The notes under the pieces were generated by a model, which had not been told where the DNA came from, did not search any database, and saw only the letters and a list, made by a program, of their open reading frames with translations. The position numbers and the translations under genes were made by a program. This document shows positions 1 to 64,000 of a DNA stretch of 64,000 nt, piece by piece. Within the stretch, counting starts at the first letter, position 1. Every line of letters starts with the position of its first letter. The stretch spans positions 1 through 64,000 of the forward strand of contig JAKMXF010000361.1 of the NCBI GenBank assembly GCA_024704765.1, given 5' to 3'. Origin of the DNA: Oopsacas minuta. Lineage: Eukaryota > Animalia > Porifera.

Positions 1-976
1 GGGGACGTGGCCGTAAATCGTCCATATCGAAAGTTGCCAAGATTGTAATTACTAAATCAATTGGCAAAAAACGACAGTCTGTACGTGGTCTATCCAAGAA
101 ATTAAAGTTGAAAGGTCATTCCGTATCTCAGAGTACAGTGTACCGTTATTTGACAAAAGAAAAGGGCGTAAAATCTTACAAACGCCAGCGGCAGCCGTTA
201 ATAACAGAGAAAAACATGGCTGCTAGGTTAAAATTTTGTAAAGAACGTGCAATTGGACAGCAAATGATTGGAAAAACATATTATTTACAGATGAATCACC
301 GTTTGAGTTAAATCATCCCCCAAACAGGAAAAATGATTGTGTTTCGGCGAGAAACGCATTGGATGTCGAGCCCGTTCAGATGGTGAAATTTCCAAAGAAA
401 ATTCAAGTATGGGGTATGATGTCACATCGTGCACTGTCGGAGTTACATTTCATTCCTGTTGGACAAACTGTATCTGCAGAGTACTATGTTAGTGAGATAC
501 TGGGTAAAACTTTAATGTCTACAATGAACAGAAAGCGAGAAAGAGGCACAGTTGTTAAGAGGAAAATGTTAATATGTCCCGTGCGATATTTCAACAAGAT
601 GGCGCTCCAGCTCACACGGCAAACATGACACAAAATTGGTTGAGAAGTAACCTAAAGAGTTTTTGGGCGAAAGGTACCTGGCCAGCCAACTCTCCAGACT
701 TGAGTCCCATTGAGAACATATGGTCGATTTTGAAAGATGATCTAGATTCAATAGGTGAGATAAAAGACATAAAAATGTTGGAAAATCGACTGAAAACAGC
801 ATGGTCCAATATTTCACCAGAGGTTCTGGACAAATTGATGGATGGAATGCCAAAACGAATCCATAAGTGTATTGAACTTAGTGGTGGATATATTGGCAAA
901 TAATTGTAGTAATATATCTAGTATTCTATTAGTTATGTAATATTGTATAACACGACATCAATTGTGAAACACCCTG
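1..976 (+). mobile_element. Tc1/mariner-superfamily DNA transposon with frameshifted DD37E transposase; left end outside window
   Basis: Transposase is spread over three frames: HTH region GRGRKSS..SQSTVYRYL (3-311), WKNILFTDES at the first frameshift, QVWGMMS (359-628) and FQQDGAPAH..SPDLSPIENIW (574-903). There are 37 residues between the second D and the E. The right end reads ATTGTGAAACACCCTG followed by TA (977-978). Confidence 0.88.
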
Positions 977-1400
977 TATATAAGATATACTGTATATGAT
1001 TACCAGTCAACTCGCCCCTATTCAACTCAACAACGAGGGGCGTAAAATCACAGCTGGAGGTGCGTATATAAATAGTATTAGTAAAACTCTGGGTCCACCC
1101 GTAATAAGAAATACTCTAAGACAACATCGAGTGGGTCTAAAATAGGTACAAGTTGATCGAAATAAGAGGTACGAGTAGACCAAAAAATATGGACAAGTTG
1201 CTGGCTCCCTCGCATATAGTCAGGGTCCCTCACCAAGTCTGGTGTCAAAATCTATAATTTTTAGCCTCATATTGTTCATAATATGATTATGATTATTGTA
1301 TACTTGTGATCCTAGCATGAAGATTTGGTGATTATTTACTCTTATCTTGAAGAATAATACTAAACAACATACCGTAATAGTAAATATATTTGTTATTTAG

Positions 1401-4370
1401 ATGGGGAGAACTGATCACAAAGAGCCCTGAGTATGGTACAATGAAGGAGACTTGGCATGCTAGTCTTGTAGAGGCTACGCGCACTGCTGAGGTTAGTTAA
1501 TATTATTTAGTAACATACCTATCCAGTATTATTGTTGTTAGGTACATTCTAAAATGTCGAATCGATTAAATGATTACGTGGTGGAGGATGTAAAGCTATG
1601 GAAAAGAGAGAAATTTCACAAACATATTATCAGTTGGAAGGAAACAAAGAGAGTAGAAGGAGGATTTGCTAAAGCTCAGAAACCATGGTCAGTATTATAT
1701 GGACGGGTGAGTTATGTTATATTGCTATATTCAGTCATTATTTAAAGTTTTACTTGCCATTTCTTTGGAGGACAATATGGTAAGAAAAACCGAAGAAAAT
1801 ATATGAAATTCCCACATTCTTTACAACCTTAGAATTAATTTAGTAACAAAAAACTGGTTTCGATTGTATTATGCTTGTGCTGATTCTATATTTAGGTGCA
1901 AAGAGCTAAGAAATCATATTACAATACTTCTAAGAATTATTTCAGCTTGTGTGGACGGATTGATGAATTTGAGAATACAGTAGGATACTCATTGGCTAAA
2001 GTACAGAAGGAGAAGGAGAAAGTATTGAGGTACGTTAAGCTGTGTTAGCGGATAAGGCACGAGCTCTCTAATTGTCCACTTGGGACACACACATACTTTC
2101 CAACTCCTTATAATAATTTCCCGAGATTTTATTTGCCATCCTCGGGATTTTCAAAAATTTCATCCATTAGAAATACAGGGTTGGCTAGTTTAACCCCCCT
2201 CCTCCGGTTTAAACCGGGTTAAACCCTATTTTATGGTCAAAACTGGTTATTTCACTCTGCTAAACCTCATTTAATTGGGTAAACTGCCTAAATTGTGTTT
2301 GAGACTCTAATTTAGGATTGTCAGACTATAATTTGATTAATCAAACTAAAGAAGTATATTCCCTTTTTTGGAAATTCAATTTTAATATTATTCATTACAA
2401 ATATGTATTTGGAATGAATGCTAATTTCATACTAAATAAGGTCTGGTTTTAAGTCAATTGTACGATTACAGATCTTTATTTATTATGAAGACTTATAATA
2501 TTTCTGTGTTTACAATTTAAACCGGGTTTTACCCACTGGGCCGGGCTAAACCTATTTAACCCGGGTTAAACTCTAACCTTGTAGAAATATCATGCAATTA
2601 TTTGGAAAATATGCACAGAAATTTGCAAATATATCCCGGGTTCTTGTATGGTTGACAAGTATGACACATCCCCCACAGATGGAAAATAGAGAGAACAATA
2701 CGTAGGAGATTATTATACTATACCTGAATATTCTAATTATGTAATTGATAATTGAGTACCTGCAGGGTAGAAGGACATTTACATAGAGCACAAATTAAGT
2801 ACAAAGCGCGGTTAGACGATCTACACAATTATCAAGAACAATACGTCATAGACATGACACGTGAGTATGACAACTGGCAAGAGATAGAGAGAGAACGAAT
2901 GACATACTTTATTCAAATATTCGAACATTATGCCAAAGCACTTGACATAACACAATTCAAACAGTAAGTATTATTCATGAATACAAATACACAATATAGA
3001 GATTTGAAACTTGTTCTACAGTTTAGATAATATCTACGATGAATTTGATAAAGTGATCAGACGTACTTCTCCTGTAGATGATCTCACTTGGTTTTCTCAG
3101 CACTATGGGAAGGAAATGCCTAGATCTTTCCCACAGTATGAGGTGAGATGAGACTATACAAATACAGTGGAACCAGCTATTAGTAAATCGTATTTTGCAA
3201 GAATATTCCTTGTTAATCCGCGAATTTTGCTATTATGCACACCGATTACCATACATAGCTGCACTTTATGTCCATGAATAAAGTTGCTAATAGGCGGTTT
3301 CCACAGTACAGTAGAACCTAGTTAGTATGAACACCAAGGGACCGCTAAATTGTTCGCCTTAACGATATTCGTATTAACAAATGTAATTTGTTTTAAAATC
3401 GATTGAAGTGTCCAAAAGGTGTGTTCATACTAACGGGAAATTCGTATTCACCGTGTTCGTACAATAAACGAGGTTCTACTAATCTAAAGTTCAATTAGAA
3501 ATGATATATATTATCACTTCACTACGAACCATCTTGTCATTATAAATAAATATATACTAACGGTGGAATTCGCCCATAGCAAATCGTATTTTGTATGAAT
3601 TTTCCTTCTTAATCCGAAAATTTGCTATTATTCAACTATTTACCATACACAAATGTGCTCTATGTCCATGAAAACGTTGCTAATAGGCGAACACCACTAT
3701 AATACGTATATGCTCATAAAGTAATATTTTGTTTAACAGGAATATCCGGGTAGTTCTAACGAAGGGATACAAATGCTAGACAAGAGAGTTCCTTATCAAG
3801 CTACTAATACAGAGTTTGCTGAACCTTCTCACTTCAAGGACCCTGCTACAACATTCGGAGGTGCGTATTATCCCCAACAAGATGTAGATATAGATATAAA
3901 TCTGAGTAGCAGATTAACTAAGCCAGAATCAGGTCTTCTCTCCCACCAGTATGATATTCCTAATCCACCAGATACCGATACAGATCTACCGGACCTACCG
4001 GAAATGCCGGGATCTGATGATTGGCTACCAGCTGCTCGTCTCAAAGAAATAGGTCAGTAGTAAATGAATACTTCGTTTGAATTACCATTTATATGTTATG
4101 TCGATTTGAATGTCTTGTATATTCGGAGCTATCAGAATCCATAGATATCTCCATGATCACAGCTCAAATGTATCTGTATCTATTATAGGTCTATCTGTAG
4201 GAACTAAAATGAAAGCTTTGTATGATTTTGAGGCTGAGGAGGATGATGACCTGGCATTTGCTGCTGGTGACGTCATAACTGTATTCGGAGATGAGAAGGA
4301 CGGCTGGGTACAGGCTACTCTAAATGGAGAGGTAGGATATGCTCCTTTTGACTATCTTGAGATGGTTTGA
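1401..4370 (+). CDS. PACSIN: PACSIN/syndapin F-BAR + SH3 protein, 5'-partial (first exons left of window)
   Basis: Phase-consistent GT-AG exons: 1401-1491, 1542-1706, 1896-2029, 2766-2963, 3022-3142, 3740-4052, 4189-4370. Motifs SPEYGTMKETWHA, KETKRVEGGFAKAQKPW and DDLTWFSQHYGKEMPRSFPQYE; C-terminal SH3 ALYDFEAEEDDDLAF..GWVQATLNGEVGYAP. Confidence 0.9.
2176..2581. mobile_element. MITE-like element in PACSIN intron
   Basis: Imperfect TIRs (CAGGGTTGGCTAGTTTAACCC versus CAAGGTTAGAGTTTAACCC on the other strand), subterminal CCGGGTTAAA repeats, TA on both flanks. Confidence 0.45.
3165..3306. mobile_element. pogo/Tc1-like MITE family A
   Basis: TA-CAGTGGAACCAGCTATTAG...CTAATAGGCGGTTTCCACAG-TA. 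Homologous copies at 3561, 9092, 24817 and 49525. Confidence 0.7.
3309..3480. mobile_element. pogo-like MITE family B, abutting family A copy
   Basis: TA-CAGTAGAACCT...AGGTTCTACT. Related copy at 53132-53312. Confidence 0.65.
3561..3699. mobile_element. MITE family A, diverged copy
   Basis: Collinear with 3165-3306 (AAATCGTATTTTG...TATGTCCATGAA...GTTGCTAATAGGCG). Confidence 0.6.
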
Positions 4371-4912
4371 GTGAAAGTTGGTTGTTGTCCTGTAATCTCA
4401 TTCATATTTTTACGAACATATTTCTATTTATTTTTGTTAGTTTATATTATTAAGCAATCAGGTAACCCTGTCACTAGCCCTGTTTATGTATTGTCATACT
4501 CTTATTTATTCTGTAATACATTTAATATTAATACAATTTACCTTATTTATACTGACACACTGTTATCGTGTTCTCTAATATTATTAACACTATAACAGCT
4601 GATGATTCAGTGAAAGTGGGATGAGGCATGATCCAGGAGCCTCTGGGTGGTTCCAGGAATTTTCAAAGGGCGTATAGGTAATTGTACAATCTATATACAC
4701 ACAATGATACAAAAAGGAGGCTCAAGGCCCCCCCTGGATCCATCCCTATGAACTACTATATATATATCTGGTTATACACTTGTATGATTTCTTGCTTATT
4801 GGTAAGGATCTACTAGCACATAACACTGATAATATTAAAGTGGTTAATACGTACATTATCAAGAATTAGCCATAGAGTAAATTCTTAGTTAGAGCTTTTA
4901 ACCCATTGAGTA

Positions 4913-5626
4913 ATGGCAGAACTCATAGTGGATCAGAAACTTGTCCTCGACTCTAGCACGACAGACGGACTCCCTCCTTCCAGCCTCAAGAACGGAGATG
5001 AGCAGTCTGTACCGCAGAACACACAAACAGATCTGTCTGTGAAGATTATATGTCTAGGAGATTCCGCTGTTGGAAAATCTAAACTAGTGGAGCGTTTCTT
5101 ACTGGATGACTATATCCCTCAGCAATCCTCTACATATGCAGTGAATCTATTTAAGTACAGCACTAAGGTGAGGGGTAAGCGAGTAGCAGTGGACATATGG
5201 GACACCGGGGGACAGGAGCGGTTCAATACCATGCACCCTTCATATTATCATGGATCACACGCATGTATCCTCGTGTTTGATATCGAGAGGAAGATCACAT
5301 ACAAAAACCTGGGTAACTGGTACCGAGAGATGCGACACTTCAGACCTGAAATTCCGTGCCTAGTGGTTGCTAACAAGATTGATATTGACATGAAAGTAAC
5401 ACAGAAAGCATTCAATTTCGCAGCTAAGCACCAACTCCCTATGTACTTCGTCTCTGCTTCCAGCGGAGTTAACGTAGTTAAGGTATTCAGGGACAGTATT
5501 AAACTAGCTGTAGCTTACAAGGAGAACTCCACTGACTTTATGGATGAGATTATGAAGGAGCTGGAGCTTATGGGGAATATAGATATAGAGACAGCTAATG
5601 ATACGCAGCCCTGTGACATTAAGTGA
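4913..5626 (+). CDS. RABL2: Rab-like protein 2 small GTPase, intronless
   Basis: VKIICLGDSAVGKSKLVERFL, WDTGGQERF..MHPSYYH, ITYKNL..WY.EMRHFRPEIPCLVVANKID match RABL2. Confidence 0.93.
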   Translation: MAELIVDQKLVLDSSTTDGLPPSSLKNGDEQSVPQNTQTDLSVKIICLGDSAVGKSKLVERFLLDDYIPQQSSTYAVNLFKYSTKVRGKRVAVDIWDTGGQERFNTMHPSYYHGSHACILVFDIERKITYKNLGNWYREMRHFRPEIPCLVVANKIDIDMKVTQKAFNFAAKHQLPMYFVSASSGVNVVKVFRDSIKLAVAYKENSTDFMDEIMKELELMGNIDIETANDTQPCDIK

Positions 5627-6072
5627 TTACGTCACTCACTTATCACTGCCAACAACTCACTTAGCTGTTTGTATGTACAGTTTTAATTGCACTGCTTGAG
5701 GAATGACTAATACATTTTATCTGAGTGGTGTAGCTTACAATTGAGCATATATCCTATCCTGTATTTAATCAATTTTATGAATATACTTTAGCTATACTTG
5801 ACAACCGCCCTCATTTCTGGACATTTGTTCCCGCCAAAACATAGCCGAAAGCGGAGTTGTCCCGCTTTTTGAAAGGTAGACTAATACACTATTTGTAGTT
5901 TAGTACAAATATGCTTTGCCTTGCTAATTAGAATTCTACGACGGTTCAATAGAAACTTTCGTCCCTCTTTTTACGCCAGGTAAACCCGAAATCCAGGTGA
6001 TCATAGGATTGTCACGCTAAATAATCAATCAATTTTAAGTAGCAGATTTCTATAGTATCTGTAGTAAGCTGA

Positions 6073-6954
6073 ATGTCTAATCAAAGTAAGCCAAAGATTT
6101 TGAAGTCTAAGCCTAAACTCCAGTCTGTTTCTACTCGTCTCTGCTCTCCTAAGTCAGACACAGAGACTAGGAGGTCTGAGAGAAGTTTGAAAGAACAGTT
6201 ACAACTGTTGGAGAATGAGAACTCAGAACTCAGATATAGACTGGATAGTCTCAGGAGAGCTAAGAATCAGCTGATTATTAAGCGGGAGAAGGTTCCTATC
6301 TGTCATTCTATAAGAACCTCCTCTCCATCCTTAGAGACTCAATCTATAACTGAAGATAGTGCTCACCCTGTTGATCTGTTATCAGATAGAGAGGACCTAC
6401 AGCTGAGAGAATTAGAGCTAGAGAGATTATGGCAATTAAGACAAGAGGAAGTAGAGCGTAATTTGATAAGAGAACATGAAGAGGAAATACAGCAACTACA
6501 GAGAGATAATATAGAGCTAAGGGGTGCGGTAGAACAGACTAGATTAGAGAAGAGTGAGCTTATTGCTGATTTTGAAATCAAGGAAGTAAAATGGTTACAA
6601 GAGATACAACAACTAGAAACTAAGTGTAACAGCACGATAGACAGTGATTACCAGGATTTGGGAGAGAAATGCAGAGAGTTGAGGAAGCTGTTGAGAGAGA
6701 AGGAGCTTAGAGCAGATAACCTGTTAGCTGAGAATTCACATCTTAGAGCTACACTAGATAAGAGGGAAGAGGAATGGAGAGTAAGGGAAGAAGAGCTGAG
6801 CTTAGAATTAAGGAATGCATGGGGGAAACGGTATCATGAATGGATCACTAAGGCTGAGAGGAAAATGCAGGAGTTACAAGAGATGAATCAGATTCTACAG
6901 AATATGGTGGAGAAGAAGGTAGGAGAGATGTCAGACAGGAAGCTAAGTAATTAA
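6073..6954 (+). CDS. Uncharacterised coiled-coil protein (293 aa), intronless
   Basis: Long ATG-initiated ORF in 65-70% AT DNA, E/L/R/K/Q-rich heptad composition. No family recognised. Confidence 0.75.
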   Translation: MSNQSKPKILKSKPKLQSVSTRLCSPKSDTETRRSERSLKEQLQLLENENSELRYRLDSLRRAKNQLIIKREKVPICHSIRTSSPSLETQSITEDSAHPVDLLSDREDLQLRELELERLWQLRQEEVERNLIREHEEEIQQLQRDNIELRGAVEQTRLEKSELIADFEIKEVKWLQEIQQLETKCNSTIDSDYQDLGEKCRELRKLLREKELRADNLLAENSHLRATLDKREEEWRVREEELSLELRNAWGKRYHEWITKAERKMQELQEMNQILQNMVEKKVGEMSDRKLSN

Positions 6955-7542
6955 TAGTATAACAATATAATTATCTGTTTTAACAATAACCCGATCTCTT
7001 ATACGTTTTCAGTATTTTGTAATTCTAATAAATCAGATTGATATGCTGTTAAATAATTTATATGTGAAATAACCCCAACATCAGTATTCATTTTCAAATA
7101 ATCAGGGAAAATGTAATTTTTAAACTTTTAGCTCGGTTTATAGAAAATGATTGCTCTATTAGTCCGATTTTTGTCCAAAACATAGCCAATCTGTGTTAGA
7201 ACGTTATATCTCCTAGAGCTAAGAAGACTCTCAAATGGCTATTTTACAATTTTTTTCAGATGTGAAGGGAGTTCACCCTAGATTAATTATACAACCGTAC
7301 TTTAGCCAAGCTAGAGACCCATCGTGCTACCTTTGCCATGCGATAGAGCATCTAAATTTATTTTCTATTAATGCGAAGTTGTGAATCATAGCCTAGGTTA
7401 TGAGCGAACATATTATTACTAAAATTGGTTTATTTCATAGGCTATTATCCAATTGACCAAATTTATGTAATTTTCCATTCTTTCTTTCAATACATAGTAA
7501 TCTTCTTGTTACTTAATCCAGCACTATTACCATTAGCCTCTG

Positions 7543-8628
7543 ATGTTAATTGTATTATCTGTGGCGAGTAGACTCGTATCAGAGGTTCTGTTCTTGCTGT
7601 CTGGTATGAAGGAACCAGACCCCAGTCACGTCTCTCTCCTCCGCTACCTCTCAGAGTATCTGCCACTCCCTACATACGGTATTATCTACATCCAGATACC
7701 AGTAGAGAGATTAGCCAATACTTCTAGTACTAAATTATTGTTTGGATCTAATAATAAAACTAGTCAATACTACAGGTAATACTGTATACATTATTCAAGA
7801 TGTTACAAATTCATTTTAATATTTTTCTATGCTATTTCTAGATCCAGAGTATCTCGGAGAATTGACTTATCATCAAGTTTTAACCGCAGTAACCTAGACA
7901 ACCGTTCTCTTGATTCTGTAACAGACTCAGACTGTGTGGAGGTATGGGACAGTGAGATATCTTTCACCAGTGATTGTCCTACTGTACACGTAGCTTCTGA
8001 CCCCCAGAGAGTGTCCAGGAGACCAGAAGTAGAGACTGCTTATAACGGAGATGATGAGTTATCGGTACCTGAGTCAGCTGCTGAGCAGAAGATTGTTTCA
8101 CTCATGACAGAGTTAGTGAGTCTCAAGTCTCAATTAGCTAGCATAATACTCGGTATGCATGACTATATTAATGTACATCATATTACTCAGGTATACTATT
8201 ATCTATTCTCTATTGTGTTAGACAAAGAGCTAAAGTCCCAACGAAATGTAATTCCAGATCCTCCCCCAGACATCCCTATTTGGTTTACTAACCGGATAAC
8301 TCAACACACTGCCGTACAGGCACCTGCATGCAGTACTCCCTCCTTCCTTACACCTGTATCCAGACAGCCTAGACAGTCCGTACAGTCTGGTGACAGACCT
8401 AACATGGTTAACGTACTAGAAGGTATTGGTAGTGTTAAACTCAAATGTGTCAGCAAATCACCAGGAGGAACACCCCTCAGATTACAAGCTAAGTCTCCCA
8501 AGCCTGGAGATGATCCGGGGGCAATAATTGCATATGCCCTCAAGAAGAGATTTGCTAATATTTTGCCGGCTTTCAATGAAGATGAGGAGATTTCAACTTC
8601 AGAAGATCTCGATCATACTTTTTCATAA
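7543..8628 (+). CDS. MTFR1: Mitochondrial fission regulator (MTFR1/MTFR2 family), about 316 aa
   Basis: Phase-consistent exons 7543-7775, 7842-8152, 8222-8628. Motifs QKIVSLMTELVSLKSQLASII, PNMVNVLEGIGSVKLK, SPGGTP and DPGAIIAYALKKRFA. Confidence 0.8.
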
Positions 8629-9091
8629 ATCAACACGTTTGTTTACTTGATCCAGACAACCCAATCATTTGATCCATTCCATCATGCCTGTTTGGTTGCT
8701 AAGTTACGGCTGTAACTTTTTTGTTATGATACTTCACTTTATCCAACTGAATTTGCTGTTTACTGTTTACATTGTTTATACCCTAAATCTATGCACAAAT
8801 TATACATGTTTTATTGTCGATTATTTTGTGAATTATGAGCATTTCCATTACTTTCAGATAAATAGGTACATTTGTTCATAATTAGGATCCTCTAACCAGG
8901 CATGGAGTCAAGCTGACTCAAGATATTTATAAAGGATTAGGTCTTGACTTAAGCTCTAGTAAAAATGAACTTACAGTGAGCCCTTTCGGACTTGACGCCA
9001 TGGCTGCGGTTCTAACGTTCATCCTATTTGTTTCCTACCATAATATGCAGTCACTACATATGTATTCCAAGCACTTTATAGTTATTTGTTA

Positions 9092-9231
9092 CAATGGAGT
9101 TCGCTTATTAGCAACCATTTCTAGGTCCCAAGTGTACATTTTATATTGATTCTGTTCCCTTATTAGCAACTTAGCATAGTAGCAACGGAAATCCATGCAA
9201 AATACGAGTTGCTAATGAACGAACTCCACTG
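9092..9231. mobile_element. MITE family A-related
   Basis: TA-CAATGGAGTTCGCTTATTAGCAAC...GTTGCTAATGAACGAACTCCACTG-TA. Confidence 0.65.
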
Positions 9232-9510
9232 TACTTAGAGAATGTAGGTTTAATCTTTCATCACTTGTTAGTCTCGTCCTTAAACCCCCAGCTTGGTTGT
9301 AAGGGATTATTACATTAGCCTACGCAAGTATTACTCTATTTCATTTACGGTACATAATTGCGTAACTAGTTATAATACGCCACGTGTCACTATTGTAGTA
9401 GTTATAACTATCCTACTTATAATAATTACAAATTTAAACTCTTTCAGATGTAGCAACTAAAACAATAATCTACTCTCCATATATATATATATATCCGAAC
9501 ATATAATAGT

Positions 9511-10132
9511 ATGTCATCTCAAAGGAGAGTGGTTCTACAGCTCTACAGAGAAGTTAGTTAAGTTACTTGTATTTTTGCAAAGCTCCATGGTCCTTAGTTC
9601 CGTATTCATTGTATTATAGCTGCTGTTTATGGGAAGAGAGTATCCGATGGGATTCCTATTCTTTCGGGAGAGATTGAGAAAGGTTTTCCAGAAGAATAAG
9701 ACTGTAGAAGATTATGAACAAATCTCTAATCTTATCAAACGAGGGAATTTCGTCATCAAAGAACTTGAAGTGAGTAATAATATAGACTGAACTGTATACA
9801 CATGCGGGTATGATTATTTGGGAGCTGTTTTTAACCTATGATGTTAGTACGAATATCTGAACTTCACTTGCCCTAATCAGGAACCAGTATCTAGTGTGTT
9901 GTCATTTGTATATGAATTAAAAACGTGACAAGTGACAACAGAGTGAACAGACTGAATACTGATAGCAATTATACATGTATAGTTTCAGGTTTCGGAAATA
10001 GGATGGATATGCTCTCTCGTTGTATGCAAATCAATTGAATTTTATGTTTATTTATCTTTCCAATATTCATAGGCTATGTACAAATTGAGGAAGTATCGCA
10101 CTTTAAAGAAGAATTACTATGAAGATTCATGA
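9511..10132 (+). CDS. ETFRF1: ETF regulatory factor 1 / LYRM5 (83 aa), not in ORF track
   Basis: Exons 9511-9552, 9620-9769, 10073-10132 give [67 protein letters not shown]. Confidence 0.92.
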
Positions 10133-10467
10133 CCTAAATCAGCTGTTATAGTGTTACGTTACACACTCTGATCAAGAAAATACTGCGATCATTTTCCACT
10201 AATAATAAATAAATAATTTTGTGCTGAATCAATACATGCAGGGGCGGTACATATGATCTAACTGGCTGACTAACTTAATAATAATGCTCCTGTTGGTCCT
10301 GTGATATACATTTCCAAATATTTAATATAGATCTAGTATTTTCCAATATACAATTCTAATATTCCCTGATTGCCAATAGCTTTATTACAATAATAATTAT
10401 CTCATTCAACTGGTAGCTTTTAACACAAATATTATCCGTCAATTGTTATTATATTAGAATTTCTTAA

Positions 10468-13400
10468 ATGGGTGAGTCTGATATTTAATAATTCACATAA
10501 GTTTATTAAAAAATTAACCACACATTCTCATTTATAGGCAGTTACTTCTCTCGTATGCTAGACGCTCTGTGGGGTCCTAAAGAAAGGAAGATTCTAATAT
10601 TAGGGCTGGATGGTGCGGGAAAGACTACAATTTTATACAAGTAAATTTGATTATTCTTCAACAAGTTTATGTAATTATTTTATGTTTTACTCATTTCTTT
10701 TTCTTTGTAGACTTCAAGTTGGTCAGGTGGTGTGCACTATACCAAGTACGTATTATTTTAGGTTATTCATATTTCTTAAACTATATTCTATAATCTCGAT
10801 TCTCTGTCTGTCTGTCTGTCTGTCTGTCTGGTTTGACATTGTATTAGCTGACTACAAATTTCGCATTTCGAAAAGGTCCACTATTTGAACTGTTAATCAC
10901 AGATGATGAATCTTTTTGCACAGATCCATTTATTTGTTGTTTTTGTGATTGTAATGTAAACAAGTACAGTAGACGTAGACTCCGCTTAGTAGACCCACCA
11001 GTAAATCGGGTCACTTCGCCAGAAACAGAACCATACAAATAGTATTAATATACCCCGGTAGATCGAGTCAACACCTATAGTACGCTTAATCGGGTCAAAA
11101 AAATGGTCGGGCCCGATGTGACCCTCTTAAGCTAGTCTACTGTATGTAAATGATGTCAACCCAATTCTCTAAAAACATTTAATTGAATAATACCATATTT
11201 AATTATGAGCACAAAGTTTTATTGAGGTGTTAAGCGTTAATTAATCGCAGAATAGACTAACAGAGCATGTCAAATTTTCTATCGGGAATCGATATACCTT
11301 GAGGATTCATCATTAATTATTTCCAGATAAAGTACGTATATTCCACTATACAAGTAATAAGCTAACTAATATGCTACACTACAACTTAGTTATGAACAGT
11401 TACATTATGAGATAATTTCACTACTGACGCTGTGGCTGTTTCTGCTTTTGTGTGTGTCTGGTGGATGCCATGATAAGTAAGTTCTGAGCTGCTAAGAGAG
11501 AGGACTTATCGTTCTGACCTGTTATTAAATGTCTGTCTATAATGACATGTAGTCCCTCTTCAGTAGCCTCTGAATAATGGCCTCCATTCTCCATGATGGC
11601 GTCAGACGGTATCAGCGGTACCTTGGCGAATATGCTAAGCTTAATGCACTCTCCTAGACAAGGAGCTGTCATGCTGTAGCCTTTGAATGCCCAGCTCTGT
11701 TCTCTATCTCTCTTTGCTGCCAGCAGACCAGACACTCCATATCCACAAGCACAGATTGGTTTCTGATCTTCAACAAATGATTCTAAAATCTCACCCAGCT
11801 TGTTGCTAGAAGCAAGATCATACAGAGCTCCTGGACAGCTAGGGAGAATCAGAGCATCATATCTCTTCGGGCTTATAGTCTCTAGTATCTGTTCTTTTGC
11901 TAGTTGTTTAGTTCTAAAATCTGTAACCCATTTGCTAGACTCCTCATCCATGTTGACAAAGTACATGGGCTGTCCCTCAGGTGTCACAATGTGTACATTG
12001 AATGATGCACTTGCTAATGTGAAGAAATGCACGAAGCTGTGAACGTTAACTCCTTCAGGCCTACTGCTGCAAATACACAGACACAATAGCTTCTGACTGC
12101 TTGACATCAGTTATGTGTAGAGAATGGCTGTAAATGGCTAAATGCTAGTGAATTATCTGTAGAGCTAGTGTAATGTAATAGCAGTAGGATTCCTGGATTC
12201 ATGGTTATATTTTATGAAATGGTGTAAGGACCTAGCTCAGTGACATCGAAACTAAATCTTTTAATAAATTATCCCGCGCGGACATTAAATGAAATGCTAC
12301 TGTAATACACATGTGAGCATGTTAAATATATTTCAATGGGTAAAGCGGTCAAAATGGCGAAAAATAGACAAAGGCAAACGTGAAGTATATATAGGTAATA
12401 TTAACCCTTTCAAAAGTCTACGGAACTTTATAAAGTGGAACGAATGATTAATGTGGTCTATACGTTTGTATTGGATATACTCTATATCTATACTGTATGC
12501 TATGGCTGTTCAAACGTTACGTAACGATACAAGGGCAGGGGGATGGTATGTAAAGTGTGACAGCCCCGTTCTTTTTGTATTATAAAACGGTCCAAAAGTA
12601 TGAGGAAGGACTCTAAATATTTATGGAATTTGCGTTACATAACGTTTGAACGGCGCGTATATCAATAAGAATACAAGACCCGCGGACAAGAAGTGTTCGC
12701 GAGCCGTGCAGCCCAAGAATGCAAAGCTTGCTTGTAAATTATAATGTATCGTAACATAATGCAAACCTCGACATAATGTACTGCTATATCCAGTATTATT
12801 TCTATGTTCTATGATTAATAAATGTATTATTTAGCAATAGGATTCAACATGGAGACAGTTATATACAAGAACCTCAAATTTCACGGTTCGTTTATTTATT
12901 AGCTAATGAGAATATTATTGTACATGTATGTTCACCAATTGTTGTCTTTCTAGTTTGGGATCTTGGAGGTAAAGGATATATATGTATATACGTATTGTAT
13001 ATCAGTTCATCAAATCGACGGAGTTATTTGATACTATTATTTATTCTATTACTTATTTTTACATGATTTAATACTTTTTCATTTTTTATAACCTAATTAT
13101 TTACATTATCTATCATTTTTAGGTCAAACAAGCATTAGGTATGTCATAATATGTATGTACTGTCGACTGCAACCTCTATAAGGGGGGGTAATTTTGGGCA
13201 ATTTTAGATTCGCCGTCCTGACCTCTCCCACTTATAGAGGTTCTAGTGTATTTCAATTTCTAATCAAATTATATGATACTTTTGTAGCCTTTAATCGTGA
13301 CCTATTCAATAATTCGACTTCGATTGGTAATATATTATTTAGTTTGCAACGTTTACTGTATTTATTGTTGTAAATTCAGCAAAATTCCAATTTATAACTG

Positions 13401-14189
13401 AAACATTCATTAATGGTTTGCTTTCAGACCTTACTGGAGATGTTATTACGGACACACAGATGCAGTAATATACGTTATTGATAGCTGTGACAGAGACAGA
13501 CTAGGCATTTCAGCTTCAGAGTTCATTGCTATGATGGAAGTAAGTAATTAGCAGAGGATATTATTTGAATATTATTTATGGTGATTTAATACAAAAGGAA
13601 GATGAGTTGAAGAATTCTATCCTTATGATATTTGCTAACAAACAAGACATGGAGAATCCTCTTACCCCAACCGAAATATCAAAATCTCTAGGATTGGGTG
13701 CTCTGAAGAACAGAACATGGAGTATATTCAAGACTTCTGCGATAAATGGAGAAGGACTTGAAGAAGCTATGAACTGGTTAGAATTCCCTACTATTGATAT
13801 TGTAATTGTAGTTCTAATGAGCAACTGCAGAGCTAGCACGGCTTAATTACGTAGATATAACACAGCCATGAGATTTATTTGAATGGTTAATTACGTGCAC
13901 CTATCCCAATTCCACTCTTTCATTGTCTGCATACTCGGTAATTAATTAAATATTGTTACTCGTAACATTTACTGTGCTAGTAAGTGAACGACTCAGAGAT
14001 TGCATTTACAGAATTTCTTGTTATCTAACCAGACTGTAGTTACGAAATTAGAAAATATTGAAAATACATAATGATGTGTACAAACCGCCTACAATATAAA
14101 ATGTTTACCGTATTCGCTTATTAATGGTTTTTCATTTAATTGATACACTTTACAGGCTTGTACAGACACTACAAGGTGGCAAGAGCTAA
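10468..14189 (+). CDS. ARL1: ADP-ribosylation factor-like 1 (182 aa, 9 exons)
   Basis: Exons 10468-10471, 10538-10640, 10711-10745, 12835-12885, 12954-12968, 13123-13138, 13428-13539, 13598-13776, 14156-14189 sum to 549 nt. Motifs [37 protein letters not shown]. Confidence 0.93.
10967..11143. mobile_element. pogo-like MITE in ARL1 intron 3
   Basis: TA-CAGTAGAC...GTCTACTG-TA with inverted subterminal GGGTCAC/GTGACCC. Confidence 0.55.
11421..12107 (-). CDS. GATD1: Glutamine amidotransferase-like class 1 domain protein 1 (DJ-1/PfpI fold), intronless, nested antisense in ARL1 intron 3
   Basis: [54 protein letters not shown] and [13 protein letters not shown] match GATD1/PDDC1. Confidence 0.92.
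   Translation of the reverse strand: MSSSQKLLCLCICSSRPEGVNVHSFVHFFTLASASFNVHIVTPEGQPMYFVNMDEESSKWVTDFRTKQLAKEQILETISPKRYDALILPSCPGALYDLASSNKLGEILESFVEDQKPICACGYGVSGLLAAKRDREQSWAFKGYSMTAPCLGECIKLSIFAKVPLIPSDAIMENGGHYSEATEEGLHVIIDRHLITGQNDKSSLLAAQNLLIMASTRHTQKQKQPQRQ
12650..12734 (+). repeat. 3' end fragment of Helitron-like family D
   Basis: GC-rich GTTCGC..GCCCAAG..GCTTG|T terminus shared, in reverse orientation, with 17917 and 28603. Confidence 0.4.
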
Positions 14190-14618
14190 CTATCTATCCT
14201 AAATCACTCCAAACACACATTCACAAATCATATCTGAGCATTGGTAGAAGAATGAGGGATACTATTCTCGCTTGCTTGTTAATGTATTGGACTATTTCAT
14301 TTTGTATATTAGTAGATTGAATACTGTCTGACATTAAACTGTATTTTACGTTAAACAATATTCACAATTATCTATAATTTAATTGATTATATAAATTCCG
14401 CTTCATCTCTGTGACAGATTTATTGTAAATTCTAATACTACAGTAGTAGTTAGTAGTATTGAACTTATTACAATTGTATCGACCATATAGCTTTGAGAGC
14501 TTGTTTTGCAATTTTGATAATTGTTATTTTTAAAACACAACTACGTAATAGATTCAGCCGGGAAAACACTACTCATTGTCGAATACGATCCCAATATCCA
14601 GAATGTCTTCAATATATT

Positions 14619-14915
14619 CAGGGTTGTCATAGGAACTGATTTTCAATTCCCATTCCCATCCCCACAGTATTTCTGTGGGAATTCCCATGGGGTTTCCCAA
14701 TAGGGTTATTCATATGGCTTTTCCTTTTTAGGATTTCCTGCCCCACGAAATCTTATGGGAGACAACGTTATGTTACTCCAAGGAATGGGAAATGCCTCCA
14801 ACGAAATTACAATGAAATGGAAAAAAGAGTTCATTCATCTCATGAGAATGCACCTGTCTTAGTACAGAGAATTCATGGGAATTCCTATGAGTTTTCCATA
14901 CCCACGGCAACCCCG
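14619..14915. mobile_element. Non-autonomous hAT element
   Basis: Imperfect TIRs CAGGGTTGTC / CGGGGTTGCC. Perfect 8-bp TSD AATATATT (14611-14618 and 14916-14923). Internal GGGAATTCCCATGGG palindromes. Confidence 0.75.
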
Positions 14916-15766
14916 AATATATTCCTTGACCTCAATGCGTACACCAAACTCCAAATTTATGCTGCTCACTTCACTGCACTAATCTCTTAAAGAAACACCT
15001 TTGCAAAAAATTGATTTTTTTGTCGAAATAATTTCTAATTGTTGCTACGGTGCAGTAGTACTCTACAATAATGAAAATTGTTGGTGGCTTACAACTTCTA
15101 GGTAACCGCGTAACCCTATTTGGGTACTTTGACATATTTTTGGTGGTTTTTGCTGTTTGTATAGCTTTACCATCAAATCACTACTATTATCGAGCACTTA
15201 TTGTTTGTTATGCACACAATGATTTATCAGAAGATTAGATCATTGTAATTTCATTTTTCTATAAATCGTTCTTTTGTTCTATTGATATTACATTTTCTAT
15301 TATTCGCTTTCTACTAACAATATAACTGACTCCAACTACAGTCCATTATATTGGATTATTTTCATTTATTGTGTTTGGATGGATTGTACATTTCATCTGT
15401 CAAATCATGCCATGTACAGTTTCTTGCAACTTCTTGGATTCTTACATACTACTTACTTTGTATGTAATTTTGGACACAATACTGTTGGAAACTAAGAATT
15501 AGCTTTACACATTATGCATATGGCAATGGGTACAAGTTATACAAATAGGATTATAATTTGCATTGTTTCTTTAGTGTTTTAATTAATAAGTTTAATCCAT
15601 GCACTGTGAAATGTTTGAATTTTCGGAGAAGTTCACTTTTTAAGGGTGATCCAGTTTATAGTGTAACAACTCTCTGACTTAGAAGAATATGAAATATCCC
15701 ATAATTCCCATAAGATTTATATTGATTATTTTTCACGAATTAGCATTTGTACTCAGTTTAATTATA

Positions 15767-16912
15767 ATGCATAGAAGTAACAATGGACAAGCAGACCCCC
15801 TAAAACAGATGGTAGCTGAAGCAATGCTCCTTAGTGACAATAAATTGTGTCAAGAATGTCACTGTCGCGGCCCTCACACCTGGACGTCCTGGAACCTTGG
15901 TGTGTTCCTCTGCATGCGTTGTGCTGGAATACATAGGAAGTTAGGTGTGCATATTTCTAAAGTAAAATCTTGCACACTAGATCACTGGCAGTCTTACCAA
16001 GTTGATTCTCTGGTCTCTAAAGGCAACAAGCAATCTTGGCTATATTACGAGCATAATCTACCTGAAGGCTATGTCAGACCAAACGATACATCATCTCTAG
16101 AAGTATTCATTCGTAACAAATATGAACGCAAGTTGTATAATCCGCGAGACGGGAGTGTCCGTCCTCCTGGCGAGCAAGTTCGGAGCTCAACTCCTCCTCC
16201 TGAGGTCAAGAAATCGCCTCCAGTGACTAAAGAGGAACCAAAAGTTGTGGAAAAGAAATCCGATAAGAAAATAGAGGAAACTAAAAGCTCTCTAACCATC
16301 CCATCTGTACCCTCCCGCCCAAGATCCCAACCCTCCAGCCCCGTTACGTTACAGAGCAAAAGGTCAGATGAGAATTCTCTCTTGCTTGATATTGGTACTG
16401 GAATTACTACTAGTCGCTCTGAATCTGATTTCGCATTTCTTGATGTTGAGAAATTGTTTACTTCTAATACTTCTTCTAAGCTAGGCACTCATCCTTCAAA
16501 CTCCCTGCCTCTTGTACAGAGTACAGAGTCTCCTGGAATAGATTTCCTAGAACCACTAGTTGCATCTTCTAATCTTCAAATGGATACTAACCAGATAATT
16601 TCTCTTTATCAGGTGCGTGCACAGACAAGTGCAATAAGAACAGGTCCTAACTACCAACCTAGATTTTGTGCCCCTCAGCCTCAATATTATCAGCCCAATG
16701 CTTCTGCTTATAGACAGCAACAGCAGAAGATGGTGAATGATGCTGCAGACATACAGAAGACTCTTAACGCTATGAAAACACCATCTGGCTGGATAATGCA
16801 GCCTACAACTGCTGCTAATGGAACTGAATCTAATGATCCCTGGGATAAAACTCTTGCAAATGGAACTCAAAGTCAGCCTGGACAAACCTTATCTCAGGAC
16901 CTCTGGCTCTAA
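15767..16912 (+). CDS. SMAP1: SMAP-type ArfGAP (stromal membrane-associated protein-like), intronless
   Basis: ArfGAP zinc finger CQEC-x17-CMRC, then AGIHRKLGVHISKVKS.TLD.W and FIRNKYERKLY, followed by a low-complexity tail. Start placed at ATG 15767 (the ORF track opens at 15689). SMAP1 versus SMAP2 not resolvable. Confidence 0.85.
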   Translation: MHRSNNGQADPLKQMVAEAMLLSDNKLCQECHCRGPHTWTSWNLGVFLCMRCAGIHRKLGVHISKVKSCTLDHWQSYQVDSLVSKGNKQSWLYYEHNLPEGYVRPNDTSSLEVFIRNKYERKLYNPRDGSVRPPGEQVRSSTPPPEVKKSPPVTKEEPKVVEKKSDKKIEETKSSLTIPSVPSRPRSQPSSPVTLQSKRSDENSLLLDIGTGITTSRSESDFAFLDVEKLFTSNTSSKLGTHPSNSLPLVQSTESPGIDFLEPLVASSNLQMDTNQIISLYQVRAQTSAIRTGPNYQPRFCAPQPQYYQPNASAYRQQQQKMVNDAADIQKTLNAMKTPSGWIMQPTTAANGTESNDPWDKTLANGTQSQPGQTLSQDLWL

Positions 16913-17289
16913 GGTTAAATTAACCTTAATATTGTAACAAGAGTAACAATGTGTGCATAAATATCTCCTGTGTTATATGTACATGCTGGTTTTAGCACTA
17001 ACCAGGGATGCTATTTTATTTCTTAATAATTATTCAATATTAATATTCATTGTTCATACTAGGTAGTAATATTATATTAACCACAAGGCTTGCTATTCTG
17101 ATTACTGTGAATATATTAATAATCATAAACTAGTATTATTGACAGACTAGCATGGGATATTAGCTGTTTAAATTTGAATATCAGCTGTTTTTAATTCACT
17201 ATTTAGTTTTATTTACTAGAGACAAATTCCTTTCCAACTACGGTAATATATCTATGCTATTATACGCAATTAATCTATTGTGTATGTGT

Positions 17290-17527
17290 GAAGTGCCGAG
17301 ATTACTAGCCAAAAGCGACGGAGCATCTTTAGTGTCACCACAGAATATCATTGAATGTAATTTGGATGGACCATAGATAATAAAGTCTTAAAATTTTAAA
17401 TATTCTGTGAATTCGAGGCATGTAGTGCGGAGTATATTCTGTTGCGAAGCGTCCAATAACATTATAAAATTTAGCTATTCAAAAGTTAAGCTAACCTGGA
17501 GTACAAAGCTGTCGTGAAGCGCGCTAG
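17290..17527 (+). mobile_element. Helitron-like non-autonomous family C
   Basis: Ends in GC-rich GAAGCGCGCTAG|T. Homologous to the reverse-oriented copy at 29513-30192 and the end at 30479. Confidence 0.45.
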
Positions 17528-17916
17528 TTTACATATATATCACACACTGAGATGCAATCACATAAGTATAAACTGGATTGTATGTGTGAGGTGAAATGTT
17601 TGGAAATTTTCATTCAAAAAATTTCCAAAAAGTGCTAATATTCCTTGCTATAACGGCAAAAAATGTAACTTTTGAGCGAAAGTTTTGCGAGATAGATAAA
17701 TTCAGCCAATTTGGGATAGGATTAGAACGTTCAATCGACTTTTTCAAGTTACTTATGCACAAACAATGTTTCTCAATGTGTGTGTCTCTGCCCATTTATA
17801 GGCCAAGCGATTTTAGAAGTGTGCTCAGGATAATACATATCTTATTCTGAAATCTGGTAATCATTATTTCTCATATTACTACTAAGAATGAAAGTTATTA
17901 GCTCTCTTAATTAATG

Positions 17917-18693
17917 CAAGGCGATTCGCTTGCTTGGGCTGCCGCTGCTTGGGCTGCCGCTGCTTGGGCTGCCGCTGCTTGGGCTGCCGCTGCTTGGGCG
18001 AACACGTCGTGTTCGTAATATTCGCCCTTCGTGCGCCTCCTCGATCCTCTATCATCACTATATCTATCATAAGACTATGTTTGTATACTGGTAGCTATAT
18101 GACTGATAATAAATTAGTTATCAGATGGAAATTCGTGCTGGGCTATGTATTATTATCTAAGCCATCAATTTACAGTCTCAGATAATAATTACGAATAAAT
18201 ACAACTTTTACATTCAATTAAACCAGTATCAGCTTGTTATTTAAACCATTAAAATGACACAATAATATGTCAATATAGTGGTAGTTACAGAGGCTACTTA
18301 CTGCTTAAAAATTAATTCACAACATAGTTACATGTTTATTCAATTGGAATTTTAAGAATTTTGCGAAATTGGAACTATAAAATACTATTTTGCATTCAAA
18401 TTAACATGTATTAGAGCCTAACATCTGTTAGGGCAGATTTTCTTAATTGATAAACCCTCAAATCTGATTGGCCAATACATTTGACACCTATCCAGAGAGT
18501 TTATGTGATATCGCTTAGATATTAGAGTATGTTCCTAGATTTATCAAATTCCATATATCTGCCAAATTTCACGTTTGTAGCTCTTATCAATTCCTCAACC
18601 TAGAGTCACTACTTCCCAATACATTTAGTATGAGATATAACATTTTGTCACCTTTTCTTAGAGATAAAAGAAGATTTAGCTTAGAAATTTAAA
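17917..18693 (-). mobile_element. Helitron-like dispersed repeat family D, copy 1
   Basis: Homologous to 28603-29308. GC-rich terminus with TTCGCCCTTCG hairpin core, ending CTTG on the minus strand. Confidence 0.55.
17931..17999. repeat. 15-bp tandem repeat (TGCTTGGGCTGCCGC) x4.6
   Basis: Four exact units plus a 9-nt partial unit, read directly from the sequence. Confidence 0.95.
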
Positions 18694-19160
18694 ATTTCTA
18701 AGTTTGACCAAGTTGCATACACATGATAATTTTCAAATTCGTAACTCTTACCAATTCTTCAATCAACTTGAACAAACCATAACAAACAACCGTCGAGATT
18801 TAATATATAAGATTATGTAAAAGCATACAACAATGAATTTACATTTACAAACTTGAAGTAATGACTCTTGAGAGTTGAAAAGTCCATTATTCATACCTTG
18901 ATCATACAAGAATCATAGTTATATGCTGTTAATCTATAATCCTCATATGTTCCCAATATTAGATTGGCGAAGCGTATTTTAACTGTTTTCAGAGATAATT
19001 ATGGTTACATGTATGACTATGAGTAATGCTTATTATTATTACTATTATGTGTAATCTGTTTTCTGGACAGGATCATGCGTATAAAGATTGATAAAATGCT
19101 ACATCAGTTAAGATTAGAGCAATAAACAAATACCTAATATTGAATTTCAGTAGTTAGTCG

Positions 19161-21730
19161 TTAAGTAAGATATCTGTGTATGAGCATGAGAGAGATCACT
19201 GCATATGCTAAGAAGAATGCAAATATTCTTATACAAGCCAGCAGAGGTATCCACAGAGGGTAATGATATACAGCACTGAAGAGACATACATTATGCCCGA
19301 GACCAGGATGATCATCTTTTGAGAAGTGAGAGTTTGTTAGTTTGTTTGTTATTAACGAAATTTGCTTGGAGTTGCGGCTAGAAATATTATGAAAGTTGTA
19401 CATCTGACTAGTATTAACTCCCTTCATTAATAGTCTGTTGAGGTGGTAATGAACTGTTTGGCTAGGACACGGGTTTTCGCCAGAGCAATACAAGGTATAT
19501 ATAGCTCTTTTAGTTGTCGTGCACTTTATTCTGCCTTCTTCACAAATTGTATTACTGATACAAACTGACTTCCAGGTTTCGTCAAATTTCTATAGTAAGG
19601 ATGCATAGTTTATCTGCTTGAGGATTGTATATTTTTGCGTTAGGAATATAGCATGGAAATGGAACATCTTTTTCTTCAAAAATATTATGAATATATGATC
19701 CTTGTGGCAGCTAAAATGTTGTATCGTATGTCACAATTACGTCATCATTAGTAACTTGTTGTTCCTGTTTATATGATGATATCGGTGATGTATAGAAATT
19801 AATAGAATCTAGACATGTTGGATTCTTGTAGGTAAATTGATTTGGATATGGAACAGGATCAAGATGTGTAATTGGCGAGTAATACAATGAATATTCCAAA
19901 CATCCATCACAATCAAACACAGATCTAGATTCCTTTGTGAGAAAATCTCCAGGGCCTAGTGACAAAGGAGTAGTTGATCTCAAACTTAGGAATTGGCTAC
20001 AAAATCCACTGATTAGTAGCGACGTAATCAATATTGTCACGATATGATGACAGAGAACTATTCTGTCTTCATTAGGTAGTTTCATATGATGAGGGGTGTT
20101 TAACAGATTAGCCGGGGTAATATGCAATTCCTTAAAATCTTCAATTCTGTATCGATACTTGTTCTTCTTTCCAAACACTTTTCCAAATAAAAACCACAAT
20201 TTCCATAGGAACAGGATATAGAGGAGTGGAGTTATGAGATATATTAGACCTGTGAAGATCCCAATAACGACTTGAGTAGTCAGGAATTGATTTTCATTGT
20301 AATTGCTGTCAAATGAAACGAACAGGAAAATGAAATAACATTCTAATACGCTAGTTAATAATTGAAGAAATAGTGTTGTTATGAATCCAATACAGAATAT
20401 TCTGAACATTTTTATGGAAACCTCAACCTTTTGGAACTGTCTACACCGATCCCTCCAATCAGCGAGAGATTATTCCTGTGAGAGATTTCTTTCTCTCTAA
20501 TTATTCGTATTGCAACGCGTACAAGAGCGAATGACGCAAAAGTAATGATTCCATTCTCAAATAGTTGAATTAACCGCCTGAATAGAGGGAAAGGTATATA
20601 CAGTATGTCCCGAAAGTTTTTTCCTATTGCATTACATATTATATTATAGACCCTTAGTTCAAATAATCTCACTAACTAAGATATACATTATTTTTATGAT
20701 TGATATGTGTATTTAGAGAAGGGTGACTTATCATTTTTCCCAAAGGCATTATATTCTTCTCGAATTATTTTGTAATTACAAATTTCTTTTTTTCCTGGAA
20801 ATTAGATGTCGAATTTTGGGAATCCCAGAGCAATTATCCTACGTTCGAAGGCAAAACAGTGTGGTCTAATATGAATCCGACTTACTTCGAAAATTGATAG
20901 ATGGGATGCCAGCAAGAATGAGAAAATGTGTAGATTTGGAAGGAGGTTATATCGGAAAGTAATTAAACGCCTATGGCACGTAACACTAATTATATAGGTA
21001 TTTATCTAATAGGAAAAAACTTTCGGGACATACTGTATAAGGTAACTACTTACTTTGTATATGTCCTGAAACATGGAGAGATGTCATTACGGTGTTCATG
21101 ATCCAATAAAGAATATTAGAATTCCTAAACAGCCCATATATCACACGAATAATGAATATTTTCAGGAAGAAGCGAAGCGAAAATTCACGATTTTGAAGAT
21201 AGCAAGTAATTTGGTATATAAACAAGGCTGCGAATAGCAATACAATCATAACTCAAGCACGATAAAGCCTCGATGGTATAGAGTACATAGTTATTTGTCG
21301 GAATTGCTAAATATTTCAATTGGTATTCCCCTCTTTTGTCAGGAAATAGTGTATTAACGATAGTTGGTATTCACTGGGTATAAGCATCTTTCCTCAGTCC
21401 ACTGTAGAGAAATAGCATATAAGCACCATTGACGTTGATTAGAATTATGAACGTCAGGTAGAATATTAACGATACAATGAGACAGTATATGATCTTGAAA
21501 TGATCATAGTACGCTACATACTGGGTAACATCCTCATTATTACTGTTTTGCTGTACTATTTTTTTGTATTCTAATACTTGTTTGTATAATTCTGCTGCTA
21601 GCCTTATTACAATTGGATAGCTTAATATTGCAATTACAATCTGAGCTACAAATATCGGTAAATATATAAAGAACGTGTAAAGTTCCTGGGTGTTGACACC
21701 TATCATTAACATGTCCCATAGAGGAGTCAT
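19161..21730 (-). pseudogene. Decayed multi-pass membrane protein gene (7TM-like N-half plus TM-ectodomain-TM C-half)
   Basis: Collinear hydrophobic ORF pieces 21371-21730, 21046-21249, 20412-20577, 19711-20409, 19161-19590. In-frame stops at 21371 and 19711 with protein-like read-through, at least three frameshifts, and a TE insertion at 20601-21035. Confidence 0.55.
20601..21035 (+). mobile_element. Internally deleted Tc1-type element (435 bp) retaining the transposase C-terminus
   Basis: Perfect 28-bp TIRs CAGTATGTCCCGAAAGTTTTTTCCTATT with TA on both sides. Internal LIDGMPARMRKCVDLEGGYIGK* resembles LMDGMPKRIHKCIELSGGYIGK* of the element at 1-976. Confidence 0.9.
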
Positions 21731-21899
21731 TACAATATTTGCTCGAATTTAATATTGACTACTGAATATGAATATTGGAATTGTTCTGTAGTTTTCTTTA
21801 GTTTAGGAATATACACAATATTTGAGAGATTGAATTACAATCATTCTTCTTGTACTCCTCCAGGTTATTTGATAGGAATAGTATTAATTAATTCATAAG

Positions 21900-24800
21900 A
21901 TGCAGTCTTCCCTTCTGACCAATGAGCTCGCATCTAACAAGATAGTATCAATGAGTTATCATCCCTTATCTAATACAGAACATAATCCCAACAACATGTC
22001 TAGACCTTTACATTATCATCAGTATACTCCACAGAATCTTAATGGATATCCTAATCTACATAACTTCTCACAATCCTCCAGTCAATTATCCGCTCCCACC
22101 GTAGCTCCCGCTCTCCCTCCTCTAAACGATATCCAGATACATTCTCAAAACTTGACTGGGTACACGCCTCCACAAAAAATGTATAAATTATCAAATTCTT
22201 CTCCTCCGAACCTCTGTGTGGAAGCGTGTCAAACTGCACTGAGTACACAGCGAGCCTATGTCATTAAAGAACATATTACTCTGTTTTTAGAACGTACAAG
22301 CAGTAGACTAAATCTCATGCCGGGTACCTCTCAGAAAATAAGGTAATTTACTAATTTTATAAATTATGAATTTCCTTTAGGTAGAAACCACACGAACCTA
22401 ATATCAGAAACTATAAATATTGCTTCACCAAATACTGATAATATTCGATTTCAACCTTGAATGCATTCCTAACTTATTGTTAGTACTTTGTAGTGAATTT
22501 CAAGACTCAGTACTAGATGAGAACCTCGTATTCATAACAGTTTCTACTCCTGAGGAAGTACCTTCTTACGTCACCAAGAGTTCTGTCCCATGTATGAATC
22601 AGGACCGTATGCCACCTTCTATACACATATACCAGCTGTATGAGGGAGGACCTACCTATGAGGATATTGATGAGGATGAAGTGGGAGTTAACCGCCAGGT
22701 AGCTTCTCATTGGATGTTACCATCCTCTCAGTTTGAAGAGTTATGGGAATCATTAGTATTCCAAACTGGGCTAAAAGCTACCCTCATTAACTACGCTAAA
22801 ACTCTGCTACTCTTCTCAACCAGAGGAGTAAACTCCTCTCTCATAGCTTGTAACAGGATTATTCTGCTGTATGGTCCTCCAGGAACAGGTAGGAGCTACC
22901 ATCTCTATTCTTATATAGATTTACAGCTGATTTAATAGTTTACTGTATTGTAGGCAAGACAAGTCTATGTCGTGGTTTGGCTCAGAAACTGAGTATTCAA
23001 TTGAATGAGAGATTCACTCATTGCCAGCTTGTAGAAATTAACAGTCATTCTCTCTTCTCCAAATGGTTTTCTGAGAGCGGTAAGTTGGTACAGAAGATGT
23101 TTGATAGTGTGAGAGATCTAGCAGCTGATAGGAATGCTCTCATTTGTATTCTTATTGATGAGGTGAGTTGCCTTCATTATTGATTTAAGGAGAACGAATA
23201 AAAAAGATTAACTGTCTTTTATAGTACGATATATATTCTATTACAGTAGATGTCGGCTATAAGAACTCAGTTTTCCGAATCTTTTGTGCTCTACTCCATT
23301 GATTTTTTCCGAATACATAAAAACATTCTACTGGAAACCGTTCTCTTATATTCATGTAGAATTTATCCAGGTGTCAGAGGTAATCCTGTTCCCCTCTAGG
23401 AAATATTGTTTCCCTACCAAATTCAGGTACTTTCACGCAATCTATATGGTATCATTCGTTGTACCCATCACACGCAATCATCCGCCCTTCCAGGTGTGTT
23501 CGGCATTTGCAGACTAGTTTTATTTGTCCTCTTCTATTATTATGTTGTTTTCTGTTTTCGGATGGGAATGGATTCATATCCTCTTCATCTAGACATCTAG
23601 GATGAAGCCTCATCCTAGATTGTTCGAACTGTAATACACTCCCTGACCAAAAATATTGGAACACTCAGCCACAATTGACACTTGGCACAAATATGCATTT
23701 TACTCTGGTTGTATAGGCTGAAGATAGTTTCAAACATTTATGAACTTAATTCTATCATTAATTTTATCATTACAATCGCCTTTACTGATATATCCACAGA
23801 ATATTCAATACATATATTCTCGCAAAGTTCCATGTACTACATGTGTCATTAGTGTTATGGTGTTCTAATACTTTTGGACAGGGAGCGTATTTGTGGATCT
23901 TCTCCTACACACATCGCTGTCACGAATACCGGAGCAAAAAGTCGACAATCATAAACTTTTGTTTGTTTGTGTAGATCGACAAATGTTTTGGTATTGTGTT
24001 TTGCCTTGCATCATATCTCCCGCTGGCAAATATCACACGATTTCATCTATTAATAAAGAAATTGTATCAAAAAATCGATATAAATTATACTAACAAGTCT
24101 TGATATGCAAGAAGTTTTCTATATTTCTGGAATTGCTAAAGTTAATTCCCTCTGCTCAATTAATTTCTAATAGAAATTCGAACCTGAGACAAAACTTATT
24201 TCAACTAAGAATAATTATCTACAAGTATAAATTATAAATGCTCAAAGAAACCAATGTAAGTGCTCTAGTTATATTCGATAACACTTGCCACATGACCTCA
24301 ATAGATAATACTAATTAAAATTATAACACTTACATATAGAAAACACAAGTCTGGGGATAAATGCAAGTAGGATAATTGACAAGTGACAACCAATATTTAT
24401 CTCGGCAATGAACAAATCAGAGTGGGTAAAACTCACCCTAAAAATATCATGGTGGGTCAAAACCCACCACCATACCCGCCCTGCTTCTGTGTCCTCTCGA
24501 AAGATAAAAGCGAATATTTTCGAATTTTCCATTAATCCAAAATGTACGCGGAGAAATTCCAACCTTGTTATTGTCGCAAATGTTTTAACAAATGGGTTGC
24601 TAATAAGAGGCTATGTTTGAGGGAACATAATACCCAAGGGAAGTGTTCGGGGGAACAGGGTTCCTATGTTTTGCTACTCTCAAGTGTGTTAACTGTTAAG
24701 CGATATCCATTGCATTATTGCTACATGCCGGGTATAAGAACATTATATGCAATTCCCGAAGATAATCTTATAGCCTGCACCTGCTGTATTATGATACGAG

Positions 24801-25573
24801 AATTTATTTGATTGTACAGTGGAAACCGCCTATTAGCAACTATTTTCACTGTCATAGAGTGCAGTTTTGTATAGTAATTATGTGCATAATAGCGAAATTC
24901 ACGTATTAACAAGGAAAATTAATGCAAAATACGATTCGCTATTAGGAGGTTTCCACTGTATGTCTATTAGGTTGAGAGTCTAGCAGCAGCTAGATCTGCA
25001 TTCGTGTCCGGAAGCGAACCCTCAGACGCCCTACGAGTAGTTAACGCTATGCTAACACAAATAGACTCTCTACGTACTCTCCCTAATGTCATGATATTCT
25101 GTACCTCTAACATCACTGGTGCTATAGACCTAGCATTCATAGACAGAGCAGACATTAAGCAGTACATTGGTAATCCCTCTAAGGACGCTATCTACCGGAT
25201 ACTACAGTCATGTCTGCAAGAGATGATGAGGGCCGGTCTGGTATCTCCCCCTCAACCTCTGCTAGATGAAAGAGCTCTGCATTTGACAGAATTTGTAGAG
25301 AATGAAGCTACCCTTCTGAGTCTATCCCTCTACCGACTTGCTCAGGCCTGTGAGGGGATATCTGGACGTTGTCTCAGGAAGCTCCCTCTCTTGGCTTTCT
25401 CCTCTCTCCTGGATACAGGACATACCGGTACTGAACAACTCTCTGTAGGAGCTTCTGACTTTATTCAGGGTCTGGAGCAGATAGCACATCAGCAGTTCAA
25501 AGAAAGAGAAGAGTTACTGATGAATAATTATAAGAGTGATTCTTTTAAGTTCAGAGGAAAGATACAGGATTAA
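21900..25573 (+). CDS. TRIP13: TRIP13/Pch2 AAA+ ATPase (about 549 aa, 4 exons)
   Basis: Phase-consistent exons 21900-22342, 22494-22888, 22954-23162, 24971-25573. Motifs ASHWMLPSSQFEELWESL, Walker A GPPGTG|KT, EINSHSLFSKWFSESGKLV, Walker B LIDE|VESL, EPSDALRVVNAMLTQID. Confidence 0.95.
23367..23520 (-). pseudogene. Degenerate PHD-finger coding fragment in TRIP13 intron 3
   Basis: The minus strand reads KLVCKCRTHLEGRMIACDGYNE*YHIDCVKVP..DYL, i.e. C-x-C..MIACD.(C>Y)..(W>stop)YH..CV. Confidence 0.55.
23637..23887. mobile_element. Tc1-type MITE in TRIP13 intron 3
   Basis: 28-bp TIRs CACTCCCTGACCAAAAATATTGGAACAC / CGCTCCCTGTCCAAAAGTATTAGAACAC (4 mismatches), TA flanks. Confidence 0.8.
24817..24958. 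mobile_element. MITE family A (opposite orientation to 3165)
   Basis: TA-CAGTGGAAACCGCCTATTAGC...GCTATTAGGAGGTTTCCACTG-TA, 142 bp. Confidence 0.75.
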
Positions 25574-26811
25574 TTAATCCTCTCAGACTCCTCCTGACAG
25601 TCTCTGCAGCATACCCGATCACTTGCTTATGTGTATACGAGTATTATACTGTATTATAGGATATGCTGAGTTGTGTATATTCTAATTGATAGTAATACAG
25701 TAAACTTCGGATTTAACGACACTCATTTGGGCAAGCAAAATAGCTCGTTATATAGGATGTGTCGCTAAATCCGAAGCTACTCCGAATGTATTGTATATAG
25801 TATATACCTTGATGGACTCCAAATACATTCATTTTAATATGTTGCAACGCTCATGCGAAAACCAAACTATACATATGACGAACAAGTTTGGTGATATTAG
25901 TATAATGAGTAATATATAGTTGCATAAAGGCTGTATGTACATGTAAGTATAATATAGATTACTCAATACTTGTCGCTTCCGTTAGCCAACTCCGCCTGAA
26001 TCTATAAGGATGATGATATGTAGGTTTAGAAATTATTCGAAATTACATTGTACATAATGACTATATTTAAATGCGTTTTCCATTTGTTTAGACGGAAAAT
26101 GTATGATTCAAAACAAGAGAAGTTTAATGGTATATTCTGTATAGTTAGATAAATACAAACCCAATTATTTACAAATTAGACTGATTTTGCTAAGTTCCTG
26201 CATATACAGAAAGCATTTCTGCATTACACAGTATAAAATTCGCCAAAGTCGTAATTTCCGATGTAATTTAGATGCATCAGGCATGGAAAAGTGTCGATAT
26301 ATCCGAAGTGTCCTTATCTAACATGTCATTATACCTGAAGTATGGTGTGTAGAAATATTGCTGGAGATATATGGGCTAGAGTAAGTGTCGTTATAAGCGA
26401 TCTGTCGTTAAGTTAGGTATATGGAAATTTAAAGGCCACAAATATGATAGCTCTTTGTTTTAATTATGTTCGGGAAATGACTTAGGTTAACACTACACAA
26501 TAGAGTGTCTAAAATAGACCGTCTTCAAATAATAGAGCTCTTAAAATAATCATACCAAGAGTGTGTCCATGGTCCAGTAATACATTTGAGCTAACATCAT
26601 ACAACAGGACTCTATGCACCTGACAACATGTTAAAACCTTTGTGCATACCCATGGCCATGGTACACCTTATCTAATTATTACTTTACTAAAATATATAAG
26701 TTAGCTTCTTAATTATTTCGCCCATAAATTATGAGATTCCTCCCCAAGGGGAAATCCACCTGCTTACCTTAAATATTGTAAATACTACTTTCTAGCTTAT
26801 TAGGAAGAAGA

Positions 26812-29800
26812 ATGAACACGCGTAATTTGAGATCTGAGGCTAAGTCAGCCCGCTACATCAGAGATGAAGTACGTAGGATGAAGCACAATATTGCTCAGAT
26901 CCGGAAATGGTGGGTATCAGTAATATAATTTAATATCTTAGGTACGTAGGTTTCAGTCCCGATAAACCAATATAAATTTATACTCCTGATAAGGGCTTCC
27001 ACTATAACATAATTAGACTACCCAATAGCTTATGACGTAATTAATAGATATATTACCATTACTTACTTACCAAATACAGATTGATTTTTTGTACAACTGT
27101 AATAGTACTGCTAGGTTATCTAATGTCTACCTTTGAGGACGGTACTTACACTAAGATAGAAAACATAGAGGTTACTCTCCCTGTCTCTGAGCAACAAATA
27201 GAACCTAACCACACAGCAGATGATGAGAGTAACTCTACTTCTAGAAGAGAGAACCATCTACCTGAATACTCAGAAAAACCTTCTACACAGAGGATGGAGA
27301 GAGACCTGCTGGATTTCTATCCGGGCTATAACGGGAAGTTTCCTTACATGCCACAACCCAAGGCGTACCAATCTCCTATTAAAACAGTGTTTGTAATTAT
27401 ACTTGTAATCTGCACTTCTCTCACGATGGTGACTATAATAGGACCGTTTAGCATATTCTATATGTACTGCTGTCCACACCCCGTGTTCCGTATGATGAAG
27501 GGATTCTGTCACTATTGGCTGTTATTCTTCGTATCTATCTTGGTGTATGGATTAAGATTTAAACTGATTCTTACAGGCCATAAGGGCAGATTCAAGCCCC
27601 GCTCTCTCATCATTATGAACCATCTCAGTCACTTTGACTGGGTTTGGTTTATTGCCTATGTAGTGAGGGCTGGTAGGATTATCGATCTAGCTGTTGTATT
27701 GAAGCATGAGATTAAGTTTGTACCTATACTGGGATGGGCAGCACAAGCTATGGGGTTCATATTTATACGACGGAATTGGGAAAATGACCAGGATTACATG
27801 CGTAGATATATTTCTATCTACAATGAGTATGATGACAACTTCTATCTGCTCATATTCCCAGAAGGGTCAGATTATAATCCTGAACATCTCACGAAGTGTA
27901 TTCAATACGCGGATAAGAAAAATATGACTCAATTGTATTACACACTTCAACCACGACTAAAGGGATTCAAACTTGTGGTAGAGATGATGCGTAAGAGAGG
28001 GATAAATGCTCTTTATGATATCACCATGGGTTACCCCAAGGATATCTCCAAAACTGAATTGGATTTCGTTAAAGGTCACACACCCCAAGAAGTACATTGT
28101 CATATTCAGTGCTTCGATGGAGATGAGATACCAGCTGGCGAGGAAGAACTTGGGATGTGGTGTCAGGAGCTATGGAGGATGAAGGATAAGAGGATGGAAA
28201 ATTTTGTTAAGGAGGGACATTTCCACGAGAACCCTACTGATCCTCACGAGCAATTAAATGGTGCAATCCCTATCAGGAATAATAGCCAGACCAATGCAGA
28301 GTATCTTAAGGGTTTTATTTTTAGCTTTATACTAACATCTATCAGTTTATTCTTATACATCTACTGCAATACCATGTGGCATTCTGTGTTCTGGTGTGTA
28401 TTTTTTACTTCTTTCAATTATCTCCCTACCAATGGACTGGATGGATATTTTCACTGGTGCCATAAGAAAATAATAAAGAATTCTAAATACAAATGAATAA
28501 TTATTTCTTTTCTAACTCTATTTTATATTTACTGAATAGATATTCTACCTTTTAATTTGCACACTATTCTATTATTTATTGTTATTCTTGGTTTATATTA
28601 TACAAGCCACTTCGCTTGCTTGCGTTGTGAAGCTTGGGCGAACGCGAATTGTTCGTAGTAGTCGCCCTTCGGGCGGCTCTAAAATATGTACTTGCTATAT
28701 ATCCTGGTAAAATGGTAACTATATAATGATAAATTAGTTAACAGATCGGAATTCGTGCTGGGCTATGTATTATTATCTAATCCAATCAATTTACAGTCTC
28801 AGATAAGAATTACAAATAATTACAACTTTTATACAATCAATTAAACTGATACACCTGATTGTCCGCTTAGTAATAATACCATTAAAACGACTCAATATAT
28901 TACAGAGGCTACTTACTGCTTAAAAATTAATTCACAACATAGTTACATGTTTATTCAATTGGAATTTTAAGAATTTTGCGAAATTGGAACTATAAAATAC
29001 TATTTTGCATTCAAATTAACATGTATTAGAGCCTAACATCTGTTAGGGCAGATTTTCTTAATTGGTAAACCCTCAAATCTGATAGGCCAATACATTTGAC
29101 ACCTATCCAGAGAGTTTATGTGATATCGCTTAGATATTAGAGTATGTTCCTAGATTTATCAAATTCCATATATCTGCCAAATTTCACGTTTGTAGCTCTT
29201 ATCAATTCCTCAACCTAGAGTCACTACTTCCCAATACATTTAGTATGAGATATAACATTTTGTCACCTTTTCTTAGAGATAAAAGAAGATTTAGCTTAGA
29301 AATTTAAATAATGTCCAGTCGACAAACTAGCAGTACAGTTTGGGGTTCTTCACCTTTTGTCGAAAAGAAATTACCTTGATTAGCCGGAAAAACGAGATCT
29401 CTTGCATAAATTTTGAATTGAAGGCCAAAAGGTGTGAAAATATTATGAATCATATCTTAAATGTGCAGATAGAGATTTAAAGATATCAAATATGATTCTA
29501 ATTAGTACACTACTAGCGCGCTTCGCTTGCTCGGTCGCTGCGCGGCAGCTTAGTGCCTCAAATTAACTTAAGTATTAAATAGCTAAATTTTTTGATGGTT
29601 TGGGCGCTACGCGAACGGGTATTATACTCAGCACTACCTGCCTGGAAGATAAATTTTGCGGAAACTTTTACTTTTTATTATCCATGGTCCATCCAAATTC
29701 CATTTAATGGCCTTCTATGGTAATACTCAGGGTGACCAGATGTCTTCGTTATAAAAAAAGGACACTTTTCTATGATATACAATGTATACGTAAATCACTG

Positions 29801-31762
29801 AACATTGAACAATGACAATATATGCTAATTTATGAAAAGTGATATTACATCAATAAAGTAAGGAAATACAACAGAATTAGTAATATTGTTATCCAATATG
29901 TAATAAAAGTAGGTAAGAATAATGAACCCGACTTATGAATTATAGATTCTGAAGAGAGAATCAATAAGGGTATACGATAAGTTACAATCCACTCTATGTA
30001 TTTCCGTGTAAATTAAAGAATCATTAGAATCTAGAGTAAAAAAGGCAAAAAAAGACAAAAAGGACAAAAAAGGACAGATTGAAATAAAAGGACACGTTGT
30101 CTAAAAAGAGGATTGTCCTTTGCAAAAAGGACGTCTGGTCACCCTGGTAATACTGGAGCTGCCACGTGGCTTTTGGTTAGTAACCTGGGCCTTTAACCCT
30201 CAGGTATTTTGAAATTCTGTTCAATTCTGATGAGCATATCCTATTACCTTTATTCCCGCCCCAGTTATGAATCAGAAAGAGGAAGGTGGAGCATGCTCCA
30301 TTTTAGGACGAGTGTGCTCTTATCATGACTCTACTTTCATGTTTACAAATATTATATGTTTGATTAATTGTCCATCATTTCAGGGATAAACAATGGGTGA
30401 CTGTCTGCCCTTCAACCTCTCTTAGACTCTACAAATGGGTACCTGGTGAGTACTGAATGCTATTATTATAAATATATACTAGCGCACTTCGCTTACTCGC
30501 GCTACGCGGCTTGACGAACACTTTGTATTATTGTAGAGCTCGGCACTTTGTGCCTCGAATTATTTTTCATAGGAACAACAATAATTTACATATGACATAT
30601 TTGAAAGTGCGAAAATTCAAAATCAGCGTACATGATTACCCTATTATAACAGGTGAAACCAAGTTTATATGGGATTATTTAGAAAGTTGTTTACTTTCTT
30701 CACCTAAACATTAGCAAATATTTACAATACGTTGTTTACAATATCATATTTGGAATCAGCGTACTTGATTACCCCAATGTAATTGTTTACTTTACCAATA
30801 TCACGACAGAAGGATATGTTATTCTCTAAATTATATACATAGATTGTATTCCCTCATTACTATACAAACTGAACACACACACACAAATATTGAGTTTATT
30901 AATATAGATATATAGTTATATCGTACTAAATTGGAGATGATTCTATCACTAATTGATTTGTAGCTAAGGAACAGACAGGAGGAATAAAGCAAGTTGTAAA
31001 GGTATCAACCATCAAGTTTATTATATCTATTATTATGCCAATTGCATCAAACTAAATCCGTACTTGTTTCCCATTACTGTGGAATTCAAAGATATATTGG
31101 CGGCTGTTCATTTTGGTGCAGCTCCTATTGGAGATGCCATATTTGCATGGACGATGTGCGACCTCCGTACGTCTGTCAGTCCTACCCCGCGGCCGTGCTA
31201 AATAATGCAGTAGGATAATTGAAACAAAATATTTATTTGTGTTGCTAAACGTCCCACTTTATTGTTATCTTTTGTTAAATTCGTACATTTGAAAAGCATC
31301 TTTTCGTAATTGAAGAGGAATTCTGATGTTAGATATTTTAGCAAAATATTACTACACATTTTACATATATCCAACTATATGGTATTATTATTATGTTTAT
31401 ATATTAAAATAGTATTGATAGTGAACATATCACGCAAAATGCTCCAAATACCGCGAAATGTGAAGTTATGCAAATTGTCCTGGTTATGTTATGTGTAGGT
31501 GCAAGAAGATCCATCTCAAGAGTTACATGATTCCCCCATTGAGCAACCAAGTGAGTTTAGTTAGTAAATGGTTGATTATTGGAATAAGTATTAATTTGCA
31601 CTTCTTTTTGTTCTATATTATTTAGCTAATAAAGTTGAATCGGAAAGCGTAGAGGCAGAAGAAATGTTTGTAGAACATAAACAGGATACTCCAAGTCCGA
31701 TCTCATCTCAAGGCGAGTTGAGAGAAGAACAAACTCCTCCGATGGATTCTGCTGAAAATTGA
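26812..31762 (+). CDS. BCL7: BCL7 family BAF (SWI/SNF) subunit (128 aa, 5 exons), not in ORF track
   Basis: Phase-consistent exons 26812-26909, 30384-30445, 30964-31001, 31499-31550, 31626-31762 (387 nt). MNTRNLRSEAKSARYIRDEVRRMKHNIAQIRKW|DKQWVTVCPSTSLRLYKWVP aligns to the BCL7 N-domain RAETRSRAKDDIKRVM..VRKWEKKWVTV..SLRIYKWVP, followed by an acidic tail. Confidence 0.85.
27123..28496 (+). CDS. LCLAT1: Lysocardiolipin/lysophospholipid acyltransferase (LCLAT1-like), intronless, inside BCL7 intron 1 on the same strand
   Basis: IIMNHLSHFDW (NHx4D), VPILGWA.Q..GFIFIRRNW, LLIFPEGSD, LQPR.KGF, A(L)YDITMGYP, C-terminal dilysine-like KNSKYK. First ATG is at 27123 (ORF open from 27081). Confidence 0.88.
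   Translation: MSTFEDGTYTKIENIEVTLPVSEQQIEPNHTADDESNSTSRRENHLPEYSEKPSTQRMERDLLDFYPGYNGKFPYMPQPKAYQSPIKTVFVIILVICTSLTMVTIIGPFSIFYMYCCPHPVFRMMKGFCHYWLLFFVSILVYGLRFKLILTGHKGRFKPRSLIIMNHLSHFDWVWFIAYVVRAGRIIDLAVVLKHEIKFVPILGWAAQAMGFIFIRRNWENDQDYMRRYISIYNEYDDNFYLLIFPEGSDYNPEHLTKCIQYADKKNMTQLYYTLQPRLKGFKLVVEMMRKRGINALYDITMGYPKDISKTELDFVKGHTPQEVHCHIQCFDGDEIPAGEEELGMWCQELWRMKDKRMENFVKEGHFHENPTDPHEQLNGAIPIRNNSQTNAEYLKGFIFSFILTSISLFLYIYCNTMWHSVFWCVFFTSFNYLPTNGLDGYFHWCHKKIIKNSKYK
28603..29308 (-). mobile_element. Helitron-like dispersed repeat family D, copy 2
   Basis: 28900-29308 matches 18285-18693 with only two substitutions seen by eye. Terminus GCGAAGTGGCTTG|T with a GCCCGAAGGGC hairpin. Confidence 0.6.
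29513..30192 (-). mobile_element. Helitron-like family C copy interrupted by a hAT insertion
   Basis: Minus-strand terminus GCGAAGCGCGCTAG|T. Both flanks of the hAT insertion align to the reverse complement of 17290-17527. Confidence 0.45.
29728..30146. mobile_element. Non-autonomous hAT element (Blackjack-like TIR)
   Basis: TIRs CAGGGTGACCAGATGTC / CAGGGTGACCAGACGTC. Perfect 8-bp TSD GTAATACT (29720-29727 and 30147-30154). Internal AAAAGGACA repeats. Confidence 0.88.
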
Positions 31763-32004
31763 ATTATTTCAAGTATTATTGATAAGATGGCTGCCTTGCT
31801 AACTTATTTTTATTCAAATACATTTGAATAGAACTGGATTTAATGCTACAATATATGAACAAATAAATATCTCAAATTTCGACCTCAGTACACAAGGTAC
31901 TTAGTACTTACTTTATAATAGGAAATTAACGAGAATTACTCCAATTCACGTTAATTTTAATTTCCGGCACAGTCATTTCACAAAACATGGCCTACTCTAA
32001 TAAG

Positions 32005-32618
32005 GCTATACATACTGCCGAATCATAGTAAAAATAAGAAAAATCCAAGGAATCAACTTAGACTACTTAATAAGTTCGAACGGCCATCCTTCATTTAGTT
32101 TAGGCTCAATTCAAATCATGACATCATAATTTAAAAATTCAAAAAATTTTTGTAACTTTCGTTTTCCCTTAGAAAATGTATTCTATTCATCCATACTGCA
32201 TAAATATTCACCACAAAATCCATTTCTTAACCCATTTCATATTTTTCGAATAATTCATAAATATATTTTTCATGTCCAAGGTATAAATTGTGTAATCTAT
32301 CTTCCAATAAGCTATCGTCGAACTTGGATTTATCTTAATTGTAAAGTAAATGAGCAAATTCAAACATCCTAGCATCAATTAGGACAGAATGTGTCTTTTT
32401 TCTACAAAAAATGTTGAGAAAATACTCGAATTGTATAAAGGCTAACGTCATCACAAAATCGCGCATAAACTAGATGAAGGTTGACCGTCTGAATTGATTC
32501 CATGGATTTTTATACCTTAAAAGGTACAATTCGCAAACCTTGGAGTATTAAATTTTATTTTATGAATTTATAAAACTGGACTCCTATTTTTTTACTATGA
32601 TTCGGCAGCATGTATAGC
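32005..32618. mobile_element. Inverted-repeat non-autonomous DNA element
   Basis: GCTATACATACTGCCGAATCATAGTAAAAA is mirrored at 32589-32618, with further inverted subterminal blocks (AAATCCAAGGAATCAA, CCTTCATTTAGTTT). No TSD confirmed. Confidence 0.55.
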
Positions 32619-33069
32619 TGCCCTCTCTGATACATTACCCTATTACTTATACGCTGTTATCCTGAATATTATGCAATCTTTATGGATGCTTGCTGGCTCC
32701 ATTAAAACTTCATTGTTTGTTACTTATGAAGATACATCTGACAGGTTATACTAATTATTTTCTGGCTTCATAGCGTAAATTCACTTTAATAGATTCATAA
32801 CTAACCTGAAGTTGTGTTGTGATTAGGAAGCCGATATACTTCTGTTATTGACTCAATATCACACAACAACAATAACATTACGAATGATTAATCTTTAATA
32901 TTTTAATCGTTAAGCAACTCGTACACAATCACTGAGCTCAGTGTACCTTACACATTACATGAATTGTCTGTGTTCTGTTAGGATACTGACTTGCTTTGAC
33001 TTGGAGTATGCATGCTTCAGGGGGATGAGTTCCTACTAAACGGGTCTTATAACTTAGCTAATACTTGTT

Positions 33070-34392
33070 ATGGCTACAGCATTATCTGAAGAAATAGAAG
33101 ATCTGTTATATTTGAAGTTGGACAGGGTGGGATATGCTGGATATAAAACTGAATTCTTGCTGAACAGGTTTGATAACGAGATGTGCTGTGTCTCGTGTTT
33201 GGGTTTAGCTCAGATGCCGACTAGAATAACAACTTGTAACCACATAGCTTGTAAATCCTGTCTGGATAATATTCTTAGTTCTAACTTGTCAATATGTCCA
33301 GCTGATAACCGGGAGTTTACAGGTAAACACATACAAGGAGATGCTAACATGGCAAAGCGTATAGGAGAGATTGGTGTGTGTTGTCCTCTTCAAGGGAGAG
33401 GATGTGTGTGGGAGGGTAAACTTAAACTTTGTTACACTCATCTCCTCTCTTGTACTTCCCGTCCTACTATAACAAAAATACGATGTGAACACTGCAATGA
33501 GATGTTCAATAGCATAGAACTAGCTAGACAGCACAAGGATATGTGTCCAGCACTCAAGATACCTTGTCCTAATCAATGTGAATCAGACGTAATAGCCAGG
33601 TCACTTATTCCCCAACATCTGAAAGAGTGTCCTAACTCTGCTATCCATTGCCCATTACAGAATATTGGATGTGATTTTATGTGTATGAGATCTGCTATTG
33701 GTCAGCATATGAGCAATGAGATAGTACGTCACACTACACTAATCGGTATAGCACTGAATAGTTTAATGAAGAATAATGAGACTAGTAATACAGGTTATAA
33801 TACACAGGTTAATGAGAGGATTGCAAGACTTGAAGTGATGGTAGCAGTCAGAGATAAAGATATTTCTTTCTTAAAGACTCAATACAGAGTATTGTCAGAT
33901 AAACTCATAGAATACGAGAATACACCAATCCCAGATTACACGTATAATCCATTCTGTTGGGTAGTAAATGATATTCAGACTAAGAGAGCTAACAACTGTG
34001 AAGTTATGAGTCCCTGTGTGTATTCAGCTCCGGGAGGTTATGCTCTTGTGTTCAAACTTGTTATCAACGGTTTAGGTATGGGACGAGGCACTCACTTATC
34101 TGTAATAACATATCAATGTAAAGGAGTATTTGATTCTAAGCTTAAATGGCCTGTTAAGTTTAAATTCACATTCTCAGTTCTGAATCAATCACAAGATAAG
34201 GATCATATTCAGTTTATGAAACTTTTTAATTTCAGCTCCCCCGTTCTCGCTTCAAATACTACGTCACTTGAACACCTCGTTATTCCTGATTTAGTGTCAT
34301 ATCGAGATATGATGAAGGCTTCTGGAGAGCTATTACACTACATCCTAGATGATAAGATTTCTATACGAATCCTTATTCAATCGTGTGAGTAG
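33070..34392 (+). CDS. TRAF: TNF receptor-associated factor-like (RING, TRAF zinc fingers, coiled coil, MATH), intronless
   Basis: C3HC3D RING (CVSC..CNHIACKSC..CPAD), CPLQGRGC.W.G, CEHC..H..MCP, CPNQC..HLKECP, MATH with SPCVYSAPGGY, THLSV, LKWP..FSVLNQ. Confidence 0.9.
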   Translation: MATALSEEIEDLLYLKLDRVGYAGYKTEFLLNRFDNEMCCVSCLGLAQMPTRITTCNHIACKSCLDNILSSNLSICPADNREFTGKHIQGDANMAKRIGEIGVCCPLQGRGCVWEGKLKLCYTHLLSCTSRPTITKIRCEHCNEMFNSIELARQHKDMCPALKIPCPNQCESDVIARSLIPQHLKECPNSAIHCPLQNIGCDFMCMRSAIGQHMSNEIVRHTTLIGIALNSLMKNNETSNTGYNTQVNERIARLEVMVAVRDKDISFLKTQYRVLSDKLIEYENTPIPDYTYNPFCWVVNDIQTKRANNCEVMSPCVYSAPGGYALVFKLVINGLGMGRGTHLSVITYQCKGVFDSKLKWPVKFKFTFSVLNQSQDKDHIQFMKLFNFSSPVLASNTTSLEHLVIPDLVSYRDMMKASGELLHYILDDKISIRILIQSCE

Positions 34393-35668
34393 GGAGATTT
34401 ACAAATTGCATTTCGTGTTTGAGTTATTCAATTTAGATTTGATAAACATAGAGCATTTCATTGCACACAAAATGTACCTTCAAGATATGTCGTTATGTAT
34501 ATATTGTGTATACATTTTCCTGTCTTTTGCTTTTGTAAATCTTCTAATTATTCAGCTCCATTATTTTCTCCTTTATTCGTCCTTGAGTTGCTCGGATCAG
34601 TTCATATGAATGGAGTTTGTTTCAGATTCGTTTTCTCATCTATTTAACTATAAAGGCATAGACATATCTTGTTAATAGTAAATTTACATATTAACTTTCC
34701 TTTACGAGATAATTATCTTACTTAATTAATCAATTCTAACTAATTCTATTTGTATTATTTATGAGTTAATTACTTTTCGAGTTGGTAAAATCCTATGAAA
34801 TTTACTTAGACAAATTTATTTTAATTATAATTCTTATCTTTTGGCAATAATTGAAATTTATCCAAGAGATTTCAATCCGGTGTACTCAGGGGTAATACCA
34901 ACTCCTTACCTATCCGAGTAAGTATAATACGAATGTACTATACTACAATTATATTTCCATCTAATTACAAATATTTGTGAATATGAAGTTCTCGTTTCAA
35001 CAGCTAGTCTTTTGACATTTTTTTCATATCTACAATTCTACATAATTTATCATATTTTCACACCTTAACTCTTCCCAGAACTTCTAACACATACAGTGCA
35101 GACACCAAAACTAACTACACAATAAAATATGAATATTGCTGATACTACTATCCTAGCTTTTAGAAAAAGTATGGGAGACTAAGGAACTCAATATCAAATA
35201 TATAAGTTACTATATAGCATTGAATTATGTTAAAGTTCATTCGATTTGTTGAACTTCAGATATTTTATATTTATACAAGCTATTTACGAACACATATAAT
35301 TATACAATATGTAATTACCAATTGAATAGATAATATATTCTTAACTCCTTGGAAAATACTGACAAAATATCTTTAATTAATTAAAGAAGAGTTTAATCAA
35401 TAGCTCTATATTGTTCATTTGATTTTTGTTGGTTCGATTTTGAAATTCGATCATATTGGTATAGTCAGGGTCGCTTATTATGAACCAAGTGGCTCAAATA
35501 AACTCATAGGATTTATATCACGTAATATAAGTTCCCTTAAAGGTAATCGATAAGGGATTACAATCTGATGAAAGTCAAGACCAATAATCAACAGTTTAGA
35601 AAGAAAAGATTGTTTCTACATTCTCAAAACAGGAAATATGAAATATCTGAATCTAGCTAAATATTGCA

Positions 35669-36458
35669 AACTTATTCACGTTAATAGTCTCCTTTTCATT
35701 TCTGACGACTTTATGGGCATATTCCGCACAATGTGCATCTACACTGGCTACCAATCTACCTATAAACACAACTACCTTCAGAACCTGTAATGCTTCTTAA
35801 GTTCTCAAAAGGAAACTTATTAAAAACCTGACATTAGGAATCTTGATATTGTCCCTCAGTGTATCTGTATCACTTGCTTTCTCACAAATAACAATCCTAA
35901 CTTTGTGCTGAACTGGATACCTTACACATACGAGAGCTATCACATATCTATACGGATATTCACATATATTATTATCATCTTTCCTGTTATTCAAGTCATC
36001 TCTTGTTTTCTCTTATAACCACTTTGCAGACAAACATTATATTTAAGTTTGTTATGCAGATGGACACGTCACAAATGGAAACTGACAGACAAAACTTAGT
36101 ATCAATTAGGTGTTTGGTAGGACTAGTCCCTATATTGTTATCTCTATTTATTGCTAACTTGATTGTAATTACTGATATTACAAGAGTATTCTTAACTCCA
36201 TTATCATTTATGATACCTGTAGTAATTCAGTGGAGGTCACAGAGACTTATTGAGATAATGTACGGTTTGTCAGAGCGTGTCTCACAAGTTAATATTAGTA
36301 TCTATGCTAGTATAAAGCTATTGCTGTTCACTATACAGCACATACTCCTTCGCTCAGGATGGTACAGTGGGTTATGTGTACAGATTTCTGTTGGAATTAT
36401 CTCTGTTAATTCACTAGTAATAGCTGTTGCTATCGTTATTATACTGTGTTGTACGTGA
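35669..36458 (+). pseudogene. Decayed TMEM104-like / amino-acid-transporter-fold gene
   Basis: Fragments FLTTLWAYSAQCASTLATNLPIN..C, LNWIPY..RIFTYIIIIFPVIQVISCF / LITTLQTNI and RCLVGLVPILLSLFIANLIVITDIT..FMIPVVIQWRS, separated by stops and frameshifts. Confidence 0.45.
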
Positions 36459-36951
36459 TGTTAGTATTGACATCAGTACAGTTTAATGCTAAATTTTGCT
36501 CTGATTAGACTTTTCTGATACGTATATACATTTGTCAGCCCTGCAGCATTTCAAGCGCCATTATTAAAACTATCATACAATTATCTATTTTAATAAATCT
36601 GAATTGTTGTCAGTCGAGCTTCGAGTTGTATTCGTTTGTCTTAATTCTCGCTTTGCAAACTCCCCAATATACTGGGCCCGCTTATTTACTTTTAATTATT
36701 TCCATTCTCAACGGCATATTTTAATTTCAATTGCTATCCATGGCATGGAGTTGGGTGGTCGTTCGTACCTCAGGGTGTGTATGGGAGGTTCCACTTTACG
36801 ACATTTTCGCATTAGTTAAACAAACCCTATATTAATGATCAAAATTTAGACAAAACACAGACAAACAACAAACAACCAAACAGTAAACAATCTAGATCAA
36901 ATTAATAATATAGATTTTATCATTTATACGTAATTAATACTCTACAATTAG

Positions 36952-37248
36952 ATGATCAGTATCCAGTATTTGGGTAGAGTTCTCACTTGTGGAAGACAAT
37001 ATGCTAAAGTAAATGTATCAAAAATGAAACTCAATCCCGACGTTAAGATGCTTTACAAGTGGAGAAGAAAATATTTTACAGTTGACAGTGACAACCAATG
37101 CAAGCCAGGCGATCTAGTGGTTATTCGTAATCTATATAGAAAAGTGGGTAAATGTAACTTCGAACTGGTGAAGGTCATAGAGAGGGCACAGTCTTATGTC
37201 CACCCAATAACGGGAAATGTTACTTACCAAGATAATTTCAAGGATTAG
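36952..37248 (+). CDS. MRPS17: Mitochondrial ribosomal protein S17 (uS17m), intronless
   Basis: GRV..AKV.V.KM.LNP..K..KWRRKYF..D..QCKPGDLVVIR..ELVKVIE...VHPITG matches uS17m. Confidence 0.85.
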   Translation: MISIQYLGRVLTCGRQYAKVNVSKMKLNPDVKMLYKWRRKYFTVDSDNQCKPGDLVVIRNLYRKVGKCNFELVKVIERAQSYVHPITGNVTYQDNFKD

Positions 37249-38548
37249 AATAGTTTAATTATTTAATATATTCTGTGATATTATCATTTAATAAACTGAT
37301 TCAATGATTTTAGTGTGAAAAATATAATTTAATCACTGAGTTTGAAAATGTCAAATTTGGAATCTACCAACTCGATTACACCTGACTAGCAGTTGTAACG
37401 AAATGTCTAGTATGATTGTGAAATATGATTAATCACCAAAAAGGAGTCAAATATTCACTTTGGAAAAAATTCATACCCAAGGTGCAAATCTCCGACCCAA
37501 ATGTGTATGTAGAGAAATTTTCATATTAATCGGATTGCTAGTTTTCGCACGGACGGACGGATGCCATTAGGGCAATTCCCTATAGGAGCTGCAATAAAAT
37601 AATGTATTTATTACATAAAAAGTGCCCGAATTTAAATCGTATCAAGCAAATAGGTTTGTAGGAAATTTATGTATTTAGTCCTGAAAAAAAGCAAAAAATG
37701 TTTTCATCCTTTTAAAAGATACCTTGGTATCAAGATTATAGACGACCCCAAAATTACTATTATCTAGTCCATTCGGAATATGTATGATCAAAGACTCAAA
37801 TGTGAAAGGCTATCAATTTGCTGAATCGTGATGACCCCATGTAACTTAATAAGTTTAAACTTTCAATTCCTGGTATTGAAGGCATGGAAGTGCCAAAACA
37901 CATTACATTATAGATTATAATTTATATACGACGGAAATGGAATTTATATTTCCTCTTTTCAAATTTGAAAATATTAATCAGGCCATGCCGTATAGACAAT
38001 TTTGTGTTTATCATGTTATCCTTGTAAATGAAAATATAAATTGTGTATTATTTGTAATTACTATAGTAACTGTAAATAGATGATTCGCAAAGCAACATAC
38101 ACATGTTAAAACTATGACACGAAAATAATATTTGTATTTAATCCCTCTCCTACCCTCAGTACTCTCAGTGGATACATGAATAACAAATATAATATGTGCT
38201 ATAATATAAGCAAACAGATACTAGGATGTCATATTCACAACATTACTTAGCTCCCTTGTGCAACATAGGTTCCTGTGGACTTTCATTGTTTGTGGAAACA
38301 TGCGTAGGACGAATTCAGGATATTAGATATTACTGATATGTGAGTGCTAAAGTAAAGGAAGAGTGAAACATTTTGCAAATATTCCGCTGTTAGTGGTAAA
38401 AAACAAAATATTGAATTAGGTAGGTTAGATTAAGTAAAATCAATTTGACGTTTCATTAATAATTTAATAACTATGAATCTCATATTTCGCTGAAACTATA
38501 TTTAGAAATTGCTAGAATTATTGATTTCCTAATTGCTAAAACTAAAAG

Positions 38549-39409
38549 TTAAGCTTCTCCGTCTGAAGTAAGAATAAGAGTTCTGTACCCACTGATCTGA
38601 GAGGAGAGAGGTCTTACATATCTCTTGGGGAGATTACGTTCCACAGGATTGATATGTTTTGCCAAATGTTTCTTTAGAGTACATTTGAATTTGAAGAACT
38701 TTATACAATCAGGGTATGTACATTTGTATCTTGATACCCGGTCATGTGCTGTGATTACATGTACTTTAAGATTTCTCTTCCTGGTGTATACTTTAGCACA
38801 ATCTGTGTGAGTACATGCGAATAATGTCCTTGTATCGCTGTGAAGTGGAATGTGCTGTCTAAGATTTGAAATATTGGAAAATTTCATTTTACATTGTATA
38901 CAAATAATCTCAGATTTTATCATTGTTGTGTTATTCTTTCCTTTGTTTGGAAAGTTGGAATCTTCATTATGTTTACTATTTGTATTCATTTCATTCCTAT
39001 TTGTTAATGAATTACTAATTTCTGTTGATTCAGTTATTTTATTGTCATTTACCAAGTTAGTTTTACTATTAGTTATACATTGTAAATTACTTAGTGCTTC
39101 AGTAGAGTTTGTATTTATGTAATTATATTGTTTTCTTGACTTCTCTTTATTCTGACTGTCTGATTGTATCTTGTTGTGATGTGAGAGCCGATGACGTTGT
39201 AAATGGCAGAGTTGAAAGTATCTTTTATTGCAATTACTTTCTGGACAGACAAACGGTCTGATTTTTGCATGAGATAGGATGTGAGTGCGTAGAAGACAAG
39301 GCTTATGGTACTTCTTATTGCAACCCAAGTAAGGACAAAGGAATTTCTTATTAACCTTTCGCTGCTTATCAGAACTTAGCAAAGAATTCGCTACGCTGTC
39401 TTGCTGCAT
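38549..39409 (-). CDS. GTF3A: TFIIIA-like C2H2 protein with only five fingers, intronless
   Basis: Two C-x4-C fingers, a 90-aa N/T/S-rich linker, a C-x2-C finger, two C-x4-C fingers and C-terminal RPLSSQISGY, matching the TFIIIA tail motif RSLASHLSGY. Confidence 0.7.
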   Translation of the reverse strand: MQQDSVANSLLSSDKQRKVNKKFLCPYLGCNKKYHKPCLLRTHILSHAKIRPFVCPESNCNKRYFQLCHLQRHRLSHHNKIQSDSQNKEKSRKQYNYINTNSTEALSNLQCITNSKTNLVNDNKITESTEISNSLTNRNEMNTNSKHNEDSNFPNKGKNNTTMIKSEIICIQCKMKFSNISNLRQHIPLHSDTRTLFACTHTDCAKVYTRKRNLKVHVITAHDRVSRYKCTYPDCIKFFKFKCTLKKHLAKHINPVERNLPKRYVRPLSSQISGYRTLILTSDGEA

Positions 39410-39619
39410 TCAATAACACAGCCAATTTGTAACTAATTACAAAGTTTGTAGACAATGTCAAGTTACAAATGAACCTCAAAACTATTATTATTTCAAACAA
39501 CCAGTGAAACAATCAAATAACTATGATTTCTAAATACAACTTGTAATATACAAATTTATACTTGCTCAGTTGTTCTATTATTTAATAATATTACCTTATA
39601 TAATTAATTTACATGTATA

Positions 39620-41700
39620 ACATAACAATTAAATTGTATAATACAGAGCAATGAGTACATAAGTAAAGTCATAAAGGGTAAGTAGTGAATCCATGTGATT
39701 GATCCTTGTTGTAATGAACTATTAATTTGAGATAACCAGTGTAAGAATTCAGTCTGTAGTATTGAGCTCCTTTAAATATCTCTCCATCGCTCAGTTAATA
39801 CAGTGGAGCAGCTAGCTGTACGTGAAATTTATTCAACCCGTAACATACCATTGATTGCATCCTATGTATCTGAGGATTGATAAAAAATACTAATATTAAT
39901 AATATCAATCTATATTATTAAATCTCAATTGTTGTTTGTTTGTTTGTTTGTCCGTTGTCAAGGAAAGGATTTACTGTATGCAAATTTGAAATTGTAGCAT
40001 AACTATGTATTTTCGTGTTTATCAAGGAAGTAAATAGAATTCAATAAAACTTCACTAAATATATCGAACATGCTGAATCCGATTTTCACACTTTTGGATT
40101 AATCATATGTAAATTTATTGTTGTTTTTATGAATATAAAGTAAACAATTATACAAATCTCAAAATATACGTCGAGCCAAAGGCTTGTATGATTTATAAAA
40201 CGCAAAGCACTAAATAACATATGCTCTCTAATTATGATACATTAGAATTAGAACTCAGGTAGTATAGTATGTGGTGGGATAAGACGTACTTCGGTTAACA
40301 CGTACTAAATATTCTGAACACAAATTAATTAACATATATCAGCATACATTTCTATGTATACTCGGGTAGTATGTACCTGTGCTTTCGAATGGCTAGTATA
40401 CTTTGTCGATTTCCCAGAGTGGTTACGTATTATTCGAGTTCTACTGTATCAATCAGTAGAGTAACTAATACATACACCAATATATTTCTTAATAGTTATC
40501 AACCGTAATATTCATAGAGTAAGCATTGGAAGGGCCAAAGGGGATGATAAAGTCATAGTGTACATATTATCCGTTTTATAATCGTGTCATATTAACGAGA
40601 GTACATGAATCTTAAAAATGAAATCCTATCTAGATGCACTATTGATACTAAATTCTCATATTTCCACCTGACACAATTATCACTGAGATAAGCAAGTTTA
40701 CTTATCTAAACACATCCTTATACCCAATTCTATTCAATATCTCTTGCCATAAAATCCAAAAATTGTGTGTAGCAAACTTATCCATCATTATCAACTAAGT
40801 GTAAACCAATTGAATGAATAATAATAATTTTAACGTGGTTATCTCAATTAGATCCTACTTCAAATATGTCCCCATAATTACACAATTATATATTCAACCC
40901 CACATCCTGTTGTAGTATTTCTTTTAATAATTAATAATCAAATCCATGCGTGCATTTACAACCTTATGGATTCACCAAATCTGTGTGTATAATAGTGTTC
41001 ACCTATACACGGTTAGTTGATTACTTGTACCGATATATTTCTATTAGCAAGTTTATCCAGGGGCATAGAGTGCTTGTTAAGAGTAATATTGAGATTACCT
41101 TAGTACTTAAATTCAGATCCGTATTGTACATATCTTAGTCCAGTTCCTATAGGTTTATAGCTAGGGCAATGCCTTATGGCATGGATGATGCAATGTGCAA
41201 TGTCCATACATCCGCACGATCCTAACAAAACTAACAGTCGATTAATATAAATGGTACATAAGTAAACATGATAGGGTGGAAATTTTCACCTGGGTGTGTA
41301 AAATTTATAGAATGATATTTTACATCCTTTTCTGGATTAATTATTTTCATGAAAACTTAGCTTAATGTCTCACTCTCATAATGTAAATATTGTATTTGCT
41401 GAGTACGTAGTGAGCAAATCCACATCCAAGTTCTTAAGTAATAGTTTAACAAAGCACTCTTGTATTAGAATTGTACCCACTAAAAGTTATTGACTATGGA
41501 TGGACCCTAATTTGTAAAATGATCTGTGCTGAGAATCTAAAGTTTGAATATAATTTCCTTAGTAATTATCCAATATGTCAATTGTCACTTGGGCTTGGTG
41601 TGTATCAATATCACTTTTCTGATGACTTATCTAACTTATTTCAATAGTAAAGCTAATTTTATCTATTCCATATCAGCATTACTTGACACAGTTAATTTTA
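39620..41700 (-). pseudogene. Heavily eroded YWTD/EGF receptor-like remnants
   Basis: Stop-riddled fragments LDKSSEK*Y*YT, HP*SITFS, SMP*GIALA, GCGVEY..CNYG..LVDNDG*VC and LY*LSDG. Splice-like boundaries at 41109 and 41231. Confidence 0.3.
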
Positions 41701-42399
41701 CATACTTACACGCCAGTTTATTGAATTTAATATTGTAAACATGATCTAAGCAAATTACATGCTTTGTGGGTCAGTGGGTGTATCGCATCACGTATGCTAA
41801 TATGGCAATTTATTGTGCAAAAAGCAATCTGCCTCAAAGAATTTATTTTTTTCAACATCACAGACTTGCTATTTGAAAATCATTATTCATTACTCGTTCG
41901 TACTGCAGATGGTCAAATAACATCTATTTAATCTATACTCCCTTGTGTTTGATATTTTTGATAATTATTTAGGGCCGACTACATGTTCCAATTTGTGGCA
42001 TTTTGAATAGATTGCCTCAACATATTAGTGCATATGTCTACAATGTATCGTAATTGTGTTTGAATTCTTTGATTGAAAATTGAAAGATTTTTCTTTGGGT
42101 AACACATCTGCGCGTGTATCATTTTATTATTTATAATCCAATACAAATTACTTACAGGTGTCTCTTTAGATAAACAACTTCATTTACGTAATTATTAGTT
42201 TACAATAGAACTTTGTCTGCCCTTTGTTAAGAGAGTGGGTCTAATTACGAGGATAGTTATACTATTCTAATGTATGTATTTGTACTAATCAGTGTAGCTT
42301 AATAATTCTGGGTAGCAAGATAACTAGGAAGTAAAGCATATACCTAGGGGGGATAATTATTCGTGTTTTACTAGTAGAAAGGTTTGTATTATGATGAGT

Positions 42400-45300
42400 A
42401 GTTATGTTCAATATAACTTGCTTGTCTAGACTGGAGGAATATTTTATTAGGATATAAGTGTCAACATAGCATCGACCTGTGTAATTACAACTAAGTTAGC
42501 TAAAATAATAGATTTTATTTGAATTCGTCAAATCACGGAGGTATGCTGGATAGATTTAATAAGATAGAGTACTTCAATGACATTATCGAGATTCTAAATT
42601 TCTGATTATGAAACTCGAAACTCAACAGTAGTAGCAAGCAGCCTCGTTCTGACATCTTGTTCAATTTCAGTGATATCACTAATGATTCTTCTATCGATTT
42701 ATTTCTACACTGACATTTGAGTAATTAATTGGATGTTGAAAATAATGCAAAAGCGTTCTTTATTAAAACCTATCACGACATAATGTTACTATTTGAACAA
42801 TTTTTATGAACGTGTAATGTTATTCTTTGCGACTGCTGTAACAAGCATTGAAGCCTTGTCATTACATTTCCACACACTAAGCTAAGTAGCCCCTAGTAGA
42901 TGGAATAGCTAATTGATCCATTAAATGCACTGATAAAGTATAAACTGACAGTAAATACAATAAATAAAGTTTTCAAATTACTCGGACTCGCGGCTACTGA
43001 GTACACAAAGAATAATGAGATGCAAAAACATTCCAATTTTGTAACATTTTGAAATTGAATAGGAATCACATGAACATTGTTCTATGAGCCAAAAAACATG
43101 TATTTTTGATAGATAAAGACAAGATTGTTTTCGTAACTCATTCATCTCGTTGTCAGGACAAGGTGCTTACAATATGCCCTCTGAACTGAATATTTATGCA
43201 AACCTGAATTGTGAGAAAAAGTTGTAGAATATATGTTATTCCGCTAAGAACCAAACAATTGGAATCCTAAAAATTGGATTAACGAAACCAAATAATAATT
43301 ATAATCTACTATAATATTAAAAATATAAAGGTGTAAGTATATCGATAAATTTGGCTAAAAACTTTTATGTTAATTAACTGATCAGTTGAATTTGTCTGCC
43401 TTCTGCTCTTTGATATTCAGACGAAAAACTAATCACAAAAATGTTCTAGAATTGATTAATCAATAAGGTATTTCGTGATGTTTATGGTGTATTAGAATTC
43501 TGAGATTAAAATTACATAATACAGTGGTTACTGGGTATAAGAACATCGTCGGGAATTGTATTTAATGTTCTTATAACCGACATGTCGTACACAATGGATA
43601 TCGCTTTTAGGAACACACTTGGGATAGCAAAAAATGTTCTTTTAACTAGTATTTTCGTATTGCCAGCTACTTTACACATTAATACATGAGAAATCTCCAG
43701 AGGATGTTTATATCAATTGAGTAGAATACAAAAGATTCGGTTAATCGAGCTAGAGTTCTTATATCCGGTACAGTATAGTAGTTATCACATCCTAATACAT
43801 CGTAAGGACAGTTAGAAATTTCAATTAACAAATTTCTTACCGAATTTACATTATTAATATGGATAGTTTAGTAGGAAAGAATTCTGTGAAATATAATACA
43901 AAGAACTTTAATTGAGAAAACGTATTACAAATCGGATGGGTCATTATTAACTGTAAATCGCAGTATATTGTAATAGTTTAGAGTTGATTACTGGAAATTT
44001 TAATCGTGTTCACACATCTGTACATGTTGTATAGAAATAAAATCAAAGGATTCTCATGATCCATTTTATATTTCTGAAAATATTTAGATATTATTAATGG
44101 AGTGATTCAGAAAACAATCAAACCAGTGTCTCACTCAGCTGATTGGTTTCCAACCATTGAAACATTGTAGATACTTAAACAATTTCTCTAAAATCCGGTT
44201 TTGTGTATTGAGATGGTGAATCTGTAGCTAATTGCAGTTATTATGCTTCATAATTCTGTCTTACATCATAGAAATTATATTTAAACCAAAATATTAGTTT
44301 TGGTATACCAATGTCTATCGAAATATTTCCATTAAAAAGTCCTATCCAATCGTAAACAAAAAAATACAATTAGTTTGTCATTAATATTATTCCTTTGATG
44401 AAATAAAGCAGGTGTATAAAATTAAAAATATTAGAAATTAATAAATAAAATTTTCGCTAGGAACTATATAATGTAGAGATAAGGTCTACATATTGTATGG
44501 CTGTATATGTCACCGAGAATGCCAAAGAAACAAGATGGCAACTGGTATTTATTATTATGTTGATTTAGAAATATTCATTGGCCCTTATTCAATGTAAATT
44601 GTATCTTATTTGATATTCTAATATGAAGAATCTATTAGTCCTGCATTTTAACAAATATATTATTTTCGTGTCTAGTAAATGTAAATTTGTTCTTTCATCT
44701 AACAGTCTAACATATACAGTAAAATATATTAATTGGGCCTTTTTTCCGAGTACCAATTGGTAACAAACAGTCAAAGTCATAGAATGGGTCAAACTGTCAC
44801 GATGCAGGTAGTCCAATTATGTGGAATTCATTTTTACCATAAATATATTTTGGTATAGAAATAGTAATTTTGAGCTAATTTTTCAACGTTATCGTTGTAC
44901 ATTTATAAAAATGGCGCCAACTACCTAAGAACTAGTCATGTAGTCGTATATATGAATCCTCAAAGAAGTTCAATTTGCAAACAATAAAAGAACGAGGCTA
45001 AAACTGGTCTTCTTGGCCGTAATGGCGACAACATATATGAACTCTAAAAGGAATAGCAGTTTCAACATATACATAGAGTAGTTTGCTTTTAGCCTCAGTA
45101 AACAATAATATTCATTCATACACCCTTTTGCTCTCATGATTAATTTTGTCAGATTTTTTAGCAATGATAAGTATTACTTATTCGAAATTAATAGTAAATT
45201 CATTCCTTCATTAAATATCATTACTCACTGCTTAGAGGATCATAGCAAATTCTCTAATTGAAAAAGATAAACGAATATACTGGTATAATAGAGACAGACC

Positions 45301-48300
45301 CATTTCCTATATTTCTGTATTTCCTAAGAGGTGTAAGAAATGTTATAAATTATAATTCTGTAACAAATATGTTATTTATTTGTCTATTGATAATTACATA
45401 TTGTTAACGTTGTAAAATGTCCTGAATACAATAGAATATTGCATAATGTATTTTGGGTTTTAGTCAAGTTCATCCCTTCATATTGCACAACTCTCAGTTC
45501 TACTCACGTAATGTTACGTGGTGATAATATATAATTACTTTGACTAAATTATAATTCGTTCCAACCCTAATCCTGGACAACAAGAAAATCTGAGCTGAAT
45601 TTCGGATAGTTCTACGATACTAATAAAATATATTCCTAATAAGTTGTGTTGTAGTCCAAACATATATTGTAGAACTCTAAACAAATTTTATCAATTGCTG
45701 ATACGAATATCTTGGAAAAATCTGATTTGGTATGCAAATTATAAGATTTGTGCAAGCAACATTCAATTAGATAACTCAAATATCAAAAGACTGCAACACA
45801 AGGTGTAATGCTTGCGCAAATTTACTGCAATATCTGTTAAGCACCTGTGCTGTGATGTTTGTATAGGAGGACAAATTTGATTCTAATTCTAATTTCCAGG
45901 TGGATTATTCAAAATTACTGCCTATTACATAATCAACCACCATCTTAAAATATAGTTACACGTGCTGAGAATCTTAAAGAAATTTTACATCATAATATTT
46001 AGCATGAAAGAATTAACTAATTCGATTCATTCCCTCGATTCTACCAATAATGATATAAATTTAGTTAAGAATAGATAGAAAGTAAACAATTAATTCCATT
46101 ATCCGATATTTTAGCTTCGTGAATTAATTCTTTCCGAATTTTTTCTATAAAAAAGTATGTAAAGAAGACATAATTAAGATTTGTAACACGACAAGTACAC
46201 ATCTGCAGAATCCGTGCAGATGCAATTTTCATTTTATTTTACGTATGTTAAACAAATTTGGAAACAATTCGATACAACAGGCTATTATGTCGATATAATT
46301 TTAACAAATTCCCAGTACATAAATACTGTATACGTATATATTCTGTACATTATAATAAATAATATTTTTGACCTAGATTCTAGAATTCACACGGTATATC
46401 ACAATTGTCTAATGATACTGAGTCATATACTTTCTCAGAATTTATTAGTTCTTTTGGTTGCTAATTATAATTTCAATTTTCTCATTAGAAGGCAAATTGC
46501 CAGAACTGTAGCAGATACGAAAGGGATTCAAATGTTATTCTGCTTTTAAATCAATCTCCTTTACTTCCTATTATTCAGAGTACACTACTCTTGCTCCTCG
46601 TAATTATCAATTAATCGTGCTAATTAGTAAAATACAATAGAAATTGTCTGACAATCTATTTAAATATGAGTATCAAACTAATCGAGTGGTGTTTGAGGCT
46701 GATTTGATTAATCTGTTATCTTAAAACAGAAATATTTTGCAAATGTGAAGTATTCAGATGACCTTATGAGAAAGTTCATTGAATTTTCCACCTGCTTTTG
46801 GTTTAGTGGCATTTTTAGGTTAATTAAGAATATCATAACATATGGTTAGATCGGTTACCCTAGTTAATTAAAGGAAACAACAATAACAACAATCAATATT
46901 TTGAATTTACTTAATTAATTATTTGATATTGTTCTTCTAAACCTATCATGTACATCAAACGTAGGTTGGAAGTGTTCCTACCCATTGTTAGCTGTACACT
47001 CAATATAACAGTGCAAGAGTGCATGAAAATTAAGAAATGGAAGGAGAAATGCAAGTAATGTGAATTAGAGAAAATCGTGTTACTTTCATGGAGCTTTAAA
47101 TTCCTATAATAAGGTATGTTATTATGATAAACAGATGACTACTGAATTTCATTATTGATTTGTTAATTCAAATAATAATTTATTTAATTCTAATTAGATT
47201 TAACGACAGCTTGCTAAGCAATTTGAATTTATTTTAAGAGAACTGACAAAAAATATTATAGAATTTATTAATTTTGGTTGACTAATCAATCAGATGTTAA
47301 TATGAATATTAATAATAGCGTACTAAACGGGGGGTGTTAAGAAACGAAAAATAGCAAACATTCAATACAAAATAATTTACAAACTATAATTTTCCTTTTA
47401 ATACTACGTATTTCTGTTTAAAATATTTCATAATTTTTATGTGTACAATATTCGCATAAATCAATATATATCTTTTTATTGATATTTCTAGAAATAAACT
47501 TAAAATGAATTAATAATTCCTGAAATTAAAATATACTTAAACTATTCAGTGTTTTAATTGAATTTGGCAACTAAAATTTACAAATACGTTTGTAAATATA
47601 TGTAATATGATTACTTACTAATCACTTGATTGTTGTTAATTATTTGCTGCAGCTCCGACTACTTAGCATATCTTTGAGCTTAAACGTAAAGTAGCCATAT
47701 AGCTTTCTTCATTGTACTAATAGATAGACAAAATTGATAAACCTCCAGACCTCTTGCAATAGTATTGCAATAGTGGTCGTAACGAAATCTATTCCTATAA
47801 AGTTGTTGGGAAAAAAGTTGTATAGCACAAGAATATTAAATTTTATCTTATGCGCTGAGTTGAATTTCCAACCAGAATGAGCACAAACTTCTGAAATATC
47901 CCTCATTCTATTAACCAACGTGAATATTTTACTAAATTGAGAGTTAAGTGTTTTTACTCTCAAGCTCTTTCTCTTGAAACTATTCAATTGGTGTCTCATT
48001 GCACTGGGCTAGCAGTAGTGGTAGATATATATAGATATATATTGTGCTAATTGACCTGATAAACTCAGGGATTGGCCTTGAGCAGAGCACTATATTACAT
48101 AGCATACTACCATCATATCAATATCAATACAATGAAATTATGCTATCAAGAATGATTATAATATATTATAAGGTAAGATTGTAGGAGAGGCTGATACGAA
48201 ATATTTATTGATTTTATTAGGAATCGTGCTAATCATAAATACATAATTAAATTGACAAATATACGAATCATTGGATTATACATATCGGTTACTCTTACTA

Positions 48301-51300
48301 CTCAGTATTTTGTTAGATCTTGTAGTTTTTGACGAAGAGTTTATTATTATCTGACTCAGTAATCGGAACACTGTCATACTACTTGTCTGTATTCGTAACC
48401 TTGCACAAGTGGTAATGGCTTCTGTCACTGGTCCTACGACAATAATTTTAGACTCAATGAAATATTTAATGTTTATAGTTAGGCCTACACACTGGGATAT
48501 GAAAGTACTAGATGGGAATAAAATGCTCAAAACTTTAATACAGCTTTATGGTACAAGCTACAGGACAGATTCCAGTTCTCTTATATAAATGGTATTCAAA
48601 TGCTCCGACTTAAGTATTCTATACAGAGTATATTGGTATTTCTCTCTTCACTACAAGATACATACTACTACACCCAATTCAAAATATTTGTTACTATATT
48701 AGCATCAGAATATATTCTACAATGATACCAGGTGATTTAATTTTATACACACTTTTCTGGTTAAAATACTTTTATTAGACATTTATATTTATTTTCGAGA
48801 AAGATTTATATTTGAATACAAATAATATTCTGGCAATATTCGAGCTAAAAAGGGTGTATAAATATATTTCAATGTTATAAGTACTAAATGCAATATTATC
48901 TTGCCGAAATGAACTTTCATTTATTGGAATTATTTGAGTGAATTGCAAATCAAATCATAAACAAAATGTGTAAACAGAAACACATTTGTTTGTACTTTTT
49001 ATTACACAATTCCAGTAAACTTATCAAATTTGAAATATTAATTTGAATATCCAAATCATAATTTATAATTTTCGTAATATTATATGGAATGTGTAAAACT
49101 CTCTCATTCGTAAGCAATATATGAGTCACACACTTAACACATTTATTGATAATTAGTTGAGTGTAAATTAGTTCGATTATCGATACTTTTCAGATAAATT
49201 TTCTGTGTTTTCTTATCGGAGCCACTAAATAAATTGTATATCTGCAAACATAATTTTTCGAAGAATATTTCTTATTACAGTTTAAAAATTAATATCATGA
49301 ACATTAATTTTGTTGAGTCTTTCTTCTAAGAAAATATTATAATACCATAAAAGGACATCGATTAGAATAAGCTAGTCATATGAAATCAAGCAAATCTCTT
49401 GTCCAATATTAGAGTTTGTTTGGACTTTAAATGAAGAAAAGAAAAGAATTTGTTAGTAATTAAATTTGTAAAATTCAGAGGTAAAATAGAATAATTACCT
49501 TCATTTGCTTCACTTCCGTAAATATAGTGGTGTTCGCCTATTAGCAATTCGTATAATAGCAATATCCGCCTATTAGCAACTTTTTTCATGGATATAGAGT
49601 GCATTTTTGTATGGTAAATAGTTCGCATAATATAATAGCAGATTCACCCAATTCGTGTATTAGCAAGAAAATCATTCAAAATAAGATTTTCTAATAGGCA
49701 AAACTCAACTGTAAATAATTTCACTCACTTTCTTTGTGCTTGACATTAATATAATGTAACCTAATTTAGACAATCTGGTAACAGACATACAGGTCTTTAA
49801 TTGAATCGAATAACTCCAGTGTAGTGAATTTGATGGGCAATATTACTTAATTGCTTAATATTAAGATTTACATCGGCAATTACAAAGAGAAGCCGAAATA
49901 ATATTGAACTCACTAGTTCTATACATTTAGACATTTGATAGCGAGGTGAATAACACCAACTTTCCTATATTCCGATCTGTTAATCATCAAATTGTCTTAA
50001 TATTGCAATAATATTTGATACTAATGTTTTCTATTAATTAGCATGTTGTAAGATCAAACTACACATTGATGGCATTTCGAGGTTATATCTATTGTGCTTA
50101 TACAAGGCTTGCTATTGCCTCCTGAGAACTATCATGTTTAATCTATATGGGAAACATGGCTCACAGCTATTACATCAAGAATAAATGCAATAATATTCAG
50201 TAACATATTAAGAGATAATCTGATTAATCTCTAAGCTAGAATGTATATAAACAGCTGTATAATATGAAGGAAAGTCTGGTTAAGCAAGAATTAAGTCATC
50301 CCAAAAATGAATGCCCTGAAGTCCTATTCCATAGCATTAAATCCAATAATTGTTGACAAACCCGAAAAATATATGTATACTGTATACGTATAGCTCACTT
50401 TTGCAAATTGTCCCGTTTTGTATGGACATCCTCCTTTTTCAGACATTTGTTGAATGCATTACCCGCTAAATGTATACAATTCGGAATTGTCAAGCTTTTG
50501 GTTGCCCAGCCTACAACCTTCCGTCAAGCAATTTTATTCATTCCAGTTGACATGTATATACACGCTATCATGTCTTATATCTAACTCTTCTCAGTACGAA
50601 ATAATCAAACATGATTAGTATATTTAACATGCATCTGAAATATACGCAATTCAGCCCACACGAACAAGATAATTCTAGATTAATCCTACTCTATGTCAAT
50701 AATCAGCAATGAATACGAAATAAATAAATTCAATAGTGTAAAAATTTACAATAATATCGTATTGTTTAATTTACTGTTTCGAAGTTATATAATGTTTTTC
50801 CAGTAAGAAAGTAATACACAAGAAACAATACTCGAAATTTGTCTAATTTGTAATAGTTTTTGCAAAGCATCATTGTAAACTTCAAACTTGGGGCATTTCG
50901 AACATTAATGATATACTGTAATAGGATAACCTCCATTATCTCTGATAAGAATTTGACAGTAATTAGTAGGTCCTTGATGTATTTTAGATGATTTATCCAG
51001 ATGTTTGGTAAACTTATAATAGGTTTCAGGTAATTGCTTGAATATCACATTACAATCCTACAATATTATGCACCAATTTGCTTAGAATATACGTGTATTA
51101 TATGTCGTTAGCTTCAGGGTGGCTTATAATGAATCCGCTTATGCTTACTATGAAGAGAGTCCAATTATAATGATTGGCATAGCATTCTCTTTATTATGAT
51201 TTATAAGGGTTCACAATAGGTGGTTCTGGCTGTAGAACGATCAATCGTATCTATGTTATTAATGAATAGAAAGTTTAAGAGAAATGCAAGCATGATTACT

Positions 51301-52300
51301 TTACTACTAGAATTCATTAAATATTTTCTACCCAGATAGATTACAAATTTCTACCGTACTGTGGTTTAGTTAGAAAATTGTTTATCTCAATTCCACTTAA
51401 ATGTACATATACGAATATATTTAACATTGAATGATAGACTCGTACTGTTGTTTTGTATATAATTGTTTAGCATCATTCATTAAATATAGTCGGGTCATGA
51501 TGTGGTTAATGATATGCAAACAAGAGAAGAAAATTACCATAGCAACTACCATATCCCACCATTTATCCGATAATTTTACTAAATCTACTCTTATTTCTAC
51601 TTATATCATTAATTAAGAATATTTTTGGTTTAAAATCTCTAAGTAACAACTTACTTTTCATATCAGCAAGCAGCAGACATAGATTCTTTAGTGCTGTATA
51701 ATATTCCTATAACCAATAACCTAGTTCGAGTAAGTATAAAAATCTATGTAAAATAGGATTTCACTAATAGACTAGTAGCACTTGAATCTACCTATTGCAG
51801 TTTTAATATTCGAGTATCAGAATCAAAAACTCAATTTGTGATTATATCTTCCACTCAACTCGGTATAATTACACGTCCAGCGAGCAACTATTCACTAGTA
51901 AGTCTATATGCTATTAATTTTGTAAATTTGTATTAGTATTGTTAGTAATTAAATTTGCTAAAAGACGTATTATTAGTAAAATTATTAAAAACTAAGTTAG
52001 AAATTATCATAAGTTTTCACGGTTAATTGATAAATGTGCTCACTTACACATGTGCATGCTATTATTCGAGAACACATCACACCTCATATATAAACACAAA
52101 TTCTATTTTGCAATCTGAACTCGCAAGCGTTATATTCGCGATTAATAACAATTCTGCGTAGAGGCACATATTGTATAAAATGACATACTATCACAGTAGT
52201 GGGATTACTCTATTGTTGTAATCGAATTGACAGGCTGGACACTAAACTACCTGTTTTCTCTCAGCACATGGGACACTAACTTAATAATTAATTATTACTA
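42400..52300 (+). pseudogene. Large fossil LRP/LDLR-related receptor gene (alternating YWTD propellers and EGF modules)
   Basis: Recurrent degenerate motifs in order: EVCWID (42.5 kb), NMPSELNI..KL..AKNQTI (43.2), NGYRF..DSKKC (43.6), Y*WSDSENN and SADWF (44.1), IQLDNSNIKRL (45.8), CTSNVGWKCSY..QC..KLRNGR (47.0), GPTTIILDSMKYLMF..VLDG (48.4), ELSHP (50.3), TGWTLNY (52.2). No intact long ORF. Confidence 0.5.
49525..49711. mobile_element. MITE family A, longer variant
   Basis: TAGTGGTGTTCGCCTATTAGCAA...CTAATAGGCAAAACTCAACTG-TA with a duplicated CCGCCTATTAGCAAC. Confidence 0.6.
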
Positions 52301-52428
52301 TATCTATTGTGTATATACTCTGTCTTAATGTCTGGAGCAATGCGTACTACATATAATTCCAAACCTCAACAGGAGTGATTTGCTAGCAAATCTCTGATTT
52401 TCTATGCAATTTCTTGGATCATTTTTTG

Positions 52429-55400
52429 ATGGGTAAAGCTATCGGTTATTTTTGAACGTCATTCACATGATTGTGACATTTCTATTAATGGAACTTTATA
52501 GCTCTGCCTAGCGTAGGGTTGTATAAACTTGTAACATAATTACATAATAAATAGTGATATGCTTTACACCTGACCGTTTTTAGCTAACATCTCCTACTAC
52601 GATTTGCTCAAAAATAATCTCGTCAACCACAACAGGCCACTAACCAGCTCACCTACTACCAAAGACCCAGAACAGTATTCAATTCAAATTTCTAAACCAT
52701 ACGATAGTATGTATAACGGTGGTGTGTATTACAGCCCTATTGATAGTGAAAATATGCTACTAGAAGTTTCAGAAAATCGGTAAAATTAGTAAATTTTACA
52801 AAAAGAATAATTAATCGATAATATTACGTTACAATTCTAAATTTGATAAAGTCTTAATATTTATTTGTAAGATTCACAAATTAGGTTATATTGCTGTAAC
52901 GCAGAAATTTCCTTGTTGAGATTTCTGTATGTGTGCATTCAGGTAGTGTTACAATATTACTATTTGTTAGAGATGAGAGCTTTTTCAACGAGGATTGGAC
53001 TTCACTACTACATGGCGCTCAATTCGCTTCTAATGGAAAGTGTTTCACAGGCTATGTCAATACTCCGGAAGAGTTGCAGCAAGTATTTGATTCTTTCAAA
53101 AGAGTTACAGGTTAATGAAATGGATGTATTACAGTAGAACCCGGTTAATATGTACACACCAGGGACTAGAATTCATACTCCTCATCTGGAGTAGGTAACG
53201 GACTAATAATATTCATCGAAAATATATTGAAGGGGGACTGGTAAAGTGTACAAATATGAATCTTTGTCCTCATTTCTGTGTGAACAGTGTTCATATTAAC
53301 GAGGTTCTACAGTACTTATAATAATATATCCTTCTTTAACAATATATAATTTTATGTAAATGTTAGTCTGAGTCCAATTGGCGAACATATAATAGAGCGT
53401 ATAAAATTGATTGATTGGTGGCATGTAAGCTATCTGTTTTAAAGTTTAATAACTGAATCCTTACCTCGAATCGAGTAACATATTCACACATTCTTGTTGA
53501 GAAGCCAATGTTCGTCCTCTTGTGAGAGTTATTTACATTTTTCTCGGGTTCATTCTCTTAAGATAAGACTTGAGTGGATGCCTTTTCATGAAAGTTTTAC
53601 GTTCTACATTAAAGGAATATAAAGTAGTGTTAGAATCTGTTTGTAAGAAGTGACTTAATGTCCTTTAATTGTAAATTATGCTATTGTATGTGAACAATGT
53701 TGAATTTCAACCCAAAGCCGTATTGTAATTATATTAGTCATTTGTTTTAACACTAGATTACATTTGATTTAACCCAAAGGTATTTACAGAAATTATTCGA
53801 TGACATGAACTTGAACTAATCAACAAAATTGAGTGATTGCGGTGTTCTCTAGGTATCTACAAATAATTAATAAATAATCATTTTTCCAAATTTCATTATT
53901 GAAAAATGCTCCCAATTTGTATACAATAAATGATATCCTTTGAAGTTAGGATGTTATAAATGAATTTTTTACTGAATACACCATATGTCAAGTTGTCAAT
54001 ATAATTGCATAATCAATTGAGCCAAGCAATAGACGAACGAGCAGCCTGATGACTTAAATATTTGTAAATGAATACATTTAGTTGTAGAATCAGTACTTAT
54101 CCAACGTAATTCCAGTACTAAATTGTGTAATTCTATCTGATTGGAGGATTAAGGACAAAATAATTCATGAGACTTATCAGATATTTGTGTATCAATTAAA
54201 ATTGATTAGATTTGATGACCGCTATGTACGTATACATGCCAAGTGGAAATTTGTAATTGTGCTCTATATCAAAACAGTAGAGTGTACCAAAAGGATACGT
54301 ATATCCTCAGTCCAATTATAGTCTTTGAAGGATAATATTAATATTGAGTAATTAAAAGAATTAATAGCAAATAATAATATTGAGTTATGATAAAACTCTT
54401 CAGGAACTGCATATTCCACAAGAGTTCCCTGTTGTATGGAGAAATTCGATGGGATTGCTCAAGAAAAGTTTCTAAACTCACTTTCAAGACCCCGTCTCTT
54501 CTGGAAAATGCATGTAGGAGAACCTCATATTCCTTATGACAGAGTGCCATTCATGACATATGGACAGGTAACATAGTAATTTTGTACTATACGAGAATAG
54601 TTGTGTACGAATTAAAATAGGTACGCATGACCTTGGTTAATTGGTATGCAATTATTTTTGGCTGGATAATATAATGATTTATTGAATACAATTGTTGATT
54701 AGATGGCTGAGTTTCCTTGTATCTACGGTCCTAAAACGAGGAAGTATGCTGGTGAGGTAAAAAGAGAGAATAAACTTATCAGTTTACCAGGTTTGTTCAG
54801 ATACACTCTACCCTCTATTTATGTAATTAAGATTAGAAATTAAATTATTAAAGTTTAAAGATGAAATATACGTGTATAAGCTAATTGTATAACTAGACTA
54901 AACTACCTTATACAATATTTACTGATAATCACAAATGGTGGGTGCACAATACATGTTTAATTTATTTATACGGAATTATAACGGATGTCATACTCTAAGC
55001 TAGACAATACAAATCAAAGTACGTAATTCCGTAACTTGTTAATATTTTGATTGTTGCAATTTCAGGTGCTATTGATTCTGCGAATGCGAAAAGATATAAA
55101 GTTTCATGTCAGGCTCACATTACTATTAGAAGAATATTAAGATTTCCAGAACATGAATTGGTTGAAGATTCATTCCCAGGTGTAGCAGCACTTAGGAAAG
55201 CTAAGAAACAAGTAAGTTATTATTTATATTTAAATATAGCTATTGATCTTCCAGTTACAGTGGATACACTATATAAGAATATACTATATAGGAATATTTT
55301 TCATGTATTTTATTGATCCCAAATATTACAATACACTATACAGTAGAACTCGGATAAGACGTACTATTTCTTATATCCCAAAATATCAGTCATCATTATC

Positions 55401-58400
55401 TGTAATGCAAACATATTCGGATAAGACGTACTAATTTCTGTTTCCCGAGGGGGTACGTCTTATCCGAGTTCTACTGTATAAGAATATACACCATATAGGA
55501 ATATACACCATATAGGAATATATTTTCTCGATACCGACAGTATTCCTGTATGGTGTATACACTGTACTAGAGCTACTATGTAGAAAGTGATATGAAGTTG
55601 TTGAATAATTAGCAAATATATACGTTATAGCATGGGGGAAATCGATCAGAACTAGGCTATAGTCGAGATGGTTTTGATAATTATCTGATATATTACTAAT
55701 CTTATACCAGGCACTAGAAGATTTAGCAGATGCCATAAGTAAAGGCAGTGCTAAGCCAGAGGATCGCTATTATATCTCACTCCCCACGCCGCTAGCTCAC
55801 TCCAATCACGACTTATACGCCTCCTACATGAATCTAGGTTCAGACTGTAATTTAGATGCATCTATAAGTGATCAAATCTACAAATTAGTAAACAGAGGTG
55901 TAACTACAATAGATCAGATTCAAACGAAGCTATACGAGTTTGTACAAAGCAATTTAACACAAAATAGCGCGGTAAGGAAACAAAGCTCTAGTCCTTTGGA
56001 ATCTATAGACCACAATGCTCCGTGTACTTCTTAGGAAACACTGCATTCAATCTTCAACTATTTAAATAATTGTTTATTGTATTTTTAGTTGGACGCAAGT
56101 GATCGTTCCTTCTTCCCTCACAAAAATGACATCACTAACCACATATATTCCTTATATGAGACCGGGAAATTAGTGGATACAGACAACTCTAACAGGGCTT
56201 CGGATATGATGGACAAAGGACTAATCTCTCCTATCCCAGGTAATACTTTAAGAGAATGCGAATACGTAGCCATCTAACTACAATTCATCTGAAAATTACC
56301 TCGAATTGTCCGAAACATCTAGCGGTAAGGCTGCGCTCTATTCTTCTGCACTTGTATACGCATGTATCTACACACATGTTCTCTCTAGTTATGTCATTAA
56401 ATTATATCACTATAGGTACCTATATACGTGATAACAACTAGAATACGAGTATATCAATACCATTAGCAATATTTACACTAGTAAATCTCAGAAATTCGAT
56501 TGTTGTGTAGTTGAATAAAATACTAAATGTAAAGCTCTCCCCTGTTAAGCCAGAACGTAATATACTGACTCCTTATACCGAGTGCGTATAAAACAAATAT
56601 TATTTTCATTGAAAAGCATCGGGGGGAGTTACTAGGTATGTACATGTCAACCGTGTTCGTATTAACGAGAGTGGATAGTCAAATTTAATGAGAATTTCCA
56701 TATTTGTAATTTAAACATGGTTTACATTAGATTTACACCTATCAGGAACACCTTCAAGTGTGACAAGTATTGCATACGATCAGGTGGCAAAAGATAGTGT
56801 CAATTATAGCATATTCCATATTGTACCTAACCTGAATTACGATCAATATAGCTCTAGAGAAGGAGGTTTCCTTAATAATAATCCTAAGAAGATGGATTCT
56901 GAATCAAGATGTTCCAATCAAGGTGAGTTATAGAGTAAATACGGACTAGTATATCTGTAAATTTGTAAGCTCCAAAAGAAGCTAATACAATTTTCTAGAC
57001 TAATGAAAAATTTTCAAACAAATTATGGAATTCTTTAACTACCCAAGGAAATGACAACATATATGTTCATACGTAATTTACAGATGTAATTAATTTTGAA
57101 TATTTTACTCGTATTTCCAGCATTATTGTAGCTATCTTGACAGAAAAACCACCAAATTTATTGATCATAATTTACATAATCAGATCAAACGTAAACGCGT
57201 AATTGTTTTTCATCTGATTATTATCAATTCACCTGTATATGATGTAAAATTGTAGATAATAAACCTATGTAACAGCATTGTGTCTAGAAAATATGTGATA
57301 TATGCATGTATAATGAATTTTCAAGCTCATTCCTTTCAATACTCAAATTGCTAGCTGGGTAATATGGGCAGTACCCATTTGGACTCCCAATTGCATAATT
57401 AGATAAGAAATATAATTAGTTTTATATGCACAACATTAATAATAACAGTTAGTATTAACAATTTTAATATATAACTTGGTTACTACGTACTTAGTAATTC
57501 TATACAGACATGGTGTCATCCTGTTCACTACCATAGTACCAAAGATATCATTGTTATTGTTTGGTCTGTGTAATAACTAAGTTGAATGCTTCCATTACAT
57601 TGTGGAATTCATGAATAAGTAATTACCACGATGTAAGTTAGTGCTATACTGTTTTGAGGGTAACAATAGAATGTCACTTGTTGACCCATAATAGGCCTGC
57701 GTATTATACTTGCATTGATGCTCCTCCAGCAGGTTAGAAATAACATATTTAGCTGCTTAACCAACTAAACTCTATAGTTGTAATTACATTATCTTCAAGT
57801 ATTTCTAGTCTGTATATATTCACAATGTTAAACTCTTCTACAACTTTCACATAATATTAGGCTATAAGGAGGGGAGGGATGAATATTTAATAAATGCTTA
57901 AATAGGGGTTGCTTTTGTTAAAAAGTTATTTTGCGATTTAAAATCTGTCCTGTAGCAAGTTACGTTAATTCATACGCTAGCGGTTTATTGGAGAATCTAT
58001 AAGTAATATGTCATTAGCAAATAGAATCTGGGATCTTAATTCATTTACAATTTGCTAGATAATTACGTATTATTGAAGCTAGACTGTTATCTATTTGCTA
58101 TTCCATATTTTGTTTTTGAGAAAAATGCTGGTTTACAGTTCAAAAATGTGGAGAGTTGAGCAATCATAATGATCTAATCAGTGTTTGGAAGTGACTCAAT
58201 ATTTCAATGACTATTTTGAGATATAAAATTTATTATTGAATTAATTAGATCTGGTAAAGAGTCCACGCTATAATTTTTTTCAAAAAGTCATGATTATATT
58301 AACATTTTCTTAAATACGTACATGTCATTTCCGTAATTAATAGGACTACTATCAGTTCTATAGTAATAATATTTGTGCTATTGTTTCATCATCTAAACCC

Positions 58401-59503
58401 AGAAGCTCTATTGTCTCGTAAATAGAACAACTTGCCTACAATATTACCCATCTGGGAAAGCCAGGTAAACTTTCAATATATTGTCATTAATAGGTGAGAA
58501 CGAACAATCTCCTGCAGAGTCAGAACCAGACGCTATTGACGTAGAATCATTCACAGAAATTAAATCGTATCAAAACATTGTACAAATGGAGAACAAATGT
58601 GAAGAATCTCCACGGGAAGGGCACTCTCCTTCCAAAAGTCCTCCCACTCAAGAAGCATTTGCAGATACAACATCAAAACCCAAAATGATTACAATACAGA
58701 ACCGTGTTTCCACGCCTAACAACTTCAACTGCTTCTCTACTATTTCTCCCGTAAGTTACATCTCATATTATACAGTCATAGGTAACGATTTATAAGTACT
58801 GGTCATATTGAAACCATTATCTTAATATAAATTAATATCGCAACTTCTCTAGTGTTCTCCATAACTGATAAATATTTCGAAATTTGTATGACCAATTCAG
58901 ACAAAATACGAATATTTTAATTTTCGGTCAATTGAAAATATTTTAGCGTCTTCGTATAAATTAAAACCAAATTTCACAATAATTATCCCTATCGTCTATC
59001 GTCCATAAAAGCCATATTGCATTTTGTCAATACATTAATCGACATTATTTTTATAATTTTATTGTATGCATTAATTGTAACAGCCGCTTTGTTCTATTCG
59101 CTAGCACATTAGACAGTGTATTATTTAGCCTATAACACAGTGTATTATTTCAGGATCTACATTAGTTTAAAGTGTAAAAGCAATTAATATAATTTATTCA
59201 AACGACTATTACATATAGATGGAACTTCAAATAGACAGCCTACAGCTACAACCACATCTCGAACACATGCGTGAGGTCAACTTAGCAGCAGATGAAGTGC
59301 GAAATATCTTACAAATCATAGAATATCAAACATACGTTTGTAGAGACCTGGAATCTCTGAACTTACTCCGGAGACAAATAACTGGTATAGCTACAGGATT
59401 TTCACGCAAACTCTCTCAGACAGAGCAGAACACGGTTCACAACCAAAAGAGGAGCTCAGACTCGAGTCTAGTGCCTTCTCCTAAATCACAAAAGCTCAAG
59501 TAA
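52429..59503 (+). CDS. CARF: Calcium-responsive transcription factor homolog (about 649 aa, 11 exons)
   Basis: Phase-consistent exons 52429-52432 (tentative), 52584-52779, 52905-53110, 54404-54567, 54703-54790, 55066-55211, 55711-55971, 56089-56239, 56731-56922, 58494-58750, 59219-59503. Motifs RLFWK..HIPYDRVPF, CIYGP, YKVSCQAHITIRRILRFPEH, RYYISLPTPLAHSNH, IYKLVNRGV and SFFPHKNDITNHI match the CaRF domain. Confidence 0.85.
53132..53312. mobile_element. MITE family B in CARF intron 3
   Basis: TA-CAGTAGAACCCGGTTAATATG...CATATTAACGAGGTTCTACAG-TA. Confidence 0.7.
55341..55476. mobile_element. pogo-like MITE in CARF intron 6
   Basis: Perfect 24-bp TIRs CAGTAGAACTCGGATAAGACGTAC, TA flanks. Decayed relative ending at 40446. 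Confidence 0.85.
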
Positions 59504-60381
59504 ATATTCTCATTTTCTTAACCCTGCATCTCTCCTTCAATGTGAAGTACCCATTTCACCTAAATCATCGCCTAACAATCTAGCTGTAAATCTCCGCAAA
59601 TAACTGTCCCAAATATGCACTTGCCAAATACAAATACAGATACTGTGTAGATGTACAAGTTAATTTCGCATTTCTATAATTACTATTCCCTTCTAAAATT
59701 GTTGCTTCTAAGCTTGTACATTTGATATGATTGTGAAATACTTTATTTTATTTTTGTAGATTTTGTTAATAATTTGTTTCATGAAATTCAATTTCCAGCT
59801 TATCAACTTCAAATGGTTTGGCCGTTTGGGGCGAGCCACAGTCGACACAAGTCAATCACAGTATAGATTATATAGTAATAGGATTTATTTAACTACTTGC
59901 ACTTTACTTCAAATAAGTGTCATGCCTTAAAGAGATTAAAATCCCAAATTTAAAGGATTATAGCCAATATTTCTTTGAAATTCTCCCCTTAGGGTCTACT
60001 GCTTCTGACTGCTTATAAAGAGTTCATAAATTTAGTGGTATTAAAATTTGTGACAAATATTTCATTCAAGCATTATTAACTTTCTCTCAGATTAGTTCTG
60101 AGCTCACATCTAGAAGTAGAAGTAGTAGGTCTTTTAAGAGCATTAGGGTTTATAAAGTGACTACTGTTTATATACATTTTTTAATTATTATTCAGACTAT
60201 TCTATAAGTTTGCTAAAATTCCAATAAAATCTTATAAAGATAAAAACCGTAAAATATACAGTTTTTATCGGTATAAGATTTTATTGGAATTTTAAAACCG
60301 ATGTATTCTACTAAATATATATCAACCAATATTTATATATAATTAATCAACCACTAATCTGAATTTTCAATTCAAACCCAT

Positions 60382-60414
60382 CATACACGATGCAACTTTG
60401 TTGCATCGTGTATG
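60382..60414. repeat. Perfect 15-bp-stem hairpin (3-nt loop)
   Basis: CATACACGATGCAAC-TTT-GTTGCATCGTGTATG. Confidence 0.9.
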
Positions 60415-61172
60415 GTAGGCTTTTAGGAAATGATAAATGCTCCTTCAGCTAGAGGTTTCAACAGCTAATCAAGTTAATTGGTTGACCATGATCAGAGATG
60501 TATATTTTGTCTGTCGACAGACATTAGTTCGAAAATATATAGTCGCACAATACATATTAGTAGTCGTGAACCGTATAGTAGAATTCGAAGGGTCCATATT
60601 TAGAGTTGATAATTGCCACAATCATCAAGAAATAACACATTTCCTTATACTGTAAGTATAAAGTGTAAGGCTGCAAATGATGGTTAAGCTAGGACTAATT
60701 TGTCTGGTAATGTCGGACTAACCTTTGTAGAGTTAGCATAGACAGAATAGGGTAACATAACGGTGATCAATTCAAACGTGTATGTTACGGGAGGTCTGGA
60801 ATGTTGCTACGTCTAAGAACATGTAGTACATATTTCTGATTTAATTTAGGAGATTTAAATAATATACTTGCTTTATACAATCCCCGTCCCAGACAAATAT
60901 TCATATATTATTAACGTTATAAAATGAATTTTTCCAGATAAGCAATTATAAACAATCATAAATTTGTCAATATCTATCAGGTCGGCAAATATGTACTTAC
61001 AATTGCTCTTTATTCTAGATCCAAACATGCTACAATAAATAACTAATAATTAATTATATTAATATAATCTCATGGCCTAACAATGGATAGTAATGAAATA
61101 ATAATAATAATAGAAATAACATTTAATATACACTTCAAGATTTTACGTAATCCAACAATTAGAACAAAATAA

Positions 61173-62342
61173 ATGTTCCATATTTCTAGCCTCCGACAAC
61201 TGAACAAGATTCCAGTACTCTTGGGGAGATCACTACGTACTCCTGCACTTAGAAAATCATTTTCCAGTGAAGTAGCCAAACAAAGTAAGCAAGATAGAGC
61301 AATCGGATGGTGGTTACTTGGATGTTCTGGCATGGTTATGGGGGCAGTCCTTCTTGGGGGCGTGACCAGATTGACAGAGTCTGGTTTATCGATGGTAGAA
61401 TGGAACCTAATAAAAGGAATGCGACCCCCAAGAAGTGAAGAAGAGTGGAATACAATGTTTGAGAAGTACAAACAATTTCCAGAGTATCAACTATTACATC
61501 AAGACTTTACTCTCTCAGATTTCAAACGTATATTCTACATGGAGTATGCACACAGGATGTGGGGTAGAACTATAGGACTAGCATTTTATATTCCAGCAGC
61601 TATATTCTGGTATAAAGGCTGGTTTAGTCGTCCAATGAAGATACGCAGCGTGTTCTGGGGTAGCTTAATACTGGGACAAGGGCTCCTGGGCTGGTGGATG
61701 GTCAAGAGTGGTCTCAAACAAATTGATGAAAATGATACTAACGCGGTTCCAAGGGTAAGCCAATATAGACTAGCTGCACACTTGGGATTAGCATTGTTCC
61801 TTTATACACTTATATTCTACAACGCTCTTAAGAAACTACTGCCTCAATCTTCTACAACTATCAGTCTTTCAAAGCAGGTTAAAAGACTTAAACAAGGATC
61901 ACACACTCTTCTATTGCTGACATACGTAACAGCCTTGTCGGGGGCATTGGTAGCAGGACTAGATGCTGGATTAGTTTATAACTCATTTCCTAAAATGGCT
62001 AATAAATGGATTCCCGACGATATATTAGCTTTAAATCCCAAAATAAAGAATATTTTCGAGAATCCAACAACTACACAATTTAACCACAGGGTACTGGGAA
62101 CTACTGTATTGGGAATGGTAGCATTTGTATGGAGTGTAGCGAGACCGATAGGGTTACCACCTCGTGCCCGATTGGCTGTGAACTGCTTAGCTGGTATGGC
62201 GGTTCTTCAGGTTACCCTTGGGATCAGCACCTTGTTAGCATATGTACCTACGTATCTAGCAGCTACTCACCAGATGGGATCAGTCTCACTACTCAGTCTC
62301 ACTGTTTGGCTGATGCAAGAAATAAGGCGAATAATAAAGTAG
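61173..62342 (+). CDS. COX15: Heme A synthase COX15, intronless
   Basis: LGGVTRLTESGLSMVEW, YMEY.HRMWGR, QGLLGWWMVKSGL, PRVSQYRLAAHLG, GALVAGLDAGLVYNSFPKM, QFNHR, LAATHQ. Confidence 0.96.
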   Translation: MFHISSLRQLNKIPVLLGRSLRTPALRKSFSSEVAKQSKQDRAIGWWLLGCSGMVMGAVLLGGVTRLTESGLSMVEWNLIKGMRPPRSEEEWNTMFEKYKQFPEYQLLHQDFTLSDFKRIFYMEYAHRMWGRTIGLAFYIPAAIFWYKGWFSRPMKIRSVFWGSLILGQGLLGWWMVKSGLKQIDENDTNAVPRVSQYRLAAHLGLALFLYTLIFYNALKKLLPQSSTTISLSKQVKRLKQGSHTLLLLTYVTALSGALVAGLDAGLVYNSFPKMANKWIPDDILALNPKIKNIFENPTTTQFNHRVLGTTVLGMVAFVWSVARPIGLPPRARLAVNCLAGMAVLQVTLGISTLLAYVPTYLAATHQMGSVSLLSLTVWLMQEIRRIIK

Positions 62343-63683
62343 ATCTCTTATACACAGATTAAATACGCTTATTTTATCTACGTACAACTTAGATTAATTA
62401 TTTTCGCAGTCCTAGCATGACTTACAATATCTTTATAGGAAATTATGTTTCTTTAGAAGTAAAAACTATTATTGTTTCTGTTTATGTGTTTGTCCGATAT
62501 GGCGATATCAAAAAATAATTATGAAGATAAATCACCAATACATTTTGATAAATATGTGAATTAACACTTTTGGTTGAAAAAAGCTTAAAATGATCAGAAA
62601 GCCAGAAAATTGAAGGAATTATGACAAACCTGATATCACCTCACCCTTCACGTTCATATTATTTTTCTAAAAGTGAGAAAGCCAAACTTTTGTTTCCATC
62701 GTGAACGAGTTAAGTTTATCCCATTTTTATTCCAGCCTCTACTAGGAGTAAACCTGAGTGAATACTACACAAATATGAAGAATTGTATTAATGTTATGTT
62801 GGGCTGGAGGAAGGGCATCGAAGCAGATTTAGATTAGCTAAGCATAAATTGGGAGTATTAAATGAGTTAGTGGTGCTTGTTTGGAGATTAATAAGCCCAC
62901 TTAAACACCCAATTAAGCCCTGCTGAGGCTCGTGAATATGTTCAATTTAACATAAATTTTTATATCCGTTTGATCTTCATAGATCGAGTTGTCGTGCTGT
63001 CCATTGTGTATTATTGAGATTAAATTTGAATATCAGGCTCGGCAGAAATCTGGTAGAAACCTCATAAGGGCCCCAAGCTGTATTGTCGATTTGTCGAACC
63101 GAATGGGATACGTATCCTTATAAATTTATATTTCTATACGTTTTCACTATACATTGTTAATCTATTTCCAAAACCAACATGTTGATTTTGCAACATCAAC
63201 GTTTTTCAAATTTAAACATAGTAGAACCGATACAGCAGTATTTTGGCGGTACATCGCACATCGCTTGGGAAAGTTTTGAACTAAATTTGGAACTAAAATA
63301 ACACATCCACCACTTTATTACGTAAGAATCGCCTTTTTGGACAAGGTGTGACTTTATTCCATAGAAACTTCACCATTCTAAACTAGTGTGCAGTGCAGTG
63401 TAGCACAATAAAGTTCTTTAAACTCGATTATATGTCTGACAATATTATAAAGAACAGTAGTTAATAAATGAATCATTATTCGCTGCGTTATTTCAAATGA
63501 AATTTAATTCCTCAAATGCTAGATGTCATAACGTTATGCCACACATAGGGAAAGCTTGCGAGAATAGGAATCGAACTAGACTTATTCTTGTCAGGGTTTA
63601 TTGCATATATTTGTTGTACAAGATAAGATTATGGTACAATTCGAACTACGTGTAGACTACCATTTTCAATGAATTGTGTAGAT

Positions 63684-63765
63684 GGAATCTATTTTGAAAG
63701 TTCACAATTCACAAGTTGATAATTTCTTGTCAACTTGTGAATTGTGAACTTTCAAAATAGATTCC
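63684..63765. repeat. Perfect 36-bp inverted repeat with 10-nt spacer
   Basis: GGAATCTATTTTGAAAGTTCACAATTCACAAGTTGA (63684-63719) and its exact reverse complement (63730-63765). Confidence 0.95.
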
Positions 63766-64000
63766 TTATTCGCACCTTGTGTACTTGCACCTGTTCAATA
63801 CATGTATGTCTTCAATTATTATTATTGAGTAGTTGAGAAGAATGTTGCATTAGCTAAATTGTATTAGATAATAGACCGAGATATGGAATTATACACAGGA
63901 CTCTAAAATATATTTTGATTCGTAACAATGGCAATAACACTATTTCTTTGGTTATTCGATTAGATTATCGTCAATATGGCCGCCTAACTAGCATACATAC

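What the first reader, a model, noticed from the sequence alone, without database searches (positions are those of the whole stretch)
38549..39409. TFIIIA-like protein with five fingers: fingers 3-6 replaced by a 90-aa Asn-rich linker
Seen: fingers 1-2 (C-x4-C), then residues ~79-168 (about 38906-39175) of N/T/S-rich sequence with no C2H2 pattern, then a C-x2-C finger and two C-x4-C fingers, and the tail RPLSSQISGY. Established: canonical TFIIIA has nine fingers. F1-3 bind box C of the 5S internal control region, F4-6 are the main 5S-rRNA-binding module (7S RNP, feedback control), F7-9 contact box A, and a RSLAS.LSGY-type tail follows F9. The spacing pattern and tail here fit F1, F2, F7, F8, F9. 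Inference: this factor has lost 5S RNA binding and part of box C recognition, implying a rewired 5S promoter or feedback, or a neofunctionalised paralog.
Basis: partly seen in the sequence, partly recalled or inferred. Interest (0 to 1): 0.75.

Follow-up and report, generated by a model that had tools for sequence, protein, structure and literature searches.

The report
Five-finger TFIIIA of glass sponges
The glass sponge Oopsacas minuta and its relatives carry an expressed, conserved version of TFIIIA, the factor that switches on 5S ribosomal RNA genes, with only five of the usual nine zinc fingers; the four middle fingers, including those that bind 5S RNA, are replaced by a floppy spacer.

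Summary
Window 38549-39409 (minus strand) is one uninterrupted 286-aa ORF. It has two C2H2 fingers, an 89-aa N/S/T-rich stretch without fingers, three more fingers and a conserved tail. The genome is Oopsacas minuta (Hexactinellida).

- **Orthologs:** Five full-length orthologs from other assemblies (51-55% identity in the search table) keep the same 2+3 layout. They lie in the same TRAF / mitochondrial S17 / this-gene block.
- **Conservation:** Finger blocks never change length (dN/dS 0.10-0.17). The spacer varies from 60 to 100 aa (dN/dS 0.65) and is predicted disordered.
- **Family:** Scored module by module, the nearest relatives are named TFIIIA proteins.
- **Finger assignment:** The N-terminal pair fits fingers 1-2 best, and the C-terminal triple fits fingers 7-9 by about 20 bits or more.
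- **Tail:** The tail motif R-x-L-[AS]-S-x-[LI]-S-G-[YF] occurs only in TFIIIA among the 390 proteins fetched. It includes the arginine equivalent to human R319.
- **Finger 6:** Pfam's TFIIIA-specific finger 6 is absent.
- **Expression:** One RNA-like run covers the ORF without any splice joint.

I could not test whether a nine-finger copy exists elsewhere in the genome, or what the 5S promoter looks like. The loss of 5S RNA binding therefore remains an inference.

This is a new variant of a known kind.

The parts
38549..39409 (-). Single-exon coding sequence of the five-finger TFIIIA-like protein (286 aa plus stop).
   Evidence: ORF list. Exact match to a gene call on GCA_024704765.1 JAKMXF010000361.1. 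In-frame stop one codon before the ATG. No joints inside it in four runs.
39269..39343 (-). Finger equivalent to TFIIIA finger 1 (residues 23-47, Cx4C/Hx3H).
   Evidence: Translation. The di-finger HMM F1F2 is the best of eight positions in all six orthologs.
39179..39253 (-). Finger equivalent to TFIIIA finger 2 (residues 53-77), with the H-L-x-R-H helix motif. L, R and the second H are invariant, and the first H nearly invariant, in canonical TFIIIA.
   Evidence: Core-residue score 27.1 against F2, versus 13.5 or less for all other finger classes. Invariant columns in both families.
38909..39175 (-). Finger-free N/S/T/Q-rich spacer (residues 79-167), in the place of fingers 3-6.
   Evidence: Length 60-100 aa and 32% mean identity among orthologs. 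dN/dS 0.65 against 0.10-0.17 for the fingers. AlphaFold pLDDT 21-29. Covered by RNA-like contigs without a joint.
38840..38908 (-). Finger equivalent to TFIIIA finger 7 (residues 168-190). It is the only Cx2C finger, as in canonical animal TFIIIA.
   Evidence: Spacing pattern. The tri-finger HMM F7-9 is best by 9 to 27 bits (about 20 or more in five of six orthologs).
38744..38821 (-). Finger equivalent to TFIIIA finger 8 (residues 197-222, Cx4C/Hx4H).
38654..38728 (-). Finger equivalent to TFIIIA finger 9 (residues 228-252, Cx4C/Hx3H).
38570..38629 (-). C-terminal tail with the TFIIIA activation-region motif (R266-P-L-S-S-Q-I-S-G-Y), followed by the sponge-specific R-T-L-I-L.
   Evidence: The motif R.L[AS]S.[LI]SG[YF] occurs in 6 sponge and 50 TFIIIA proteins and in none of the other fetched zinc-finger proteins. 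It usually lies 13-17 residues after the last finger. Tail identity among orthologs is 73%. R266 aligns with human R319.

Best explanation
**What it is (shown).** This is the glass-sponge descendant of TFIIIA (GTF3A). It is an expressed, intronless gene whose product keeps fingers 1-2, fingers 7-9 and the C-terminal activation motif. Fingers 3-6 have been replaced by, or have decayed into, a fast-evolving, length-variable, disordered spacer of 60-100 residues.

**How it most likely works (inferred).**
- It still nucleates the RNA polymerase III complex on 5S rRNA genes, acting as a two-module factor.
- Fingers 1-2 anchor it on the box C side of the internal control region.
- Fingers 7-9 and the tail sit toward box A and recruit TFIIIC.
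- The flexible spacer bridges the two or so turns of DNA that fingers 3-6 normally cover.
- Because fingers 4-6 are gone, it should no longer bind 5S RNA in the way the classical TFIIIA-5S RNA storage particle does. That chaperoning would be left to ribosomal protein uL18 (L5).
For: **Identity**
- For the C-terminal module, the best non-sponge single-domain hits are all proteins with a TFIIIA-type tail. They include named TFIIIA of Callorhinchus, Ptychodera, Vicugna, Myxine, Anneissia and Strongylocentrotus.
- The profile-profile match to canonical TFIIIA has probability 99.95% and E = 1.2e-38.
- The Cys/His spacing of the five fingers equals that of F1, F2, F7, F8 and F9.
- Sub-HMM tests with two reference sets give F1F2 and F7-9 as the best placements in all six orthologs.
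- The tail motif is specific to TFIIIA within the fetched set.

**A real, constrained gene**
- Six full-length orthologs keep the layout in conserved synteny.
- dN/dS is 0.10-0.17 in the fingers.
- Only 2 SNPs fall in the 861-nt ORF, against 12 SNPs and 2 indels in about 340 nt of flank.
- In run X4, depth is 320-505 over the ORF against 6-32 around it. The neighbouring S17 gene peaks at about 3600, so X4 behaves like RNA. No splice joint lies in the ORF.

**Mechanism, from the literature**
- In yeast, fingers 1 and 7 are essential for complex assembly, and disrupting fingers 4, 5 or 6 has minimal effect (PMC1950542).
- In the yeast cryo-EM structure, TFIIIC is contacted through finger 1, fingers 6-8 and a helix next to finger 9 (PMC10245719).
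- Human R319 substitutions keep DNA binding, RNA binding and localisation but lose 5S transcription (PMC13345412). R319 is the arginine of the motif and is invariant in the sponge proteins.
- A finger that decayed into an 81-aa spacer is already known in hemiascomycete TFIIIA (PMC2566860).
Against: - No 5S gene, no binding data and no genome-wide search were available, so the function is inferred.
- Finger 3, which contributes to high-affinity box C binding, is missing. Human finger 3 and finger 6 variants impair DNA binding, so a five-finger protein may bind a canonical control region weakly.
- The collinear hhalign solution places the N-terminal pair on F4-F5.
- In one more distant assembly, the syntenic gene encodes only the three C-terminal fingers and the tail. 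No N-terminal pair lies within about 20 kb upstream. This would fit a paralog that is being whittled down.
- The kind of run X4 is not on record. Contigs cannot give strand or transcript ends.
Confidence: 0.62

Rival explanations
1. It is a derived paralog. Glass sponges also keep a canonical nine-finger TFIIIA elsewhere, and this five-finger copy has taken on another job, for example regulating a subset of Pol III genes or competing for TFIIIC.
For: - The genome outside this window could not be searched.
- Vertebrates do carry TFIIIA paralogs (gtf3aa/gtf3ab names and 'P43 5S RNA-binding protein-like').
- One assembly has only a three-finger form at the syntenic site.
Against: - A survey of 37 C2H2 families reports a single TFIIIA homolog in fungi, plants and other eukaryotes (PMC3701560).
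- The exhaustive profile search and two alignment-based word searches listed no second glass-sponge TFIIIA-like protein. However, only the best 120-150 hits are listed, and intron-split genes would be fragmented in these gene calls.
- The activation motif and fingers are under strong purifying selection.
Confidence: 0.22
2. It is TFIIIA-derived, but the N-terminal pair descends from fingers 4-5. The protein would then be an N-terminally truncated TFIIIA (F4, F5, decayed F6, F7-F9) that lacks the box C anchor.
For: - hhalign's single collinear alignment maps residues 18-78 onto F4-F5 and the spacer onto F6.
- The inter-finger linker (N-I-K-P-F type) resembles the F4-F5 linker in that alignment.
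Against: - Di-finger HMMs score F1F2 10-19 bits above F4F5 in all six orthologs and in two reference sets.
- Finger B matches F2 far better than F5 (27.1 against 13.5).
- The pair sits 22 residues from a conserved start, as F1 does.
- The N-module's best hits in named TFIIIA lie on F1-F2.
Confidence: 0.1
3. It is not TFIIIA at all. It would be an unrelated C2H2 protein (YY1, ZNF410 or ZXD-like) with chance resemblance, or a mis-read gene whose spacer is an intron.
For: Whole-protein phmmer against PDB gives similar E-values for YY1, ZNF410, TFIIIA and FZF1. Summed scores in the big search are dominated by long poly-zinc-finger proteins.
Against: - Those matches are to generic finger pairs. Only TFIIIA matches collinearly through three fingers plus the tail.
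- The spacer frame is open in six species with in-frame indels.
- The spacer is covered by contigs without joints.
Confidence: 0.04

Closest known systems
Canonical animal TFIIIA (GTF3A), nine fingers plus the C-terminal K-R-S-L-A-S-R-L-S-G-Y region
   Same: Fingers 1, 2, 7, 8 and 9 have the same Cys/His spacing. Finger 2 has the same H-L-x-R-H helix. The same activation-region motif lies 13 residues after the last finger, against 13-17 in most canonical proteins.
   Different: Fingers 3-6 are absent, including Pfam's TFIIIA-specific finger 6 (PF22110) and the 5S RNA-binding fingers 4-6. A 60-100 aa disordered spacer takes their place. The protein ends 11 residues after the motif, with a sponge-specific R-T-L-I-L segment.
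Hemiascomycete (S. cerevisiae) TFIIIA with the 81-residue intervening sequence
   Same: It is a precedent for a TFIIIA finger losing its Cys/His ligands and persisting as a non-finger spacer inside a functional factor (PMC2566860).
   Different: Only one finger decayed there, near the C-terminus, and the yeast spacer carries an essential hydrophobic segment. Here four central fingers are gone, and the spacer shows little conservation beyond a weak N-S-L-T-N patch.
Yeast TFIIIA finger-disruption mutants (Rothfels, Rowland and Segall 2007)
   Same: The experiments show that fingers 1 and 7 are essential for complex assembly, and that fingers 4, 5 or 6 can be disrupted with minimal effect. The sponge protein keeps both essential fingers. 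The three fingers whose disruption had minimal effect are among the four it lacks.
   Different: Those are single broken fingers in the laboratory. Fingers 2 and 3 mattered in yeast unless the protein was overexpressed, whereas the sponge protein keeps finger 2 but lacks finger 3.
Vertebrate p43 5S RNA-binding protein (TFIIIA paralog)
   Same: It is a TFIIIA-derived protein with a specialised subset of TFIIIA's activities. A protein of that name appears among the TFIIIA-profile hits.
   Different: From my own knowledge, not tested here: p43 keeps nine fingers and binds 5S RNA but not the gene. The sponge protein shows the opposite pattern of retention.

Membership tests
TFIIIA (GTF3A) | Nine (fungi: ten) tandem C2H2 fingers | tested here: not met
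   The window protein and five full-length orthologs each have five fingers. There is no C2H2 pattern in residues 79-167.
TFIIIA (GTF3A) | Position-specific finger signatures: all fingers Cx4C except F7 (Cx2C); F3 and F8 with Hx4H | tested here: met
   The retained fingers read Cx4C/H3, Cx4C/H3, Cx2C/H3, Cx4C/H4, Cx4C/H3. This equals F1, F2, F7, F8 and F9 of named TFIIIA.
TFIIIA (GTF3A) | N-terminal fingers homologous to F1-F2 | tested here: met
   F1F2 is the best of eight di-finger HMMs in six orthologs and two reference sets. hhalign preferred F4-F5 in a collinear alignment, so some doubt remains.
TFIIIA (GTF3A) | C-terminal fingers homologous to F7-F9 | tested here: met
   F7-9 is the best of seven tri-finger HMMs, by 9-27 bits (about 20 or more in five of six orthologs). 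The top single-domain hits are named TFIIIA.
TFIIIA (GTF3A) | C-terminal activation-region motif R-x-L-[AS]-S-x-[LI]-S-G-[YF] shortly after the last finger | tested here: met
   It is present and invariant in the six full-length sponge proteins. In the fetched set it is otherwise found only in 50 TFIIIA proteins. It includes the equivalent of human R319.
TFIIIA (GTF3A) | Pfam PF22110 TFIIIA_zf-C2H2 (maps to finger 6) | tested here: not met
   It hits residues 176-207 of Ptychodera TFIIIA and 179-210 of Callorhinchus TFIIIA (finger 6). There is no hit in the window protein or in ortholog P0004.
TFIIIA (GTF3A) | 5S RNA-binding module (fingers 4-6) | tested here: not met
   The module is absent from the sequence. 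RNA binding itself was not assayed.
TFIIIA (GTF3A) | Binds the 5S internal control region and recruits TFIIIC | not testable with these tools
   No 5S gene was found in the window or in the fetched loci.
TFIIIA (GTF3A) | Only TFIIIA-type gene of the genome (orthology rather than paralogy) | not testable with these tools
   Searches listed no second glass-sponge TFIIIA-like protein, but the lists are truncated and the collection holds ORF-level gene calls.
YY1 / ZNF410-type short finger arrays | Contiguous block of four to five fingers without an internal spacer, and no TFIIIA tail | tested here: not met
   Similarity is limited to generic finger pairs. The fingers here are split 2+3, and the tail motif is TFIIIA-specific.

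The most novel reading that the evidence does not exclude
Glass sponges have no nine-finger TFIIIA at all. Their 5S rRNA genes would be switched on by this minimal five-finger factor, a DNA anchor and a TFIIIC-recruiting module joined by a disordered tether. TFIIIA-mediated 5S RNA chaperoning and feedback would then have been lost in a whole animal class, possibly with a changed 5S control region. One lineage may have gone further, to a three-finger form.
Probability: 0.5. Interest if true: 0.72.

Novelty: new variant of a known kind. Interest (0 to 1): 0.62.

Why it matters
TFIIIA is the founding zinc-finger protein. Its nine-finger layout, with its division of labour (fingers 1-3 on box C, 4-6 on 5S RNA and the intermediate element, 7-9 on box A and TFIIIC), is treated as conserved from yeast to humans.

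A naturally occurring five-finger version, kept under purifying selection across the glass-sponge assemblies compared here, is a natural deletion experiment. It suggests which parts are indispensable: fingers 1-2, fingers 7-9, and the R-x-L-A-S-x-L-S-G-Y motif now implicated in human TFIIIA deficiency. It also suggests that the RNA-binding fingers can be lost.

It offers a compact protein for testing how TFIIIA recruits TFIIIC, and whether 5S RNA feedback through TFIIIA is dispensable in an animal.

Tried and rejected
- **Whole-protein searches do not discriminate.** PDB phmmer gives YY1, ZNF410, TFIIIA and FZF1 at similar E-values. The exhaustive profile search ranks long poly-zinc-finger proteins first because scores add up over many fingers. 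I therefore re-scored module by module.
- **Core residues alone** (12+4 positions per finger) assign only fingers A and B clearly. Fingers C-E are ambiguous at that level.
- **A search for a 5S gene failed.** Rfam found nothing in the window or in three orthologous loci. The scan's notes on this genome hold no 5S or other TFIIIA entry.
- **A search for a nine-finger glass-sponge TFIIIA or any named sponge TFIIIA failed.** An invertebrate TFIIIA profile listed none among its 120 best hits. Two ENA proteins with a PF22110 flag (P0148, P0358) proved to be G+C-rich poly-finger proteins unrelated to sponges.
- **The O. minuta genome paper's supplements** do not mention TFIIIA, GTF3A or 5S.
- **The ENA sample accessions of the orthologs** are not cited in any held paper, so their species names remain unknown.
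- **The bacterial promoter/terminator scan** of the 3' flank is irrelevant to a eukaryotic gene.
- **Papers on reduced-finger TFIIIA.** Searches for TFIIIA with reduced finger number or in sponges found no description of such a protein.

Full report
**Observation.** The stretch 38549-39409 is one open reading frame on the minus strand, 286 codons plus a stop.
- Two C2H2 fingers with Cx4C spacing (39269-39343 and 39179-39253).
- An 89-residue stretch without any finger pattern (38909-39175). It is 52% Asn+Ser+Thr+Gln, with one Cys and one His.
- A Cx2C finger (38840-38908).
- A Cx4C/Hx4H finger (38744-38821).
- A Cx4C/Hx3H finger (38654-38728).
- A tail containing R-P-L-S-S-Q-I-S-G-Y (38570-38629).

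Pfam sees only generic C2H2 fingers (E = 1.4e-9). An in-frame stop lies one codon upstream of the ATG, so the protein cannot be extended N-terminally within this exon.

**Source and reality of the gene.** The ORF is an exact gene call on GCA_024704765.1, contig JAKMXF010000361.1. That accession is the Oopsacas minuta (Hexactinellida) genome (PMC10280926).

A word-index search found five full-length relatives of 257-296 aa, at 51-55% identity by BLAST in the search table, all from ENA metagenome assemblies with contigs of 0.4 to 2.5 Mb. It also found fragments. All five have the same 2+3 finger layout and start with M-Q.

The three I fetched lie in the same gene block as in the window. A 98-aa mitochondrial-type S17 gene sits convergent just downstream (window 36952-37248). 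Where the locus reaches far enough, a TRAF/MATH gene lies beyond it (window 33070-34392). They are therefore orthologs from related sponges; their species names could not be recovered.

Conservation differs sharply between the parts:
- The finger blocks never change length (56 and 85 residues) and are 68-72% identical on average.
- The tail is 73% identical.
- The spacer ranges from 60 to 100 residues and is 32% identical.

Between the two closest orthologs, dN/dS is 0.10 (N-terminal fingers), 0.17 (C-terminal fingers), 0.41 (tail) and 0.65 (spacer). All spacer indels are in frame. AlphaFold2 on the six-sequence alignment models the fingers at pLDDT 62-81, the spacer at 21-29 and the tail at about 32. 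That pattern fits two folded modules joined by a disordered tether, plus a linear motif at the end.

**Expression and splicing.** Four public runs of one sample hold the stretch. All are kept as contigs and their kind is not on record. Three have even depth (55-105) and behave like DNA. The fourth, X4, has these depths:
- About 3600 over the S17 gene.
- 320-505 over 38504-39434, which is the ORF plus a few tens of bases.
- 32 in the 3' intergenic stretch.
- 111 upstream.
- About 6 beyond 40156.

That pattern follows the gene structure and is what RNA would give. The genome project did deposit RNA-seq under the same BioProject. No run shows a joint inside the ORF, so the spacer is not spliced out.

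The other individual's alleles differ from the window by 12 SNPs and 2 indels in about 340 nt of 3' flank. They differ by only 2 SNPs in the 861-nt ORF: one synonymous and one A221V. Contigs cannot give strand or transcript ends, so this is supportive evidence, not proof.

**What family it belongs to.** Whole-protein comparisons do not discriminate. PDB phmmer lists YY1, ZNF410, TFIIIA and FZF1 at similar E-values. The exhaustive profile search of 1.84 billion representatives is headed by long poly-finger proteins, whose many fingers add up.

Scored module by module, the picture is clear:
- With a profile of the three C-terminal fingers plus tail, the eleven best non-sponge single-domain hits all carry a tail of the L-A-S-R-L-S-G-Y type.
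- Those with names are TFIIIA of Callorhinchus, Ptychodera, Vicugna, Myxine, Anneissia and Strongylocentrotus. Further hits are TFIIIA of Mactra, Haliotis, Nymphon and Schizosaccharomyces japonicus.
- The profile of the N-terminal pair finds its best matches at the F1-F2 position of such proteins.
- Profile-profile comparison with twelve canonical TFIIIA proteins gives probability 99.95% and E = 1.2e-38. It aligns the C-terminal half residue by residue with F7, F8, F9 and the tail.

**Which fingers are kept.** Named animal TFIIIA proteins share a position-specific pattern. All fingers are Cx4C except F7 (Cx2C), F3 and F8 have Hx4H, and the tail follows F9. The sponge pattern equals F1, F2, F7, F8, F9.

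I built HMMs for every pair and triple of neighbouring fingers from 15 canonical proteins:
- The sponge N-terminal pair scores best on F1F2 (59-66 bits), against 48-55 for F4F5 and less for the rest.
- The C-terminal triple, without the tail, scores best on F7-9 (78-94 bits), against 59-74 for the runner-up in the same ortholog.

An independent set of 18 non-redundant deuterostome TFIIIA proteins gives the same order. F1F2 (48-59) is ahead of F2F3 (41-58) and F4F5 (38-41), and F7-9 (70-86) is ahead of every other triple (at most 59). Finger B alone matches F2 far better than any other class, and it shares the H-L-x-R-H helix that is conserved in both families.

The one dissenting result is hhalign's single collinear alignment. 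It puts the N-terminal pair on F4-F5 and the spacer on F6. That solution needs the smaller gap, and I rate it a minor rival.

**The tail.** It occurs in none of the other zinc-finger proteins. It begins 13 residues after the last finger in the sponge proteins and mostly 13-17 residues after it in the TFIIIA proteins.

Numbering checked on the 365-aa orangutan protein shows that human R319 is the arginine of K-R-S-L-A-S-R-L-S-G-Y. A 2026 preprint reports R319P/Q/W as a recurrent cause of human TFIIIA deficiency. These variants keep DNA binding, RNA binding and nuclear localisation but lose 5S transcription, and the authors suggest a defect in assembly of the polymerase III machinery (PMC13345412). 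The equivalent sponge residue, R266, is invariant. So the part of TFIIIA that activates transcription is retained.

**What is missing.** Pfam's only TFIIIA-specific model, PF22110, maps to finger 6 of canonical proteins. It does not hit the sponge proteins. Fingers 4-6 are the established 5S RNA-binding module, and they contact the intermediate promoter element (statements quoted in PMC2566860, and PMC13345412). Finger 3 contributes to box C binding. All four are absent.

**Most likely mechanism (inference).** Three lines from the literature bear on this:
- In yeast, fingers 1 and 7 are essential for assembling an active complex. Disruption of fingers 4, 5 or 6 has minimal effect, and defects in fingers 2 or 3 can be overcome by higher expression (PMC1950542).
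- The yeast TFIIIA-TFIIIC-DNA structure shows TFIIIC contacted through finger 1, fingers 6-8 and a helix next to finger 9 (PMC10245719).
- Hemiascomycete TFIIIA already shows one finger decayed into an 81-residue spacer (PMC2566860).

The sponge protein keeps both fingers that are essential in yeast, finger 2, the rest of the C-terminal triple and the activation motif. It has lost fingers 4-6, which are individually dispensable in yeast, and finger 3. I therefore think it still acts as the 5S gene-specific initiation factor, working as a bipartite protein. Fingers 1-2 would sit on the box C side, and fingers 7-9 plus the tail toward box A and TFIIIC. A disordered chain of 60-100 residues is easily long enough to span the intervening DNA. 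It should have lost canonical 5S RNA binding.

The steps that are shown are the architecture, homology, conservation, selection and probable expression. The steps that are inferred are DNA binding, TFIIIC recruitment and loss of RNA binding.

**What could not be settled.**
- I could not search the rest of the O. minuta genome for a nine-finger TFIIIA or for 5S genes. Rfam found nothing in the window or in three orthologous loci. The scan's notes on this genome hold no 5S entry and no other TFIIIA entry. The genome paper's supplements do not mention them.
- A survey of C2H2 families reports TFIIIA as single-copy in most eukaryotes (PMC3701560). None of the searches listed a second glass-sponge TFIIIA-like protein. 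However, the lists are truncated, and intron-split genes would be fragmented in these collections.
- In a more distant assembly (ERZ20067936), the syntenic gene encodes only 152 residues: the three C-terminal fingers and the tail. No N-terminal finger pair lies within about 20 kb upstream. This is unexplained, and it keeps the paralog reading alive.

**Novelty and verdict.** Literature searches for TFIIIA with reduced finger number, or for sponge TFIIIA, found no description of such a protein. The protein fails two formal family criteria (nine fingers and the PF22110 finger 6). It meets the position-specific signatures, the F1-F2 and F7-F9 homology tests and the activation motif.

I classify it as a new variant of a known kind: a TFIIIA that has lost its four central fingers. 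It would interest specialists in polymerase III transcription and zinc fingers as a natural minimal TFIIIA. The functional claims remain to be tested.

Noticed in passing
L004/L005/L007 (ENA ERZ20067936, contig ptg000986l); gene at L005:10001-10459: At the site syntenic with the window gene (S17 gene convergent downstream), the only ORF is 152 aa: a short basic N-terminus, the three C-terminal fingers and the tail R-P-L-A-S-Q-I-T-G-Y. No N-terminal finger pair lies within about 20 kb upstream. It could be a three-finger form, a split gene, a very large intron or an assembly problem.
   Followed up: partly
window 40013-40147: This stretch of about 135 nt has summed contig depth of 1e5 to 4.6e5 in all four runs, against 55-105 for neighbouring DNA, with loose ends on both sides. 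It matches no Rfam family and has no second full copy in the window. It looks like a very high-copy short dispersed repeat of the O. minuta genome.
   Followed up: partly
window 36952-37248 (+) and 33070-34392 (+): A 98-aa Ribosomal_S17-domain gene (mitochondrial S17-like; depth about 3600 in the RNA-like run X4) and a 440-aa RING/TRAF/MATH gene lie here. The order TRAF, S17, five-finger gene is also seen in L003. In L002 and L006, S17 is kept but a family C GPCR gene (ANF_receptor + 7tm_3) follows.
   Followed up: partly
proteins P0275 and P0121 (Branchiostoma lanceolatum): The GTF3A model P0275 carries a near-exact duplicate of the finger 1-2 pair (residues 8-62 and 71-125). The 989-aa model named 'zinc finger protein 420-like' contains a TFIIIA-like C-terminal module at 300-420. 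These are either tandem TFIIIA-like copies or fused gene models in amphioxus.
   Followed up: no
window 38086-38424 versus 38549-39409: Runs X2-X4 carry a second haplotype or individual. It has 12 SNPs and 2 indels (one of 12 nt at 38330) in the 3' flank, but only two SNPs in the ORF (38660 synonymous; 38748 A221V).
   Followed up: yes
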